Shown here: positions 1 through 64,000 of the stretch, in pieces
Layout of the letters: each line of letters starts with the position of its first letter
Position numbering within the stretch: position 1 is the first letter of the stretch
NCBI GenBank assembly: GCA_907165135.1
Contig: OU015568.1
Span: 6,386,001-6,450,000, forward strand
Direction: 5' to 3'
DNA from: Oikopleura dioica
Taxonomy: Eukaryota > Animalia > Chordata
DNA: 64,000 nucleotides
Made by a program: the position numbers and the translations under genes
The notes under the pieces: generated by a model
Seen by the model: the letters and a program-made list of their open reading frames with translations, nothing else
What the model was told of the DNA's origin: nothing
Databases searched by the model: none

Positions 1-127
1 CCGACGCCCGAATTTCCTTCGACTCGCAATCGGAAGGTTTCAATTTACTCAATTATCAATTCAGGAACGTCATACAATCACAGCTAAAATTTTATACAGT
101 TAGAAAATATGCTTCACAATTCGCCAA

Positions 128-202
128 GAAAACCTGAGTCAGGGACTGAAAGATCTTCGAAGCTTCTTATTAAAGATCCTTTAGACCCTGACTCAGGTTT
201 TA
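128..202. mobile_element. Short copy of a MITE-like foldback family (CCTGAGTCAGG family)
   Basis: Arms aaaacctgagtcaggg (129-144) and ccctgactcaggtttt (186-201) are inverted repeats. The same arms recur at 14328, 15371 and 22731. Confidence 0.7.
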
Positions 203-445
203 TGGACAGGCTCCTTGCTTAGAAACTGTCTGACAAATCGAGAAAAGCTGCTTTTCAGAAAAAATGCGTGCCATCCCGAAAAGTCAAATCCCAAAACCTT
301 AATTTCTGTCCCCATTGCCCCCACTGTGCAAATACATATTCGAAGAAATAAAATTATTATAAAATTTTATTAATTAAAATAACACATTGGAATACTTTGA
401 AGAAATGGCAGTGAACATGAGGATTGTCTACGATTGAAAAATAAT

Positions 446-1472
446 TTATAAAACTTCATCTTTGAACGCAGCGTTAATTTGTCCAGAAACACTTGGAACG
501 GGCGATTTAGGCACTTCGATCGCAGAAGCCCGGGGAAGAGCCTCAAACTCTTTGAGTCGAAGAAGCTTTCGAAAATAAGGTAGAGCTCGACGGTTTGTCC
601 AGCCGTAGATAAAGCCATTTGTGATGGATGAAAGTCGCAGTGAAGTCATTGTAAAATCGACGTCCAAAGGTGCTCCACCGTAGAGCCAGCCAAAAGAAGT
701 AACGATGAATGGAATGGATAAAACAGCTTGAAAGCCGACCGAGATTGCTAGAAATCATTGTCACTAGAATTTCGCAACGAATTAACTTACCAAGGCGGCG
801 GAAGCTCAAATCTCGCTCAGTCGGAAATCTTTTGATGATGTTCTGGTGAGTTAGATACGAGCAAACTCCGTTGCCAGCAATTGATATCAAGCTCATAACT
901 GCAGGAATGACAAATGCGAAATCTTCGTGCTCAGATCGTAAAAAGCCTGAGCAAATGCAAGTAGCAAGTGAAAGAGAAAGTATTGTTCCGATTCCAAGCC
1001 CGGCGTCGAATGTTAAACCAGCGACATCACGTGAAGCTAGAATCGTTGAATCGCAATTCTACACTTTCATTCTGTACCTTGAAGTCTGTAAATTCCAATA
1101 AAGCTCAAAGTCACAGCCGGAGCGGTCAGCAGAGCAATTTCAGAACCGATGAAAATAGCGTCGCCAATTCCAGTAATCACTCCTGTTATTCTCAGCGAAA
1201 GGAGGACATTACCAACGAAAGCGTTCAAAAAATCGAAGGAAAGCAGAATCAGGACAAATTTGAGCACAAGAAGAGTTCTGTATTGCCCTTGTTCTCCAGC
1301 ATTTAGGCCTCTTTTTGCAGAAATAGCCCAAATAAGAGAAAGAGTGGATCCAAGCAACCAGATTAATGAAGCGAAAACTTCAATAAAAATATGTTTAATT
1401 GTTATTTTAAATTTTTTTACCAAGTAAAACAACAGTAGCTCCACAAGGCTCGGGATTTGAACACAGGCCCAT
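446..1472 (-). CDS. Divergent multi-pass membrane protein, probably a 7TM/GPCR-like receptor (multi-exon)
   Basis: ATG at 1472 (MGLCSNPEPCGATVVLL), GT-AG intron, then hydrophobic segments (VFASLIWLLGSTLSLIW, LLVLKFVLILLSFDFLNAFVG, FAFVIPAVMSLISIAG). The last exon has TNGFIYGW, resembling the TM7 NPxxY motif. Exon joins are approximate. Confidence 0.5.
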
Positions 1473-1941
1473 GTTTTCTGTTTCTTCCCTTTTTCAGTAG
1501 AATCTCTGTTCGAGGCGCATTGTTTTTTGTCTGATTGAATGGTCGCGCTTTCAGCGGGGCGTTCGCTTTAACAAATTCGTTTTGTTTGACGAGGCCGAGC
1601 TTGGCCGTGAGCCGACCAGCATTGAAGTTTTTTTTCTGAGCTCAAGCGCCCACGCGCCGGATCATCCGACTGATGATTCTTCTCTCTTTTTCTTCTTCGA
1701 TTTTGTGCAGTTGAGATTTTTTTTTCTCGGATGGAAACGCTGGCGAGGGTAATTTTTGCAGCTAGAATTATTAATTATTGAAGCTCTGAATAAGTAGCGC
1801 GTTCAATTAATTTTGGGAAGATGCCAGAGTGCTGTGACTTCAGGCGAATTGTGTTTTTTTAAATTATCAGAAGAATTTTATGAAGGAAACCTCCTTATTT
1901 ATTAAAGTAATAATCTTTTACAGATTTTTGGCAGTAATTTA

Positions 1942-4900
1942 TTAAACTAAAAAAGTTGTAATAACCAAATAATTAAAAAGTGCGAAAACAAGGAAGAAAA
2001 CTTTGCAGAGGAGAAAACTTTCCGGGTTCTCTTTGAGCTTCACATTTTCAAACAGGGTTTGGAAGATGAACACTCGAGGATCTGGTGGAGTCGGAGTCGG
2101 TGGAGGCACATACGAGGCGCATTTCACTAGAAAAAGATGAGTTTTTGGTCGATTCGGATTTTTGATCGCTTACCAGAGGCTACAGTCATTCCATCTTTTT
2201 TCAGCGCCATTCCTTCCGGACAATTTGTCTCGCTATCAGCGCTTTTTGGGGGCGGAGAAATGGGCTTTTACTACAATTAAGACATTCCTCTGCCCCTTTC
2301 CTGTAAAACATGCCATGATTTCGAACAAACAGGCTCCATTTCCGAGCATTTCTTTCAAAAGACAAGTAATTTCCCGACCCAACTTTGTAAAAAACAAGCT
2401 GTCCTTCTATTGCCGCCTTTTTCAAGTTATACTCTCCCTCTTGTCCGAATTTGTCGCCGTCGACGGGCTCAATGATCATTTTGAAACAGCAAACTTCGTC
2501 CTCGAAAATGATCTTTTCAGCCGTCGTCGTTGTCTTCATCGACGGGGTTGGTGCTAGCGTGCTTTTGAGTTTTTGGAAAACGACTCCTTCCCAAGGATTT
2601 TCTTCGATTTGAAACATTTGGAGGGTCGTTGTTGTTTGCGTGTTGAAAACGGAAACTGTCGAAGTTGTCTTGGTTGTTGATGCTCTTGGAGGGACGAATT
2701 CCTTGATCAATCGAAGACGAAAGGGGCCAAATGGTCTGTCGATGTTAAAATCTAAAAATGAAGAAAGAAAATGAGGTATTTATCTTTACCCGTGAGAAGA
2801 CCAAGAATACGATATTGCCCGTCTTTTCCGATTGGACAGTATATTGGGCTGCCAACATCAATATTTTGAAAAGTCCAGAATCGTAACTCGCGAATTTTCG
2901 TTGAAAATTCAAGAATTTTGCCATCTTCAAGCAAATCCAAAAAATATATTTTCAGATTGAGAACACTAAGTGGCTCGTGAATTTTGGGATAATATTTTTT
3001 CGTTCTTTTTTACAAGATTTTCAATTTTTCACCGAAAAATTACTTCGTTTTTTTTTATAAAAATCGCTCCTGAATTCGGGATCTTCTTGTTTTGTAAAGC
3101 AAAATTGCATTCCCTCAAGTCTCTTTTCCATCGCGTTTTCGATTTCGCCTTGAAGTGGAATCAGGTTATTCTGCCAGCTCTTAGTGGGTGTCATCCAAAT
3201 GATGAAAAATCCATCATCTCGTTCGTTGAACCAAGTCATGTTCGATTTATGAGAGCTTGACTTGTGGACCTCAGAATAGTCGATTTGAGCGTATTTGAGA
3301 TTGATGAACTCCTCAAGGTCGTGAGAAGTCGACTTTTTGATACAAGACGATACTAAAAAATTCAACAACCTAAAATATTTTGATTTCGGTCCTTACATGT
3401 GACGAAGGCGTAAGACTTTGTATTGTACATCCCAGTAATTGGTATCACATCCGACAGAATAAATCCATTACAACCAACTGAAAGCTCTGAGCCAGGAAAT
3501 CCAGAGAAAAGTCTACCAAAGCGCTGCTTTTCAGTATTCTTATTGATCGGTTCCCAATGAGTATATTGAGTCGTTTGGGTAGTCGTCGTTGTTGTCACTT
3601 TCGTCACTGGAGTAGGAGCTAGTGCTGGCTTAGTTGTTGAGGCTCTCGGAGAGGCGAATTCGTTAATCAATCGAAGCCGGAATGGTCCGAAAGGCTTGTC
3701 GATGTTGTAGTCTGAAAAAAACAATTCAGAAAAAAAAACACTTGGTTTTGTCTTTACCCGTAAGTAAACCGAGAATTCGATATCTTCCATTTTTACCGAT
3801 CGGGCAGTAAATGGGGATGCCGACATCATAATTTTGAAAAGTCCAGAATCGTTGCTCCCGCATTTTCGCCGAAAATTCTAGCTCTTTCCCGTTTTCTACA
3901 AGCTCGAGAAAGTAAATTTTCAAATTGAGAATTGCGAGATGGCCCTGATCGTTCTGATAAAAGTTGGTTTCTCTAAATTCCGGGTCTTCTTGTTTCGTAA
4001 AGCAATATTGCATCCCCTCAAGTCGTTTTTCCATCGCATCTTCTATCTCGCCTTGTCCTGGAATCAAGTGATTTTGAAGACTTTTCGTCGTTGTCATCCA
4101 AATGATAAAAAATCCATCATCTCGATCGTCGAACGAAGTAATGTTGCCTTTCTTAGAGCTAGAGTAGAACTCGGAATAGTCGATTTTTGCTTGTTTAAGT
4201 TCCATTAATTCTTGAAGGTCTTTTGCACTCGACTTTTCGATGCAAGATGAAACTAAATAGGTTTTATAAATACTTTTTATAAAAGCTCTTACGAGTGACG
4301 AATGCGTTGGACTTTTTCGAAATCATCCCAGTAATCTCTGGTATCTCATCAGTTAGAATAAATCCATTGCAGCCAGCAGAAAGCTCTGAACCAGGAAATC
4401 CAGAGAAAAGTCTCCCAAAGTGTTGTTTATGACTGTTTTCAGTTTGTGGTTCCCAGTGAATGCATTGCGTTGTTTGAGTTGTCGTCGTTGTTGTCACTTT
4501 TGTGATCGGAGTCGGAGGTAGACCCGCTGCCGTTGTTGTTCTTTTTTGAGGACGAGTGTAATCAGTGATTTTGAAGATTGAGTAGCGACCTTTGTTTTTG
4601 CTTGAAGTTGTGTCCAAGAGCCCGATGATTTTGTAAGTTGAAGAGATGTCATGATGAGCGCAGTAAACTGGAGTTCCACAGTTTGTGCCAGAGAACTCCA
4701 TCATTTCAGTTTCTCCTACCGCCTGTACTTCCAAAAATGCATCTCGAGACTTTGTCACGTAAATGTGAAAGTACTCTAACTCCAAAAACTTTATCATGTC
4801 TACCGCTGAAGCCATCGACAGATCGAGATCTTCTAGCGATTTCAGTGGAGTCTTGATGAAACAGGAGAGTCTTCCCTTGCTCTCGTAGAATCTGCTGAGC

Positions 4901-7555
4901 TCGTCGGAGGTCGGTAAGAAAATCATGTTATGTTGTTTCCTGATTGAATGTAGATCTGATCTAAAGATAGACAGGCCGTTTGGGAGATTTTCTTGAGATG
5001 AGAGATAAGTTCTGAGTCTCTTATCCGGCGAATAATGGAAAAAGGACCGGTCAGCGTCGAATTGATTTCTCAATTTCAGTCGTTCTTCGATATCGAGAAC
5101 ATTTTCTCCGACGCACTTTTGCACTAAAACTCTCTTTACTGATCCACCCGTAGAAGTTTTATCTTACAGGTGATGAAGGTGGAAGAGTCAAGCATAATTC
5201 CTCGAGCTAGGATTTTAGTTTCACTGGGGCCATTTTCAATCAGCTTTGCATAAAGCTGGTTCGATGCATGTTCTGTTATTTTTTCGATAGTCTTCGTTGT
5301 TGTCAAAGATGTTGTCGTTGTTTCTGTTGGTTGGGGAGTTGGTATTGAAAATGATGGCGGAGTTGTTGGTTTGGCGTATTTGGTGATAAGTTGGACTCGG
5401 TGCGGCCCATTTCGTCGGCTTCGGCCTTCGATGGAAAAGAGGCCAATCCAGGGCTGGTAAATTAGCGCACTATTTTCTCTCGAAGAAAAAAAAATTAGTG
5501 CACTAATTTTTATTAGAGACTTTTTCGCGTCTTTCGCGCCTTTAGTGCACTAAAATGACACTAATTTTTCCTCTTGGGGAAATTAGTGACTTTTCGAGAG
5601 CTGATCAGCACTAAAGACGCGAAAAAAGAGGCTCTTTTTCATCATCCAATAGGCTCTTCCCGGATGATAGTTTCATGGAAGTTGATTTTGTTCAGGGAAG
5701 AATTTCTTCAAACTGAAACTGCTAGATATATAAAAATCAATGCATCGTAAATATGACACAATTTAATTTTAAAAAAATTACTTATTTAGTAACAAATAAT
5801 TTGAAAAGAATAAAAGTCAACTTTTGTTGGAAATTCTTTTTGTCGAGTTAAATGATGAGGTAAGATAAGCTTTTCTAGGGACAGGGTTTGAAATCTGAAA
5901 ATTTTGCGTGAGCACGGGGCTGCTCAAATTTCAGTGAGCATGAGCACGCGTGAGCACGGGGATGCTAAAATTTTCGTGAGCATGAGCACGCGTGAGCATG
6001 CTCATTGAGCTCACTCACGTGCTCATGAACAGCTCATGCTCACGTGCAAATGAGCAGCTCATGCTCACTTGCTTATGACTCATCATAAGTTATGAGCTGC
6101 TAGTGTGCCTAGAGTATTTTTATAATTTTAAATTAAAACCATAATAAAATTAAAATCTTGGATAATTTGGTCCTAAAAGGTCCTAGCCAATGTCAAGCCC
6201 CTTCAAAAATCAAGGAATGTGCTCATGAGCACAGAATTTGCCCTCCCAGAGATCAATGAACATGAGCTCACGACTTCGCTCTATAATATGTGAGCATGAG
6301 CACGCGTGAGCACGAGGGGCCTAGAATTCTGTGAGCATGAGCACGCGTGAAAATTAGGGAGAAAACCTCCCTAAGAAAGCTTATCTTAGGCTAAAAGTCT
6401 AAGCTTATCATTCGAATCCAGCACAAAAAGAGTTGCAAACAAAAGTTGAATTGTATTTTTCCCTATATAATATAGGCTATATTTGTTACTTTATATTTAT
6501 AAAGAAAATTAACAAATGAATTGACAAAGTCTTTTTTGACTTTATAATGAAATTCACGCCCTCAATTACCCAATCCACTTTATTGAAACTAAACTTTTTG
6601 AATTTCTAATATTAGCGAAGTTTGAAGTTCTCAAACTTACGTATTCTTTAGAATTAAAGAACCCGGGCTCATTGGCGGGCCAATCAACAGCTCTTATTTT
6701 CGACACTTTTCGAGACACACGCGAAAGAGACGCGAAAGTCACTAAAGTCTCGACAAAATAAATTCGCGCACTAATTTTAGTGCACTAAAAATTTTCGACA
6801 GATTTTAGGACGCGAATTTACCAGCCCTGGGCCAATCAGCTGATGAGTCCCGCTTGATGGCAATTTACAGTAAAGAGGATCGCCACATTCGAATCCTCGT
6901 ATATCCTTGCTTGGTTTTACTTCACAATAGCTGCCATCCGCGCTGATATGAGAAATTGTTTGCTTGTGATGCAGCGGGAACATGTCGTTCCGCCTGATTC
7001 GGAAGATCATACAGTCCAAAGAAACACCACTTTTGAGGCGAGTTCGAAGGTGAGAAGCAGGAGGAATGCGAAGGATGTCGTTATGTACCTCTGTCGTTCT
7101 ATCTTGATTTGATCAGATTTCATTAGTCCAATAATAAAGTACCTGTTCGAAGGATGGCGAAATTGCCCTCAACTTTAGCTCCATAAACATCCGCGCTTTC
7201 CAAACCTCTTTCGGGCAAACGCTCCTTGGTCGAGTAGTCGACAAACAGTTTATGGCCAAGCATTGCTTTCTCCAAAATATCCCGATTGTTGAGAGTCGTC
7301 AGATCCGTCGTGGTATCATCTGATTGTGTCACGCACTCTTTCACTAGAATTAAACTGATGCAAGTGTTGCTGGCTTCTTTGCCACTCACGGGTCATGAAG
7401 GTATTCCGATTGTACATAAACCCATTTATTCTTGCTGAAGCAACTTGAATTGGCCCATTTGAGTAAATTTTTGCTAAGCGGAATTTCCGGAACCAAGTCG
7501 TGTCCATTCCAGCTTCGACAAAAGCCAAAATGAATAGCTTTATTAACTCTCTCAT
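1942..7555 (-). CDS. Secreted or membrane-anchored protein with four tandem degenerate trypsin-like (S1) domains separated by Thr-rich linkers
   Basis: Signal peptide MRELIKLFILAFVEAG at 7555 and an RING(F) motif resembling the R-IVGG activation site. Four repeats each carry a T-L-x-x-C motif split by a phase-1 intron at the same position, a CNGFIL motif (repeats 3 and 4), and a (D/N/E)(V/C)GxPxYC...ILGLL motif. TTTTT linkers; hydrophobic C-terminus in the 1942-2127 ORF. Interrupted by the hAT element. Confidence 0.7.
5449..6829. mobile_element. Non-autonomous hAT-type DNA transposon
   Basis: Perfect 15 bp TIRs CAGGGCTGGTAAATT (5449-5463 and 6815-6829), 8 bp TSD GGCCAATC (5441-5448 and 6830-6837), subterminal TAGTGCACTA and (GA)CGCGAAA repeats at both ends, no transposase ORF. 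An 8 bp TSD with CAG termini is typical of hAT. Confidence 0.9.
5770..6510. mobile_element. Foldback/MITE-like segment inside the hAT element, with a GTGAGCATGAGCACGC repeat core
   Basis: Inverted arms taagataagcttttctaggg (5861-5880) and ccctaagaaagcttatctta (6369-6388). Outer imperfect arms tcaacttttgtt / acaaaagttga and agtaacaaata / tatttgttact. Many direct and inverted copies of gtgagcatgagcacgc between 5907 and 6350. Outer boundaries are approximate. Confidence 0.65.
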
Positions 7556-7813
7556 TTTCAAACCAATTTTTATTTTAACATAAGACACAATTTAAACTTT
7601 TCTATCTAGAAACATCAATGAAGAGCGAAGAATTACTGTAAGTAAAAATCAGCATTTATCAAAACTGATAAAGTTCGATCGATTGATGAAACAAATCAGC
7701 ACCATGTCGGAGTCCCCATCAATCAATTTCCAGCTTGTACGAATTAATTGCATTTACAGACAATCGACTGTCAGATTGCCAAAAAAAATCTTCACCAGCA
7801 TAACGAAAAAAGA

Positions 7814-9162
7814 ATGGCCTGGCATATCATAGAGAAACTGCTTGAAGAAGTTGCAAAACACTCGACTTTTGTTGGAAAAGTCTGGATCACGGCGATATTC
7901 CTCTTCAGAATCGTCGTCGTTACTAGAATTTGCGACACAGTTTATCACGACGAGCAGGCAGCTTTCCGCTGCAATATCAAACAGCCCGGTTGTGAAAACG
8001 TCTGCTTCAACGATTTCAGCCCAATAAGCCACGTGAGATTTTGGGGATTTCAAATCATTGCCGTTGCTTTACCCTCGATCTTGTTCATCGTTTACGCAGC
8101 TCATGAAGTCGGGAGGAAGATTTCACGACCGGCAGGGAATCAGAAACTGGGCACGATAAAAGGACCCATTGGAAGAATCGGCAGTCGTCTAAGAACCCAT
8201 GCGCGATCTCAAAGAAACTCAAAGTATGTTTTTTCAATGAAAAAGTTTTTAAATAATTTTAGGCCAATAACGGGAAACAGTCTATTCGAGCAGAAACCAA
8301 AGAATACGAAAGATTATTTCAAAAAATTTTTGAAATTTCTTTTCTCGAAAAAACGCACCAGAAGAACTTTGGCCAAGCAGAAGAAGAAGTCGATTGAAGA
8401 AACCGCTGGCCAGGAGGGCGAAATCAAACAGATAGAGCTGAATCTCTGCAGAGGATACATTATACAGTCGGTTGTCAGATGCGTTGTTGAGATTTTCTTC
8501 GCTTTCTTCCAGGTACTTTTTTTATAAGTGAGCAGCTTTTTCTATTCCTTCTTTTGTAGTACCGACTTTTTGGATTTGAAGTCCCGGAAGTAGTTAAATG
8601 CAACCTCGATCCTTGCCCAAACTCTGTCGACTGCTACATCTCTAGGCCAAAAGAAAAACGAATCTTGTTGATCTTCATGTTTTGCATCTGCATTCTTTGC
8701 ATCTTCCTGAATCTTTTGGAGATTGGAACATTCATTTCATACAGGTTCTCTCGCTCTATTGCCATCATAGAAGGTTGACGAGTTTTTTTAGCGTGGAAAG
8801 ATATCTGGATGCGCGAAAAGAACTTCGAAAATCGGTGCGTGTGGCTGATTTCAACCCTGATAAAATTGTCCGGCGGTATTCTGTCGACCTTCTCAGGTAC
8901 AGTAGCAAATCAAAGAAGTATTTATAATATTATCAGAGATGATGATGATCACAAAAGCAAGTCGAAAGATTTCGGAATCGGTGATGGCTCAAAGCAGCAT
9001 AAAATGTACGCTAAATCGTTTCTTCACCCTGATGGTCCTACTGTAAGAAATCCATATTACAAGTTATTCATTAATGATCTTGCTGTTCAGAACCATCAAG
9101 AGTCTGAAGAAGAAGAATATCGAAGGCGCATTGATCTCGTCCATTCCGACAATTATATTTAG
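7814..9162 (+). CDS. Connexin (gap junction protein), multi-exon
   Basis: MAWHIIEKLLEEVAKHSTFVGKVWITAIFLFRI; EL1 CNIKQPGCENVCFNDFSPISHVRFW; EL2 CNLDPCPNSVDCYISRPKEK read at 8600-8660. GT-AG introns at about 8224-8262 and 8513-8560. Confidence 0.95.
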
Positions 9163-9410
9163 CATTTTACTGTTCACAACATTTCTTTAATATATCTTTT
9201 ATTGAACATTTATAATCTTGCTCCAACATACCGTGGGTTATTTACGGCCTCCATGCTTAGGCGAAATAAAATGATGCCCGAGTGATAGGAACAATAATTT
9301 TCAAATTATTTATGACCCTTTTTCGAGCGAGTTTTCCGCGCCGATCCATAAAATGACATTCCCGTCCAGTGTCCAATTAATTGAAATCGAGGAAAAAGCT
9401 ACAATTGCGA

Positions 9411-11635
9411 ATGAAGATAGAGATTGCGAATTTGGCGGCGTTGGCGCTCGCCTCGACCGAATGCCAGAAGAATTGGGAGAATACAGTGAACGAGTTGCTT
9501 CAGGACTCGAGGCAGCTGACGAGTTCTGTCGAAGCGGCGATGATTGATGGGATGAGTGGGAATTACGTCGCTAGAATCACCAGTTCTATGGCGGCGGTGG
9601 AGGAGAATATAAAGAACTGCCCGGAACTAGAATCTCTCTTGCCGAAAATAACAAGAATTGACAACACAATGAACTACTGTGCACCAGAGAGTATTCACGA
9701 TTCGATGAAATTGTCGCGAGAAAATATCGTTCGGCAACAAGGAAGAGTACCAAAAATTCATAATTCGGTAATCATCGGGATATTTTTATTGACTCACTAA
9801 AAGACCAAACCGATGAGCTCATCGGAAAGTACGAAAAAGCAATGGATACCCTCGATGACCTCAACCAAAAGTTATGGCACGAACTCTATCCGGCCGTGCC
9901 CGTCTCAGCTGCATCATTAATCGAACAGGTAAGTTCGGAAAATCATCATCATTCTTCCTTCATTTCCATTCCAAGAGCGAAGACTTGCTTGCTCAAATGC
10001 GAAAAGTTGTCGAGATCGACTCGAGACAAGCGCTTGATATTTCGCGCATAATAAGAAACGATGCAGAAGGAAAACTGAAAGAAGCGGAAGATGATTACAC
10101 TAGAATCAGTCATCAAGTGGACATTCTCATCTACGAAATCGAACCGGTTCTTGAACTCATCGCTGTCCAGGGATTCAATAAGCTTCTTTGCGGCGGAGGT
10201 ACCAGGAGTCCTCGCCCCTTGATATCATCAAACCGGTAATTCTAGATGCGAGAGAAGGCACTTGTGATGAAAAATGCGGTGGTGTTCTTTGCTCGCACTG
10301 TGGCGGACCTGGATGTGGTGGAGCAATCGACGATGCTGGGATCTCATCGGAAGCTGTTGATGATGTGGCTAGTCTTTTGGAGGATTTGATCAACAGGTCT
10401 CGAATTTTATTAAAGAAGGTAAGACAAAATCATTAGCATAATCATTTCATAATTTTGATAAGATAAAAGAAGGAAACTGGATCGAAGAGTCGAAATCGGC
10501 AAAGGTCGTTGCTGAACAACGCCTGGCGCAGGTAAAGTTAGAAAATAAGGAATCATGATCCAACAGTCAAAAGGCGGAAAGTAGAATGGAAGACATTTTC
10601 GACTGGATTCAAAGCTTCATTGATATGCTCAAGCTCTTCAACAGAGTAATCGAAAATGACAACAGCCCCGGAAGCCACCTGAAGATCCTGAACGAAATTC
10701 TCACGACACAGCTTCCTTTTGTGTAAGCTCTGAGAAATGCTTTCGAATATTACTTTTTTCTAGCGATCCATCCATCTGTCGTGAGCTCGAGCGGCTAAAT
10801 TTTGGGGGAGAAAAGCCCTTCAAAAAGCCGCGAGCGGGCGAATACGCCAGTGATGCATTCTATACTGCAGCGAAAGCGGCAAAATTGAAGTTCGCAACCG
10901 AAGGTTTGAGAAAACAGCTTAATGAAATTTACGAGCGCGTGATGATGCTGAACAGGATCTCCACCGGTGCAGCTGGAGGCGACTCTGATGACCCAGAGGT
11001 GTGTTCAACTCATTGTTTTAGCAATTGAACTCAATGAAAATACTCAGATTCAACGATTGAAGGATCAAATCCAAGACGACCTGGCATACCTTGAAGAGCT
11101 CATTCGCCTCTATCCCCAAGAAACATTGACGAAGAAGCAATACGAAATCCTCAGTGAAATCATAAACGAAATCAACAACGACATCATCATGGCTGAGACT
11201 CTCGCCGCCGATGCTGCTCTAGAAATGGAACCTGTCAAGACGGAATTTGATGAAATAATGGCAAGAGAGACAGAAGTCGTGGGCTTTGTTGATGATACCT
11301 TGGAAATCAAGGGGTAAGCCCGACCAAAAAAAATGAATTTTTTAACTCAAATTTCAGAATCGTCGACTCTCTTGAAAATTTCCAAGAAGGATTCAACAAC
11401 TTGACCAGAGAGATAGAAGCATACACCCAACAAGTCGAAGGTAACGCACCCCCTCTCTTGCCGACTCTTAATTTTTCAAGACTTGAGGAACGAGCTAAAC
11501 ATCAAGCGGCAAAGCTATGAAGAGGAGCTTGCCGAAGTCAAAACTCTTACTTTACAAATGGTAGCGATTCGCAAAGAAATTCACGAATACCATACGAAGA
11601 AGGATCCTCGCTCAAAATGTAAAGACTTCCGATAA
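9411..11635 (+). CDS. Laminin beta-like coiled-coil protein lacking the N-terminal LN and LE domains
   Basis: Putative signal peptide MKIEIANLAALALA, then ECQKNW, heptad-rich exons, an L-beta-knob motif CDEKCGGVLCSHCGGPGCGG (about 10260-10320), and a C-terminal Cys (…SKCKDFR*, stop 11633-11635). About ten short GT-AG introns. Confidence 0.75.
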
Positions 11636-14327
11636 ACTTCCGAACTGTAAAATAAACTACTCCACATCTGACTGATTTTTTTAATGAGAAATATAAACAA
11701 AAAAGATCTAAGCTGCGAAAATCTGCTCGCCATAAAATGCATCGATTCCCAGAAAATCCCAAAATTCGATCGATGAAACCCTTTTCAGAAAATTTTTCGC
11801 TGTTTTTCCGCGAAATTCCTCCGTTACGCTTAAAAAAGCGCAAAAAAACGCGACCACAAGAAGAATGGATGACTGTTTGGGGTTGAACCCTAATCTTTGA
11901 TCTCACAGCGCGTTATTTAGGTACTTGAAAATGTCCCTTGTGTTTTCATATTTTAGCCTGTGTGGGAGACGAAATGTCGGCGGACATGCAAGTGCTTTTG
12001 AATACAGCGCGAAATTTTCGACTTTGACCATTTGAATTTCTAATTGTCAAGGGCGCGGTGTGAACAAAGAAGAGGGTTGAAATATTTATGATAAAGGGAG
12101 CGAAGCCTTATTTGCCTAAATAACACGACTAGCTGGTATTTACACTTATATGGGGGCTATCGTGGCTCTCACGATTATCACCGTCAGGGTCACTGGCCTA
12201 ATTAGGGGGTCATTACATAGCTACAGGGTCACACGAGCGAGCGAATACTGAGAATTCAAACAAAACAGCATCTTAGCAAACAGCGGGGAGGCCGTTTATT
12301 TCGCCGAAGAGGGGCCAGAAGGTGAAAATCTGATCATCCAAGTGGGGGGCACTTGAGTCTCGAGCGATCTTTATCATCCTCTGAGCCCCTCTGTGCCGTT
12401 GAACACACAGCGGCTAGGGCGGGCCGTTGACCGTAAACGAGGACGAGGAGGCTTTTGCTTAGTGAAATCACCCTCCCATGCAAAAGCACCATGCTCAAGC
12501 TCTTGTTTCCACTTGTCGCAGTATTGTAATCAGGCGCCTCAAATGCTCAAAATGGAATTTCAATTCCTGCTCCCAGGGATCAAATCTTGGTTTTCACGGT
12601 CAATGGATTGCGGAAGTCCATTTCAAAGACGGACGCAAGGTCAAGGAAAACGGACAGTCGTGACAAACGATTCAGGTCACGTGGGACAGACGAGACAATG
12701 AGTATGGAACAAATCGAATTCGTTTGATCCCGCCGCGGCTAAGCGGTCTTGATGTGCCGAGCAATAATTAGTAAAAACTGCGCGCGCAGCAGGGTACGAA
12801 AGTGCCCTAAATCAGTCAATACAGTCAGGGCTCAGCCTTCTTTATAATTCCCAGACGCCGAAAAATTTCTGATTTGATGGGTTGGAGAAACCTCCTGCTG
12901 GGATTCGTTAATTCGAGAAACGGAAAAAATCATAAATCAGTCTTTTTTCATCAAAACGAAAGAAGGAAGTTTAAGGCTGAGGATATCCGATCTGGGTGCG
13001 GCGGGTGGATAATCGATGGGTATCCTCTTGTGATGGGCCCCTTGAATATCGTTTCCGGCTGCCCCCGTGACTGATTGACCAGAACCTCTCAACGTCTCTC
13101 TTGCATAATGCACAAAACAGAAAATACGGCCTGATGACCCGGATGTACTAAGTAGCGCGTACTTTGTTTCACCAGGCTAATAGTAAGATGGTCTAAATCC
13201 CTCCTCGCCTTTTCCCAGCCGTTTCCAAAGCGGAAACTGCCGTCTGGGGTCATCCCTTATTGTGTGGATACCCTCTCGGGATTATTATTCGATAAACCCT
13301 TCACCAGTCGCCCGAGTACACAAAAAACTCAAATAATAATCCTCAGATCCTGCCGACTACAGACTGGCGCCCAGACAAATAATTCTACACTACTCAGAAA
13401 TAAAACAATTTAGGCCCCGATCGGAATAATTTACAACCCTGCTTGAGACCGAGCAATTTCGAGGCCACGTTTGACGAGTTTGGTGACGATTTGTGACTGA
13501 TTCATTTTGATAAAAAGCGATCCTCGCCGGAAATGGGGCGCATCGTAAATCCGGAAAGAAAAAGCGGTGCTTATCGAGCCCACGGGATGAGGAAATCGCC
13601 AACAGTGGATGGACCGGGCCAGATAAGCTTAAGGGCTTCCCTGCGATTCCCGATTGTTGCGTTTGATCATCAGTTTTGCAAGCACTTCCGAAAAGCCCTG
13701 GGAGATAGCAAAATTCTAGCGCAAGAATGTTGCGTGACATAACTTTTTCTTTGAAAATCCAACTGATGTCGCCGTTTTTACCAAATAAATGGTCATAACA
13801 TGCAAATGGGTTGAATTTGGATTGAAACTTTGAAAGCCTAATTTTCCCAGCAGCTGATCTTGTTCCTGCCCCAGCTTATGGAGCCACACTAAAGTGCTCC
13901 AATATTCATTCGCGTCTTTGTTTCATCCCCTCTTGATTTTTATTCACCGGCGTGATTCCCTGGTGGGCTCAGTGTCTCCACATCAAAGCGCGGATTTAGA
14001 TATTTCAAATCGCTCCTTATGCGATTCGCGCGATATTCCAGCAGGTACCCACGTCATCATCGAGTCCTAATCCTCAAAAGAATGATTTCGACCACCGAGG
14101 GCTCAATTAGGGATTTGCGAGATTTGGGGCGGCCCATCCTCACAATCACAGAAGGGCTTTATCGAGTGTATGGGGCTGGGAATCGGAGATTTTCAAAACT
14201 TTACCCTCGCAAATTTCAAACACTATCGGAGAGATGAAATTTGACAGGTTGGTATTTACTCGATTAGGAGGATTAAGAACGTTCAGTTTCCGATCCATGA
14301 GAAAACTGAGGCTCCGATTGGCATCCT

Positions 14328-14492
14328 GTGCAGAAAACCTGAGTCAGGATTTGAAAGAGCTGAACTCGAAAGTATGGTAAAGACATTCAGATGGCAATTC
14401 TGACAAAGCCGCTTCGCGGCTTCGGTTTAAAAAAAGCCGCTGCGCGGCTTTTCAGTTCGGCTCTTCCAAATCCTGACTCAGCTTTTCTGCAC
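14328..14492. mobile_element. MITE-like foldback, CCTGAGTCAGG family
   Basis: Arms gtgcagaaaacctgagtcaggatttgaaagagctgaact and agttcggctcttccaaatcctgactcagcttttctgcac. The internal aaagccgct(g/a)cgcggcttttca is shared with the 15371 copy. Confidence 0.75.
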
Positions 14493-15370
14493 CCTGAGCC
14501 CAGAGTTAGGGTGGGTTGTATTAAAAGATCGAGCTATACAAACAAAAAAAGGATAGTTTACCATACAAAGATCTCCATCGAGTTGATATTTACCCAACTT
14601 TTTTCCGCGAAAAAAAAATCGGAAATTCAACAAAAGCGGAAATTCTGAATTTGTTTTGCGCGAGCACTCACTTGTGTACTCTGAAAAGAGGTTTTGGAAG
14701 GCAGGGACCGAGCGGCAAATTGAAACTCGCTGAGCAAAGCATTTCCGTTTTCTGGGAACGTCGACAAACCACATTTTCCGGTGCGCTCGCCTCACACGAG
14801 CCGCTCTTCTTCCCAAGCTCCTCTGAGCGGCTCCGGCTGTTTAGGCTTTGGCGACATTCAAAAGGAGCCGTAAACAATGTTAGAAGGCGTCGAATGTCCC
14901 CAAACATGGCCACAGAAGCATGCTCGAGTACATACACCCTTAGTATGCCTTCTTTTTCAAATTCCAACATTCGAATTTCGAAAAAAGGAATAATCCTCAC
15001 CAAGCACCAAAATATGCACAAGTTCCCATGGTCGCCATTTTCGCATTTTTCGAGGCGCTCGAATTTGGATTTTCTGGGGAGGATTACACCTCCCAGTTCC
15101 GCGAAATACACGCGATAGTTATGTTTATAAAATTTTAAAATATTCGCGACGTTGAACCCTCCAAGCCAAAATAAACGGCCTAAATGGCTAAATAGGCGGC
15201 GCGGAGTGGTCGATAATTGGCAGCTTTGGCGGAAATCGACCAGCTAACCGGAAATATTGGCGCTTATCCACAAATAATACGCAAGAAATTAAATATTCGA
15301 TATTGTAAACAGCTGAGCTAATTAATCATTTTCTCAAGTGAAACTAATCGAATTTCAGCAATTTCTAAGT

Positions 15371-15599
15371 ATCGAGTTGATTTTTTTTCCTGAACTGGGG
15401 GCAAAAACCTGTGTAGAAAACCTGAGTCAGGGTCTAAACAATCTTTAATGAAAAGCTGGTTTTTTTTGCGCTATTTTGCGGCTTTGTCGAAAAAAAAGCC
15501 GCTACGCGGCTTTTCATTAGGGATCTTTCTTTTCAGACCCTGACTCAGGTTTCCTACACAGGTTTTTGCCCCCAGCTCAGGAAAAAAAATCAACTCGAT
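15371..15599. mobile_element. MITE-like foldback, longest copy of the CCTGAGTCAGG family
   Basis: About 65 bp near-perfect inverted arms (15371-15435 and 15536-15599, two mismatches). Confidence 0.85.
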
Positions 15600-18500
15600 C
15601 CTTAAATTTTAGATATAAATAGATTTGACAGTCGTTTACTCGAAGAAACGCATTCCCATGGGAATCGATCAAGTTCTAGAGCTGTCAGTAGGAGTAGTAG
15701 CATCTCCCGGAGCGCATCGAACACCTGGGTCACCTTTGCCAGTGCGTTGCATCGACCTGCATTTTTTCGATTTTGAAAATTAGGGTCAGTTTGTGCTCTA
15801 ACGCTTAGGTTTGTTGTTTGTGGCCTTTACGGGGCGCAGGTGGCAGACTGGCTCCGCCACCGCAAATGGTCTTTTACGGAACTTGCGCCAGTTTCCGACT
15901 TCATTTCCGGCGCTCACCCGTTTCTGATCCGCCCCAATTTTCAACACATAACACCCTTTTTTCATATCGCTTCCCAAAAATTCGATTATCAAAAATTTCA
16001 AAACCGCTGGAGGAGAAAATTTTATCACAACTAGAAATTGCCACGCGATTTTAATCACATGCAGAAAATGGCTCAAATGGTGGCCTATCTGTGTGAAAAA
16101 TGAAAAATGCTTGAATCAGCGCCAAATATCGTTATCGTTAAAATGTTGATTTTACACTGACAATTACGTAGGAAATTTTATAGTGCAACAACAGGTGCAT
16201 AGTTTTTTATGGGAAGATAAGGAAAATCCTTCTTTTCGGCTAAACCGTTGGTTTTCCAATAACCAGGCCTTCTGGCCGAATAACTGCTACAGGATTAGAC
16301 AGACTGGTAGGTGTTTGAGTCTGTCCAAAAATTGGAGGCAGCTGTCAACCCTCTCCCCAGACTCCAGAAAATGGATTAGCTGCACACGCGCTGCATGCGC
16401 CCCCTTAAGCACTTCAGTATTGACTTTCCAATACTGTAAATTGGATTCCGGTACCAACGGAAACTGGATCTATCCAAGCCCCTTGGCATTCGATTTTCAA
16501 TTCGACCACTTGGACCTTTTTGATCTCAAGGAGCTGGATTCGTCAGTCTACGAGCTGTCTGGTAGACACAACAGTAGACAGCCGTTAAACTGTCGGATTA
16601 CTGTTGTCCGAAGGCGAGAAGAGTATTTGACAAGTCGACTTTGACTTTTTGACTCTTTTTGTTGGCGATTAAACTTTTTCGTTCTTTCGATATTTGTTTG
16701 GTGGCTCCACAATTTGGAAACCAAAAATTGCTGTTTGCCCCGGCCTCAGACAATGTGTCAATTGAGGGGTTTAGGAAAGAATGGAAGCATAGCATAACCA
16801 CTTATTAGCTGTTGCAATTATCGGCTAGCGTTTCCGCTTCCGAGTGTTTTCCCTCATGCCTATCAAAATTAAAATTAAAGCCACCAGGGCCTTTTGGCTC
16901 ATCAAAAAAGAGAGGCTCATGTATTTTAGGACAGTCTCTTTTTATTGAAAATCCTCAGTCAGGCTGAAAATAATGAGCTATAAATTTCACCTCCGATGCC
17001 AATATTTTTCCACGTGACAATCCCTAACACTCTTTCTCCTTTCTCCCTAAAATAGTAGCAAGTTCATAAATCCGCACCCAGATTTCCCAGTAAGCAATTA
17101 ATACCTGTGCAACTGTGCATATAAAACACGCAAACAAAGGGCAATTAAATCCGGCGAAAAATCCGTGGAACCCCCTCTGAAAACAGCTTGTTTCTAATTG
17201 TTTACTAAAGTACTAGCAGCCTTTGTTGAAAAGTTTTTATTGTCAAAAAATTTCAAATATTTTGTTGTTCGAGAAAAGTTTTAAGCGCACTCAGTGGCGA
17301 GTGCCAGCTGCTCAGAAGGGGTTGTTCTTTTCAGCAGCTGTGAATGCGAAACGAACGGGCTCAGGAATCTTTGCCAGTTATTTTTTTGGAACAATACTTT
17401 TTCTTGCATTTTTCAGTTTTGAATTTTCAGTGTTTCGATTTTGCGTCAATTTTTAATTTTTCAGTTGCCAAGCCGCAAAATCCTGAAGCGCCGGAGCAGG
17501 TGTTAATCCCGTTCGATCGAGCTCAAAGTCATACAGTAACACCTGCTCCTCGCGCCTGTAATTGCTGATTAGTGCACCTCGTGTTTAGTATCGACGCCTC
17601 CAATCTAGAGCCGTTAACGTTCTTTGATCCGATCTTTGCAAAGGGGCGTGCGCGAACATCTACTGACCTACTTGCTAAATGGCGGATTAGACATCAAATT
17701 TAAGATTTACAGGGATTAGATGCTTTTGATCCTCGAGCAGTCGTGTTTGATTTTTGCACCTGGAGTTGCCGAAAATAGGTTAATTTTGAACTGAATTAGG
17801 GAGGGGCTAAAAATAAACTTGATAAAGCTAGAAAATTAACCCCCCAATTACCTTTTGACCCTTTTAGACAGAAAAACCAATTTTTGGTCGGATTTCGAGG
17901 CATTTTCGGACAATTCTAACCCCTTTAGTTTTTGATAAACTTAACCCTTTCCAGCCAGAAAGACTTTGAAACCGTGGACGAAAGTTTAACCCTAAGCCTT
18001 CAATTAACCCTTTTAGACCAAAAGGTACATTTTGCTTGTTTTTCCAAAAGCCTGAAAGTGCACATTCTAATCCTATCGGCCAATCTAACGGGGTTAGTAC
18101 GGGCATTTCATCTAAATCTGTATTTATTTTCGAATCGGCCCAGTCCGAGAGCACAGGGAGCTAGGCACCAAAAAACCGGTCGGTCGCCAAAATAAACTTT
18201 GCCCTTTCAAATTTCTCCCCTTTTTTGCTTGAGCTTGCGCAAGAGCGCGTTTGTGGTTCCTCCGGGTTTCACCAAAGAGTGTTTCACCAAGCACGTGACC
18301 TCTTTGAGGACAAAAGGCGAGCTTATCCGGTAGTGAGCCACTGGTTTAGGGGTGAAGCGAGATTTTGAGGTCAGCGTCGGAAACCCACCCTTCCACTTCC
18401 GTTTTTGAAAATCGATTCCGAGAACTTCTCGGCTCAAGCTGATCCCGTGACACTGGCCGTGACCATAAAGGCATGATCGTCTAGGAGACAAACCGAGAAG

Positions 18501-19094
18501 CGGAACCGGAAAGCCCGCAACTTTCCGACATAATGACGAGCTTATCTTCCGCCGGGCGGATAGGCCCGTTGATGTTGCCCAGCTCGGTTTTAGAAATCAT
18601 CGTTACTTTTAGAAAAAAGCCCAGAAATCATCGTTTGACACATTTCGGTCACGTGAGCAGATCAAAGGCGAATAATTTTCACCACCGAAAAGAAGGGGGT
18701 GAAATAATTATATGGGTCCTTACCACCAAAAATGAGCAAGTACCGAACTTTGGCCAAATTCTTAGCAACATCCAATTGAGCTCTTCAAAAACGGCTCATC
18801 CCCCGGAATAAATATAATAAAAAGATTTGGGCGTGTGAAGCCCATATGCGTATTTATTCATTCAACAATCGTCAAAATCGTCCTGCGGATCCTTAAAAAT
18901 TGCATTTCCGGTTTGCCGAAATTCCGGAATGGAATTTCCAACTTTACTTTTTCAAATTCAATATTTATCGGCGACATTTGTTTGATCGAATGAGTTTGGT
19001 GGCAGTGGGAATGTGTCGTTCGGTGGGCACTGAGCCGACGGGTTAGTAGCATTACTTGAAAAATGCCTATTGCCCTACCTGCCCAAAAAGCTGG

Positions 19095-19222
19095 TTCAAA
19101 TCGCCCGCCAGGATCTTTGCGCACTTAGTGTGGTACGGCCGCTCTCTGGCGCCGCGGCGAGACCAAGCCAAACTAAGCACGTTAAGCCAATCGATAAGCG
19201 CCCTGGGACGCCTGTGGCCAAT
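19095..19222 (-). promoter_or_regulatory. CDE/CHR element with two CCAAT boxes (G2/M-type promoter module)
   Basis: The minus strand reads TGGCGG-gcga-TTTGAA (19110-19095), the same layout as the human CDC25C CDE/CHR. CCAAT boxes at 19187 and 19218 are 31 bp apart. Confidence 0.55.
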
Positions 19223-19727
19223 CTTGCCGAGCGTGGGCGGCAGCTGCGCGCAAAGTTTGAGCGCAACCCTGGCGCGCGAGATACCCCAGCACACATTTCA
19301 AAACCAGTGCCAACGAGCGGAAAGCCACAGAAACTCCAATTCACAATTTACAACCAACTTGTTTCATATTTTAACAGCTTTGGAAGATTTATAAAGAGAT
19401 TCCAGCAGAAGCCTTCAGAAATAAAGAACCAGAAAACACGGCCAGTCCACTAAAAATACTGTAAGTACTTTTAAAAAACTCAAAAAGTTAATATTTCCAA
19501 GTTGATCCTAGTCTAAATTTCTATAGGCCCACTTTAGTCTAATGCGAAATAAGGGTAGTCTTCCTTGATTTCACAGTCTCACATTCTGACCATTTTCAAA
19601 TGTTTTTTTTTAAATCAATGTTAGAAAAATTTTAATAGTAGTATTTAAACACTATAAAAGTTATACAAAATATAGTATCATAATTATATGGCCATATATA
19701 ATATCATGACTCATCGAAATCATCAGT

Positions 19728-19844
19728 GTCAGGATGGCCGAGCGGTCTAAGGCGCCAGACTCAAGCCCTATGCTTGCGCTGTATCAGCGTGCCGAGTGTT
19801 CTGGTCTCCGATTGGAGGCGTGGGTTCGAATCCCACTTCTGACA
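19728..19844 (+). tRNA. tRNA-Leu(CAA) with a 33 nt intron
   Basis: GTCAGGATGGCCGAGCGGTCTAAGGCGCCAGACTCAAG, intron 19766-19798, then TTCTGGTCTCC...GGAGGCGTGGGTTCGAATCCCACTTCTGACA. A T-run terminator follows at about 19849. Confidence 0.95.
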
Positions 19845-19893
19845 CATATTTTTTCATCCCTTGATAAGTAACGAGTTCCTAGTCAAGTCATAA

Positions 19894-19948
19894 ATTGGCC
19901 TTGACGGGCGAAACCAGGTCAAATGCTGCCTCACACGTGTTATAAATA
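19894..19948 (+). promoter_or_regulatory. Putative proximal promoter of cdc25
   Basis: ATTGG at about 19894, E-box CACGTG at 19934-19939 and TATAAATA at 19941-19948, about 100 bp upstream of the ATG. Confidence 0.4.
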
Positions 19949-20046
19949 GCTCCCCCGCTGGGTGACATTCAGGTCACCTGGCCTTGCGCCTTGGTCTTTA
20001 GCCTTTCTCGATTTTTAATTTATATTTAGCCGCAAATATTGCAAAT

Positions 20047-21807
20047 ATGGCGTTGACCCCCATCCGCCGGCGTCTCCAGCTGTCCGACATTTCCTCCGAC
20101 GGCTCTAGCCTCGGCCTCAACCTCTCAGCCATGTCTGACGATGTCTTCACTCCCCTTCCTTCCCTCGATTTGCCAACCGACTCGCCAAAGATCGGAAGCA
20201 ACAATCGTGTCCGCAGCGTTTCATCCCCTTTTGCCTCGCCACTCGCCTTGGCCAACCACAAGACAACGCTCACTTCAAGTCCACTCAGGCCATTGTCCGG
20301 CTCATCCCCCACCAAGGGACTCAAAGGCCTCGGCTTCAAAGTCGTCCGCAAGCGCCGATCGACCTTCAACGATTTCGCAGTGTCCAAGGCAAAGAACTTC
20401 CGCACCTCCAGCCCGCTCAAGCCAAAGAACAAAAACATCGTCGCCGCTCCATCTGTGCCCGATAGAGCCGCTGTCGACGACTATGTTCTCAAAGAGGTAA
20501 AGAGCAGCGATAACAACACACAAAAATACAAAAAGATAAAAGCGGCGTTAACAGATTTCTAACTGTATTGTTTCAGGACAACCTCTGCTCCACCCTCGAT
20601 AACAGCGAGTCTTTCAAGAAGCTCGAAAGCGCCGATATTATCATCAAGCGACCGCGGCTGAAACTCGGCCAAAGACGGGCTCCTCGGCCAGCGCCAGCTG
20701 ATCGGGCTGCCGCTCCTTCCAATCCCAACGAGTCGCCCATTTCCTTCCGGACCAAGTAAGCAAACCCTCCAAGCGAAGAGGAGCACCCTCCCCCACCCCG
20801 TAAACAAGGCGTCTTTGTACCCCGACCGCAGCGGCTCTCTTTGATACGCATCATTGAGGTCACTTTCGCCTTTCCCACCTTTACAGTCCCAATTTACAAC
20901 TAGGTCACGTGCAACAGTCACTAACGCGTTATTTCAGGCGATGTCTGAGCCTCCGCTCTCCCACGAGCTGCGCCTCCCGGGACATCCGAAGACGCAACAA
21001 ATCCGTCAACGACTTCAACATGCCGAAGAAGAATTCGATCGATGCGATCAATCCGCTCATGGATCGGGGCGATCTCGTCGGCGACTTCTCCAGGAAGCAA
21101 GCTTTGCCCACCACAACCGCCGGTCGACACTCCGACTTGAAATACATCTCCACCCAGACGATGGTCGACATGCTCCAAGGCAAAATTCCAATTGGTAAGT
21201 TAACACCTCAGCTTTTGCTTGTTTTACTCAGAATTTTGGACAAACACTGGCCAAAAGGATAAGCCCCAGCGCGAGTGTAGAATTTCACTAGCAATTTCTC
21301 GCTCAGCTGGAACGTTTTCAAAATTGATAAAACAAAAATTATTATAAGATGATTGTGATCTTTACGCTCAATTTAGACTACCTCATTGTTGACGCCCGCT
21401 ACCCGTACGAGTACAACGGCGGCCACATCAAAGGCGCCAAGAATCTCTACACCAAAGAACTGCTGGAAAACTACATGTACCAGAAGTCGCCATTCAACCC
21501 GAACCCAAAGCCGTTGAAGAAGCAAGTGATCATCTTCCACTGCGAGTTTTCCGTCGAGCGCGGCCCCGCTATGCTCAAGTACCTGCGCAAAATCGACCGA
21601 GCGCGCAACCAGTATCCCACTCTTGACTTTCCCGACATCTACCTCCTCAAGGGCGGCTACAAGCAACTCTACCTCGACTTTACCTCTGCCACGGACGTCC
21701 ACAGCGGAACCTACGCGCCGATGATCGACGCCAAGTACACCAAGGAGCTCCGCCACTTCCGACGCAAGTGCAAAACCCTCCCCGCTGGCAAAATGCTCGG
21801 CTTCTGA
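20047..21807 (+). CDS. cdc25: Cdc25 M-phase inducer phosphatase (4 exons)
   Basis: Rhodanese-type catalytic domain with IVDARYPYEYNGGHIKGA, HCEFSVERGP (CX5R) and YLLKGGY. Ser/Pro-rich N-terminus. GT-AG introns at about 20497-20577, 20756-20938 and 21195-21378. Confidence 0.95.
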
Positions 21808-22730
21808 GTTGATCTTAGAAGCAAAACTTTAAAATACATGAAGTTCAACTAATTGCTATTTTCATGTGACTGAATACTGATACTGAATACTGTTGATTTT
21901 CAAACTTCGAAAACGCAAACTTTCAAACTTTACCAAAAAAATTCTCCTCCTTGTTTTCTGAAAATCAGCGGTAAATCAGCAAGTTTCTACCTCTTCTTGT
22001 AAATAATTTCCTTTTGTGTGTCTTTTGGTTTCTTACCTCTTACTTGTACCCAGGATGACTTTTGTACTTCAACTTTACAGAACTGAACCAACTTTAGCAT
22101 CAAAGTTACCAATAAAACTTTTTTTTCTTCGATTGAAAATATTCTTCTTTTTCTTTTTGCAGCTACTTGCAGGCCACAAATGGAAATTTCAATATATAAC
22201 AACGAAGACCCTCGGACGGGACTCGAAAAATGAATAACCAGAATTAAGGACCTGCAGGTCGAAAACGCTAGAAACAAGGAATTCAGAGTGTTGTACCACC
22301 CAGTGAACTGGTAAAAGCAAGGCAAGGATGGTTCAAGTTTAATAATAAAATCACAGTAATCCGTGGGAATAATCATTTGCGGGAGCAATTGACTTGCAAA
22401 TCGGCGGAACATCTAGCCGCGATTTGAATTTCAAGAGGCGAAATCCTCGCGAGTACAAAACCGAAACCGCCTCATCCGGTTTTTATCCACTGTGAAAGAG
22501 GTCACTGCCCCGTCACGCTCAAAGCCTTGCGCGGAACAAAATACACATCCCCCGAGTCCGGTAAATACCCTTACACCGATTGATCCACGGGCGATTACTT
22601 CTTCTAAACCTAAACATCGCATAATGTGCCCCATATTGGGAGGTTCAATAGGCTCGGGAAAATAAAGCCAGAAATTGTGAAGTTCATCAAATATCTAAAA
22701 AAGGGTTGAAATCGACCCCATGGGCTCAAG

Positions 22731-22819
22731 AACCTGTGTGGAAAACCTAAGTCAGAGTCTGAGAGATCTTTTATGAAAGAAGAGTTTTTCAGACCCTGAC
22801 TCAGGTCTTTACACAGGTT
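22731..22819. mobile_element. Short MITE-like foldback, CCTGAGTCAGG family
   Basis: Arms aacctgtgtggaaaacctaagtcagagtct and agaccctgactcaggtctttacacaggtt. Confidence 0.75.
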
Positions 22820-23375
22820 GCCGAGCAAGGCGACCTAGAGAAGGACCTTTGGTATGACTCGAAAAAGTTAAGCCTCTTGAAACGGTATTTTTATATTTTG
22901 AAAATGAAAGATTTGTTGAACTTGTTCTTGACAAATCCGCTTCCTCATTTCGCCGGAACACGGCGCCAATTTGACCGGCTGGTATTTGGAGAAAAATTTA
23001 AATTCGAATATTTTTAATCCGCTTTACTCGCGCTCCCCGGCGTGCGAAAATTGTCAACCCCGCGCACTCGCACTCTCGAAAAATATTTAGCGCTTATCTG
23101 CAACTTGGTCTTGCGGTTGTTTATAATTCCAAAGATAAACAGGTTATCCGTGTTAGTGAAACTTGACAAAATTTTCGCGGGCTTCACAGCTTGCTCGGGC
23201 ATTCTTCCGAAATCCCTCTTCAAACCAAAACATGAAATATTTTGATAAGATGATGTAAGCCCTGCTTTTTTGAAAATAATTATTAGGCAATTTTAATTTC
23301 CTGCAAAAACTTTGAACAATCAATTTACCGGTTACAACTGTAAGCCGAGCATACAGTAAGATAGGTTGGTTTAAA

Positions 23376-24952
23376 TTATTCTGGTGCTTTATTCTGAGAA
23401 CTTTCGCCAGTAAATAAATGAGGATTTCGTAGTTTTATCGATGCAACACAAGTGACAGTGTGTATTCTCATGTCTCCATACGTTCCAAACGCCTTATTGC
23501 ATCCCTCACAATGGTAATACTCTATCTTCTGATGGAATCGTTGGTTGTGGGTAGTGAGCTTGTCTGCCGAGAAGAACCATTCGTCACAGTGCGCTTCTTC
23601 ACATTCGAAGAGCTGGATGTTTAGATGACGGAGGACGTGATGATCGTAGCGGTTTGTCTTGAAGAGGTATCTGAAATTCGGGTAAGTTGATGGCCTTTGC
23701 AGAGCTTTCTCGAGATAAAGACTCTGTTCCATGAATCTCGGGTTCAGAGGATTTCTGCGCTCGACCAATCAGAGGCAGGATGGAAAGATTCTTTATCATG
23801 AGGAGCTCCTGTAAGAATTGTGTTTACCTGGCTCCGCAAAATTTACAAGTGTCAAGGTCATTAGAATGGATTCGCCGATGATACTCGCGTCTAGTATTAT
23901 CCCTCAGAACGCCATTACAGCTCTCGACTTCGCACAGCATTTGATCGATTTCGTCCCTTTTAATCATCTTGCTGAGTTTTTTTCTCGCTGTTCCATGAAA
24001 CTGGCTGCTATGTTTGTTCAACGCTTGTTTACTGTATCCAACATAGTGGCAGTCTTTATGCTTGCAGGGGTGGGCGCCGTAGTCATGGAATACTTGGCAA
24101 TGATAAGTGAGACAATCCGGTTTGTGCGCTGTCCGGAACGTGCATCCTTTCCCGGCTGTGCAGTGGATTTCCGGGAGTTCACCACCTTTATAGTCATCGA
24201 ATAGACTTCGGACATGGTAGAGGATCTTTATGTTTTCGCGGGGCACGCCCATTTCTATCAGTCGATCCCAATACTCGGCTGGAACTTCGGTCTTGACGGA
24301 GAATGCTCCCAGCTCGCTTTGTATAGTTTAATTATGAAAAATTAACGAAAAGATACGTTGAAATTTTACTAATATGATAATACTCGAAAAATTTAAACCA
24401 TTGCCTTGTTTTCGTGCTTTCTTTTTCAGGCATTCCCTTTTTTGAGCCCTTATTTATCGGAATCAGACGATCGACGATTTCACCAGCGTCGCTGCTAGAA
24501 TCCTCCAAATCCCGACGTTGGGGAGGACGCTGAATAGCAAAACTCAACTGGGTTGTAGTTTCGGCAGGTTCGGAATCTGGCAGTTCGCAATTTTCTTGCT
24601 TCTTTTTCTTCTTGTGTTTCCTCTTCTTTTTCTTGATTATTTCAACTGTTCGTTCAGTTTCTTGAGTCTCGGGGCTGGGCTCTTTTGATTTTTTCTTCTT
24701 CTTTCTTTTCTTGCGCCTTTCTCGTGATTCCTCTTCATGATCTTCTCTTGGTTCGTGATAATAGTCGACTCTGAACTCTGCTGCTGGCGTTTTCTTGTGC
24801 TTTTTGAGTTTTTTCTTCTTTTTCTCTGGCGCTTCTTGATCTATTTCATGATCTGCGTTTCGCTTTTTGCCGCTTTTGTGGTCGATTTCTGGAGCAAGTG
24901 GGGATTCGGACTTCCTCTTCTTTTTCTTTTTCCGTTTTTTGTCCGATGACAT
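23376..24952 (-). CDS. Lys-rich nuclear protein with several C2H2-type zinc fingers
   Basis: ATG at 24952 after an AG acceptor. KKRKKKKK-rich exon, then fingers CPHKDCHYVGYSKQALNKHSSQFH, CEEAHCDEWFFSADKLTTHNQRFH and CEGCNKAFGTYGDMRIH. Joining the Lys-rich exon to the finger exons is an inference. Confidence 0.7.
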
Positions 24953-25115
24953 TATTTCTGAATGATGGAAATTGGCAGATTTTCCATTGACTATCAGTTT
25001 TATCAGTACAATCACGAGTACAATAAATAAATTAACGACAGAAGGAGGTATTTTCGAGGTAATCTTGCATTCTAATCAAAAACTTTATGTACAGTGAATT
25101 CGTATATACTATAGT

Positions 25116-26132
25116 CTATTCAACCGAGCTCCAGAATTCTTCGAGAATACGGGCTGTTTCTTTTGCTTGGGGGAGGAAAAAGTGATGGTTTCCGGGTAAA
25201 AACACTTCAGTCGTATTCTTCTTCTTCCTTATTTCTTCGCTGAATTGTTGAACACCAGGAATATCAAAAAGTGCCATAGTTGGATTGTTTGGATCAACGC
25301 CGCCGAATGGGTTGCTATCTTTGCCGATTATTCTCAATATTGGCATGTCAAGGTGATCTAGCAAATATTCGTTTTCGGACGCTAGAAACGAAGGGTAGTT
25401 TGGAATCAGCATCGGTCCATTGAGGCGAATGTCTCGGGCGAAATGACCGCCAGTCTTTTCTTCGTTCCATTTTACGCCGCGCTCGAGCCAGAGATCTTGA
25501 AATTCCGACGGAATCGTACTTTTTTGGAGGCGTTTCTTGAGCTCCTCTCTTGAAATAATCTTGGGATTCGCATCTGGCTTACTATCAAAAATATATATTT
25601 CCCGATCATCTAGAATAAAGCATTACCTGTGATAAGTTCCTTCTAGCGCTTTTCTCTGCGTGAATAAATACATATTGTTGGCGATTGTTATGACGCCATG
25701 AGCATCAAGAATAGTAAAGCTCTGAACATCATCAGAACTGACCGCTAAACTTGGCGTCAACGAGTTTCCAGAGAAGCTGTGTCCGACGAAATGATACTTT
25801 CCGTAGTCCATCCGATCGAGAATTTCAATCATGAACTTTGGCAGTTCTGAGTGACTGTAATTCCAGGGCCAAGAGACGTGGTCTGAGTGTCCGTGACCTG
25901 GGAGGTCGATGGCGAGGACTTCAACGTCGGATCTTGTCATGTGAGAGATCATCGGCTCGAAGACTGCGAGATGATCCATCCAACCATGCAGGAGCACTGC
26001 ACTAGAGTAAGATACAGTTACAAATAGTGAGGAAGTAATAGTATACCGTTGCGGCGCTCCCTGGTTCCAAATTTTGTAAGCTACATTACCCCAGGTGCAC
26101 TTGAGAAAACCCTCTTTCGCGACTCGATTCAT
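25116..26132 (-). CDS. Alpha/beta hydrolase, serine hydrolase-like (SERHL-type), copy 2
   Basis: LLHGWMD oxyanion motif, IDLPGHGHSDH, nucleophile FVGHSFSG, catalytic His in PGNHHFFL. Confidence 0.85.
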
Positions 26133-26216
26133 CTCCTTCTAAGAAAGAAAAATTGTTCAATTGTTCGAATAATTGTACTTAAAATTGAAGAATCAGGGAA
26201 AAATTGACAGAATAAA

Positions 26217-27236
26217 TTAAGCTCGTTCAACTGAGTCCCAGAATAGCTCGATTTCTTTCGCTACATTTTCTGCTTGTTCGAGAAAGAAATGATGATTTCC
26301 AGGCATAACGATGTCTTTGACGTTTGGTTTCTTCGACAACTCGTCGCTAAATCTCAAGCATCCTACAGCGTCAAAATCTTTCATGTTTTTAATTCTAGGA
26401 TCCAATCCACCATACGGCCTCGGACTACCGCTCAGACTTTCTTCGCCGCTTATTCTCAAGATCGGCAACGTCAACTGTTCGAGTAAATGATCCTCTCTTC
26501 CGAGAAATGCCGGGAAGTTGGGGATGAACATGTTGCCGTTCAACCTCACATCTCGAGAGAAATGACCATGAGTTTTTGCTTCATTCCAGCGGACTCCGCG
26601 CTCTAGCCAGAGGTCTTGAAAGTCAGGTGGGATGGAACTCTTCTGAAGGCGTTTTTTCAGCTCTTCTCTCGAGTAGATTTTTGGGTTCGCGACTTTTTTG
26701 CTTTTCATGCTTTCAAATAGTTCGTTCTTTTCATAGTGTAACACTTCTTTTTACAGTGATCCTTTTACAAGCATTTTTCCTATGGTAACTTGCCTCGAGA
26801 TTCTCCCTCTGCGATTTTATGTACGTATCGTCTCTAACTGTCAAAACACCGTGTACATCGAGAATTGTAAAGCTTTGAACTTCGTCGGAACTCACCGCCA
26901 AGCTTGGTGTAACCGAGTTCCCTGAAAAACTATGCCCAACATAATGATATTTCGTGTAGTTCATTCGGTCCAAAATCTCAAAAACGTATTTCGGTAGTTC
27001 GGAATGACTGTAATTCCAGGGCCAAGAAACATGGTCCGAAAAGCCATGGCCCGGTAGATCAGCTGCGAATATTTCAACGTCTGTTCGTTTCAAATGCGAA
27101 ATAAGGGGCTCAAATAAACCAAGGTTGTCCATCCAGCCATGCAAGAACACCGCGCTAGAATAAGTAAAAAGGGGCATAAAAGGCTGCAAAACCGTTGTTT
27201 CTTCTTTTACTTGCCTTCTTTTACTGCTCGACTCAT
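26217..27236 (-). CDS. Alpha/beta hydrolase, serine hydrolase-like (SERHL-type), copy 1 (N-terminally shortened)
   Basis: FLHGWMDN, ADLPGHGFSDH, YVGHSFSG, PGNHHFFL. Tandem paralog of 25116-26132. ATG at 27236 placed by alignment with the paralog. Confidence 0.85.
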
Positions 27237-27659
27237 GCAACTCGACTCTTCTAAGAAAATACACTAATATGCTTGAAATTCCATCTGATTTGGAACAGCA
27301 TTTCAAGCTTGAAAAGATAGAACTTTGAATTTTATTCTTGTTAGGGACGACACACGAAATTCATTTCGAGGGCTTTAGTTGAAGCTAAATTTTGATGCTT
27401 TCAAATTTAGCAGGAAAGCGTCAGAATACTAATAAATAGATAAAACATACTTATGAACTTCCGGAGAGAATTTGCACTTTTAATAAATAGGAAAAGACGA
27501 AATCTACAAGTAACCTACTGAACTTAACAAACTATTGTCTGGGAACGGATAGATTTGTCTTTGTTGGGAATATTTTTACTATGAACAGGTGACAATAGAA
27601 TTACGTTAGCAACAGGTATGGTACAGGCAGAAGACGTTTTTATTTAGTGTTGAATGCGT

Positions 27660-29852
27660 CTAGTAGACTCGGAGAGTTGGTGGAACGGAGGCGCATTCTT
27701 CTTCGTTGAGGGTGTTGTCGATGACGCCTCGGTAGTGAAGAGTGACCTTGGGAAATCGGGTAAAATATCGATGGAAAATGGGCGATTTACCTTTCCAGTC
27801 TCGGGGTCGATGAGAGACATAGTGTGCTTTCGCCAGTGCTCTTCCATTGGTTTTTCGGTCTGACCTTCGAGGGGCTTGGAATAGTCGAATTCATCAACTC
27901 GGTCCTGGAAAAGAAGACATCAGGATATGATCGAGAAATCAAGCTTTACCTGGAAGTCCTCTCGGGCGTGCGCGCCTCGGGATTCTTTTCGAGCGCAAGC
28001 AGATTCCATGGTCATTCGAGCGTTGATCATCAAGTTCTGGAGTTCGAGAGATTCGATCAAGTCAGTGTTCCAGATCTAAATTGATTTCAATCAAGGAAAA
28101 TGCCAAAAGGAAGAAATTTTACCATTCCTCGGTCATAGACTTTCATGTTCTTCATGTCATCGTAGACTTCCTGGGTGAGTTCGCAGCCTTCTTCGAGGGT
28201 ATCAGCGGTTCGGAAGACAGCAGCGTTGTTCTGCATAACCTTCTGCATTTGAGTTCGGAGGGCAGCGGTGTTGATCTCACCATCGGCCATTCGGATCTAG
28301 GACGAATAAATGATGGTTAAAATAAAAATTCTCTTACTCGATCAATGTTAGCAATAGATTCTTCACCATCAGTAGGCTTGACTGGAGTGAAGTCATCACC
28401 AGGCTTGCATTCTTCAGTGATGGTATGAGCACAAGCTCGGCCAAAGACAACCAAATCGAGAAGAGAGTTGGCTCCGAGTCGGTTGGCACCGTGGACGGAA
28501 GCGCAAGCAGTTTCACCAGCAGCGTAGAGGCCGCCGACGATCTTGTCGTTGCCGTTCTGGTCGAGGGTGAGGACCTGGCCCTTCCAGTTGGTGGGAACGC
28601 CACCCATGTTGTAGTGGACGGTTGGGAGGACGGGAATGGGTTCCTTGGTGACATCGACGCCAGCGAAGATCTTGGCGGTCTCGGAGATACCAGGAAGTCG
28701 AGTGTTGAGCTGTTCGACTGGAAGATGGTGGAGCTGGAGGTAGACGTGATCCTTGTCCTGGCCAACACCTCGACCGGCTCGGATTTCCATGGTAGAAGCT
28801 CGGGAGACAACGTCTCGAGAGGCAAGATCCTTGGCAGTTGGGGCGTATCGCTCCATGTATCGCTCACCCTCGGAGTTGATGAGGATACCACCTTCACCTC
28901 GGCAGCCTTCGGTGATCAAGCAACCAGCGCCGTAGATACCGGTAGGGTGGAACTGGACGAATTCGAGATCGGAGTTGTAAAGACCAGCACGGGAGACCAT
29001 GGACATACCGTCACCAGTACAGGCGTGAGCGGAAGTGCACGATTGCCAGGCTCGGCCGTAACCGCCAGTGGCGAGGACGGTGTTCTTAGCGTTGAATCGA
29101 TGGATGGTTCCGTCTTCCATGCAGATGGCCATGCAACCAATGCAGTTGCCCTCGTCGTCCATGATCAAATCGGTGGCGAAGTACTCGATGAAATAGGCGG
29201 TATCGTAGTAAAGCGATCGGCCGTAAAGAGTATGGAGAAGGGAGTGACCGGTTCGGTCGGCGACACAGCAGCATCGATGGGCCTGGCCACCCTTGCCGTA
29301 CTTGAGAGACTGACCACCGAAAGCTCGCTGGTAGATCTTTCCTTCGGGAGTTCGGGAGAAGGGCATTCCGTAGTTTTCGAGTTCGATGACGGCATCGGGA
29401 GCTTCTCGAGTCATGTAGTGAATGGCGTCCTGGTCACCGAGCCAATCGGAACCCTTGACAGTGTCGTACATGTGGTACTTCCAGCTGTCTTCTTCCATAT
29501 TGCCGAGAGCGGCGTTGATTCCACCCTGGGCGGCGACGGTGTGGGATCGAGTAGGGAAAAGCTGGAAAAGAGAGGTTGAAAGAGGGAAAGGTGAGGATAG
29601 ATTTTTACCTTAGTGATGCAAGCAGTGTGGAAACCAGCTTCAGAGAGACCGAAAGCGGCGCGGAGACCAGCTCCACCAGCACCGATGACGAGAGCATCGA
29701 ATTTGTGGTCAATGATTTCATAAGAGTTGGCAACCTGGAGACGTTTATTAGGGAGGAAAAGGGGATGAATGAACTCTGACCTTTTGCTGACCAACGACGG
29801 AGGAGGATCGGCCGGCGAAATGAAGCCCCCGACGAGCGACTTTATGGATCAT
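27660..29852 (-). CDS. SDHA: Succinate dehydrogenase flavoprotein subunit, mitochondrial
   Basis: Presequence [17 protein letters not shown] (ATG 29852), [48 protein letters not shown]-terminus PPTLRVY* (stop 27660-27662). Confidence 0.97.
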
Positions 29853-30173
29853 CCTCTCTAAATTAATATTTTTTGCTCTTTTGTAGATTTTGATTCCCCT
29901 TATTTTTGAAACCGCGAGGACTGAAAGCGCGCAAGAATGAGGTAACTGTGACGTAATTCATTGACAGAATATGCTGGAGATCAGCGCCGCGAGCAGTAAA
30001 GGCTTTACTGTAAAGCGAAGCTCGAGGACCAATCGATGCCCCGGGAGAATCGGAAAGAAGAAAAAACGGTGGTGGAGTTTGTTTTGCCGCGATTTTTTGA
30101 CAAGATAAATGAAGAAAATGGGTTCACGCAAAGGGAGTAAGGCAGTAGTGATAACTTGGAAGTTATAAGAAGG

Positions 30174-31493
30174 TTATGTAAGAGTATGATTCTCTTCGTC
30201 TTTTTCGCGTAATTTCAAGTGCAGCGAAATCTCATGATTCGACGATGTTTTTCCTGAAAAACGAGTTAACTGACCGTTTTATAAAAGGAAAGTGAGCCCA
30301 AACCTTTAAAAAGCGCTATCCACGGGTCAAACATCTGCTCAGCGTAAATTTCTTTGTGTGATTTTTGACTGATGATTCGGTAGACTTCCTCCGACGTTCC
30401 GGTTTTTTGAAGATTGAGGATAAAGACGAGGTTTGTTCGTTTGGCGATTTTGCGAAGAATGTGCATGAAGGAAAGAGGAGCATCTTTGTTCACCGCGAAT
30501 TGAGATGCTGGGTAGAACAGGTTTTCCAAGCCTTTTCTATGGTTTTTAAAATTATATTCAAAACATCATATCAACCGCTATCTTCATTTCCGACTTCAGT
30601 ACCGATGAAAAACCCTAGCCATGAGCAAAACAACCTTCAAATTGTGATGCCACAACGTAACTTTGTTAATAACATCTTTTTGAAGCACATTCTACTGATT
30701 CAAGTTTTGAAAATTAAAAATTTGATGATCCGAAATTACAGAGCTTTGATCCCTTCAGTATTCTAGAGATACTCAAAGAAAATCAAAAATTCAAAACTCG
30801 AATGACAAAAACCGCAGCGTCTCGGCAAATGTCCCCAGCGAGTAAACATTTACGTTCAATAAAGCATCGTCGTTTTTCGGAAGAAAAAGGCCGCTGTTCA
30901 AAGTTTCGCCGATGCAAGTCGCGAATCTCGCCGAAAACTCTTCCATGATTTCACTCATCAGTTCTTTCACCATGTCGTGTTCTCCTTCGTGCTGCGAGAA
31001 GAGTACGATCTCTCCGGGAGTGAATCCGCCTTCGAGGTAGTCGTTTATTCCTTCTTCCAAGCATTCGATTTTTTCGGGATCTTCTGGGAGCAATTTTGGT
31101 GGGCGGAGGAATTCAGAGTTTTGGAGGAAATAATCGCGCATTTGAAGGATTTGCTTGATTGTCAAATTGCATGACTCATCTAGCTAGAAATAAAGTTTTA
31201 TCGAAACGCCTCAAAGTTCTCTCAGAAGAACCCTGAGTCAGGTTTTTACATTGCGAGCCCAGATAATTTTTTTGTAATAAATAAATTACGAATATTAATC
31301 ATAAGATGAGTTCTATTATTAAATAATGATAATCTCAGAAAAATAATTTATTAAAAAAATATTTTCATAAAAATAAATTAACCTGTGTAAGCGAAGCCCT
31401 TAAAAAATCAGCAGCATTCTCTATTCCTTTATTCGCCAATGACTGTATATCTTCATCTTTCAAAAACGGAAACTGTCTCTTATCAAAAAACAT
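30174..31493 (-). CDS. Highly divergent RAD51 paralog, RAD51D-like (multi-exon)
   Basis: Exon 1 (31493-31383) MFFDKRQFPFLKDEDIQSLANKGIENAADFLRASLTQ splices in phase 0 to exon 2 (from 31183), ...INDYLEGGFTPGEIVLF.... A later exon has LRKIAKRTNLVFILN. These match the RAD51D pattern as I recall it (LCPGLTEEMIQLL...IKTVVDL; LDKLLDAGLYTGEVTEI; LKTLARDLGMAVVVTN). The 3' end is approximate. Confidence 0.6.
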
Positions 31494-31771
31494 TCAATTT
31501 TTCTGAAAACTCTTGAAGAATGGTTCGCGCGGCGCAGAAGGAAAAATATGACTCATCGCGCGCGCCAGTTACGTAACACTTCTGAAAAATTGAAATTGAG
31601 AGAAAGATTGAATAAAAACGATGGAAAGAGAGATACAGTCGGAAATCGAAGAATACAGGGCGAAATGCGAGGCTTTGAAGAGTACTTGGCTGGCGGCCAA
31701 TCAGAATTTTCTTTACTTTCAGGTTTGCTAAATTTATTTTTTTTTATTTTATCAATTTTTTACTGAAGAAA

Positions 31772-32926
31772 ATGGCATCAGAAGATCTCGAGCAAGCGAA
31801 ACAAATCATGACCGAATCGCAGCTAGAAACCTGGGAGAACCTCCGGAAGCGGGATACTGTCACTGAAGGAAGAAGGGATAGTTACAGTGTCTACGCCAAC
31901 GGAGAAACTATTCCAGAGCCAAAGAATCAAGAAGAAGAGGAAGAAGAAAAGTCAAAATTCAAGCTCGTGAAAAAGTCAGAAATCGACGCGCTAGAATCTC
32001 GCCTCCAAGATCTCAACGGCAAAATACAAGCGATCGGGGATGTTGATTTGAAAAGAACAAATTGTGAAATCGAGAAGACAGAGAGTTCCATTGAAAATCT
32101 TTACGCCTTGCTAGAATTTGAAAATTCTATTTACGAAAGAGAACTGGAGAATTACTCGGAAATTGAGACGAATTTCAGGGACCTAGAAGAAGCTGTCCAG
32201 GTACAGAAAAGTTCATTTTTTTTCTCCAAAAGAGGGACCCATTTTTCTAGGATCGAGTAGAAGAACTTTCTTTGGAATTCAACGCCTCTGAGAAATTCCG
32301 CCAACTGCGAGAATACGACGAAATCATCAATCGAAACAAACGAGCTATCCATGAGCGTCTTGAAAAAATTCGAGAATCGCGAAAAAGCCAAAAGCGCGAA
32401 GCAGAAAACGCTCGAAAAGAAGCAAGAATCGCCGCACTCGCCCGGAGCGAGTTTCAAAACATTCCAGAAGCGAAGATGAGCTTTTTGAACGCGTCGCATG
32501 CGAAACAACGGCTGGAGATCATTTTGGCCACGGAGGTTTCTTCCAGGGAAAAATTGGAGAAGGTCTTTTTGGATGATAGAGCCGGAATTGAGGAAAATAT
32601 TAACAAAATGCTCGTAAGTTTTTTCAGGCTTTTTTTTATATTGAAAATGGGTAGATTCGGCCAGCGAGGGCTACTTTGGGAGGTATATTTTCAGTGATAA
32701 TTTTCAGATAGACGCGCACGAGCGAGAATCCGCCCACAAAGAAAAACTCGACAAGCTCGAACAACTCGTCGCCGAAGAAAAACAGTTCCACGAAGCCCAA
32801 TCCATCGAGCGATCCTGGCATCAGGAAAACCTTGAGAAGCTGAAAAAAGATTATCTTCGGAAGAAAAAAGAGAAAGAAGTGAAGATCAAAAATCTAACTG
32901 CCGAAATTCATTTGTACAAAAACTAA
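31772..32926 (+). CDS. Coiled-coil protein of unknown family
   Basis: Three exons of Glu/Lys-rich heptads (ORFs 31772-32260 and 32272-32697, last exon ending YKN* at 32924-32926). The 5' end is uncertain. Confidence 0.65.
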
Positions 32927-33006
32927 AAGTACCTGTTTGAAACAGGCTGTTTCTTCAATAAATTCAGAAAAACAAGAATCGCGGGTAACGATTTGATGTT
33001 TTTAGA

Positions 33007-36000
33007 ATGGACGATCCAGACAGTTGGGATGAGAACATACACGTCCCTTACGAGTTTAGTTTTGACGGGATGAAGCCAGATCCACGAGCGAAATTGCGAT
33101 CATCAGATGTCGAGCCATTAATTAAGGCGCTAGAACAATCGGATGTGCGAATCAACAACCACTTCCCGATCAACCTGTCGGAGAACGACCAATTATACAC
33201 GGAGCTGGTGAAATTCGTCTACAACAAGTCCAAAAACATCATCGAAACGCCCGACTCCTTGGAAAACGTCGGGATCAATTTGAACGAAGATCAAGTGAAA
33301 GACATCACCTACAAACTCACCTCCGTCATTTTGAACACTTCCGACCCTGTTGACGAACTCAATAAGCTCTCCCTACGAGACCAGCCTTCGAACGTCTGCG
33401 GCCGCATTTTCGCCCGAGGCGAGTACCTCTACACTTGCAAGGACTGCGGCGTTGATCCGACCTGTGTCATGTGCCCAGCCTGTTTCAACGCTTCCGAACA
33501 CGTGAACCATCGTTACAGAGTCTCGCGATCAGGGGGTGGTGGAGGAACTTGCGATTGTGGCGATCTGGAAGCTTGGAAAGAACATCCAGCGTGTCGGAAT
33601 CACTCGAAAAAGGCCCAGACAGAAGTTTCTGATGGAGACAAAGATCTGCGAAAGAGAATCAAAACCTTGTTCGCTCAAGTTCTTCGACTAGCTGTGGAAA
33701 TCTTGTACTCTGATATTTGCAGAACCGACGATGTTTCTGGCGCTTTAAAATCGATCATTGAACAGTGGGAAGTTGTGAAAACCGAGGAGGAGGAATGCGC
33801 GTTGATTTTATACAACGACGAGGTGCATTCATATGACGAGGTCGAACGAATGCTCAAAATGGCAGTGCAAGCAAACTCCGAACAAGCCCATACTTACGCA
33901 ACTCACATCGACAAGAGAGGAAGAACCAGTCTTCTTACAGGCAGCCGTGAAAAATGCGAAGAGGTGCTGAAAGTGATCAGAACTGGAAAAGACAAATTGA
34001 TAAAAATCAAGCTCCTCATCATCGATTCAAACATTCTAGCGCTGCAAGAAGTTGCATTCAAACTACTGAGCTGGATGAATTGGCTCTCGGGAAAGGGGGA
34101 AATTTTCAGGATGGTGGATTGAAATCATGGAAGAGAACTTCTTCTCCAAGTTTTCCCCTTTCTTTATTCTATAAAAAAAAGCTTGAATTATTAAAATCCA
34201 CTTGAAGAATCGCTTTTTGTGACGCTTATCTATCCTCTGGCTATTCAAAAAAGATAAAAGTTCGTAACGCCGAATTCTGGGAATACGAAAAAGATCAACC
34301 TTTTATCACACACATCATGATCTCGGACATTGGCACCTGGAAAGCTGTCCGCTCAATTATGATGAAAAACTTGCTCGAAACAATGCTCAAAGATCCCGAA
34401 AACAAAATGAAAGTAGCTCAGTTCTTCACAGAGCACTATCAAACGATTTACGACAACTTCTTCCACCGCGACGATCATGATCAGCAATTTTCATCGAGCT
34501 CGATTTCAGTTCAGATTTTCACCACACCGACGGTCGTAAAAGAACTGATGCAGTTCCACAAGCTGTTTGAGAAGATCGGCAAAATGACGTATGACTGGTA
34601 CTTTCCGACAAACAAGACTTCCGGAATGAGGGATCTCAAGAATCTAACAGAGAGAAGGCCGGGGAATCGGAGCAATTGCTATCCGATAGACATCACCTAC
34701 ATTCTCCACAACCCGCCGGTGACGGAAGACGAGCAGTTCAGAAAAACCATCAAGGAGGGCATCTTCTGGTTGCTGGAGATGTTCCGACTCTTCGAAGCGC
34801 GCGAGGGCGTAAAATGGTCCCACAAGCATCACGTCGAAGAAGAACCAGACTGGGAGAACTTAATGACCTTCATCTTCTCCGCTCAAGGAACTTATACAAA
34901 ACTTCTCCAGTGGGCGCGACGCGACGAGTATGTTTCAAATTACTGTATCGAGACGATTCTAGCACGGTATCTCGAAACAAGCAACGATGAGTTTCCTCCA
35001 AAGTCGTTCAACAGAAAAGTTCTCAACCAAATGTTCAATTTTATTCCGATCGATGTCCAGACTAAAAAAGTTCACATTTACAATATGTATTCGCGTATAT
35101 TTACTTATTGCATGTCATCGCCAGAAATCTCTTCAAAATATAATGAAAAACAAATTGCCTACAGGTAAATCCGATCATAAGTAAGAATACCGTCCTTATC
35201 AATCTTTCTAGTTGCCATAAGTCGATAGAATCTCTTTGCGTATCAGCCCAATCCAAAGCTGGTTTTTGGAAGAAAAATGGGCAGAGCCACCAGTTCACGA
35301 TGTTCTACTATTCTGACCAAAGATGTAAGCGCCTCCTCTTCAATATGGATCTCCAAGCTGCTCAGGTTCGTTCCTTAAAAAATCCCTTTCTCACTCTTTT
35401 TCCTCCAGTTGATGGTGAGTCAGCAAGACCCGAATGAATTCCTTGCCATGTTCATCGACGCCGTCGGACTCAACAATGCGTGGTTGTTCAACAACGATCC
35501 AGAAATCACTTCAGCTTCGATTTCCGAAGATACGAAATTCATTAAAAAGGATCAGTTGCTGAAGCAAATGGCGAAAGAGTCTACTTACATGCCCAGTTTG
35601 CTCGATGAATTCCTCTTGATCTTAATCCGCATTATCTCTGAACCTTTCATGGAAAACTCGACAATTTCAAGAGGGCAGCGGGTTCGAAGATCGTTGATTC
35701 ACATCCTGGCACTTGATTATCTTCCGTGGTCGAAAATCAAAAAGAAGCTCGATCACCAGTGGGACGCCGACGTGGCTTCAGAAGCAGAAGAACTTCTCGA
35801 AGAGCTGAGCCAATACAAGAATGTAAAAGGAGTTCGACATTATTCCCTGAAAGCAGTTTACGCAAAAGAGTGGGACCGATTCTACATCGGCTACGAAAAC
35901 GCGGAACAATCCAAGTCACTAGAACACGTCAATCACTTGTTGAAATCGGAACCGAAAGGGCTCAAGGACACCATTTTCATTCCTAAGAAACGTTTTGATC

Positions 36001-39000
36001 ACCGAGCTCCGTTTGACAAAGCCCTTGGCTTGCTGGACTGTGATTTGTTCAAGAAACTGACAGGTCTTGTTCTAAAGCTGGATGATCCACTTGCTTCAGC
36101 TGTTGAAAAGCTTGGATATCTTCTAGCTCTAGCATTATTACACGGCCGTGGCGGTTGGATAAAAGAGCAAGGGGTAGACAAAGAGCTGGCGAAATGGGGA
36201 GACGAGAATTCAGGAGGAAAGACGACCTTCCCATGGCTAGAGTGGATCCAGAATCAAGTCGGGAATGCATCAGATGGCGCCGCAAAGGCAGAAGACTCGA
36301 AATCCGAGTGGAAGAAACGCGCCGCCGCTTCCCGAGCAGCTCTCTTGGCAAAAATGAAAAAACAGCAGTCCAATGCAATGAAAAACTTCTCCCACGACAT
36401 GACAAAAAGTTTCGAAGAAGAAACGTCGGAGGAAACAATGGGCGAGGAAGACAACGAGTTTCAGGTCGCTCCAGAGATCACCGAGTTGTTTCTCGACAGG
36501 GATGATAAGTTTTCGATGTCTAAGATCAACACGATCGATGATGTCTGGACCTGTATCTTGTGTCAATCTGATTCGCAGGTGGAATCTGAGTCTGATGATC
36601 CACTGCTGATGCTTGGTTATTTCGAGGAATCGACTGTCCTCGATCGTTACAAAACTCGCGAGGAAATTCTCCACGACCACGAGCTTTTTCTCGACCACGA
36701 TTGGGCCCGACCTCTTGATGCCAAGTGTGGAACTCATTTGACCACATGTGGTCATGTCTTGCACCACAGTTGTTTTGAAAAAAGCCTTGAGATCGCGAAG
36801 AACCAGGAGAATCGCTATTCGCAGATAAGATTCCGAGAGGGAAGCTGGAAGTTGCCAAAAGAGTTTACCTGCATGCTTTGCTCAAGAATATGCAATACAG
36901 TCATGCCACTGATTGATAGAGCGACGCACAAGAGGCTTAGATTCGAGCCCAAAAGGAATATCACCAGCATTGCGGAGAAACCAAAGACAGTCGGGCAGAA
37001 AATCGACGCGATGAAAAAAGAAGAAACCTCGACAAAAATGAGCAAAGACATAAAATTCTTCGAGTGGCTTTCGGAACTTCAAGATGAATTCGGATTTCCA
37101 AAGAAGCATCAGCCCCAGAATTATGTCGTCAGTCTCGGGACAATCGACATGGGAGAAGCTGGCGATAAGACTTATAAGGAGAAACAGTCAGCAGCTGATC
37201 TGAATGATAATGACGAGGAGGAGAGTACCGTTGACGATTTGAACAGAGGCTTTGTTGAGGAGAAGAGCACGGTTGGAGAAAAGTCCACTACGAATCACTC
37301 CTTCGACTCTGAAAATTGCGATGAAGAGTCAATTGGCAGCACGGATTCGGACGCGCCGAGAATGTCAAAATTCTCCCGAATTGTCCACACTTACCGTGAC
37401 ATCCACCAGAACTACGAGAAAAATGGAAACGGTCATTTTCAAACTGCTTCGTACTCAATTGCCGCTGCGGAAGCGCTGCTGCGATACGATAACAAACCGC
37501 TGATGGGTTCTCTCCCTGTCAGAAAAGACAAAGGGCTGGAGTTTCTGATCCGAAGCGCGCTGTACCTTTTTGGCAGTGCCGAAACAGGAAAAGCTGAAGA
37601 TGAATATCTCTCATCAACGCGACAGGAAGCCAGAGTAATCATCAAAAACATCATCGCAGATCCGCGAATGACTTACGATGTCCCGGCACTCCTCACTCTT
37701 GATCTTTTCCACGTTTATCTGACTCTCTTACTCGACTTACCTTACCTCGACCATCTCAAGGTAAAGACCCTCCACACTTTCTATTAGTAAGCGCTTACTT
37801 CTTTTATTGTAGCCACTTCAACACCAAAAAATTGCAGACAAGTTCTTTTTCCGTCTTATTCTCGCTGCCCAAATCACCCAAATCGCACTTTTTACCTCCA
37901 ACTCCATCATCTTCGAGGAACCTGAAGTCTTCACCGAAGTTGACGATTGCCAAGCATCGGTCTTCGCCTACCTGGTCTATCAACTACGTAGCCATTACAG
38001 AGGCCTTGAACCGCTGCACGTATCGCCGTTCATGATCTACCAGCACTTTATCCAATGTCTAACGCCGTTCGTTCGAAAGGTCTCTCTGTTGCTCATGTAT
38101 TTGAATCTTCTTGAACCGCCACCAGAGCTGTCTGATGGAAGGACGTCTTGGGAGTCGATGTGCCTCTGTCTTGGCATTCCAGACTCACTTTGCGAGCTGT
38201 TCGATGCTGATGGTGGAGCCCTAGAGGTAAGAAAAATATCATTCGAGCAAAGTTCTGAAAGAGTTATAGCCTTACGCCGAACGATGGATAAAACAACTCA
38301 TCTCGAGGGAAGACAAGTTTTCATTGAAAAACGCCCTCAAAGATGTATCCTTCCCGCAGCTGATCGAAATCCCATCACTAGCTACCTTGCCATCTGACTA
38401 CAGAAATGTGCTGACAATGGTCGCTGAAGCCAAATCTGAGCCGATAACGGTAGTCAATCAAGAGAACGAGGAAAATTCTGCAAATAATGCCGAATCGAAG
38501 AAAACAAAGTCGAATCAACAAATCTGTCCGGCAATTAAAAATCCCGCCGTTTGCCTTCTCTGCAACAAGGTCGTTTGTGTCCTGTCTGATTCTTACAGCG
38601 AGAAAAGTAAGTCCTTGAGTATTCCTCTTATGAAATGAAAAATTAGTTGACGATACCATCTACGGTGGCGGGTTACATCATGCAATGACATGCGGCCGTG
38701 GCATAGGACTGTTCATGCTTGTCGCATTTTCCGACCGAAATGCATATACCGACGCGATTTTCCAATTCTGCTCCGGCGTCAAAATCATTCTCCGAGATCC
38801 CGAAGTAGTTGGAATTCAAAGCGATATTCTCTTGCGAGGCGATCTTTTCCGTCCGAGAAATATAAAACCAGTCCAAGTTGGGCTCGTTAACTTTGAGTAA
38901 GTAGAAAACAAGATCTACTTTCTTCAATCGCTTTTTTAGCTTGCCATACGTTGATTCACACGGGGAGCCTGATCGAGGACTCAAATCTGGTGCCAAACTT

Positions 39001-39175
39001 CTTCTAAGGTACTTTTCGAATTCAAACCATTCTTTGACGGTTTTATAGTTCAGAAAACTACGAACGCCTTCGGCGCGAGTGGCTAGCTCACGAGATCTCA
39101 GATTCAGTTTCCCGCGAGATCGAGCTTAGCTCCAGCCGAACTCACTTGATGTCCAGCCATTGGTACTCGTTCTAG
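33007..39175 (+). CDS. UBR1/2: N-end rule E3 ubiquitin ligase UBR1/UBR2-like
   Basis: UBR box [30 protein letters not shown]...GGTCDCGDLEAW, ClpS-like LYNDEVHSYDEV, RING-H2 CILCQ...CGHVLHHSC...CMLC, C-terminal PAVCLLC...HAMTCGRGIG and YVDSHGEPD. Confidence 0.93.
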
Positions 39176-39183
39176 CGTTCTTT

Positions 39184-39355
39184 TCAAACTTCACGCTTCA
39201 CTTTTTGTTCAAAATTACCTTCTGCCTGATGGATTCAGTTTTCATGTTTTCTTCTTTATCTTCTTGCTAATAAATTTAACTTTCAAATACTTTCGTTAAA
39301 AAATGTGTCTTTGAAGAATGGCTTACAGGCCGCCGGCTAGGTACTCTGGCAGTAC
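39184..39355 (+). repeat. 172 bp direct duplicate of 41027-41198 (polyA signal, acceptor and first codons of DDX42)
   Basis: Near-identical sequence at an offset of 1843 bp, including aataaa and ATGGCTTACAGGCCGCCGGCTAGGTACTCTG. Confidence 0.97.
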
Positions 39356-41016
39356 GCCGGCTTTTCCGAATCCACACAATCAGATGCCGATGGGCGATGC
39401 GACACCAGCGCATCCAGTTTACAACGACTCTGACCAATTCCATGGACAAACGGGAGAACGAAGGTTTTCGAGAGAAGAAGACGATCATCGAGATCATGAT
39501 CGAAGTCGGGATAGAGACAGTGACGATTCAGAAGAAGACTTGGAATTGAACGAATTTGTTGACAAAATAAAATGCTTCCAATCAAAATCTGGTAATTTTT
39601 GAAATTTTAATACTTTACTAATTGTTTGTTTTAGCCAAGAAAATACGTAAATTGAAAGAACAACTGGCCCAGAAAAACGAAATAATCTTCAATTTACGAA
39701 AAGAGCTGACGAAAGCCCAGGACGAGCTGAAAGCCCAGAATGCCTCAGACCCAGACCTTGAAGAGCTGCAAATAATCTCCCCAAGCAAAAAGAAGCGCGC
39801 AAGAAGGTCAATGAACCATGCGTCCAATAGTTCAAATTCTGAAGAAGAAGTTCTCTCCAGCGCGAAAATTTCATCTCGTTCGAAGAAAATCCTGAAAAAG
39901 GATGAAAAACCCAGCACAAATATCAGTACAAGTTCGAATGGAAATCAGATGCTGGCGTCAAAACTACTCAACCTAAAGCCCAAAGAAACATTACCTCTTC
40001 CGAAGAAATCTCGTTCACAGGCGGACAGAATTTCGACTAAAAAGCCCTCTGTTAGTCGTTCTCGCCAATCTTCCAAACAAAAAACTCAAGACATCTCCCA
40101 ACACTTCATCAAAAAGTCCTCCAAGATTACTCCAGAAAAGTCGGCTCCACCAAATAATTCGTACTCGCCGTTAGAAGACATTGAACTAATCGACTCTTCC
40201 GAAGACGACGACATGACGCAAATTTCATTGCTCCACAAAACTGGGAACCAAACTGATACTCAACATTTGATGAACCCGTCGCCAGCAACTACAAATGGAA
40301 TGAACAGTCGGCTAGGAAACTGGCTCAAGAATGTGCAGGAAAACGCAAAGAAACGCAAGCACGCTGCTAGTCCTAAACCAGCTCGACAGTCACGGTACTT
40401 TCAAATTTTTCCTCATAATTTGAAAATATAAAAATAGGAGCAAAGCCGACTTGGAGTCGATGATAGCTGACGACGACGAGACAATGTGTCAAACGTCAAA
40501 AATCTACAGAGCTAGTTCCAAGTCACGATCTCGATCGGTTTCTCCAAAGCCCAGCTACTCCAAGAACGACGTTTCGGCAGAGGAGCTACTTTTCGGAGGA
40601 GCTAGCCAAACACCGAAAAGAGAAGATTCCGATACAGAGGAAAACGTAATGGCGCAGAAAAAGAAGCAGCGATTCGTTGGAAATATTCCAGTGGACACAC
40701 AAGGGAGGAGAATCAACGAAAAGATAAATTTCGGAGAGGGTTCAGCTAAAACTATTATTATTGATTCAGAATGAAAATTATTCTTTTGAATAATTTCGAT
40801 ATTTTAGACTGTTTACAACCCTTGAAAGATTTGATCGAACGAGCCAAGTTCAACCGATTGAATGATTCCGATCTGTTCCGCCAGCCTCCCTCTCCATCCC
40901 TCGATGGCAGTCAGTGGGAGCCTCGTTATCCCGAAAATAATTTCGACAATTTCTGGTGCACGGATGATGATAAACGATTGCCAATTTCAAGTCAGCGAAG
41001 GCGACCTCATATTTGA
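39318..41016 (+). CDS. Chimeric gene: DDX42-derived first exon fused to an unrelated coiled-coil/low-complexity protein
   Basis: The ORF starts MAYRPPARYSG (DDX42 start), continues PAFPNPHNQMPMGD...RDRD (DDX42 end), then unique DSEEDLELNEFVDKIKCFQSKS, an intron, and KKIRKLKEQL..., with further GT-AG-joined exons to 41016. Confidence 0.75.
39355..39520 (+). repeat. 166 bp duplicate of 43724-43889 (last coding exon of DDX42)
   Basis: Near-identical sequence at an offset of 4369 bp, in the same reading frame, with about five substitutions. Confidence 0.97.
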
Positions 41017-41160
41017 TTTATACATATCAAATTTCACGCTTCACTTTTTGTTCAAAATTACCTTCTGCCTGATGGATTCAGTTTTCGTGTTTTCTTCTTT
41101 ATCTTTTTGCTAATAAATTTAACTTTCAAATACTTCCGTTAAAAGATGTGTCTTTGAAGA

Positions 41161-44037
41161 ATGGCTTACAGGCCGCCGGCTAGGTACTCTGTCAGTACAA
41201 ATAGACAGGGCTACAAGACTCTAGCCGAGTTGCCTGATGATATTCCCACATGGACGACGAACTCGGGCAAATCTAACAGTAATAAAAGAAGACGAATGGC
41301 AGATGAAGATAGTTATTTTGACGACGACGATGATGATCCACCACCACCAAGTAAAACCTCATTCTTCCGCAACCAGATTCCTGATTATGCTTAATCTTTC
41401 TTTAGCTAAATCAACATACGATCCCTTCAATCCAACCGAAGACGGTTCGCAAGCTGCTAATGATGACGAAGATGAAATAGACCCCCTGGACGCTTTTATG
41501 GCCGAGAACAATAAAAAAGCAGCGATCGATAAGAAAAATATCGGCAAATCTAAGCCCAAGCAAAGAGCAGTTAGAGAAGACATCGAGAAAAAAGATTCAG
41601 AGGAGCAATTTTACGACTACATAAAGGTAAAGATATTCAATCTTACTGATGATCACGAATTTACTTTATACAGGCGAATCCCAACGCGGGAAAAGCCTTC
41701 ACACATGCGGAAGAAGAGGCTGAAGAAGAAATCGTTTACGACGAGTATGGAAACGCCACAAAAGTCAAGAAAGAGATTGACCCTCTACCAGTGATCTATC
41801 ATTCCGAAATCAACTATCCATCATTCCAAAAGAACTTCTACAAACCCCACGAAGATATTCAAAATGCGTCAAAGAACCAAATCAACAAACTTCTCGGAGA
41901 ACTCGGAATTAGAATCGCTGGATATCAGCCGCAAAAGCCCGTTTCTTCCTTTGGACACATGGGATTTCCTGATCGGCTGTTGGAGAGGATACGAAAAGTG
42001 GGATTCACAGATCCGACTCCGATTCAGTCCACGGCGATTCCTCAGATTTTGGGTGGAAGAGACGTGATTGGAATCGCTCAAACTGGATCTGGTAAAACCG
42101 CTGGGTTCGTGTGGCCAATCATCTATCACGTGACAAAGCAAAGACCGCTCAAATACGGTGATGGACCCAGAGCGTTGATAATGGCTCCGACCAGAGAGCT
42201 GTGTCAGCAGCTGTACGCCGAGGTGCGAAAATTTTCGAAAAACTACGACTCCGTCCGCGTCGGAATCTGCTTTGGTGGAGGGAACATGTACGAGCAAGGG
42301 AAAGAATTGAAGATGGGTGTCGAAATTCTCGTCGCTACGCCTGGCCGTTTGATCGATCATGTCAAAAAAGGAAACACCGAACTCTCGAATTGTACCTTGA
42401 TTTGCCTGGATGAGGCTGACCGAATGCTGGAACTTGGATTCGAGCCTCAAGTGCGCTCGATTTGCAACCACGTCCGTCCCGATCGACAGTGTCTTTTCTT
42501 CAGCGCTACTTTCAAGAAGAAAATTGAAATGCTCGCAAATGATATTCTCAATGATCCGGTGAAGCTCACGCAGGGGCAAATTGGTCAAGTGAACGAAAAT
42601 GTCACGCAGACCTTTAAAATTCTCGGCCAAGGTGATTTATTATTTCTCAAACGAGTGATTGAACAGTCCTAGAACAAAAACTCCACTGGTTACTTACCAA
42701 TATCGTTCCGTTAACGGCCGAGGGATCTTTGCTCGTCTTCGTCACGAGAAAAGCTGATTGTGTGACAGTCCATGAAGAATTGAAGAAAAATGGCTTCAAG
42801 ACTGGAGTTATTCATGGAGACATGCATCAGGTTTTCAAAATCACTCTTTCTTGTTTAATCTATTTCAGGCGGAACGAAATGATGCAATCCAAGCATTCAA
42901 GCAGCGGAAACTCGCGACTTTAATCGCCACAGATGTCGCTGCCCGTGGTCTTGACATTTCTCACATCAAAACTGTAATCAACTACGACCCTGCTAGAAAT
43001 TATGACACTCATGTTCACCGGGTTGGTCGAACTGCCCGAGCTGGAAATACCGGAACGGCTATTTCTCTGTTTACTCCTCAAGATACTGAGTACGCAGGCA
43101 TCGTTGTCCGGTCAATTGAGACAACAAAACAGGTGATCATTAACTTCTGAAATCAAGGAAGACTAACGAAATTTTAGCCTGTTCCTGATGAGATGCTCAG
43201 ACTGGCTATGCGAGATCCAGGCTTCAGGATGACTCGAGGCAAAGATGGGAAGAACATTGGATATTCAGACAATGATCGTGGTGGATTAGGGTCTGGCAGT
43301 GGAAACAAATTTGTTCCAGAGTTCGTCGAATATAGAGCGCCAGCAGGAACAGCAAAGAATCCATACCTGGAGCGCCCACCGCCGAAAGATCCATCACTTG
43401 CCGTTCCACCACGTAAGATGTGCTTTTGCCCAACTTTTAAAATCAAAAAATTTATTAAGAAAATCGACCGAAGCCGATGGGTTCGGGCGCAGGAAATCCA
43501 CCACAGGGAGTTCAAGGAGTTTCTGGTGTTCTTCAAGGACAAGGAAGCTCCGTCATGTCCGATCGAGCGATTGCGATGAGAAAAGCGATGCAAAGTCGTT
43601 TCGGGCGATCATTTGTGGCTGGGAAAGCGGATGAAAAGCCGAAAATTGAATACACGGATCCCAGCGTGCGCCCTACTCTTGACCAGCTGTACCAAGAGCA
43701 TACTACTGGAATGCCAGCGGTGGCGCCGGCTTTTCCAAATCCGCACTATCAGATGCCGATGGGCGATGCGACACCAGCGCCTCCAGTTTACAACGACTCT
43801 GACCAATTCCATGGACAAACGGGAGAACGAAGGTTTTCGAGAGAAGAAGACCATCATCGAGATCATGATCGAAGTCGGGATAGAGACAGAGACCGAAGAG
43901 ATCGGGACCGTGACAGAGACCGAGACCGGGATCGCGACCGGTACGATCGAAGAAGAGACGATCGTGACAGAGACCGTGATAGAGATCGTCATCGTGACCG
44001 CGATCGTGATCGAGAGAGAAGATCTCGATGGAACTAG
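41161..44037 (+). CDS. DDX42: DEAD-box RNA helicase DDX42-like
   Basis: DEIDPLDAFMA; HSEINYPSFQKNFYKPH; AQTGSGKT; PTRELCQQ; DEAD; SAT; ARGLD; HRVGRTARAG; C-terminal RD dipeptide repeat ending RSRWN. Confidence 0.92.
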
Positions 44038-44162
44038 GAAAATTGTAAACCCAACTTATTCTTACTCTGCCAAAACTCATTTCTTTAACATCTAAGTAAA
44101 ATTTTATAAACTCATTACTCCAGTCACTGGAGCCCAATCTCTCAGCACACATGATTTAGAAA

Positions 44163-46033
44163 ATGGCGGGTGCAGTGATAGAAAATGTATCTTCGAAAAA
44201 GCTCTGGATAGGCGGAGCGGTTATTTTCGGCTTTGCCGTACTTGGCTTTGTCCTGGGAGGGGTCTACATCACGAGCAGCCCTAATCGTGCGGATGAAAAT
44301 ATTGCTACAGAGGTAATCTTATTCTTATCATCAGAAGTTCATTATTATTAGTGCTGGGATGCATCCGGCGATTTTGAACAAGACATCGGCATCATGCCTT
44401 GGCACCCAGAAGATGCCGCAGTTTTACCTTCCCAACAATGCCGCGTGCTTACCGATGAAGATCGAGCAAAAGTCCCTAATTCTCAAAATGAAAAGATCGT
44501 CTTCTCACTTCACATTCCTGTCAATGGCGAGGTTCTGACCCGCTGGTTTAGCTACATGCTCGTTCTGGTGTATCCAGAACTCAAATCACTTGCGAAACCG
44601 AATGCGACCCAAATCTGGTTTGATGCTAAATGTGAGTATTCAGAAAAGATTAAAAATAAGAACGTAACGGCCGTTTAGTCTATCACCGAGACAATCCGAA
44701 TGAAAAATGGTCGCTCAGTCACAAAAAACATTTCTCAAGAAACTACAATTGCGAAGAAATGAAATTTCCTGGCGGCGTAGACTACGCTTGCCAACCGATG
44801 AATTTCGTCGAACTGGGCAGTGTTCCTCACAAATACTATCTCGTCAACTTCAAGCTTCGTAAATTCGACGCAGAGGGAAATCACATCAACGAAAAAATCG
44901 GCATCTTCAGCCATGTCAACATGCCAGTAATCTATCAAAGTCCTGAATTCACCAAGTTGTGGCTCAGTCTCCAAACCTGCGTTTTCTTCTCTCAGTGGTT
45001 CTTTCTCGTTTGGTTTGCCAATCGAATTTCGCAGCTGAGAAGGCCAAAGACGCTCATTGAAAAGTCAATTCTAGCGCTTGGAATTTCGATTCAAATTGGA
45101 AACTTTCCTGTTCAATGGCTGGCGCTTTTCATGGAAGCGCCTTGGATGCTGCTTCTTTCCGACATTCGACAGGGTCTGGCGTACATGACTCTCTTTGGCT
45201 TCTGGTTGATTTTCATGAGTGAGCATTTGCTCGACAAGCCACATCGGGACAATTTGAAGAACTACGCTCTCCAGCTCTGTTTTGTTCTCCTCTGCGGGCT
45301 TTCCATGTTCGTTCTTGATTGTGTCGAGCGAGGCTGGCAACTGAAAGATCCTTTCTGGTCGGTTTGGGACACTGTTCACGGGCGAAATGCAGCTCATGCC
45401 ATGCCCATTGTTGGAGGAATCTTCGGCGCGCTTTACTTGGTCAACTTGAGCGTGATCATCTTCAGAGTGAGCTACAACTTGTTCAAGCGGCAGCAACACT
45501 TTGTCGGAAAACTCCATGCTGAAGGACTGATCTTACGTTTCCAGGTAGAACGAGTCCTCTATGATTTCAAAATTTTGAATAAAATTTAGATCATCATTGG
45601 ATTCACTTTCTTCTGCGCGATTGCTTCTCTTATCGCCTTTTACTACAACGAAGCAACTGATACGCCTGTTATCATCAACAACCATCATATTCAAGTAAAT
45701 CTACAAATAGAAATCCATCTTCAAAGAGACCTTTCAGGTTCAATCAGCTATCTACACAGGTCTCTACGTTTTGTGGAATTTGTATGTCTTATCCGTGATG
45801 CTTCTTTACGGTAAATCCTCCTCTATAAAACAATCGATACCTTTTTTTCAGCTCCGAGCCACAAATTTGGCTCAAACGCGGATTTGTCCGAAATGGCGCC
45901 TTTGAATTCCGAGGTTTCTTCTGTTTCCGGATCTCGAGTTGACTCCCTCCAGTCAATTTCCCATCAAACTTCTACGCGCGACGATATGCACTTGCTAGCT
46001 ACGCTCACTGCTGATAAAACAACTGCTGACTAA
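44163..46033 (+). CDS. WLS: Wntless (Wnt secretion factor)
   Basis: MAGAVIENVSSKKL N-terminus, YACQPMNFVELGSVPHKYYLVN, LLLSDIRQG, FWLIFMSEHLLD; multi-pass TM segments. Confidence 0.95.
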
Positions 46034-46301
46034 CAAAGTTTATTGCAATTACAAGACTCAAAGTAACTTCTCGCTCAAAAAGCCTTTATGATGACATGTA
46101 TCGAATCGCAAAAGTACTTCACTCTCATTTATTCCTTTCCTTCCAGCATTCTTCCCGTACTTCAATACCTTATCCCTCTCTTTTTTTCTGTATCAATAAA
46201 TTCACTAATTCCAGAACATGAAAACATTCACGCCTCACAAAGAGTTGGTCAGAGCCTAGTTTAGTCTAAATATTTCTATTGATCTTGTTATTTTCAAGAA
46301 A

Positions 46302-46583
46302 ATGCCACGCATGAAAAAGCAGAAACGAAGTCATATACAGAATCTTCGACACGGAATAGAAATGAGGAAAAAATATCCTGAACGATATCAAATTGTGCAC
46401 TTCAAATGCAAAACCACAAATGAATCCTGTTTGCAAGTTTCTGTGAAAACATGGAACGATATTATCGGGAAGATTGTCGAAAATGGAACTGACTTCAACT
46501 TAACTGAAGTGAAATACTCACTTGCTTTCACAAAAAATGTTTTGCCAACCGAAAGCGTTCTGAAGCCACTTTCTCAAAAATGA
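46302..46583 (+). CDS. Small basic hypothetical protein (93 aa)
   Basis: ORF with an ATG directly after a ttcaag acceptor, placed inside the operon between WLS and RPAP1. No family recognised. Confidence 0.45.
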   Translation: MPRMKKQKRSHIQNLRHGIEMRKKYPERYQIVHFKCKTTNESCLQVSVKTWNDIIGKIVENGTDFNLTEVKYSLAFTKNVLPTESVLKPLSQK

Positions 46584-46699
46584 AAAAGCTCTGACAACTG
46601 CCGTTTTTGTTCGCATTCAAATCTATTCGTTTATTCTCACGCTTATTATAGTTTTTTATTCAACATTCGAACAATCTCAATATTTTTTTGCTTTTAAGA

Positions 46700-49600
46700 A
46701 TGCCTCGTCGTCCGACCGCTCTTGATGACGATGAGCAGCTTCTACGAGAACAAGAAGCATTCCTCCGGAAAAATGAGCCGTCCGCGAAAGTTGTTCGAAT
46801 GAAAAAAGAAAGCACCAATCTCGAGCAAAAAGAAGAAAGAATGGAGATCGATGAAGTCCAACAAGTCCTGTTTGAGATTCAAGAGAAAATGTCAATCGTC
46901 GAATCTGAAAAACCAGCTGGTCATCCCGACGGATTTCCGAAAGTCTTTTCTCTCGGAAACACTGATCAAATTGGCGGAAAGAAGAAGGGAAAGAGTCTCT
47001 TCAAGCAAAAAATGGAAGAGAGGAAGAAAAAACAAGGAAGAGTATCTGAAGCAAGGGCACCACCGAGACCGATTCCTGTCAGGTCACTCGTGGAGGATGA
47101 AAAAATTGGCCATGAAAATGCGGAGCGTCTTGCCAAGGTAAAGTTTCCTTTCCGAGTTAATAATCTATCCTTTTTCAGCTTTCTATGGAAGAGATCGAGG
47201 AAGAAAGAAAACAGCTGCTGGCAAAACTCGATCCATCAATGCTCGATTTCATCAGAAAGCGAAGATATCAAGGCAGAACTTTCGACAAAGAAGGAGCGAA
47301 GGTAAAACTTCTCGAGGAAACTACTTTTAAAACTGAGCATGGAACGGATGTGAAAGTACCACTGAGAGGTGTTGATCAAAAGTGGGTGAATTTTGGCCAT
47401 GTCGAGCCGGAGAAATTGGAATGGATGCAAGATATTGAGATCAAGGAGATCAAGGGCGATGTGAAAGTCAGAGTTGACTTCAATGGAGAGGTTGTCAATC
47501 CTATCAGGTAAAGGAACTGTATAAAGCTCCTGTAAAACTGTTTCCTAGCGAGATAAGCTGGCGAGAAGGCCTTCACCACCATGGTGACGAAGAGCAAGTG
47601 CCTGGTTATTCGATGCAAGAACTGCTAGGTTTGAGCAACTCACGGCTCTTGCAACAACGACAGATCGCTTACAAAGCGTTGGAGGGAGTAATTCGTAATG
47701 CACGGCTCCAAAAAGGCGACAGAACTCTCTTTGTCGCGCCCAAACTTCTCCTGCAAGCTGGATTGGTCGTTGTTGTTCGCAGAGAACTCGACAGTGAAGC
47801 CCTTCAGTCGCAAGAAATGGCCCTACGATTGCTGCACGCGCTGATTGGCCCTTTGGATAGATCAATCGAACACGTGACTGTCAAAGCTTCCTTTGGCGAG
47901 TACAAAGCATTCGACGAAACCGACCACGACTCACTCGGCGACGGACTTATCGAGCATTCGGCCAAGGACCTGATCAGCGCTCTACTAAATATGCAAATTC
48001 TAGCCCGCTTCAGATTCTTACTCCAAAATCCAGCATCGTCTGGTGATGTCAAACTTCTAGTCATTGAAATACTACAAGTTTTCGCCGGTCATTCCTTGAC
48101 AACAGCGAATAGAATTTTTGATGAAAACTTTCTCGTCGAAGCACTGCTCCCAGATATTGCTTTGATGGGAACTGAACAATCAGCGAAACGACTGCGAGTT
48201 TTTCTCCTGATGATGAGAAACGGAAAGAACTTGGCGAAGAAACTAGCGGACAACGAAAGCTTCATGGGCGTTCTTTATTCTTCTTTATTCGGTCCCTGTG
48301 ATTTCCGAAAAGTTGGAATCGAAATCGCTCGATGCTTTGTCCAGTTCAGAATAAATACCGACGTCTTTATGAAGATGATTCAAGACTTTAGCAAATCACT
48401 GGAGAAATACGAAAGCCTCGTCCAGGAAGTCTTCCTTTGCTCCGAAAGAACTATCGAACTGTATGAAAGATTTCGATCAATTGCCTGCTCGACTCATCCG
48501 CAACAAAAGTCGTATGTCCACTTTGCCACGACTTTGCTAAAACTATTTCGCGAAGGAAAAGAAAGTCACAAGTACTCGCCGGTTCCAATCGAGCTTTTAG
48601 AAGTCTCATATCATCCTGATTCCCTCGACTCGCTTTGGGAACAACTTGATAAGCTCAGAGCTCCGAATTCGAATGCAAGGCCTTTGCCAGCAGTCCCTCT
48701 TGGGTTGGACGTTTCTTTGATGGAAAATTGCAATGAAACAGCGAGCTACCTTGATTATTTATCCGCACTGATCAACGTTGATCGAATGAAAGCAATCGAA
48801 TCGATCAAGAACTCTCTGGTTCTGGACATTCTAGTCGACGTAATCGACGTTCTCAAATTGTCACACGAAACTGAGCTCTTGATCGTCTCTATTGTACGAC
48901 TCGGCTGTCAACTGAAAACGCTCATAATCGACAAATCATTGGAAAACTTCGTCGCGCGCTGGCATGCTTTGTCTTTTCGCGCATCTCTTCTCTTACCTGT
49001 TGTTTATTCTGAGCTTCAGCTCCAGTTCTACTCCAATTTCTTCGACGGTTCTCTCTTTTCATGTTCATCAAAAAATAACCCAGAGGGCTTTGAATCAACA
49101 TTAGAAAAGATTCTGCCCGAGCTGTCTTCTCTCAGAGGTCAATTTCTCGCAACAGTGCGACAGTTTCTCCCGCCAACAAGTTGGGAACGATCGCGTCAGT
49201 TTTTGACAAGAAGTGAGAAATGCGAAACTTTGATAATTGGCGGACCTGGGTTGACCCCTTCACTTCCGAGTGACATCGTTTTTATGAAATTGATCGAGCT
49301 TGGGACGGTCTTGAGCGCTGGAGACTCGAATGTTTCACTTGAAGATCACGCGGATTCATCAGGTGACCAGTCTTTCCTTCTTCATGACTTTAAAATTAAT
49401 TTAGAAGCGATCAAATCTCTCCGTCTCGCGCATTTTTGCACAACATTCAGGAAGAACTCCATCCCTGGTGTCCAAGGTTCTTCTCTATTTGTTCGACTTG
49501 CTTTGGTATTCCTCTGTCCTCCAGAAATCTCAATGAGTGGAACGATTCTTGACCTGATTCGGCCTCTTCTGAAGCTTTCAGTGCAAAAATCAACTCTTGT

Positions 49601-50257
49601 TCACAACTCGGTCATCCCCATCGCGGGTAAGAATAGCTTTTTTTACCAAAATTGAGTTTTCCTTTAGATTGTCCTTCCTTCACGGATTTTTACATTAAAC
49701 TTCTGGACGCATTCGAAGGGCATGGCTACTCAAACTCGCTCTTTGGATCGGTTCTGATGATTCCGTTGATTCACTCGACTGAATTGAGGCTCATTCTCTG
49801 GGGCGACAAGCAGCCAATCTTGCAGACGATTAGAAACGATTTCACGAACATTCTTCTTCCTTTTGAAGGTATGAATTAACGAATGAAAGCCCAGATAAAA
49901 GCCCAAAATTCAGAATACATTCGGATCCCAGAAACGAGCACCAGACTTGTCCAGCTCTACCTTGCTGCCATTGCTTCAAAAACAGTCACAGTGCATCGAA
50001 ACGTTGTACTCTACTGTTTCGCCGTGTACCAAATCAACCAGTTCTTGATGAACCTCCAAATTGACAGGAATCTGCGCGAATCTATCCTCCGCCTCGTCCT
50101 CAGCGCTGAGAAATCTCTGCAAAAAGACATTTTGTTCTTTTCAAAAATCAACAAGGAATTCCCTCACATCGACCACAAAGAAGACCTCGAGGAAGGACCG
50201 AAGAACTGGATTATTTCGACGATAAAGAAGAATCGACTCGAAAGCGAACTTTTTTGA
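46700..50257 (+). CDS. RPAP1: RNA polymerase II-associated protein 1-like
   Basis: EEIEEERKQLLAKLDPSMLDFIRKR (RPAP1 N motif), GLHHHGDEEQVPGYSMQELLGLSNSRLLQQRQIA (RPAP1 C motif), ARM-like helical body. Confidence 0.85.
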
Positions 50258-50335
50258 TGTATTAATTTAATATTATAGTGATAATAATATGCGGACATGG
50301 AATTGCGTAGCTCAGCAGAAATAAAAGTTTTTCTG

Positions 50336-52387
50336 TCATGTTTCCGCGGGTGGGTCTTTCATCGACATGCCCCACTCAAGAAGCTCAATAATTTCTTCTT
50401 TGCCGCTCGCTTCCATCATCGGCGTTCGACCAAAGTTGTCTTTTCTCTCCGGGTCGCATCCTTGCGAGATCAGAAAGCGAACGATGTCTTCCATCCCTCT
50501 CGCGACAGCAATATGCAGGGCAGTTCTTCCATCATAATTCGCCGCGTCCAGGTCTGCTCCGCCAGCATGCCAGGCAGTTATTGCATCCAAATCGTTTCCA
50601 ACGACGTTCATCATCAACTCATTGCACGTCTGTTGCTGGGAGCACTTAAGAACGGCGCCAGCGTTGCGGAGCATTTCGATGATTTGAAAGTGCTTGTTTT
50701 TTATCGCTTCGTTCAGTGGAGTGGCACCAGTGTGATCTTTCTTGTGAACTGGGCAGCCGTCAAGAAGCATTTCTTCCACCAGCAAATCGTGTCCTAAAAT
50801 TCAATTGCTCCTCAATTTTCATTTCCTTCGTACCTGCTGCGGCAGCGATATGCAGAGGCGTACGGCCATCATAGTCCGTCATCGAGTAATCTCCACCATC
50901 CTCCTTCAGTTTTTTGATCGACTCAAAGTTGCCCTCCTTCGCGGCAGAGCAAAGCAAGCACGGAAATAAGGACGCTTTGATAAGTTGAATTTCTGCTTCG
51001 GTGGAAACTTTCATCGCGTCTGCGACAGATTGCAAAAAGGATGAATTCGAAAGGCTGAATTTGGCAATGTCGGCCTGTGTGAGCTCGCCGCGAATATTCG
51101 TCTCCAGAAGTTCTTTTCGCTGAGAAGCAGTTAGACCTTCCAAGCCAAGAACGTAGCTTAGTTTTGCCAAGGCAGCTAGAAATGGATAAAAACGATGATT
51201 TTTTTCAAGTCTTGTACCTTCAGGAGTCATGTCAGCTCCAAGAACACAGCCAGCTTGGGCAAAAGCAGCTCCAGCTGCATAAGCGCTAGAAACGATTCCA
51301 GTCTGGCACTGGGAAATAATGACGATGAAAACTCCCCTCGCGATTGCCACTTTGATCTCTTTTATGATATCCTCTCGATTGCTTGGCCCGTTTCCAGCGC
51401 TAGAATCGTTGAGTTGAAAGTGTATTCACAAAACTCACCCATATGATTGAAAAACGACCCCGCGAATCGGTGGCTGGAGAAAACTGCGCACTGTGGTGGC
51501 AGTTATCGATGGAAAGATCCTCAACAGCGCGACATTCGGATTCCACCCGTGCGAGATGGAAAATTTCGTGGGCTTCTGACTTCGCCAAATTAGATCCCAG
51601 TTGCAGTTGATCTCTGTCCCCATTTTTATCAGCGGCTCCATATTGTAGCTCGAGAAAGCGTGAAAATCTTGCGCGTCCGTTTTCATCACCCGATTTCCCC
51701 GAAACAGGCGGCGGTTGAAGTAGAGGCCGACTTCTGGAATGATCAGGGTTCCAGCGATGACAAGAGCTCCTTGGAGATTGTCGATTGCGTCCGTTCTCAT
51801 TTCTGCCATTGGTTTTTGCGCTCCTGTAACTACGACTGGCTTTCCTAGCTCTTCCATCATGAAACTGAGCGCTGAAGCTGTGTAGGACATCGTATCAGTT
51901 CCGTGGACAATGACGAATCCGTCGAACTGCTCGTAGACGGAGAAAATGTCCGCGGCAAGTTGCCTTTAAAAAATAATATTCTTGAATATCGAGGCTAGTA
52001 CCTGTATTCCAAGTAGCTCATGTTGGACGAATCAATCAGCGGGTCGTACTCGTAAATTGTATAAACCACTCGTTTAGTGTCTCCAATCTCATCCTTCATT
52101 TCTGGAAGCACAAAGGTATTCTTCCCCGCTCTCTCATTCAGATTCTCTTGGAAATATTTCTCATCGTGCAGTAGGTTGATCTCCGGTACTGCGGTTTCCA
52201 GGTATCCTTTCAGCGGCTCATACGCACCACTCTCATTCTTGACCATGCACAAGGTTCCTCCAGTGACTAGGACGAGTACAAAGCTCTCTCTGACATTCGT
52301 CTCGTCCAAATCGGACGGAGTTGGCGGCTTTGGCAAGTCTTGCGCATCCGGCCTAAACTTTTTCATTACAATCTTGGCAAGGTGCAT
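50336..52387 (-). CDS. ASPG: L-asparaginase / 60 kDa lysophospholipase with C-terminal ankyrin repeats
   Basis: VTGGTL, EYDPLIDSSNM, HGTDTMSYTASAL, VTGAQKP, LFRGNR, ankyrin motifs DYDGRTPLHIAA and YDGRTALHIA. Confidence 0.93.
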
Positions 52388-53677
52388 TTGAACGCGGTGC
52401 TAACGTTATTGAATTGCGCCTATTAATGTCGGTTTTCGCGGCTGTTATCGAAGGATTCCAACAACTTATCATCTATCTCTGACGTAAAAAGTGAGAATAT
52501 ATGCTGTGAGAAAAGGGGCAAGGGATGACAAATAGTGCATAAATAGCAACTTATTTCTGTCTACCAGAAAAATGTCTCTTGCTGTTTACCAGTGAGAGGG
52601 TGGGAACGACGAGCTATACGAAACTGTTGAAGCCTGACTACTAATTGAAATTGAATTCCGGGAATTCTCAATGCTCCCCCTTTGCATTTGGTTACGTAAT
52701 AAAACTAAAGCGTTCTATTATTTGTTGCAAAATAAACTTTTGGCACTAGAAACGCCGTGAACTTACATCCACCCTCTGAGCGTTTTGTAAGAGGGCCGTT
52801 CCAGTCTGTTCACGTATTTGAATGCCATTGACTTTGTGCTCATTGTTGGATTCTCAAAGAAGAGCTCTTATGTAACTTCTCTGTGTCTAAAAATGGGCTA
52901 AGACCTCAGCGATCAATTATCTGAGCCCCTGGGCCAATTCTGTTTCCCATAGAGTGGGGTGTGGCGCTCAAGGTTTTCGGGTACCGTAAACGATGGCTTT
53001 TTCGAGGCCTTCTACAAAGGGTCACGTGTGCGCGCCTCATTCGAATGAGCAGTCACCTGATCGATCCGCTTCGCACAAGGCGCGTTCTCCTTCTTGCTTC
53101 TAGCTCCATTTCTCAAAGAAAAAAGGGTTGATTGATTGAGTACGCTGAACTACTAGTGTGTTCTGAGATAATCACTTGTCGAGTTATTTGCCCTGAGCAA
53201 AACCGGATAAAGGTATGGGGCCATATTGAAAAGAAGGTTTCAAGAGACACTCAATCTGACTGACAGACTCTCCCTTACGTACCTTGACTGTAAATGTCTT
53301 CTCAAAGTATTATTGTTATTAATAAACAGCTGAAAGCGTTTCAATTTCGTCTCGCCTTCAGACTTTATTTCTCGAGGTTTTTGCTGGAAAAACATTTTAG
53401 TTATATAATTATACGGATTTGTCAACGCCCAGGTTCAATGAAAAACATTGATCTTGGGCCAAAAATAAAATGGGAGTTGCCAAAATAAAAGCAGATGTTT
53501 ATGAGTCCTAAATTTCAATGAAAATCTCTCCTGTTTACATTCTTTTGTACGTGTCGATTATCTTCCTCCGCAAAAAAAAAAAAGAATACGAAACGCTCAG
53601 TACAGTAAAATAAATGTATTTGTGAACAAAAATAATAAGATTTCAGTAATGGGAAAAGATCAATCGTTTAAAATGAC

Positions 53678-56600
53678 TCATGAGAAAGTCGAAACGGAAG
53701 TTGTTGTTGAAAGAGAGTCTAAAAGTGTATTTTAGGGAGGGATCAAAAATTACGACTTACGTTGACAACAAAGCTTTGCATTCATGGCATCTGGCAAGAA
53801 GATATGTTCAGAGTGGTCTTCTTTCTGAGGAAAAATTAACTTCTGCTCAATAAGATTATACTTTTTTGAGACGTCTTCTCCACATTCGTTGGCGCTTGTC
53901 ATCCCAAATACAAAACCTGGGTTGCTGAATGTTTTAGAAAAATGATAAACAGGATCGTCTTGAATCGTAATCATTACGGATCGTACAGGAATCGTAATCG
54001 TTCAGTAATCGTAATCGTACTGGAATCGTAATCGTGCAGGAATCGTTCGTTTTTTTGTATGGGGGAAAAAGCTAGAGGAACTGATAAATTACCTGGACAT
54101 TCTTCCATGATGGCGATTGGTGAGAGATCTGGGCACTTGCACTCGTATCCTCCCTATTTGAACAAAATGATTGTTTGAAAAAATATTTCGTTTTTTTACC
54201 ATCTTGTTGAAGCAGAAAGCAGTTGGGTGACACATGTTGCTTCCATCGTCGCACTCGTCGATATCGAGACATCCTCGGATGCCCATACCATCTCCGCTGT
54301 AGCCTTCTGGGCAAGAGCAAGTGTAGTCGTTCTCGCCAAGTGGCATGCAAGTAGCCAGTGGATGGCATTTGGTTGGGCCGTTGCATCGCTCGTTGAAGAT
54401 GCAGTCGAAGGTTCCGAAGAGATTGTTGCAGAACTCGTTCTGGAAAGACTGGCAGTTGTGGGTTCCTTCCTTGCACTCGTCGATATCCTTACAGCCTCGG
54501 TTCTTGTTTCCTCGCTCATCTCGTGAGAGCTCACCGTTACCTTCCAAACCGGCTCGGCACTTGCACATGACGTCACCGGGCTGAGTTGGGTGGTTGTAGC
54601 AGTCGGCGTCGGGGTCGCACTCTCGCTGGGCCATGAAGCAAGCGGTTGGGGAAATGGTTGGTGGTGGCGGAGTGGTTGTCTCTGGGAAGCAGAAGAACTT
54701 GTCGTCGGGGCCAGTAGGCATTGGGTTGTCGATGCAGATCTCACCGTCGGCACAGTTGTCAAGCTCGTAGAAGCACTCGTCGATGTTGATGCAGCCCTTA
54801 GGAGCAGCGCTCTGGCCGGATCGGACATCTTCGTAGGATGGGATAGCGTTGACCAAAGTGTGGATCATTCCCATGCTTCGGGCACCATCACCGTTGTTAT
54901 CGAGCAAGTATTCGAGACCAGAAGCAACTCGTCGCTTTCGTCGCATACCATCACCGAAAGTGAACTGACCATCACCATAGAGACCGTCCTGACATTCGCA
55001 AGTGTAGCCAAGCTCGTTGTTTTCATCAGGAATGCAGGTGGCAAGAGGATGGCAGTTGTGTCGAGAGAAGTCGCAGACGCCGAGTGGATCTGGATCGCTA
55101 GTACAGTAGAAGCTACCTTCAGTGTTGATGCAGACGTCAACGACGCAGTTGTGGAGGCCGAGCTCGCACTCGTCAATGTCGACGCATCCTTCTGGAGATT
55201 CGTATGAACCCTGACCGTAAAGACCTCCAACAGCGGCAAGTCGATTACCCTTTCCATGGAAACCTTCGGCACAGAGACAGTGGTATCCATCTTCGGAGTA
55301 GTCAGCAACGCAAGTAGCATTGGCGTGGCAAAGGTTATCAGCCTGGCCGCACTTGTCGACGCAAGTGTAGCTACCATCAAGATCAGTACAATCTTCTTCA
55401 GCCATGCAGCCGTGGTCGCCAGTAATACATTCGTTGATGTTCTGGCATCGTGGTTGCCCGTAAAGAGAGTGGACGCATGAGGCGTAGCAGTGAGGATCTC
55501 GCTCGTGGAAGCACTTGAGCATGCAGATATCTTCGTAACCTTGCTCACATCCGCAGGCGAACTCTTTTCGCTCTGGCTGGATGATGGTGCAAACACCTCG
55601 CCATCCGCATGGTTGGTCAACGCAGATCTTGTTAGGATCGACTTCGTCTGTGCATTCAAATGAACCATGAGTATCGATGCAATAATCGTGAGCAGCAGTC
55701 AAAACACCATCGCAAGCAAGTGGGTTGATGCACTCGTCAATGTTGAGGCAATCAGTGGCGAGGCCAGGATTGTTCTCTTCAAATCCAGGTTCGCACTGGC
55801 AGAAAGCAATGTCCTTCTGGGTGGCATCAACGACACATTCACCTCGCTTGGCAACAGCGTCAGTAGCACCACAGTCCATGTTGTCACAAAGACCAAGTGG
55901 ATCATCCTCGGTGCTGCACTCAAAGCCAACAGTAGCGGCGAGATCAGTGACAACTGTGTTAACACACCAGCCACCAACTGTGCCACAGTTGTTAGTGGAA
56001 GCATCAGCACACTCGTCAACATCAACACATCCAGCAACACCATCAACAGTGCCTTCAGCCATGAGGCCTGCAGCGCCGCAGTCGCAGTAGTATTCGTCCT
56101 TGGCAGCACCTCGAATAAGGCAGCCGAAACCGTTGAGAGTACACCAGTTATCCGGAGCAGAGCAAAGACCGTGTGGATCAGCAGAGATGTTGCATTCGTA
56201 GCTACCTTCGTTATCCATGCAGATGCAATCACCAATGCTTCCAGTACAGTCGGTGGTTCCATCGTTGAATGAGTCACAGATGGTTATATCAGTACATTCA
56301 TCAACGTTGACGAACTTCCAGATGCCGTCATCAGCAAAAGTAGTTGTGTCTTGGACCCATCCGGGTTCAGCAGTGCAGACAACAACGTCTCGGTTCTCAA
56401 GAGAGACATCAGTAGAGCAAAGAGATTGTCCAACTGGGCATGGACCGTTAGCAGCGCACAACTGGAATGGATCAGCGTCATAAGAACATTCAAATCCAGA
56501 ACCTTCTCGGTTGACGCAAACTGGTTTGTAAACTGGTGGAACATCAGTAAGCGGATCGTATGGGTAGTCAATGCTATTAGTACAGTCATGGATGCCTTCC

Positions 56601-59600
56601 GCGCACTCATCGACATCGACGCAAATGTTACCACTGCCGCCGGCCTTGATGACACAGTTTCTGTAGCAGAAAGTGTAACTGGAGCCGCACTGGTAGAGAC
56701 AGTCATCTCTGTAGTTATCCTTGCAGTGGCATTCGTGATCCCAGAGAGCACCTGGCTTGGGCATGCAGTTAGAACCAGCGTTGCAGGTATGCTTGCCTGG
56801 CTTGCAGACACCGTATGGATCGTTGATACAGAGGAAACCTCCATCAGTATCGATACAACCCTCAGTAGCTCCACAAGTATGAGTCATCTCTGAGCATTCA
56901 TCGACGTTGACACACCCCTTTGGACCAGCATGGTAAGCTGGAGTGAGTCCTCGGCCGGCCTGTTTGTTTCCGTTACCCTTGTATCCGGTTCGGCAAACAC
57001 AATCGTATTCACGAGGAGAATATGGGTTAAGAATACAGTCAGCGTTGTCATCACAGTCGTTGTCGAAGCATGGGGTGCTATGTTCCCAAGCAGTGACATC
57101 ACTATCAGCTGGAAGACAGACATGAGATCCTGGGAAGTTGACGCAGATTTCGCCTGGACAGACACTTGGGTCCTCGCATTCGTCGACGTCGGTACACCCC
57201 TTAGGTCCCTTGGCAGATCGAGCATCATCTTCGTTGGGCTTGTTGTTTCCGTTTCCGAAATATCCATCGGGGCACATGCATTCGTAGCCTCGCTTATCAG
57301 CGCTGCTTGGAACGCAAGTAGCCAGGGAATTGCAAGTGTGAGCATTCTCTCGGCAAACGTAATCAGGATCTTCCAAGCACAAGAAGCCACCTGGGAAGTT
57401 AGAGCAGATCTGTCCCCATCCGCAAGCATGGTCGTTTTCGTAGCACTCGTTGATATCGAGGCAAAGAGGGGAAGCACCAACATTGACGCACTTCCATCCA
57501 TCAGCACAAGTATGAGTAAGGCATGGTTCGGCTTCTGGGACAAATGGTGGGTTTGCAGTAGGGTAAAGAGTGTCTGGGTTAGCTGGATCAGATGGATCAA
57601 GTGGACCGGATGGCTGGCCGATGACCATGATTGGGTCAGTATCCTGGCAAGCGAATGTACCGGGCAAGTTGAGGCAGAACTGGTTGACCTCACAATTGTT
57701 GTTGCCAGTCATGCACTCGTTCTCATCAATACATTTGTATCCCTGGTAAGTTGGGACGGCCTGGCAAGTAAATCCGGCACTGCATGGGTTGGCAGCGCAA
57801 ACGTTGAAAGGATCACTATCACCGAGACAAGTGTAAGCTCCGTCGAGGTTGAAGCAGTACTGGTAAGCAGAGCAATCATCGACGTTAAGTTTGCATTCAT
57901 CAACATCAACGCAGCCCTTGGCTCCTCCGTAGGCAACGCCATCAATTTCAGTGGATTGTTGCTCCTTGCCATTTCCTTTGTAACCAGCTGCGCAGATGCA
58001 CTGGTATCCAGACTTAGCGTTATGATCGGGAACACATGCGGCAAGATCGTCGCAGTCGTGAGCGCCATAGCTGCAGACACCGAAGGCATCACCAGTGTGG
58101 ATAGGGTTGGCGCAGTAGTAACCGCCGTCGATGTTTCGGCAGATCTTGTCAAGAGAGCATGGGTTAGATGGAGCAGCACACTCATCTACATCAACGCAGC
58201 CGCCAGCGACAGGCTTGCCACTGCCAGTGAATCCAGAGTTGCAGACACAATCATAACCGTTGGCAGACAAACTGTTGGCAACGCATGTAGCATCAGAGTG
58301 GCAGAAGCTACCCATGCAGGCGTTTGTAGCGTCGTTGAAGCAAAGGAATCCGGGGTTAGTATTGAAGCAGTTCTGAGAAGCAGTGCAGTCATGAGATCCG
58401 TCGAAGCACTCGTTTCGGTCGACGCAGACAGCCTGGTTATTTTTGACGTCGCAAGACTGAGTAGAAGAGCAGGCGTGGTTACCAGCTGCACATCGATTGA
58501 TGGGGATGGAGCTTGGGATGCAAGAATAGGATTTGTAAGAGTTTGAGCATTGGGTTCCTGCAGGGCAAATGCTTGGATTCAAGCACTCGTTAGTGTCCAT
58601 GCATTCAGCAGCGCCAGTGGCACTGTTGACCTGGCATTGAAGTCCAGTCTCACAAGCGAATCCTTGGCAAGGATCGGCAGAAGCGACACCGTAGCAGTGG
58701 TAGCTACCGATGTTGTTGTAGCAGATCTGGCCGTGCTGGCAGTTGTCCAAGTTGAATTTACACTCATCGAGATCAACGCAGCCCTTTGGTCCTCCTTCCA
58801 AGATTTCGCCTCCAGTAGCATAAGAGTATTGTTTCTTTCCGTTTCCTCGGAATCCTTGCTGGCACTCGCAAGTGTAGCCAACCTTGTTGGTGTAGCTGAT
58901 CTGGCATTCGGCCAAGTGGTGGCATTCGTGCTGTCCAGTCTGGCATGGGTGTCCAACGTTTGGCTCGGAAGTACAGGTGTAGCTTCCAGGAGTGTTGTAG
59001 CAGAACTGGCCAGTAGCTTCACAGTTGTGCATTCTGAGCTCGCACTCGTCAACATCTTTGCAGCCCTTTGGCCCGTTGTTTCCAAAGGCAACATCGAAGA
59101 CTGTTCGGCTGAACTGGAAGTTACCGTTTCCATACCATCCGACGTTACAGACGCAGTCGTATCCGGCCTTGGTGTTGTATGCTGGGTAGCACTCGGCATT
59201 AGCATCACAAGTAACTCCATCGCATCGTCCAAGAGGATCGTCGCTTGGCTGGCAGCTGTAGCTACCGACAGTGTTGACGCACTTTTCGCTGTTGGTGCAG
59301 ATGTTCATAAGTGGGAAAAGACACTCATCAATATCAACGCAACCGATTCCATCCTGGTAGAAGAAACCAGCTGGGCAAGCGCAGAAAGCAGAACCAAGAT
59401 CAGCGGTGAGAGTACATTCGGCACCAACACCGATGCAGACAAGACTGTTGGGGTTAGTAGGATCGCAGAGTCCGTTTGGATCTGGGTTGCTTGCATCTCG
59501 GCACTCGAAGGAACCTTCAGTGTTAACGCAGTCTTCTCCATCGGGAGATCCGACACATGGGGAAGTCAAACACTCATCGATATCGACGCAGGTTGGCCCA

Positions 59601-62600
59601 GAAACGTCGAGCTCGAATCCGGCGAAACAAGTGCAAGTGTAATCGGTCTTGGAGGCACCAACGACGCAGGTACCGAATTGACCACATTTGTGAGCGCCAA
59701 CGGCACAAACTCCGAATGGATCGGCGGAGTCATCACAGACGTAAGAGCCAGGAGTGTTGACACAAACGGAGTCTGGGACGGCAGAGCAATCAAAACTACC
59801 GTTATCGCACTCGTTGTCATCAATGCAGCTTCCAAGTGGACCGCCAGCGTTGAATCCAGGATCGCAAACGCAGATGAAGGTTTCTCGGTTGTTAGCGTCA
59901 TCGGGTTGGCAAGCTCCGTTGAGGAAGCAAGCAGTAGCTCCGGGAGCTCCTGGAGCGCAGACTCCATATGGATCAGCATCAGCGCTGCAAGCAGCACCGC
60001 CGTCAGAGTTGACACAGTAGACAGCAGTTGGGTCGCTACCATCAGATGGAGGACAAGTAAGAGCGCCGGTGGCACACTCATCGATATCAGCGCAAGTGAA
60101 GTCGGAGTCCTGTTGGTACCCAGCACCGCAATCGCATGTGAAAACAGTCTTGTCAAGAGGATTAACTGAGCAAGATGCTGGGGCAATGCATGGATTGGTA
60201 CCAGTGCAAAGACCGAATGGATCAGCATCAGTAGAGCAGGAGTAGCTTCCGTCATTGTCAACGCAGACAGAAGCTGGGACAGAATCGCAGATAGTTGAGT
60301 CCATTTTGCATTCGTCGACGTTGACACAATCATTGAGGGCCAAATCAGCAATGTATCCATCCTTGCACTCACATACTGGAGACATAAAATCTTCAGATGG
60401 GGTACAGTCAGCATTGACAACGCAAGCAACATCGCAAACGTTGAATGGATCAGCATCGGTAGTACAAACGTAGCCACCGACTTGATTAATACAGTTCTGT
60501 CCGGCAGCACATGGGTTAAAGCTACCAGAGCACTCGTCAATATCGATACACTCGAATCCCTTGAGGTTCATGGCAGGAATACAAGCAGACTTCTGGGCAG
60601 AGCATTCCATCTCACCAGCGGAACCTGGAGCGCATTTTTGTTCTGGATCTGGTTCACCTCGGCAGACGAATCCAGCTCCGAAGTTAGTGTTGACACAAAG
60701 CTGCTTTGGAGTACAAGTGTGAGTTCCTTCAAGGCACTCGTCGACATCCTGGCAAGAGAAGCCAGAGTAGACATATGGGTTGGGAACGCATTCTTGAGTA
60801 GATTGGCAAGTTGATGTAGCGCATTTGTTGAATGGATCGTAGTCTCCGCTGCAAGAGTATCCACCGTTAAGGTTGACACACTGCTGGTGGGGAGAGCATT
60901 TGTCTCTGCCAGTGGCGCACTCATCAACATCGACACATCCAGCAGGGTTTTGTTGGTAAGAGATGCCATCAGACTTGCCGGTTCCATAGAATCCAGCCTT
61001 GCAGGTACATTCGAAACCGGCCTTGCTATCAGTTGGGATACAAGCAGCAAGTGGGTGACAGTTGTGAGCGCCAGCAGCACAGACTCGAAGAGGATCGTAT
61101 CCAACAGAGCACTCGTACTTACCAATCTGGTTGACACAGGTCTGTCCATCAACACACTGGTGAGTTCCAGCTTTGCATTCATCGATGTCGACGCATCCCT
61201 TTGGTCCATTGGGTCCATAGGCAAGCTGTCGGCCATCCTGTCGGTTTCCGTTTCCGTGGTAACCGTTGATACAGTCACAGTCATAACCTCGCTTAGCGTA
61301 GGAAGGTCGGCAGATGGCCATGGCATGGCATTCGTGGGCACCGAAGGCGCATGGACCTTCGTGTTGAAGACAAGTGTAAGAACCGGGGATATTGGCGCAG
61401 TATTCCTGGGAGGTACACTTGTGCTCTCCGGTTGAGCACTCATCGATGTCGTTACATCCCCAAGTACCAGTCCAGTCGACACCCCAGTAGTATCCAGGTG
61501 GGCATCGGCAAGTAGATGACATCTTATCAGCAGAAACTTCGCATGTAGCTTCTGGAACAGAAGCACACTTGTTGTTCCAGCCCTGACACTTTCCGAATGG
61601 ATCGGGGTTAGAGTCGCAGTCAAAACCACCATCAAGGTTTTTGCAAACCTCGAAGATGCTGCAGCTGTTCAAAGACTCATCAGCACACTCGTTGATATCC
61701 TCGCAAGTTGGGTTGCCATTAGCAAGGGTAGTGAGCGAGTAAGTAGTGGCGTCGCTGCAAGTGCATGTGTAGACAGTCTTATCGGTAGCATCAACCTGGC
61801 AAAGATGGCCGATTCCACATGGGTTGCTGGAATCACTGATATCAAGACCGCAAAGGTTGAGTGGATCATCAGCAAGATCGCATTGCGAAGCCTCACCAAT
61901 ACCCTCAATGCACCAACCAGTGGTACAGAAAGCTGGGCAAGTGACTTCATCGACACATTGACCAGTTGTAAGGTCATTGACGTAGTGAGTTGGGCAGACA
62001 CAGGTTCGAACGTAGGCATCCATATCGCCAACAGCAGTGCAGACAGCAGTATCAAGATCACATCCGTCAGTGCTGCAGATGAAGTCTGAGAACTCAACGG
62101 CAGTCATGCATTCGTATGATCCAACGTTGTTAACGCAAACATCACCAAGACCTGGGCAAGGGCTAGCCATCATGTCACATTCGTTCTGGTCAATGCAAGC
62201 TCCGGTCAGATCAGCGGCGTATCCAACGTTGCAAGCGCAAGTTCGGCTGAGTTTGTCGTCAGAGACAAGGCAAGTAGCACCCTCTTGGCACTCGTAGTTC
62301 TCACAAAGACCGTAAGGATCTGGGTGAGTGGGATCTCGGCATTCGTAAGTTCCAACAAGGTCAACGCAGAAAGAACCAACTGGGCAATTATGAGCACCAA
62401 CAGCGCAGTTGTCTGGGTCAGAGCAAGTGTAGGAACCGTCAGTAACGACACAAGTAGTGAGTCCCATTGGATCGTCAGCACATGGATTGTCCTCGATGTT
62501 GCAGACGTTATTGGGATCAGCGACACCGATGCAGTAGTGGCTACCAGCAGAATTAACGCAAGACTGGTGAACGGTGCAATCGTGGAGGCCAAGATCGCAC

Positions 62601-63949
62601 TCGTTGTCATCAACGCAAGCGTAGAATGGCGAAGTAGATTGCTCGTAGCAGGAGTATCCAACTGGGCAGAGACCAGCAGCGGAGCAGACCTTTGGTGGCG
62701 CAATCTCCAAGCAGAGGAATTTACCTTGGTTGGCGTGGACGTTGTGGCAAACTTCAGCTTCGGGGATACAGTTGTGAGTTCCTTTTTTGCATTCGTTCAC
62801 GTCCTGGCAGCCCTTCTTGCCTCGTTGCTTATCACCAAAGAAGTCGTTGGCGGTCATCGAGTTACCATTGCCGACGAGACCGTCCTTGCAGATACAGTCG
62901 TATCCTCGGAAAGCATCGCTGGGGACGCAGACAGCGTCGTGGTGACATTCGTGATTACCAGCGGCGCAATAGCTGTTTGGATCTGGCTCTGATGAGCAGT
63001 AGAATCCACCTGGCTGGTTAACGCAAGTTTGACCAACGCACTGGTGAGCTCCGGTCTTACACTCATCGATATCGACGCAACCCTTTGGTCCGTTTGGTCC
63101 GTAAGCGATCTCTTCGGAAGAGGTCAAGACCAAAGAACCGTCGGAGACGACGTACTGAGCATTTCCGTTACCCTTGTAGCCGCTGACGCACTCGCAGTCG
63201 TAACCTCGCTTTTTGGAAGCATCTGGGATGCAGATTGCCATCTCGTGGCATTCATGAGCACCAGCAGTGCAAACGTGGAAGGGATCTGGGAGAGCGGAGC
63301 AGACGAAGGAGCCGTAAGTGTTGACGCACTTCTGGCCGAGCTGGTTGCAAGTGTTGTAGACAGCGCACTCATCAACATCAGTACAGCCGGGCATGCCGAC
63401 TCCGGTGTCGTATTTGAAACCGTTGCCGCCGAAGCCTTCGAAGCACATGCAATCGTATCCTTTTTCGTTGTTGTCTGGGACGCAAGTAGCAGTGGAAACG
63501 CAAGCGTGAGTTCCATCGTAGCAAGCGGCCCCAATTGTTCGAGAACCGCCCTTGGTGGCCTTGCAGTGGTAGCTACCGACGGTGTTGATGCAAGCTTCGT
63601 TGTCGGTACAATCGTGTCGTCCAGTGAGACATTCGTTGACGTCCTCGCAGTGCTCGCCGTCACCGGTGTAACCGTTTCGGCAAGTACACTGGAAGCTGAA
63701 CGCTCCTCGTCGGAAAGTGCACACGGCATCTTCGTGGCAATTATGGGTACCAACGGCGCATCGTGAGGCTCGCTCAAAACCGAAGCTCAAATTCTGTATA
63801 CCAGCATTGGCACCGTTGCTGGCAGTCCCAGAGGCGCTTTGCCCCTAAATCAAGAAATTAGATTTCCGCTAAAGATTTATTCAATCTCTTAAAAATCTCT
63901 AACGAACCTGCACTCCTGCTAAAAATAGCAGTAAAGGGGAGGCCTTCAT
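53678..63949 (-). CDS. Giant secreted EGF / calcium-binding-EGF repeat protein (about 3300 aa)
   Basis: Exon 1 MKASPLLLFLAGVQ (63949-63908), a 63 nt intron, then one open exon 63844-54200 with dozens of D(V/I)DEC cbEGF-type and C-rich EGF repeats. Short 3' exons at about 54145-54083, 53962-53760 and 53718-53678. Confidence 0.9.
53962..54048. repeat. Intronic degenerate tandem repeat ((A/G)GAATCGTAATCGT unit)
   Basis: About five copies of aatcgtaatcgt with cagg/ctgg spacers. Confidence 0.75.
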
Positions 63950-64000
63950 GCGTGGAGTGGTTTTGCCTTGCTTCCGAGCTAGAGATCCGAGTTTATATGC

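What the first reader, a model, noticed from the sequence alone, without database searches (positions are those of the whole stretch)
39184..41198. Young chimeric gene inserted in the operon, with a first exon stitched from the start and the end of DDX42
Seen: 39184-39355 copies 41027-41198 (polyA signal, acceptor and 12 codons). It is joined at a 1 nt overlap to 39355-39520, a copy of 43724-43889, skipping about 2.5 kb of the helicase core. The frame is preserved across both junctions and continues into an unrelated multi-exon ORF, which ends just before the second copy of the intergenic unit. The unrelated gene is therefore bracketed by 172 bp direct repeats that give it an operon entry site and a 3' end. 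Inference: a route for gene birth or operon recruitment via duplication with internal deletion or template switching.
Basis: partly seen in the sequence, partly recalled or inferred. Interest (0 to 1): 0.8.

Follow-up and report, generated by a model that had tools for sequence, protein, structure and literature searches.

The report
Three-source chimeric gene in tunicate operon
In the tunicate Oikopleura dioica, a coding-only copy of a gene from 5 Mb away sits between two operon genes, and a duplicated 172-base junction unit plus two pieces of the neighbouring DDX42 gene supply its start codon, likely splice-leader entry site and 3' end; it still evolves like a working gene, so it shows base by base how an operon can adopt a promoterless gene copy.

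Summary
Window 39184-39355 repeats 41027-41198 (172 nt, 6 substitutions, no indels). Window 39355-39520 repeats 43724-43889 inside the last DDX42 exon, with a 1-nt overlap at the first junction, and the frame is kept.

New here: the "unrelated ORF" has a parent. Window 39516-41021 is a 93-94% copy, introns included, of OKI2018_I69.PAR.g11771, which lies 5.1 Mb away on the opposite strand. That locus is the ancestral one, because its spectrin/X/downstream synteny is kept in the Bergen genome. The copy starts at codon 7 of the parent, at a 5-nt microhomology (GACAG), and ends about 5 nt after the stop codon. It therefore lacks a promoter, ATG and poly(A) signal; the duplicated unit supplies the last two.

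The copy looks functional. The ORF and splice sites are intact. Changes unique to it are 33 synonymous to 11 non-synonymous (p=4e-14). This is more constrained than the parental allele (9:20).

My best reading is a DNA-level complex rearrangement with three junctions, possibly one serial template-switching event, that created an operon-resident chimeric gene.

No RNA data, second assembly or population data could be consulted, so expression and the ancestral UBR-DDX42 adjacency remain inferred. The joined spliced protein was never searched; exons were searched separately.

The parts
39172..39174 (+). Stop codon (TAG) of the upstream UBR1/2-type N-recognin gene
   Evidence: Reading of the last exons; Pfam UBR box, ClpS, UBR1 wing and PRT6_C on the upstream exons
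39184..39355 (+). D1 copy 1: almost the whole UBR 3' UTR, AATAAA (39269-74), short intercistronic spacer, sole AG acceptor (39315-16), ATG (39318) and 12 codons identical in origin to the DDX42 start
39355..39520 (+). D2 copy: 55 codons copied from the last exon of DDX42 (43724-43889), joined to D1 at a 1-nt overlap, in frame
39516..39520 (+). Junction 2: 5-nt microhomology GACAG shared by DDX42 (43885-89), the parent gene and the chimera
39516..41021 (+). X': 93-94% copy (exons and introns) of OKI2018_I69.PAR.g11771, from codon 7 to about 5 nt past the stop; the parent lies at G000:C1:11570240-11571837, minus strand
39318..39591 (+). Chimeric exon 1: 12 codons from the DDX42 start, 55 codons from the DDX42 tail, 25 codons from X exon 1
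39635..40394 (+). Chimeric exon 2 (coiled coil plus K/S-rich region)
   Evidence: the exon 1/2 and 2/3 junctions match spliced mRNA-type sequences P0005 and P0006 of a related lineage
40438..40739 (+). Chimeric exon 3
40808..41016 (+). Chimeric exon 4 with stop TGA at 41014-16; this C-terminal region is conserved (62% identical in Bergen)
41022..41026 (+). Junction 3: about 5 nt of filler with no identified template, between the end of X' and D1 copy 2
41027..41198 (+). D1 copy 2: now serves as the 3' UTR and AATAAA (41112-17) of the chimera, and as acceptor plus ATG (41161) of DDX42
41161..44037 (+). Intact DDX42 gene, the donor of D1's coding end and of D2
43724..43889 (+). Source of D2 in the last DDX42 exon, just before its Arg/Asp-repeat tail

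Best explanation
This is a real, DNA-level chimeric duplicate gene in the Okinawa Oikopleura dioica genome. A coding-only copy (codon 7 to stop, with introns) of the fast-evolving gene PAR.g11771 ('X') was placed between the UBR N-recognin gene and DDX42. X normally sits 5.1 Mb away, next to a spectrin gene. The same rearrangement, or set of rearrangements, duplicated a 172-nt unit (UBR 3' UTR, AATAAA, spacer, AG acceptor, ATG and 12 DDX42 codons) and added 55 codons from the DDX42 tail. As a result the X copy gained a start codon in frame, an acceptor site of the type seen before every downstream gene of this cluster, and behind it a 3' UTR with a poly(A) signal, while DDX42 stayed intact. 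I infer that the chimera is transcribed from the operon's promoter, cut out by spliced-leader trans-splicing at 39316/39317 and polyadenylated after 41117. I also infer that it makes a protein of about 513 residues: X with a new 67-residue N-terminus. Sequence evolution shows that the X part is kept by purifying selection. The simplest origin is one replication-type event with serial template switching: copy through D1 to 41198, jump 2.5 kb ahead to 43724, jump to X on the other strand at GACAG, then return 172 nt behind the first jump. Shown: the anatomy, the donors, the direction of copying, DNA-based origin and selective constraint. Inferred: expression through the operon, and a single-event origin.
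For: Anatomy and frame. Parent copy: the only other match in the 64.3-Mb genome, 93-94% identical and including introns. The parent is the annotated gene OKI2018_I69.PAR.g11771. Direction of copying: the parent locus keeps spectrin/X/downstream-gene order in the Bergen scaffold FN654307 and in metagenome contig L007, and the parent has its own ATG and 5' flank, which allele L006 shares. Junctions: 1-nt overlap, 5-nt microhomology, about 5 nt of filler. Not an artefact: the copies differ only by substitutions (3.5%), and X' carries 54 private substitutions. Constraint: pairwise dN/dS is 0.16. Changes private to X' are 33 synonymous to 11 non-synonymous (p=4e-14 against the neutral expectation). 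Changes polarised by outgroup L008 are 7 synonymous to 5 non-synonymous (p=0.006). There are no frame-breaking indels, and all six splice sites are kept. A start codon must come from the DDX42-derived part, because the X-derived part of exon 1 has no ATG although it and the following coiled coil are conserved. Operon context: same strand, with 143 and 144 nt between stop and ATG. The same layout (an AG 1-3 nt before the ATG) occurs at five other gene starts in the window, and AATAAA was seen upstream in the UBR case. This fits the 500-bp operon criterion and the 'genes can insert into other operons' proposal of PMC11067885, and the short intercistronic distances reported for O. dioica (PMC7986045). 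A single event is possible: D1+D2 divergence (12/342) matches the X' private branch (54/1291, p=0.65).
Against: No transcript, spliced-leader read or protein evidence could be consulted. No protein of 243-773 aa matching the chimera is in the protein collection, so the public annotation may lack it or fuse it with a neighbour. No independent assembly or metagenome contig shows the junctions. The DDX42-derived 67 codons carry 4 non-synonymous and 2 synonymous differences from their sources, which does not show constraint on that part. Pairwise X'-parent divergence (7.0%) exceeds that of D1/D2 (3.5%, p=0.017). I explain this by allelic coalescence at the parent locus, but it would also fit a stepwise history. 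The acceptor TTTGAAG is weaker than the TTTAG/TTTCAG forms.
Confidence: 0.7

Rival explanations
1. The same end product arose stepwise. One route is a tandem duplication of D1 plus DDX42 up to about 43889, then an internal 2.5-kb deletion, then insertion of the X fragment. Another is an older X copy between UBR and DDX42 whose 5' end was later replaced by D1+D2.
For: Pairwise divergence of X'/parent (7.0%; synonymous about 17%) is higher than that of D1/D2 (3.5%; p=0.017). This could mean that the X copy is older than the D1/D2 duplication.
Against: Three independent events would all have to keep the frame and leave no other scar. X homology starts exactly at the D2 junction and ends within about 5 nt of D1. 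The excess divergence disappears when the private X' branch (4.2%) or allele L006 (5.7%, p=0.13) is used. Nearby repeats may also be homogenised by gene conversion.
Confidence: 0.3
2. The chimera is a dead by-product of a complex rearrangement: not expressed, or not translated in this frame.
For: No RNA evidence. No matching annotated protein was found. The DDX42-derived part shows no clear constraint (4 non-synonymous to 2 synonymous).
Against: A 513-codon ORF remains open across four exons with all splice sites kept and no frame-breaking indel, despite 4-7% divergence. Private changes are 33 synonymous to 11 non-synonymous, which is more constrained than the parental allele at 9:20 (Fisher p=2.8e-4).
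Confidence: 0.1
3. Assembly artefact: a chimeric read, a mis-join or an uncollapsed haplotype created the structure.
For: Only one assembly could be examined. The repeats sit at every junction.
Against: Artefactual copies would be near-identical. Here each piece differs from its source by 3.5-7% through substitutions only, with a selection signature, and the junctions lie in frame at microhomologies. Repeats of 172 nt spaced 1.8 kb apart pose no problem for long-read assembly.
Confidence: 0.03
4. Transposon-mediated capture (Pack-MULE or hAT-like cargo) or retroposition brought X in.
For: The same genome holds Mutator elements that carry host gene pieces (earlier notes s1-360591 and s1-360603). 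A MITE-like element lies just upstream of the parent gene.
Against: There are no inverted repeats of 30 nt or more in 38000-45000. The inserted segment has no terminal inverted repeats at its ends and no short target duplication. The introns are retained and there is no poly(A) tract, so it is not a retrocopy. Host-derived sequence runs right up to each junction.
Confidence: 0.03

Closest known systems
DNA-level chimeric new genes from partial duplication (for example Drosophila Sdic, and the chimeric duplicates catalogued in C. elegans by Katju and Lynch; from my own knowledge)
   Same: A partial duplicate of one gene is fused in frame to pieces of a neighbour, with introns retained, and takes its 5' end and regulation from the recipient locus.
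   Different: The recipient here is an operon. What is borrowed is an intercistronic unit (poly(A) signal plus trans-splice acceptor plus ATG) rather than a promoter. That unit is duplicated, so one copy opens the new gene and the other closes it. The first exon has three sources.
Microhomology-mediated break-induced replication / FoSTeS complex rearrangements (from my own knowledge)
   Same: Several templated segments from near (2.5 kb) and far (5.1 Mb, inverted) are joined at 1-5 nt microhomologies with a short filler, and a duplication marks the return point.
   Different: Those are known mainly from human disease alleles and cancer. Here the product is a selectively maintained gene, and a single event is inferred, not shown.
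Operon switching in Oikopleura dioica (Plessy et al. 2024, PMC11067885)
   Same: That paper proposes that operons free genes from needing their own promoter and allow them to insert into other operons. This locus fits that proposal.
   Different: The paper argues from genome-wide synteny. This is a single case resolved to the base, it involves a duplicate rather than a moved gene, and it shows how the acceptor, ATG and 3' end were supplied.
DDX42 (SF3B-associated DEAD-box helicase)
   Same: The chimera shares the first 12 residues and 55 residues of the C-terminal low-complexity region with the DDX42 next door.
   Different: It has no DEAD or helicase C domain, so it is not a helicase paralogue.

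Membership tests
DNA-based chimeric duplicate gene | Each segment has an identifiable donor elsewhere in the genome | tested here: met
   D1 and D2 come from DDX42 and its upstream spacer; the remainder comes from PAR.g11771
DNA-based chimeric duplicate gene | Introns of the donor retained (not a retrocopy) | tested here: met
   All three introns align with the parent's introns
DNA-based chimeric duplicate gene | Fusion is in frame, and the ORF and splice sites are intact | tested here: met
DNA-based chimeric duplicate gene | Maintained by selection | tested here: met
   33 synonymous to 11 non-synonymous private changes, p=4e-14; outgroup-polarised 7:5, p=0.006. This applies to the X-derived part only.
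DNA-based chimeric duplicate gene | Transcribed and translated | not testable with these tools
   No RNA or peptide data; no annotated protein found
O. dioica spliced-leader operon member | Same strand as its neighbours, with an intergenic distance of at most 500 bp (criterion of PMC11067885) | tested here: met
   143 nt from the UBR stop to the ATG; 144 nt from its own stop to the DDX42 ATG
O. dioica spliced-leader operon member | Poly(A) signal of the upstream gene closely followed by an AG acceptor just before the ATG | tested here: met
   AATAAA at 39269-74, the sole AG at 39315-16, ATG at 39318. An AG 1-3 nt before the ATG is also seen at gene starts 31772, 33007, 41161, 44165 and 46302.
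O. dioica spliced-leader operon member | Spliced leader found on the mRNA | not testable with these tools
   No transcript data available
MMBIR/FoSTeS-type complex rearrangement | Two or more template switches with microhomology or short insertions at the junctions | tested here: met
   Junction 1 has a 1-nt overlap, junction 2 a 5-nt GACAG microhomology, junction 3 about 5 nt of filler
MMBIR/FoSTeS-type complex rearrangement | All junctions formed in one event | tested here: inconclusive
   D1/D2 divergence equals the private X' branch (p=0.65) but is lower than the X'-parent distance (p=0.017)
Retrogene | Intronless copy with a poly(A) remnant | tested here: not met
   Introns present and no A-tract at 41017-41026
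Transposon-captured gene fragment (Pack-MULE / hAT cargo) | Terminal inverted repeats and a short target-site duplication flanking the cargo | tested here: not met
   No inverted repeats of 30 nt or more in 38000-45000; the ends are host sequence
DEAD-box helicase (DDX42 paralogue) | DEAD and helicase C-terminal domains | tested here: not met
   No Pfam family on any of the four exons at E<=0.1
Shugoshin (lead for the X family from the language-model search) | Shugoshin_N coiled coil and the basic Shugoshin_C motif | tested here: not met
   The Atlas score is only 0.84, within the range of shuffled controls. Pfam at E<=10 on P0002, P0003 and P0005 gives only weak coiled-coil noise. The motif-like stretch spans the exon 3/4 junction, and the joined sequence was not searched.

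The most novel reading that the evidence does not exclude
One replication template-switching event turned a fragment with no promoter, no start codon and no terminator into an immediately expressible gene, by duplicating an operon's intercistronic unit around it. The operon copy is now the better-conserved of the two copies (33 synonymous to 11 non-synonymous, against 9:20 in the parental allele of the same genome). If so, the gene's function is moving from its ancestral stand-alone locus into the operon. This would be a directly observed mechanism for the operon switching and gene-order scrambling seen among O. dioica lineages.
Probability: 0.3. Interest if true: 0.75.

Novelty: new variant of a known kind. 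Interest (0 to 1): 0.58.

Why it matters
Oikopleura dioica lineages differ by thousands of rearrangements and rarely share operons. It has been proposed that operons let genes move without their promoters (PMC11067885). This locus shows, base by base, how that could work. A single 172-nt unit, when duplicated, supplies the 3' end signal of the gene in front and the entry site and start codon of the gene behind, so even a bare coding fragment can become a gene. The locus also offers a testable case of chimeric gene birth by multi-template rearrangement in a chordate, with both parents still present in the same genome. It may also show a functional hand-over from the parental copy to the new copy.

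Tried and rejected
1. Independent evidence for the chimera was sought in three ways, and all were blank. These were a word-based protein search with the exon-1 ORF, a scan of JGI metagenome contigs with the exon-1 peptide, and a scan with an exact D1 core. The blanks are uninformative: even the native DDX42 first-exon ORF is absent from those collections.

2. A search with the annotated parent protein (243-773 aa range) found no annotated chimera. The public annotation may miss it or fuse it with a neighbour.

3. I tried to reach the Bergen genome through the genome search, to test UBR-DDX42 adjacency. This is not possible, because that collection holds only prokaryotes.

4. Function of the X family: no Pfam hit on the exons or on full-length relatives. 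The Atlas search gave a shugoshin/CtIP-like lead at 0.84, which is within the range of shuffled controls, so I rejected it as evidence.

5. Transposon capture and retroposition are rejected. There are no TIRs, the introns are kept and there is no poly(A) tract.

6. The 90-nt extra segment in the parent is not a repeat family or introner; it is unique in the genome.

7. Ganot et al. 2004 (PMC507004) is not held in the library.

8. All protein searches used single exons or ORFs by reference, and dN/dS was computed exon by exon without split codons.
Full report
**Organism and locus.** Earlier notes of this scan name the genome as Oikopleura dioica. The genome has 64.28 Mb in 19 contigs, and the paralogue of the gene studied is annotated as Oidioi.mRNA.OKI2018_I69.PAR.g11771 on a contig of 17,092,476 nt. 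The window is G000:C1:6386001-6450000. It is not human, so no restriction on that ground applied.

**Observation.** The repeat finder and a base-by-base comparison confirm both repeats.
- D1 is 39184-39355 = 41027-41198: 172 nt, 6 substitutions, no indel.
- D2 is 39355-39520 = 43724-43889. The tool extends it to 39524/43893, but the mismatch at 39521 marks the true end.
- The two repeats share the single base 39355.
- Each D1 copy contains AATAAA (39269-74 and 41112-17), an AG 2 nt before the ATG (39315-16 and 41158-59), the ATG (39318 and 41161), and 12 codons plus 2 nt. In copy 1 this AG is the only one between AATAAA and the ATG.
- D2 lies within the last DDX42 exon, in the DDX42 reading frame, just before the Arg/Asp-repeat tail.

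**Neighbouring genes.** The downstream gene is DDX42: the best solved-structure hits are human DDX42 at E=2.8e-102, against 2.7e-70 for the next family. The upstream gene is a UBR1/2-type N-recognin with UBR box, ClpS-like, UBR1 winged-helix and PRT6_C domains. It ends at TAG 39172-74.

**Gene model of the chimera.**
- Exons are 39318-39591, 39635-40394, 40438-40739 and 40808-41016. All introns are GT-AG, and the stop is TGA at 41014-16.
- The first two splice junctions are corroborated by intron-free, mRNA-type sequences of a related lineage. P0005 and P0006 read '..KAKS-A-TKIRK..', and P0005 also reads '..SSS-R-SKADLESM..'.
- The third intron is my canonical reading. The public model of the parent (P0002) uses a different, non-canonical splice there.
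- Each exon was searched separately by reference, and no exon hits a Pfam family.

**The captured gene has a parent.**
- A search of the whole genome with 39100-41300 finds one other locus, C1:11570240-11571837 on the minus strand. It is 93-94% identical over window 39516-41021.
- The alignment covers exons and all three introns, so the copy was made from DNA.
- The parent's first exon opens with its own ATG and six codons that the window copy lacks.
- Homology begins inside GACAG (39516-39520), which is shared by DDX42 (43885-89), the parent and the chimera. This is a 5-nt microhomology within a looser 11-nt resemblance.
- Homology ends about 5 nt after the stop codon. About 5 nt with no identified template follow (41022-26), then D1 copy 2.
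- The copied piece is therefore essentially bare coding sequence, with no promoter, 5' UTR, ATG, 3' UTR or poly(A) signal. The first exon is stitched from three sources: 12 + 55 + 25 codons.

**Direction of copying.**
- In the Bergen scaffold FN654307, the X orthologue (P0003, about 50% identical) lies head-to-head with a large spectrin gene. It is followed by the same downstream genes as at the I69 11.57-Mb locus.
- A marine-metagenome contig from a related lineage (L007) shows the same spectrin/X arrangement.
- The 11.57-Mb locus is therefore ancestral, and the window copy is derived.

**Real and constrained.**
- An assembly artefact would give near-identical copies. Here all pieces differ from their sources by substitutions only.
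- A third sequence, L006, is a metagenome contig with the parental 5' flank and first exon, so it is an allele of the parent locus. It allows changes to be assigned. Over 1291 sites there are 54 changes private to X', 34 private to the I69 parent and 18 private to L006.
- In coding sequence the private X' changes are 33 synonymous to 11 non-synonymous. About 79% non-synonymous is expected without selection (p=4e-14).
- Where the more distant L008 can polarise changes, X'-derived changes are 7 synonymous to 5 non-synonymous (p=0.006).
- Pairwise dN/dS is 0.16.
- No frame-breaking indel occurs in about 1.34 kb of compared coding sequence, and all splice sites are kept.
- The I69 parental allele has 9 synonymous to 20 non-synonymous private changes. 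This differs significantly from X' (Fisher p=2.8e-4).
- The X-derived part of exon 1 has no ATG, yet it and the following coiled coil are conserved. Translation must therefore begin in the DDX42-derived part: at 39318, or at the in-frame ATGs near 39384-39392.
- The DDX42-derived 67 codons carry too few differences (4 non-synonymous, 2 synonymous, unpolarised) to say anything about constraint on them.

**Operon context.**
- UBR, the chimera, DDX42 and the next gene are co-oriented. The gaps from stop to ATG are 143, 144 and about 127 nt.
- An AG 1-3 nt before the ATG also occurs at the starts at 31772, 33007 (UBR), 44165 and 46302. AATAAA was seen a few tens of nt upstream in the UBR case.
- This fits the operon definition of PMC11067885 (same strand, at most 500 bp). 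It also fits the short intercistronic distances reported for O. dioica, which has a single spliced leader (PMC7986045).
- PMC11067885 explicitly proposes that operons let genes 'freely insert into other operons'. This locus is a concrete candidate for that process.
- Trans-splicing at 39316/39317 remains an inference.

**Age and number of events.**
- D1+D2 differ by 12/342 (3.5%). X' differs from the I69 parent by 7.0% and from L006 by 5.7%. The two parental alleles differ by 4.2%, and all three are about 13% from L008.
- The D1/D2 value equals the private X' branch (4.2%, p=0.65) but is below the X'-parent distance (p=0.017).
- I attribute the excess to allelic divergence at the parent locus that pre-dates the copying: D1 and D2 were copied in cis, whereas X' is being compared with non-donor alleles. 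In the central block X' shares derived states, and the absence of a 90-nt segment, with L006 rather than with the I69 parent.
- One event is thus possible but not proven. A stepwise history remains a serious rival.
- The event is 'young' only in the sense that it post-dates the split from the L008 lineage.

**Mechanism (inferred).** The layout is [UBR][D1][D2][X', inverted donor][filler][D1][DDX42 intact]. It is what serial template switching during replication or repair would give:
- synthesis through D1 to 41198;
- a switch at 1-nt homology to 43724;
- about 166 nt of synthesis;
- a switch at GACAG to X, 5.1 Mb away on the other strand;
- 1.5 kb of synthesis to just past the stop;
- a return 172 nt behind the first exit.

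End-joining capture of fragments at a staggered break would give the same product. Transposon capture and retroposition are rejected, because there are no TIRs, the introns are kept and there is no A-tract.

**Function of X.** X is a fast-evolving protein: Okinawa and Bergen copies are about 50% identical. It is largely disordered (Atlas model pLDDT 0.42), with an N-terminal coiled coil, a K/S-rich middle, an acidic 'IELIDSSEDDD' stretch and a conserved C-terminal exon that is 62% identical in Bergen. No family could be assigned. The shugoshin-like lead at 0.84 is within noise.

**Searches that came back blank.** No protein with the chimeric exon 1 and no annotated chimera of 243-773 aa were found. 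Two metagenome scans were also blank. These blanks neither support nor weaken the reading.

**Verdict.** The locus is a new variant of a known kind, a chimeric duplicate gene. It is notable because a duplicated intercistronic unit turns a bare coding fragment into an operon gene, and because both donors and a selection signature are visible in one genome.

Noticed in passing
L005:7237-7326 (minus strand; parent gene PAR.g11771, exon 2); the corresponding point in the window is 40027/40028: The I69 parental allele has a 90-nt segment with in-frame stops. The public model removes it as a non-canonical GA-AG intron. A shorter version is present in the more distant contigs L007 and L008. It is absent from the window copy and from allele L006, and the flanking residues are exonic in Bergen-type mRNA sequences. 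The segment is unique in the genome, so it is not a repeat family. It looks like an intron presence/absence polymorphism within one gene.
   Followed up: partly
L005 about 8020-8556 (minus strand), roughly 150-700 nt upstream of the parent gene's ATG: A foldback, MITE-like element with terminal CTGGGCGC(G/C)CC-type ends and internal arrays of 'GTCCAAGTGAAGC' in inverted orientation. It widens the spectrin-X spacer to about 3 kb in I69, against roughly 100 nt in contig L007.
   Followed up: no
G000:C1:11570240-11571837 (parent gene), compared with window 39516-40806: The parental allele of this genome has 20 non-synonymous to 9 synonymous private changes, clustered around the 90-nt segment, while the operon copy has 11:33. 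This may reflect relaxed constraint on the parent after duplication.
   Followed up: partly
window 31772, 33007, 39318, 41161, 44165, 46302: Every co-oriented gene start in this stretch has an AG 1-3 nt before the ATG, and in the UBR case AATAAA lies about 50 nt upstream. This suggests a long operon-like run from about 31.7 kb to beyond 46 kb.
   Followed up: partly
window 43891-44018: The DDX42 C-terminus is an imperfect Arg/Asp dipeptide repeat encoded by a degenerate GAC/CGN periodic array. The D2 breakpoint sits at its start, and GAC-rich microhomology probably helped the template switch.
   Followed up: no
L009:10001-18978 (Bergen scaffold FN654307): The public Bergen protein P0003 appears to fuse the X orthologue to the next gene downstream. 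Its C-terminal residues match the gene that follows X in the Okinawa genome, and it lacks the conserved last exon of X.
   Followed up: partly
window 40730-40830 and the parent model P0002: The public model of the parent joins '...KINF' directly to 'DLIERAKF...'. A canonical GT-AG intron (window 40740-40807) would instead keep nine more residues, reading '...KINFGEDCLQPLKDLIER...'. RNA data are needed to decide between the two.
   Followed up: no
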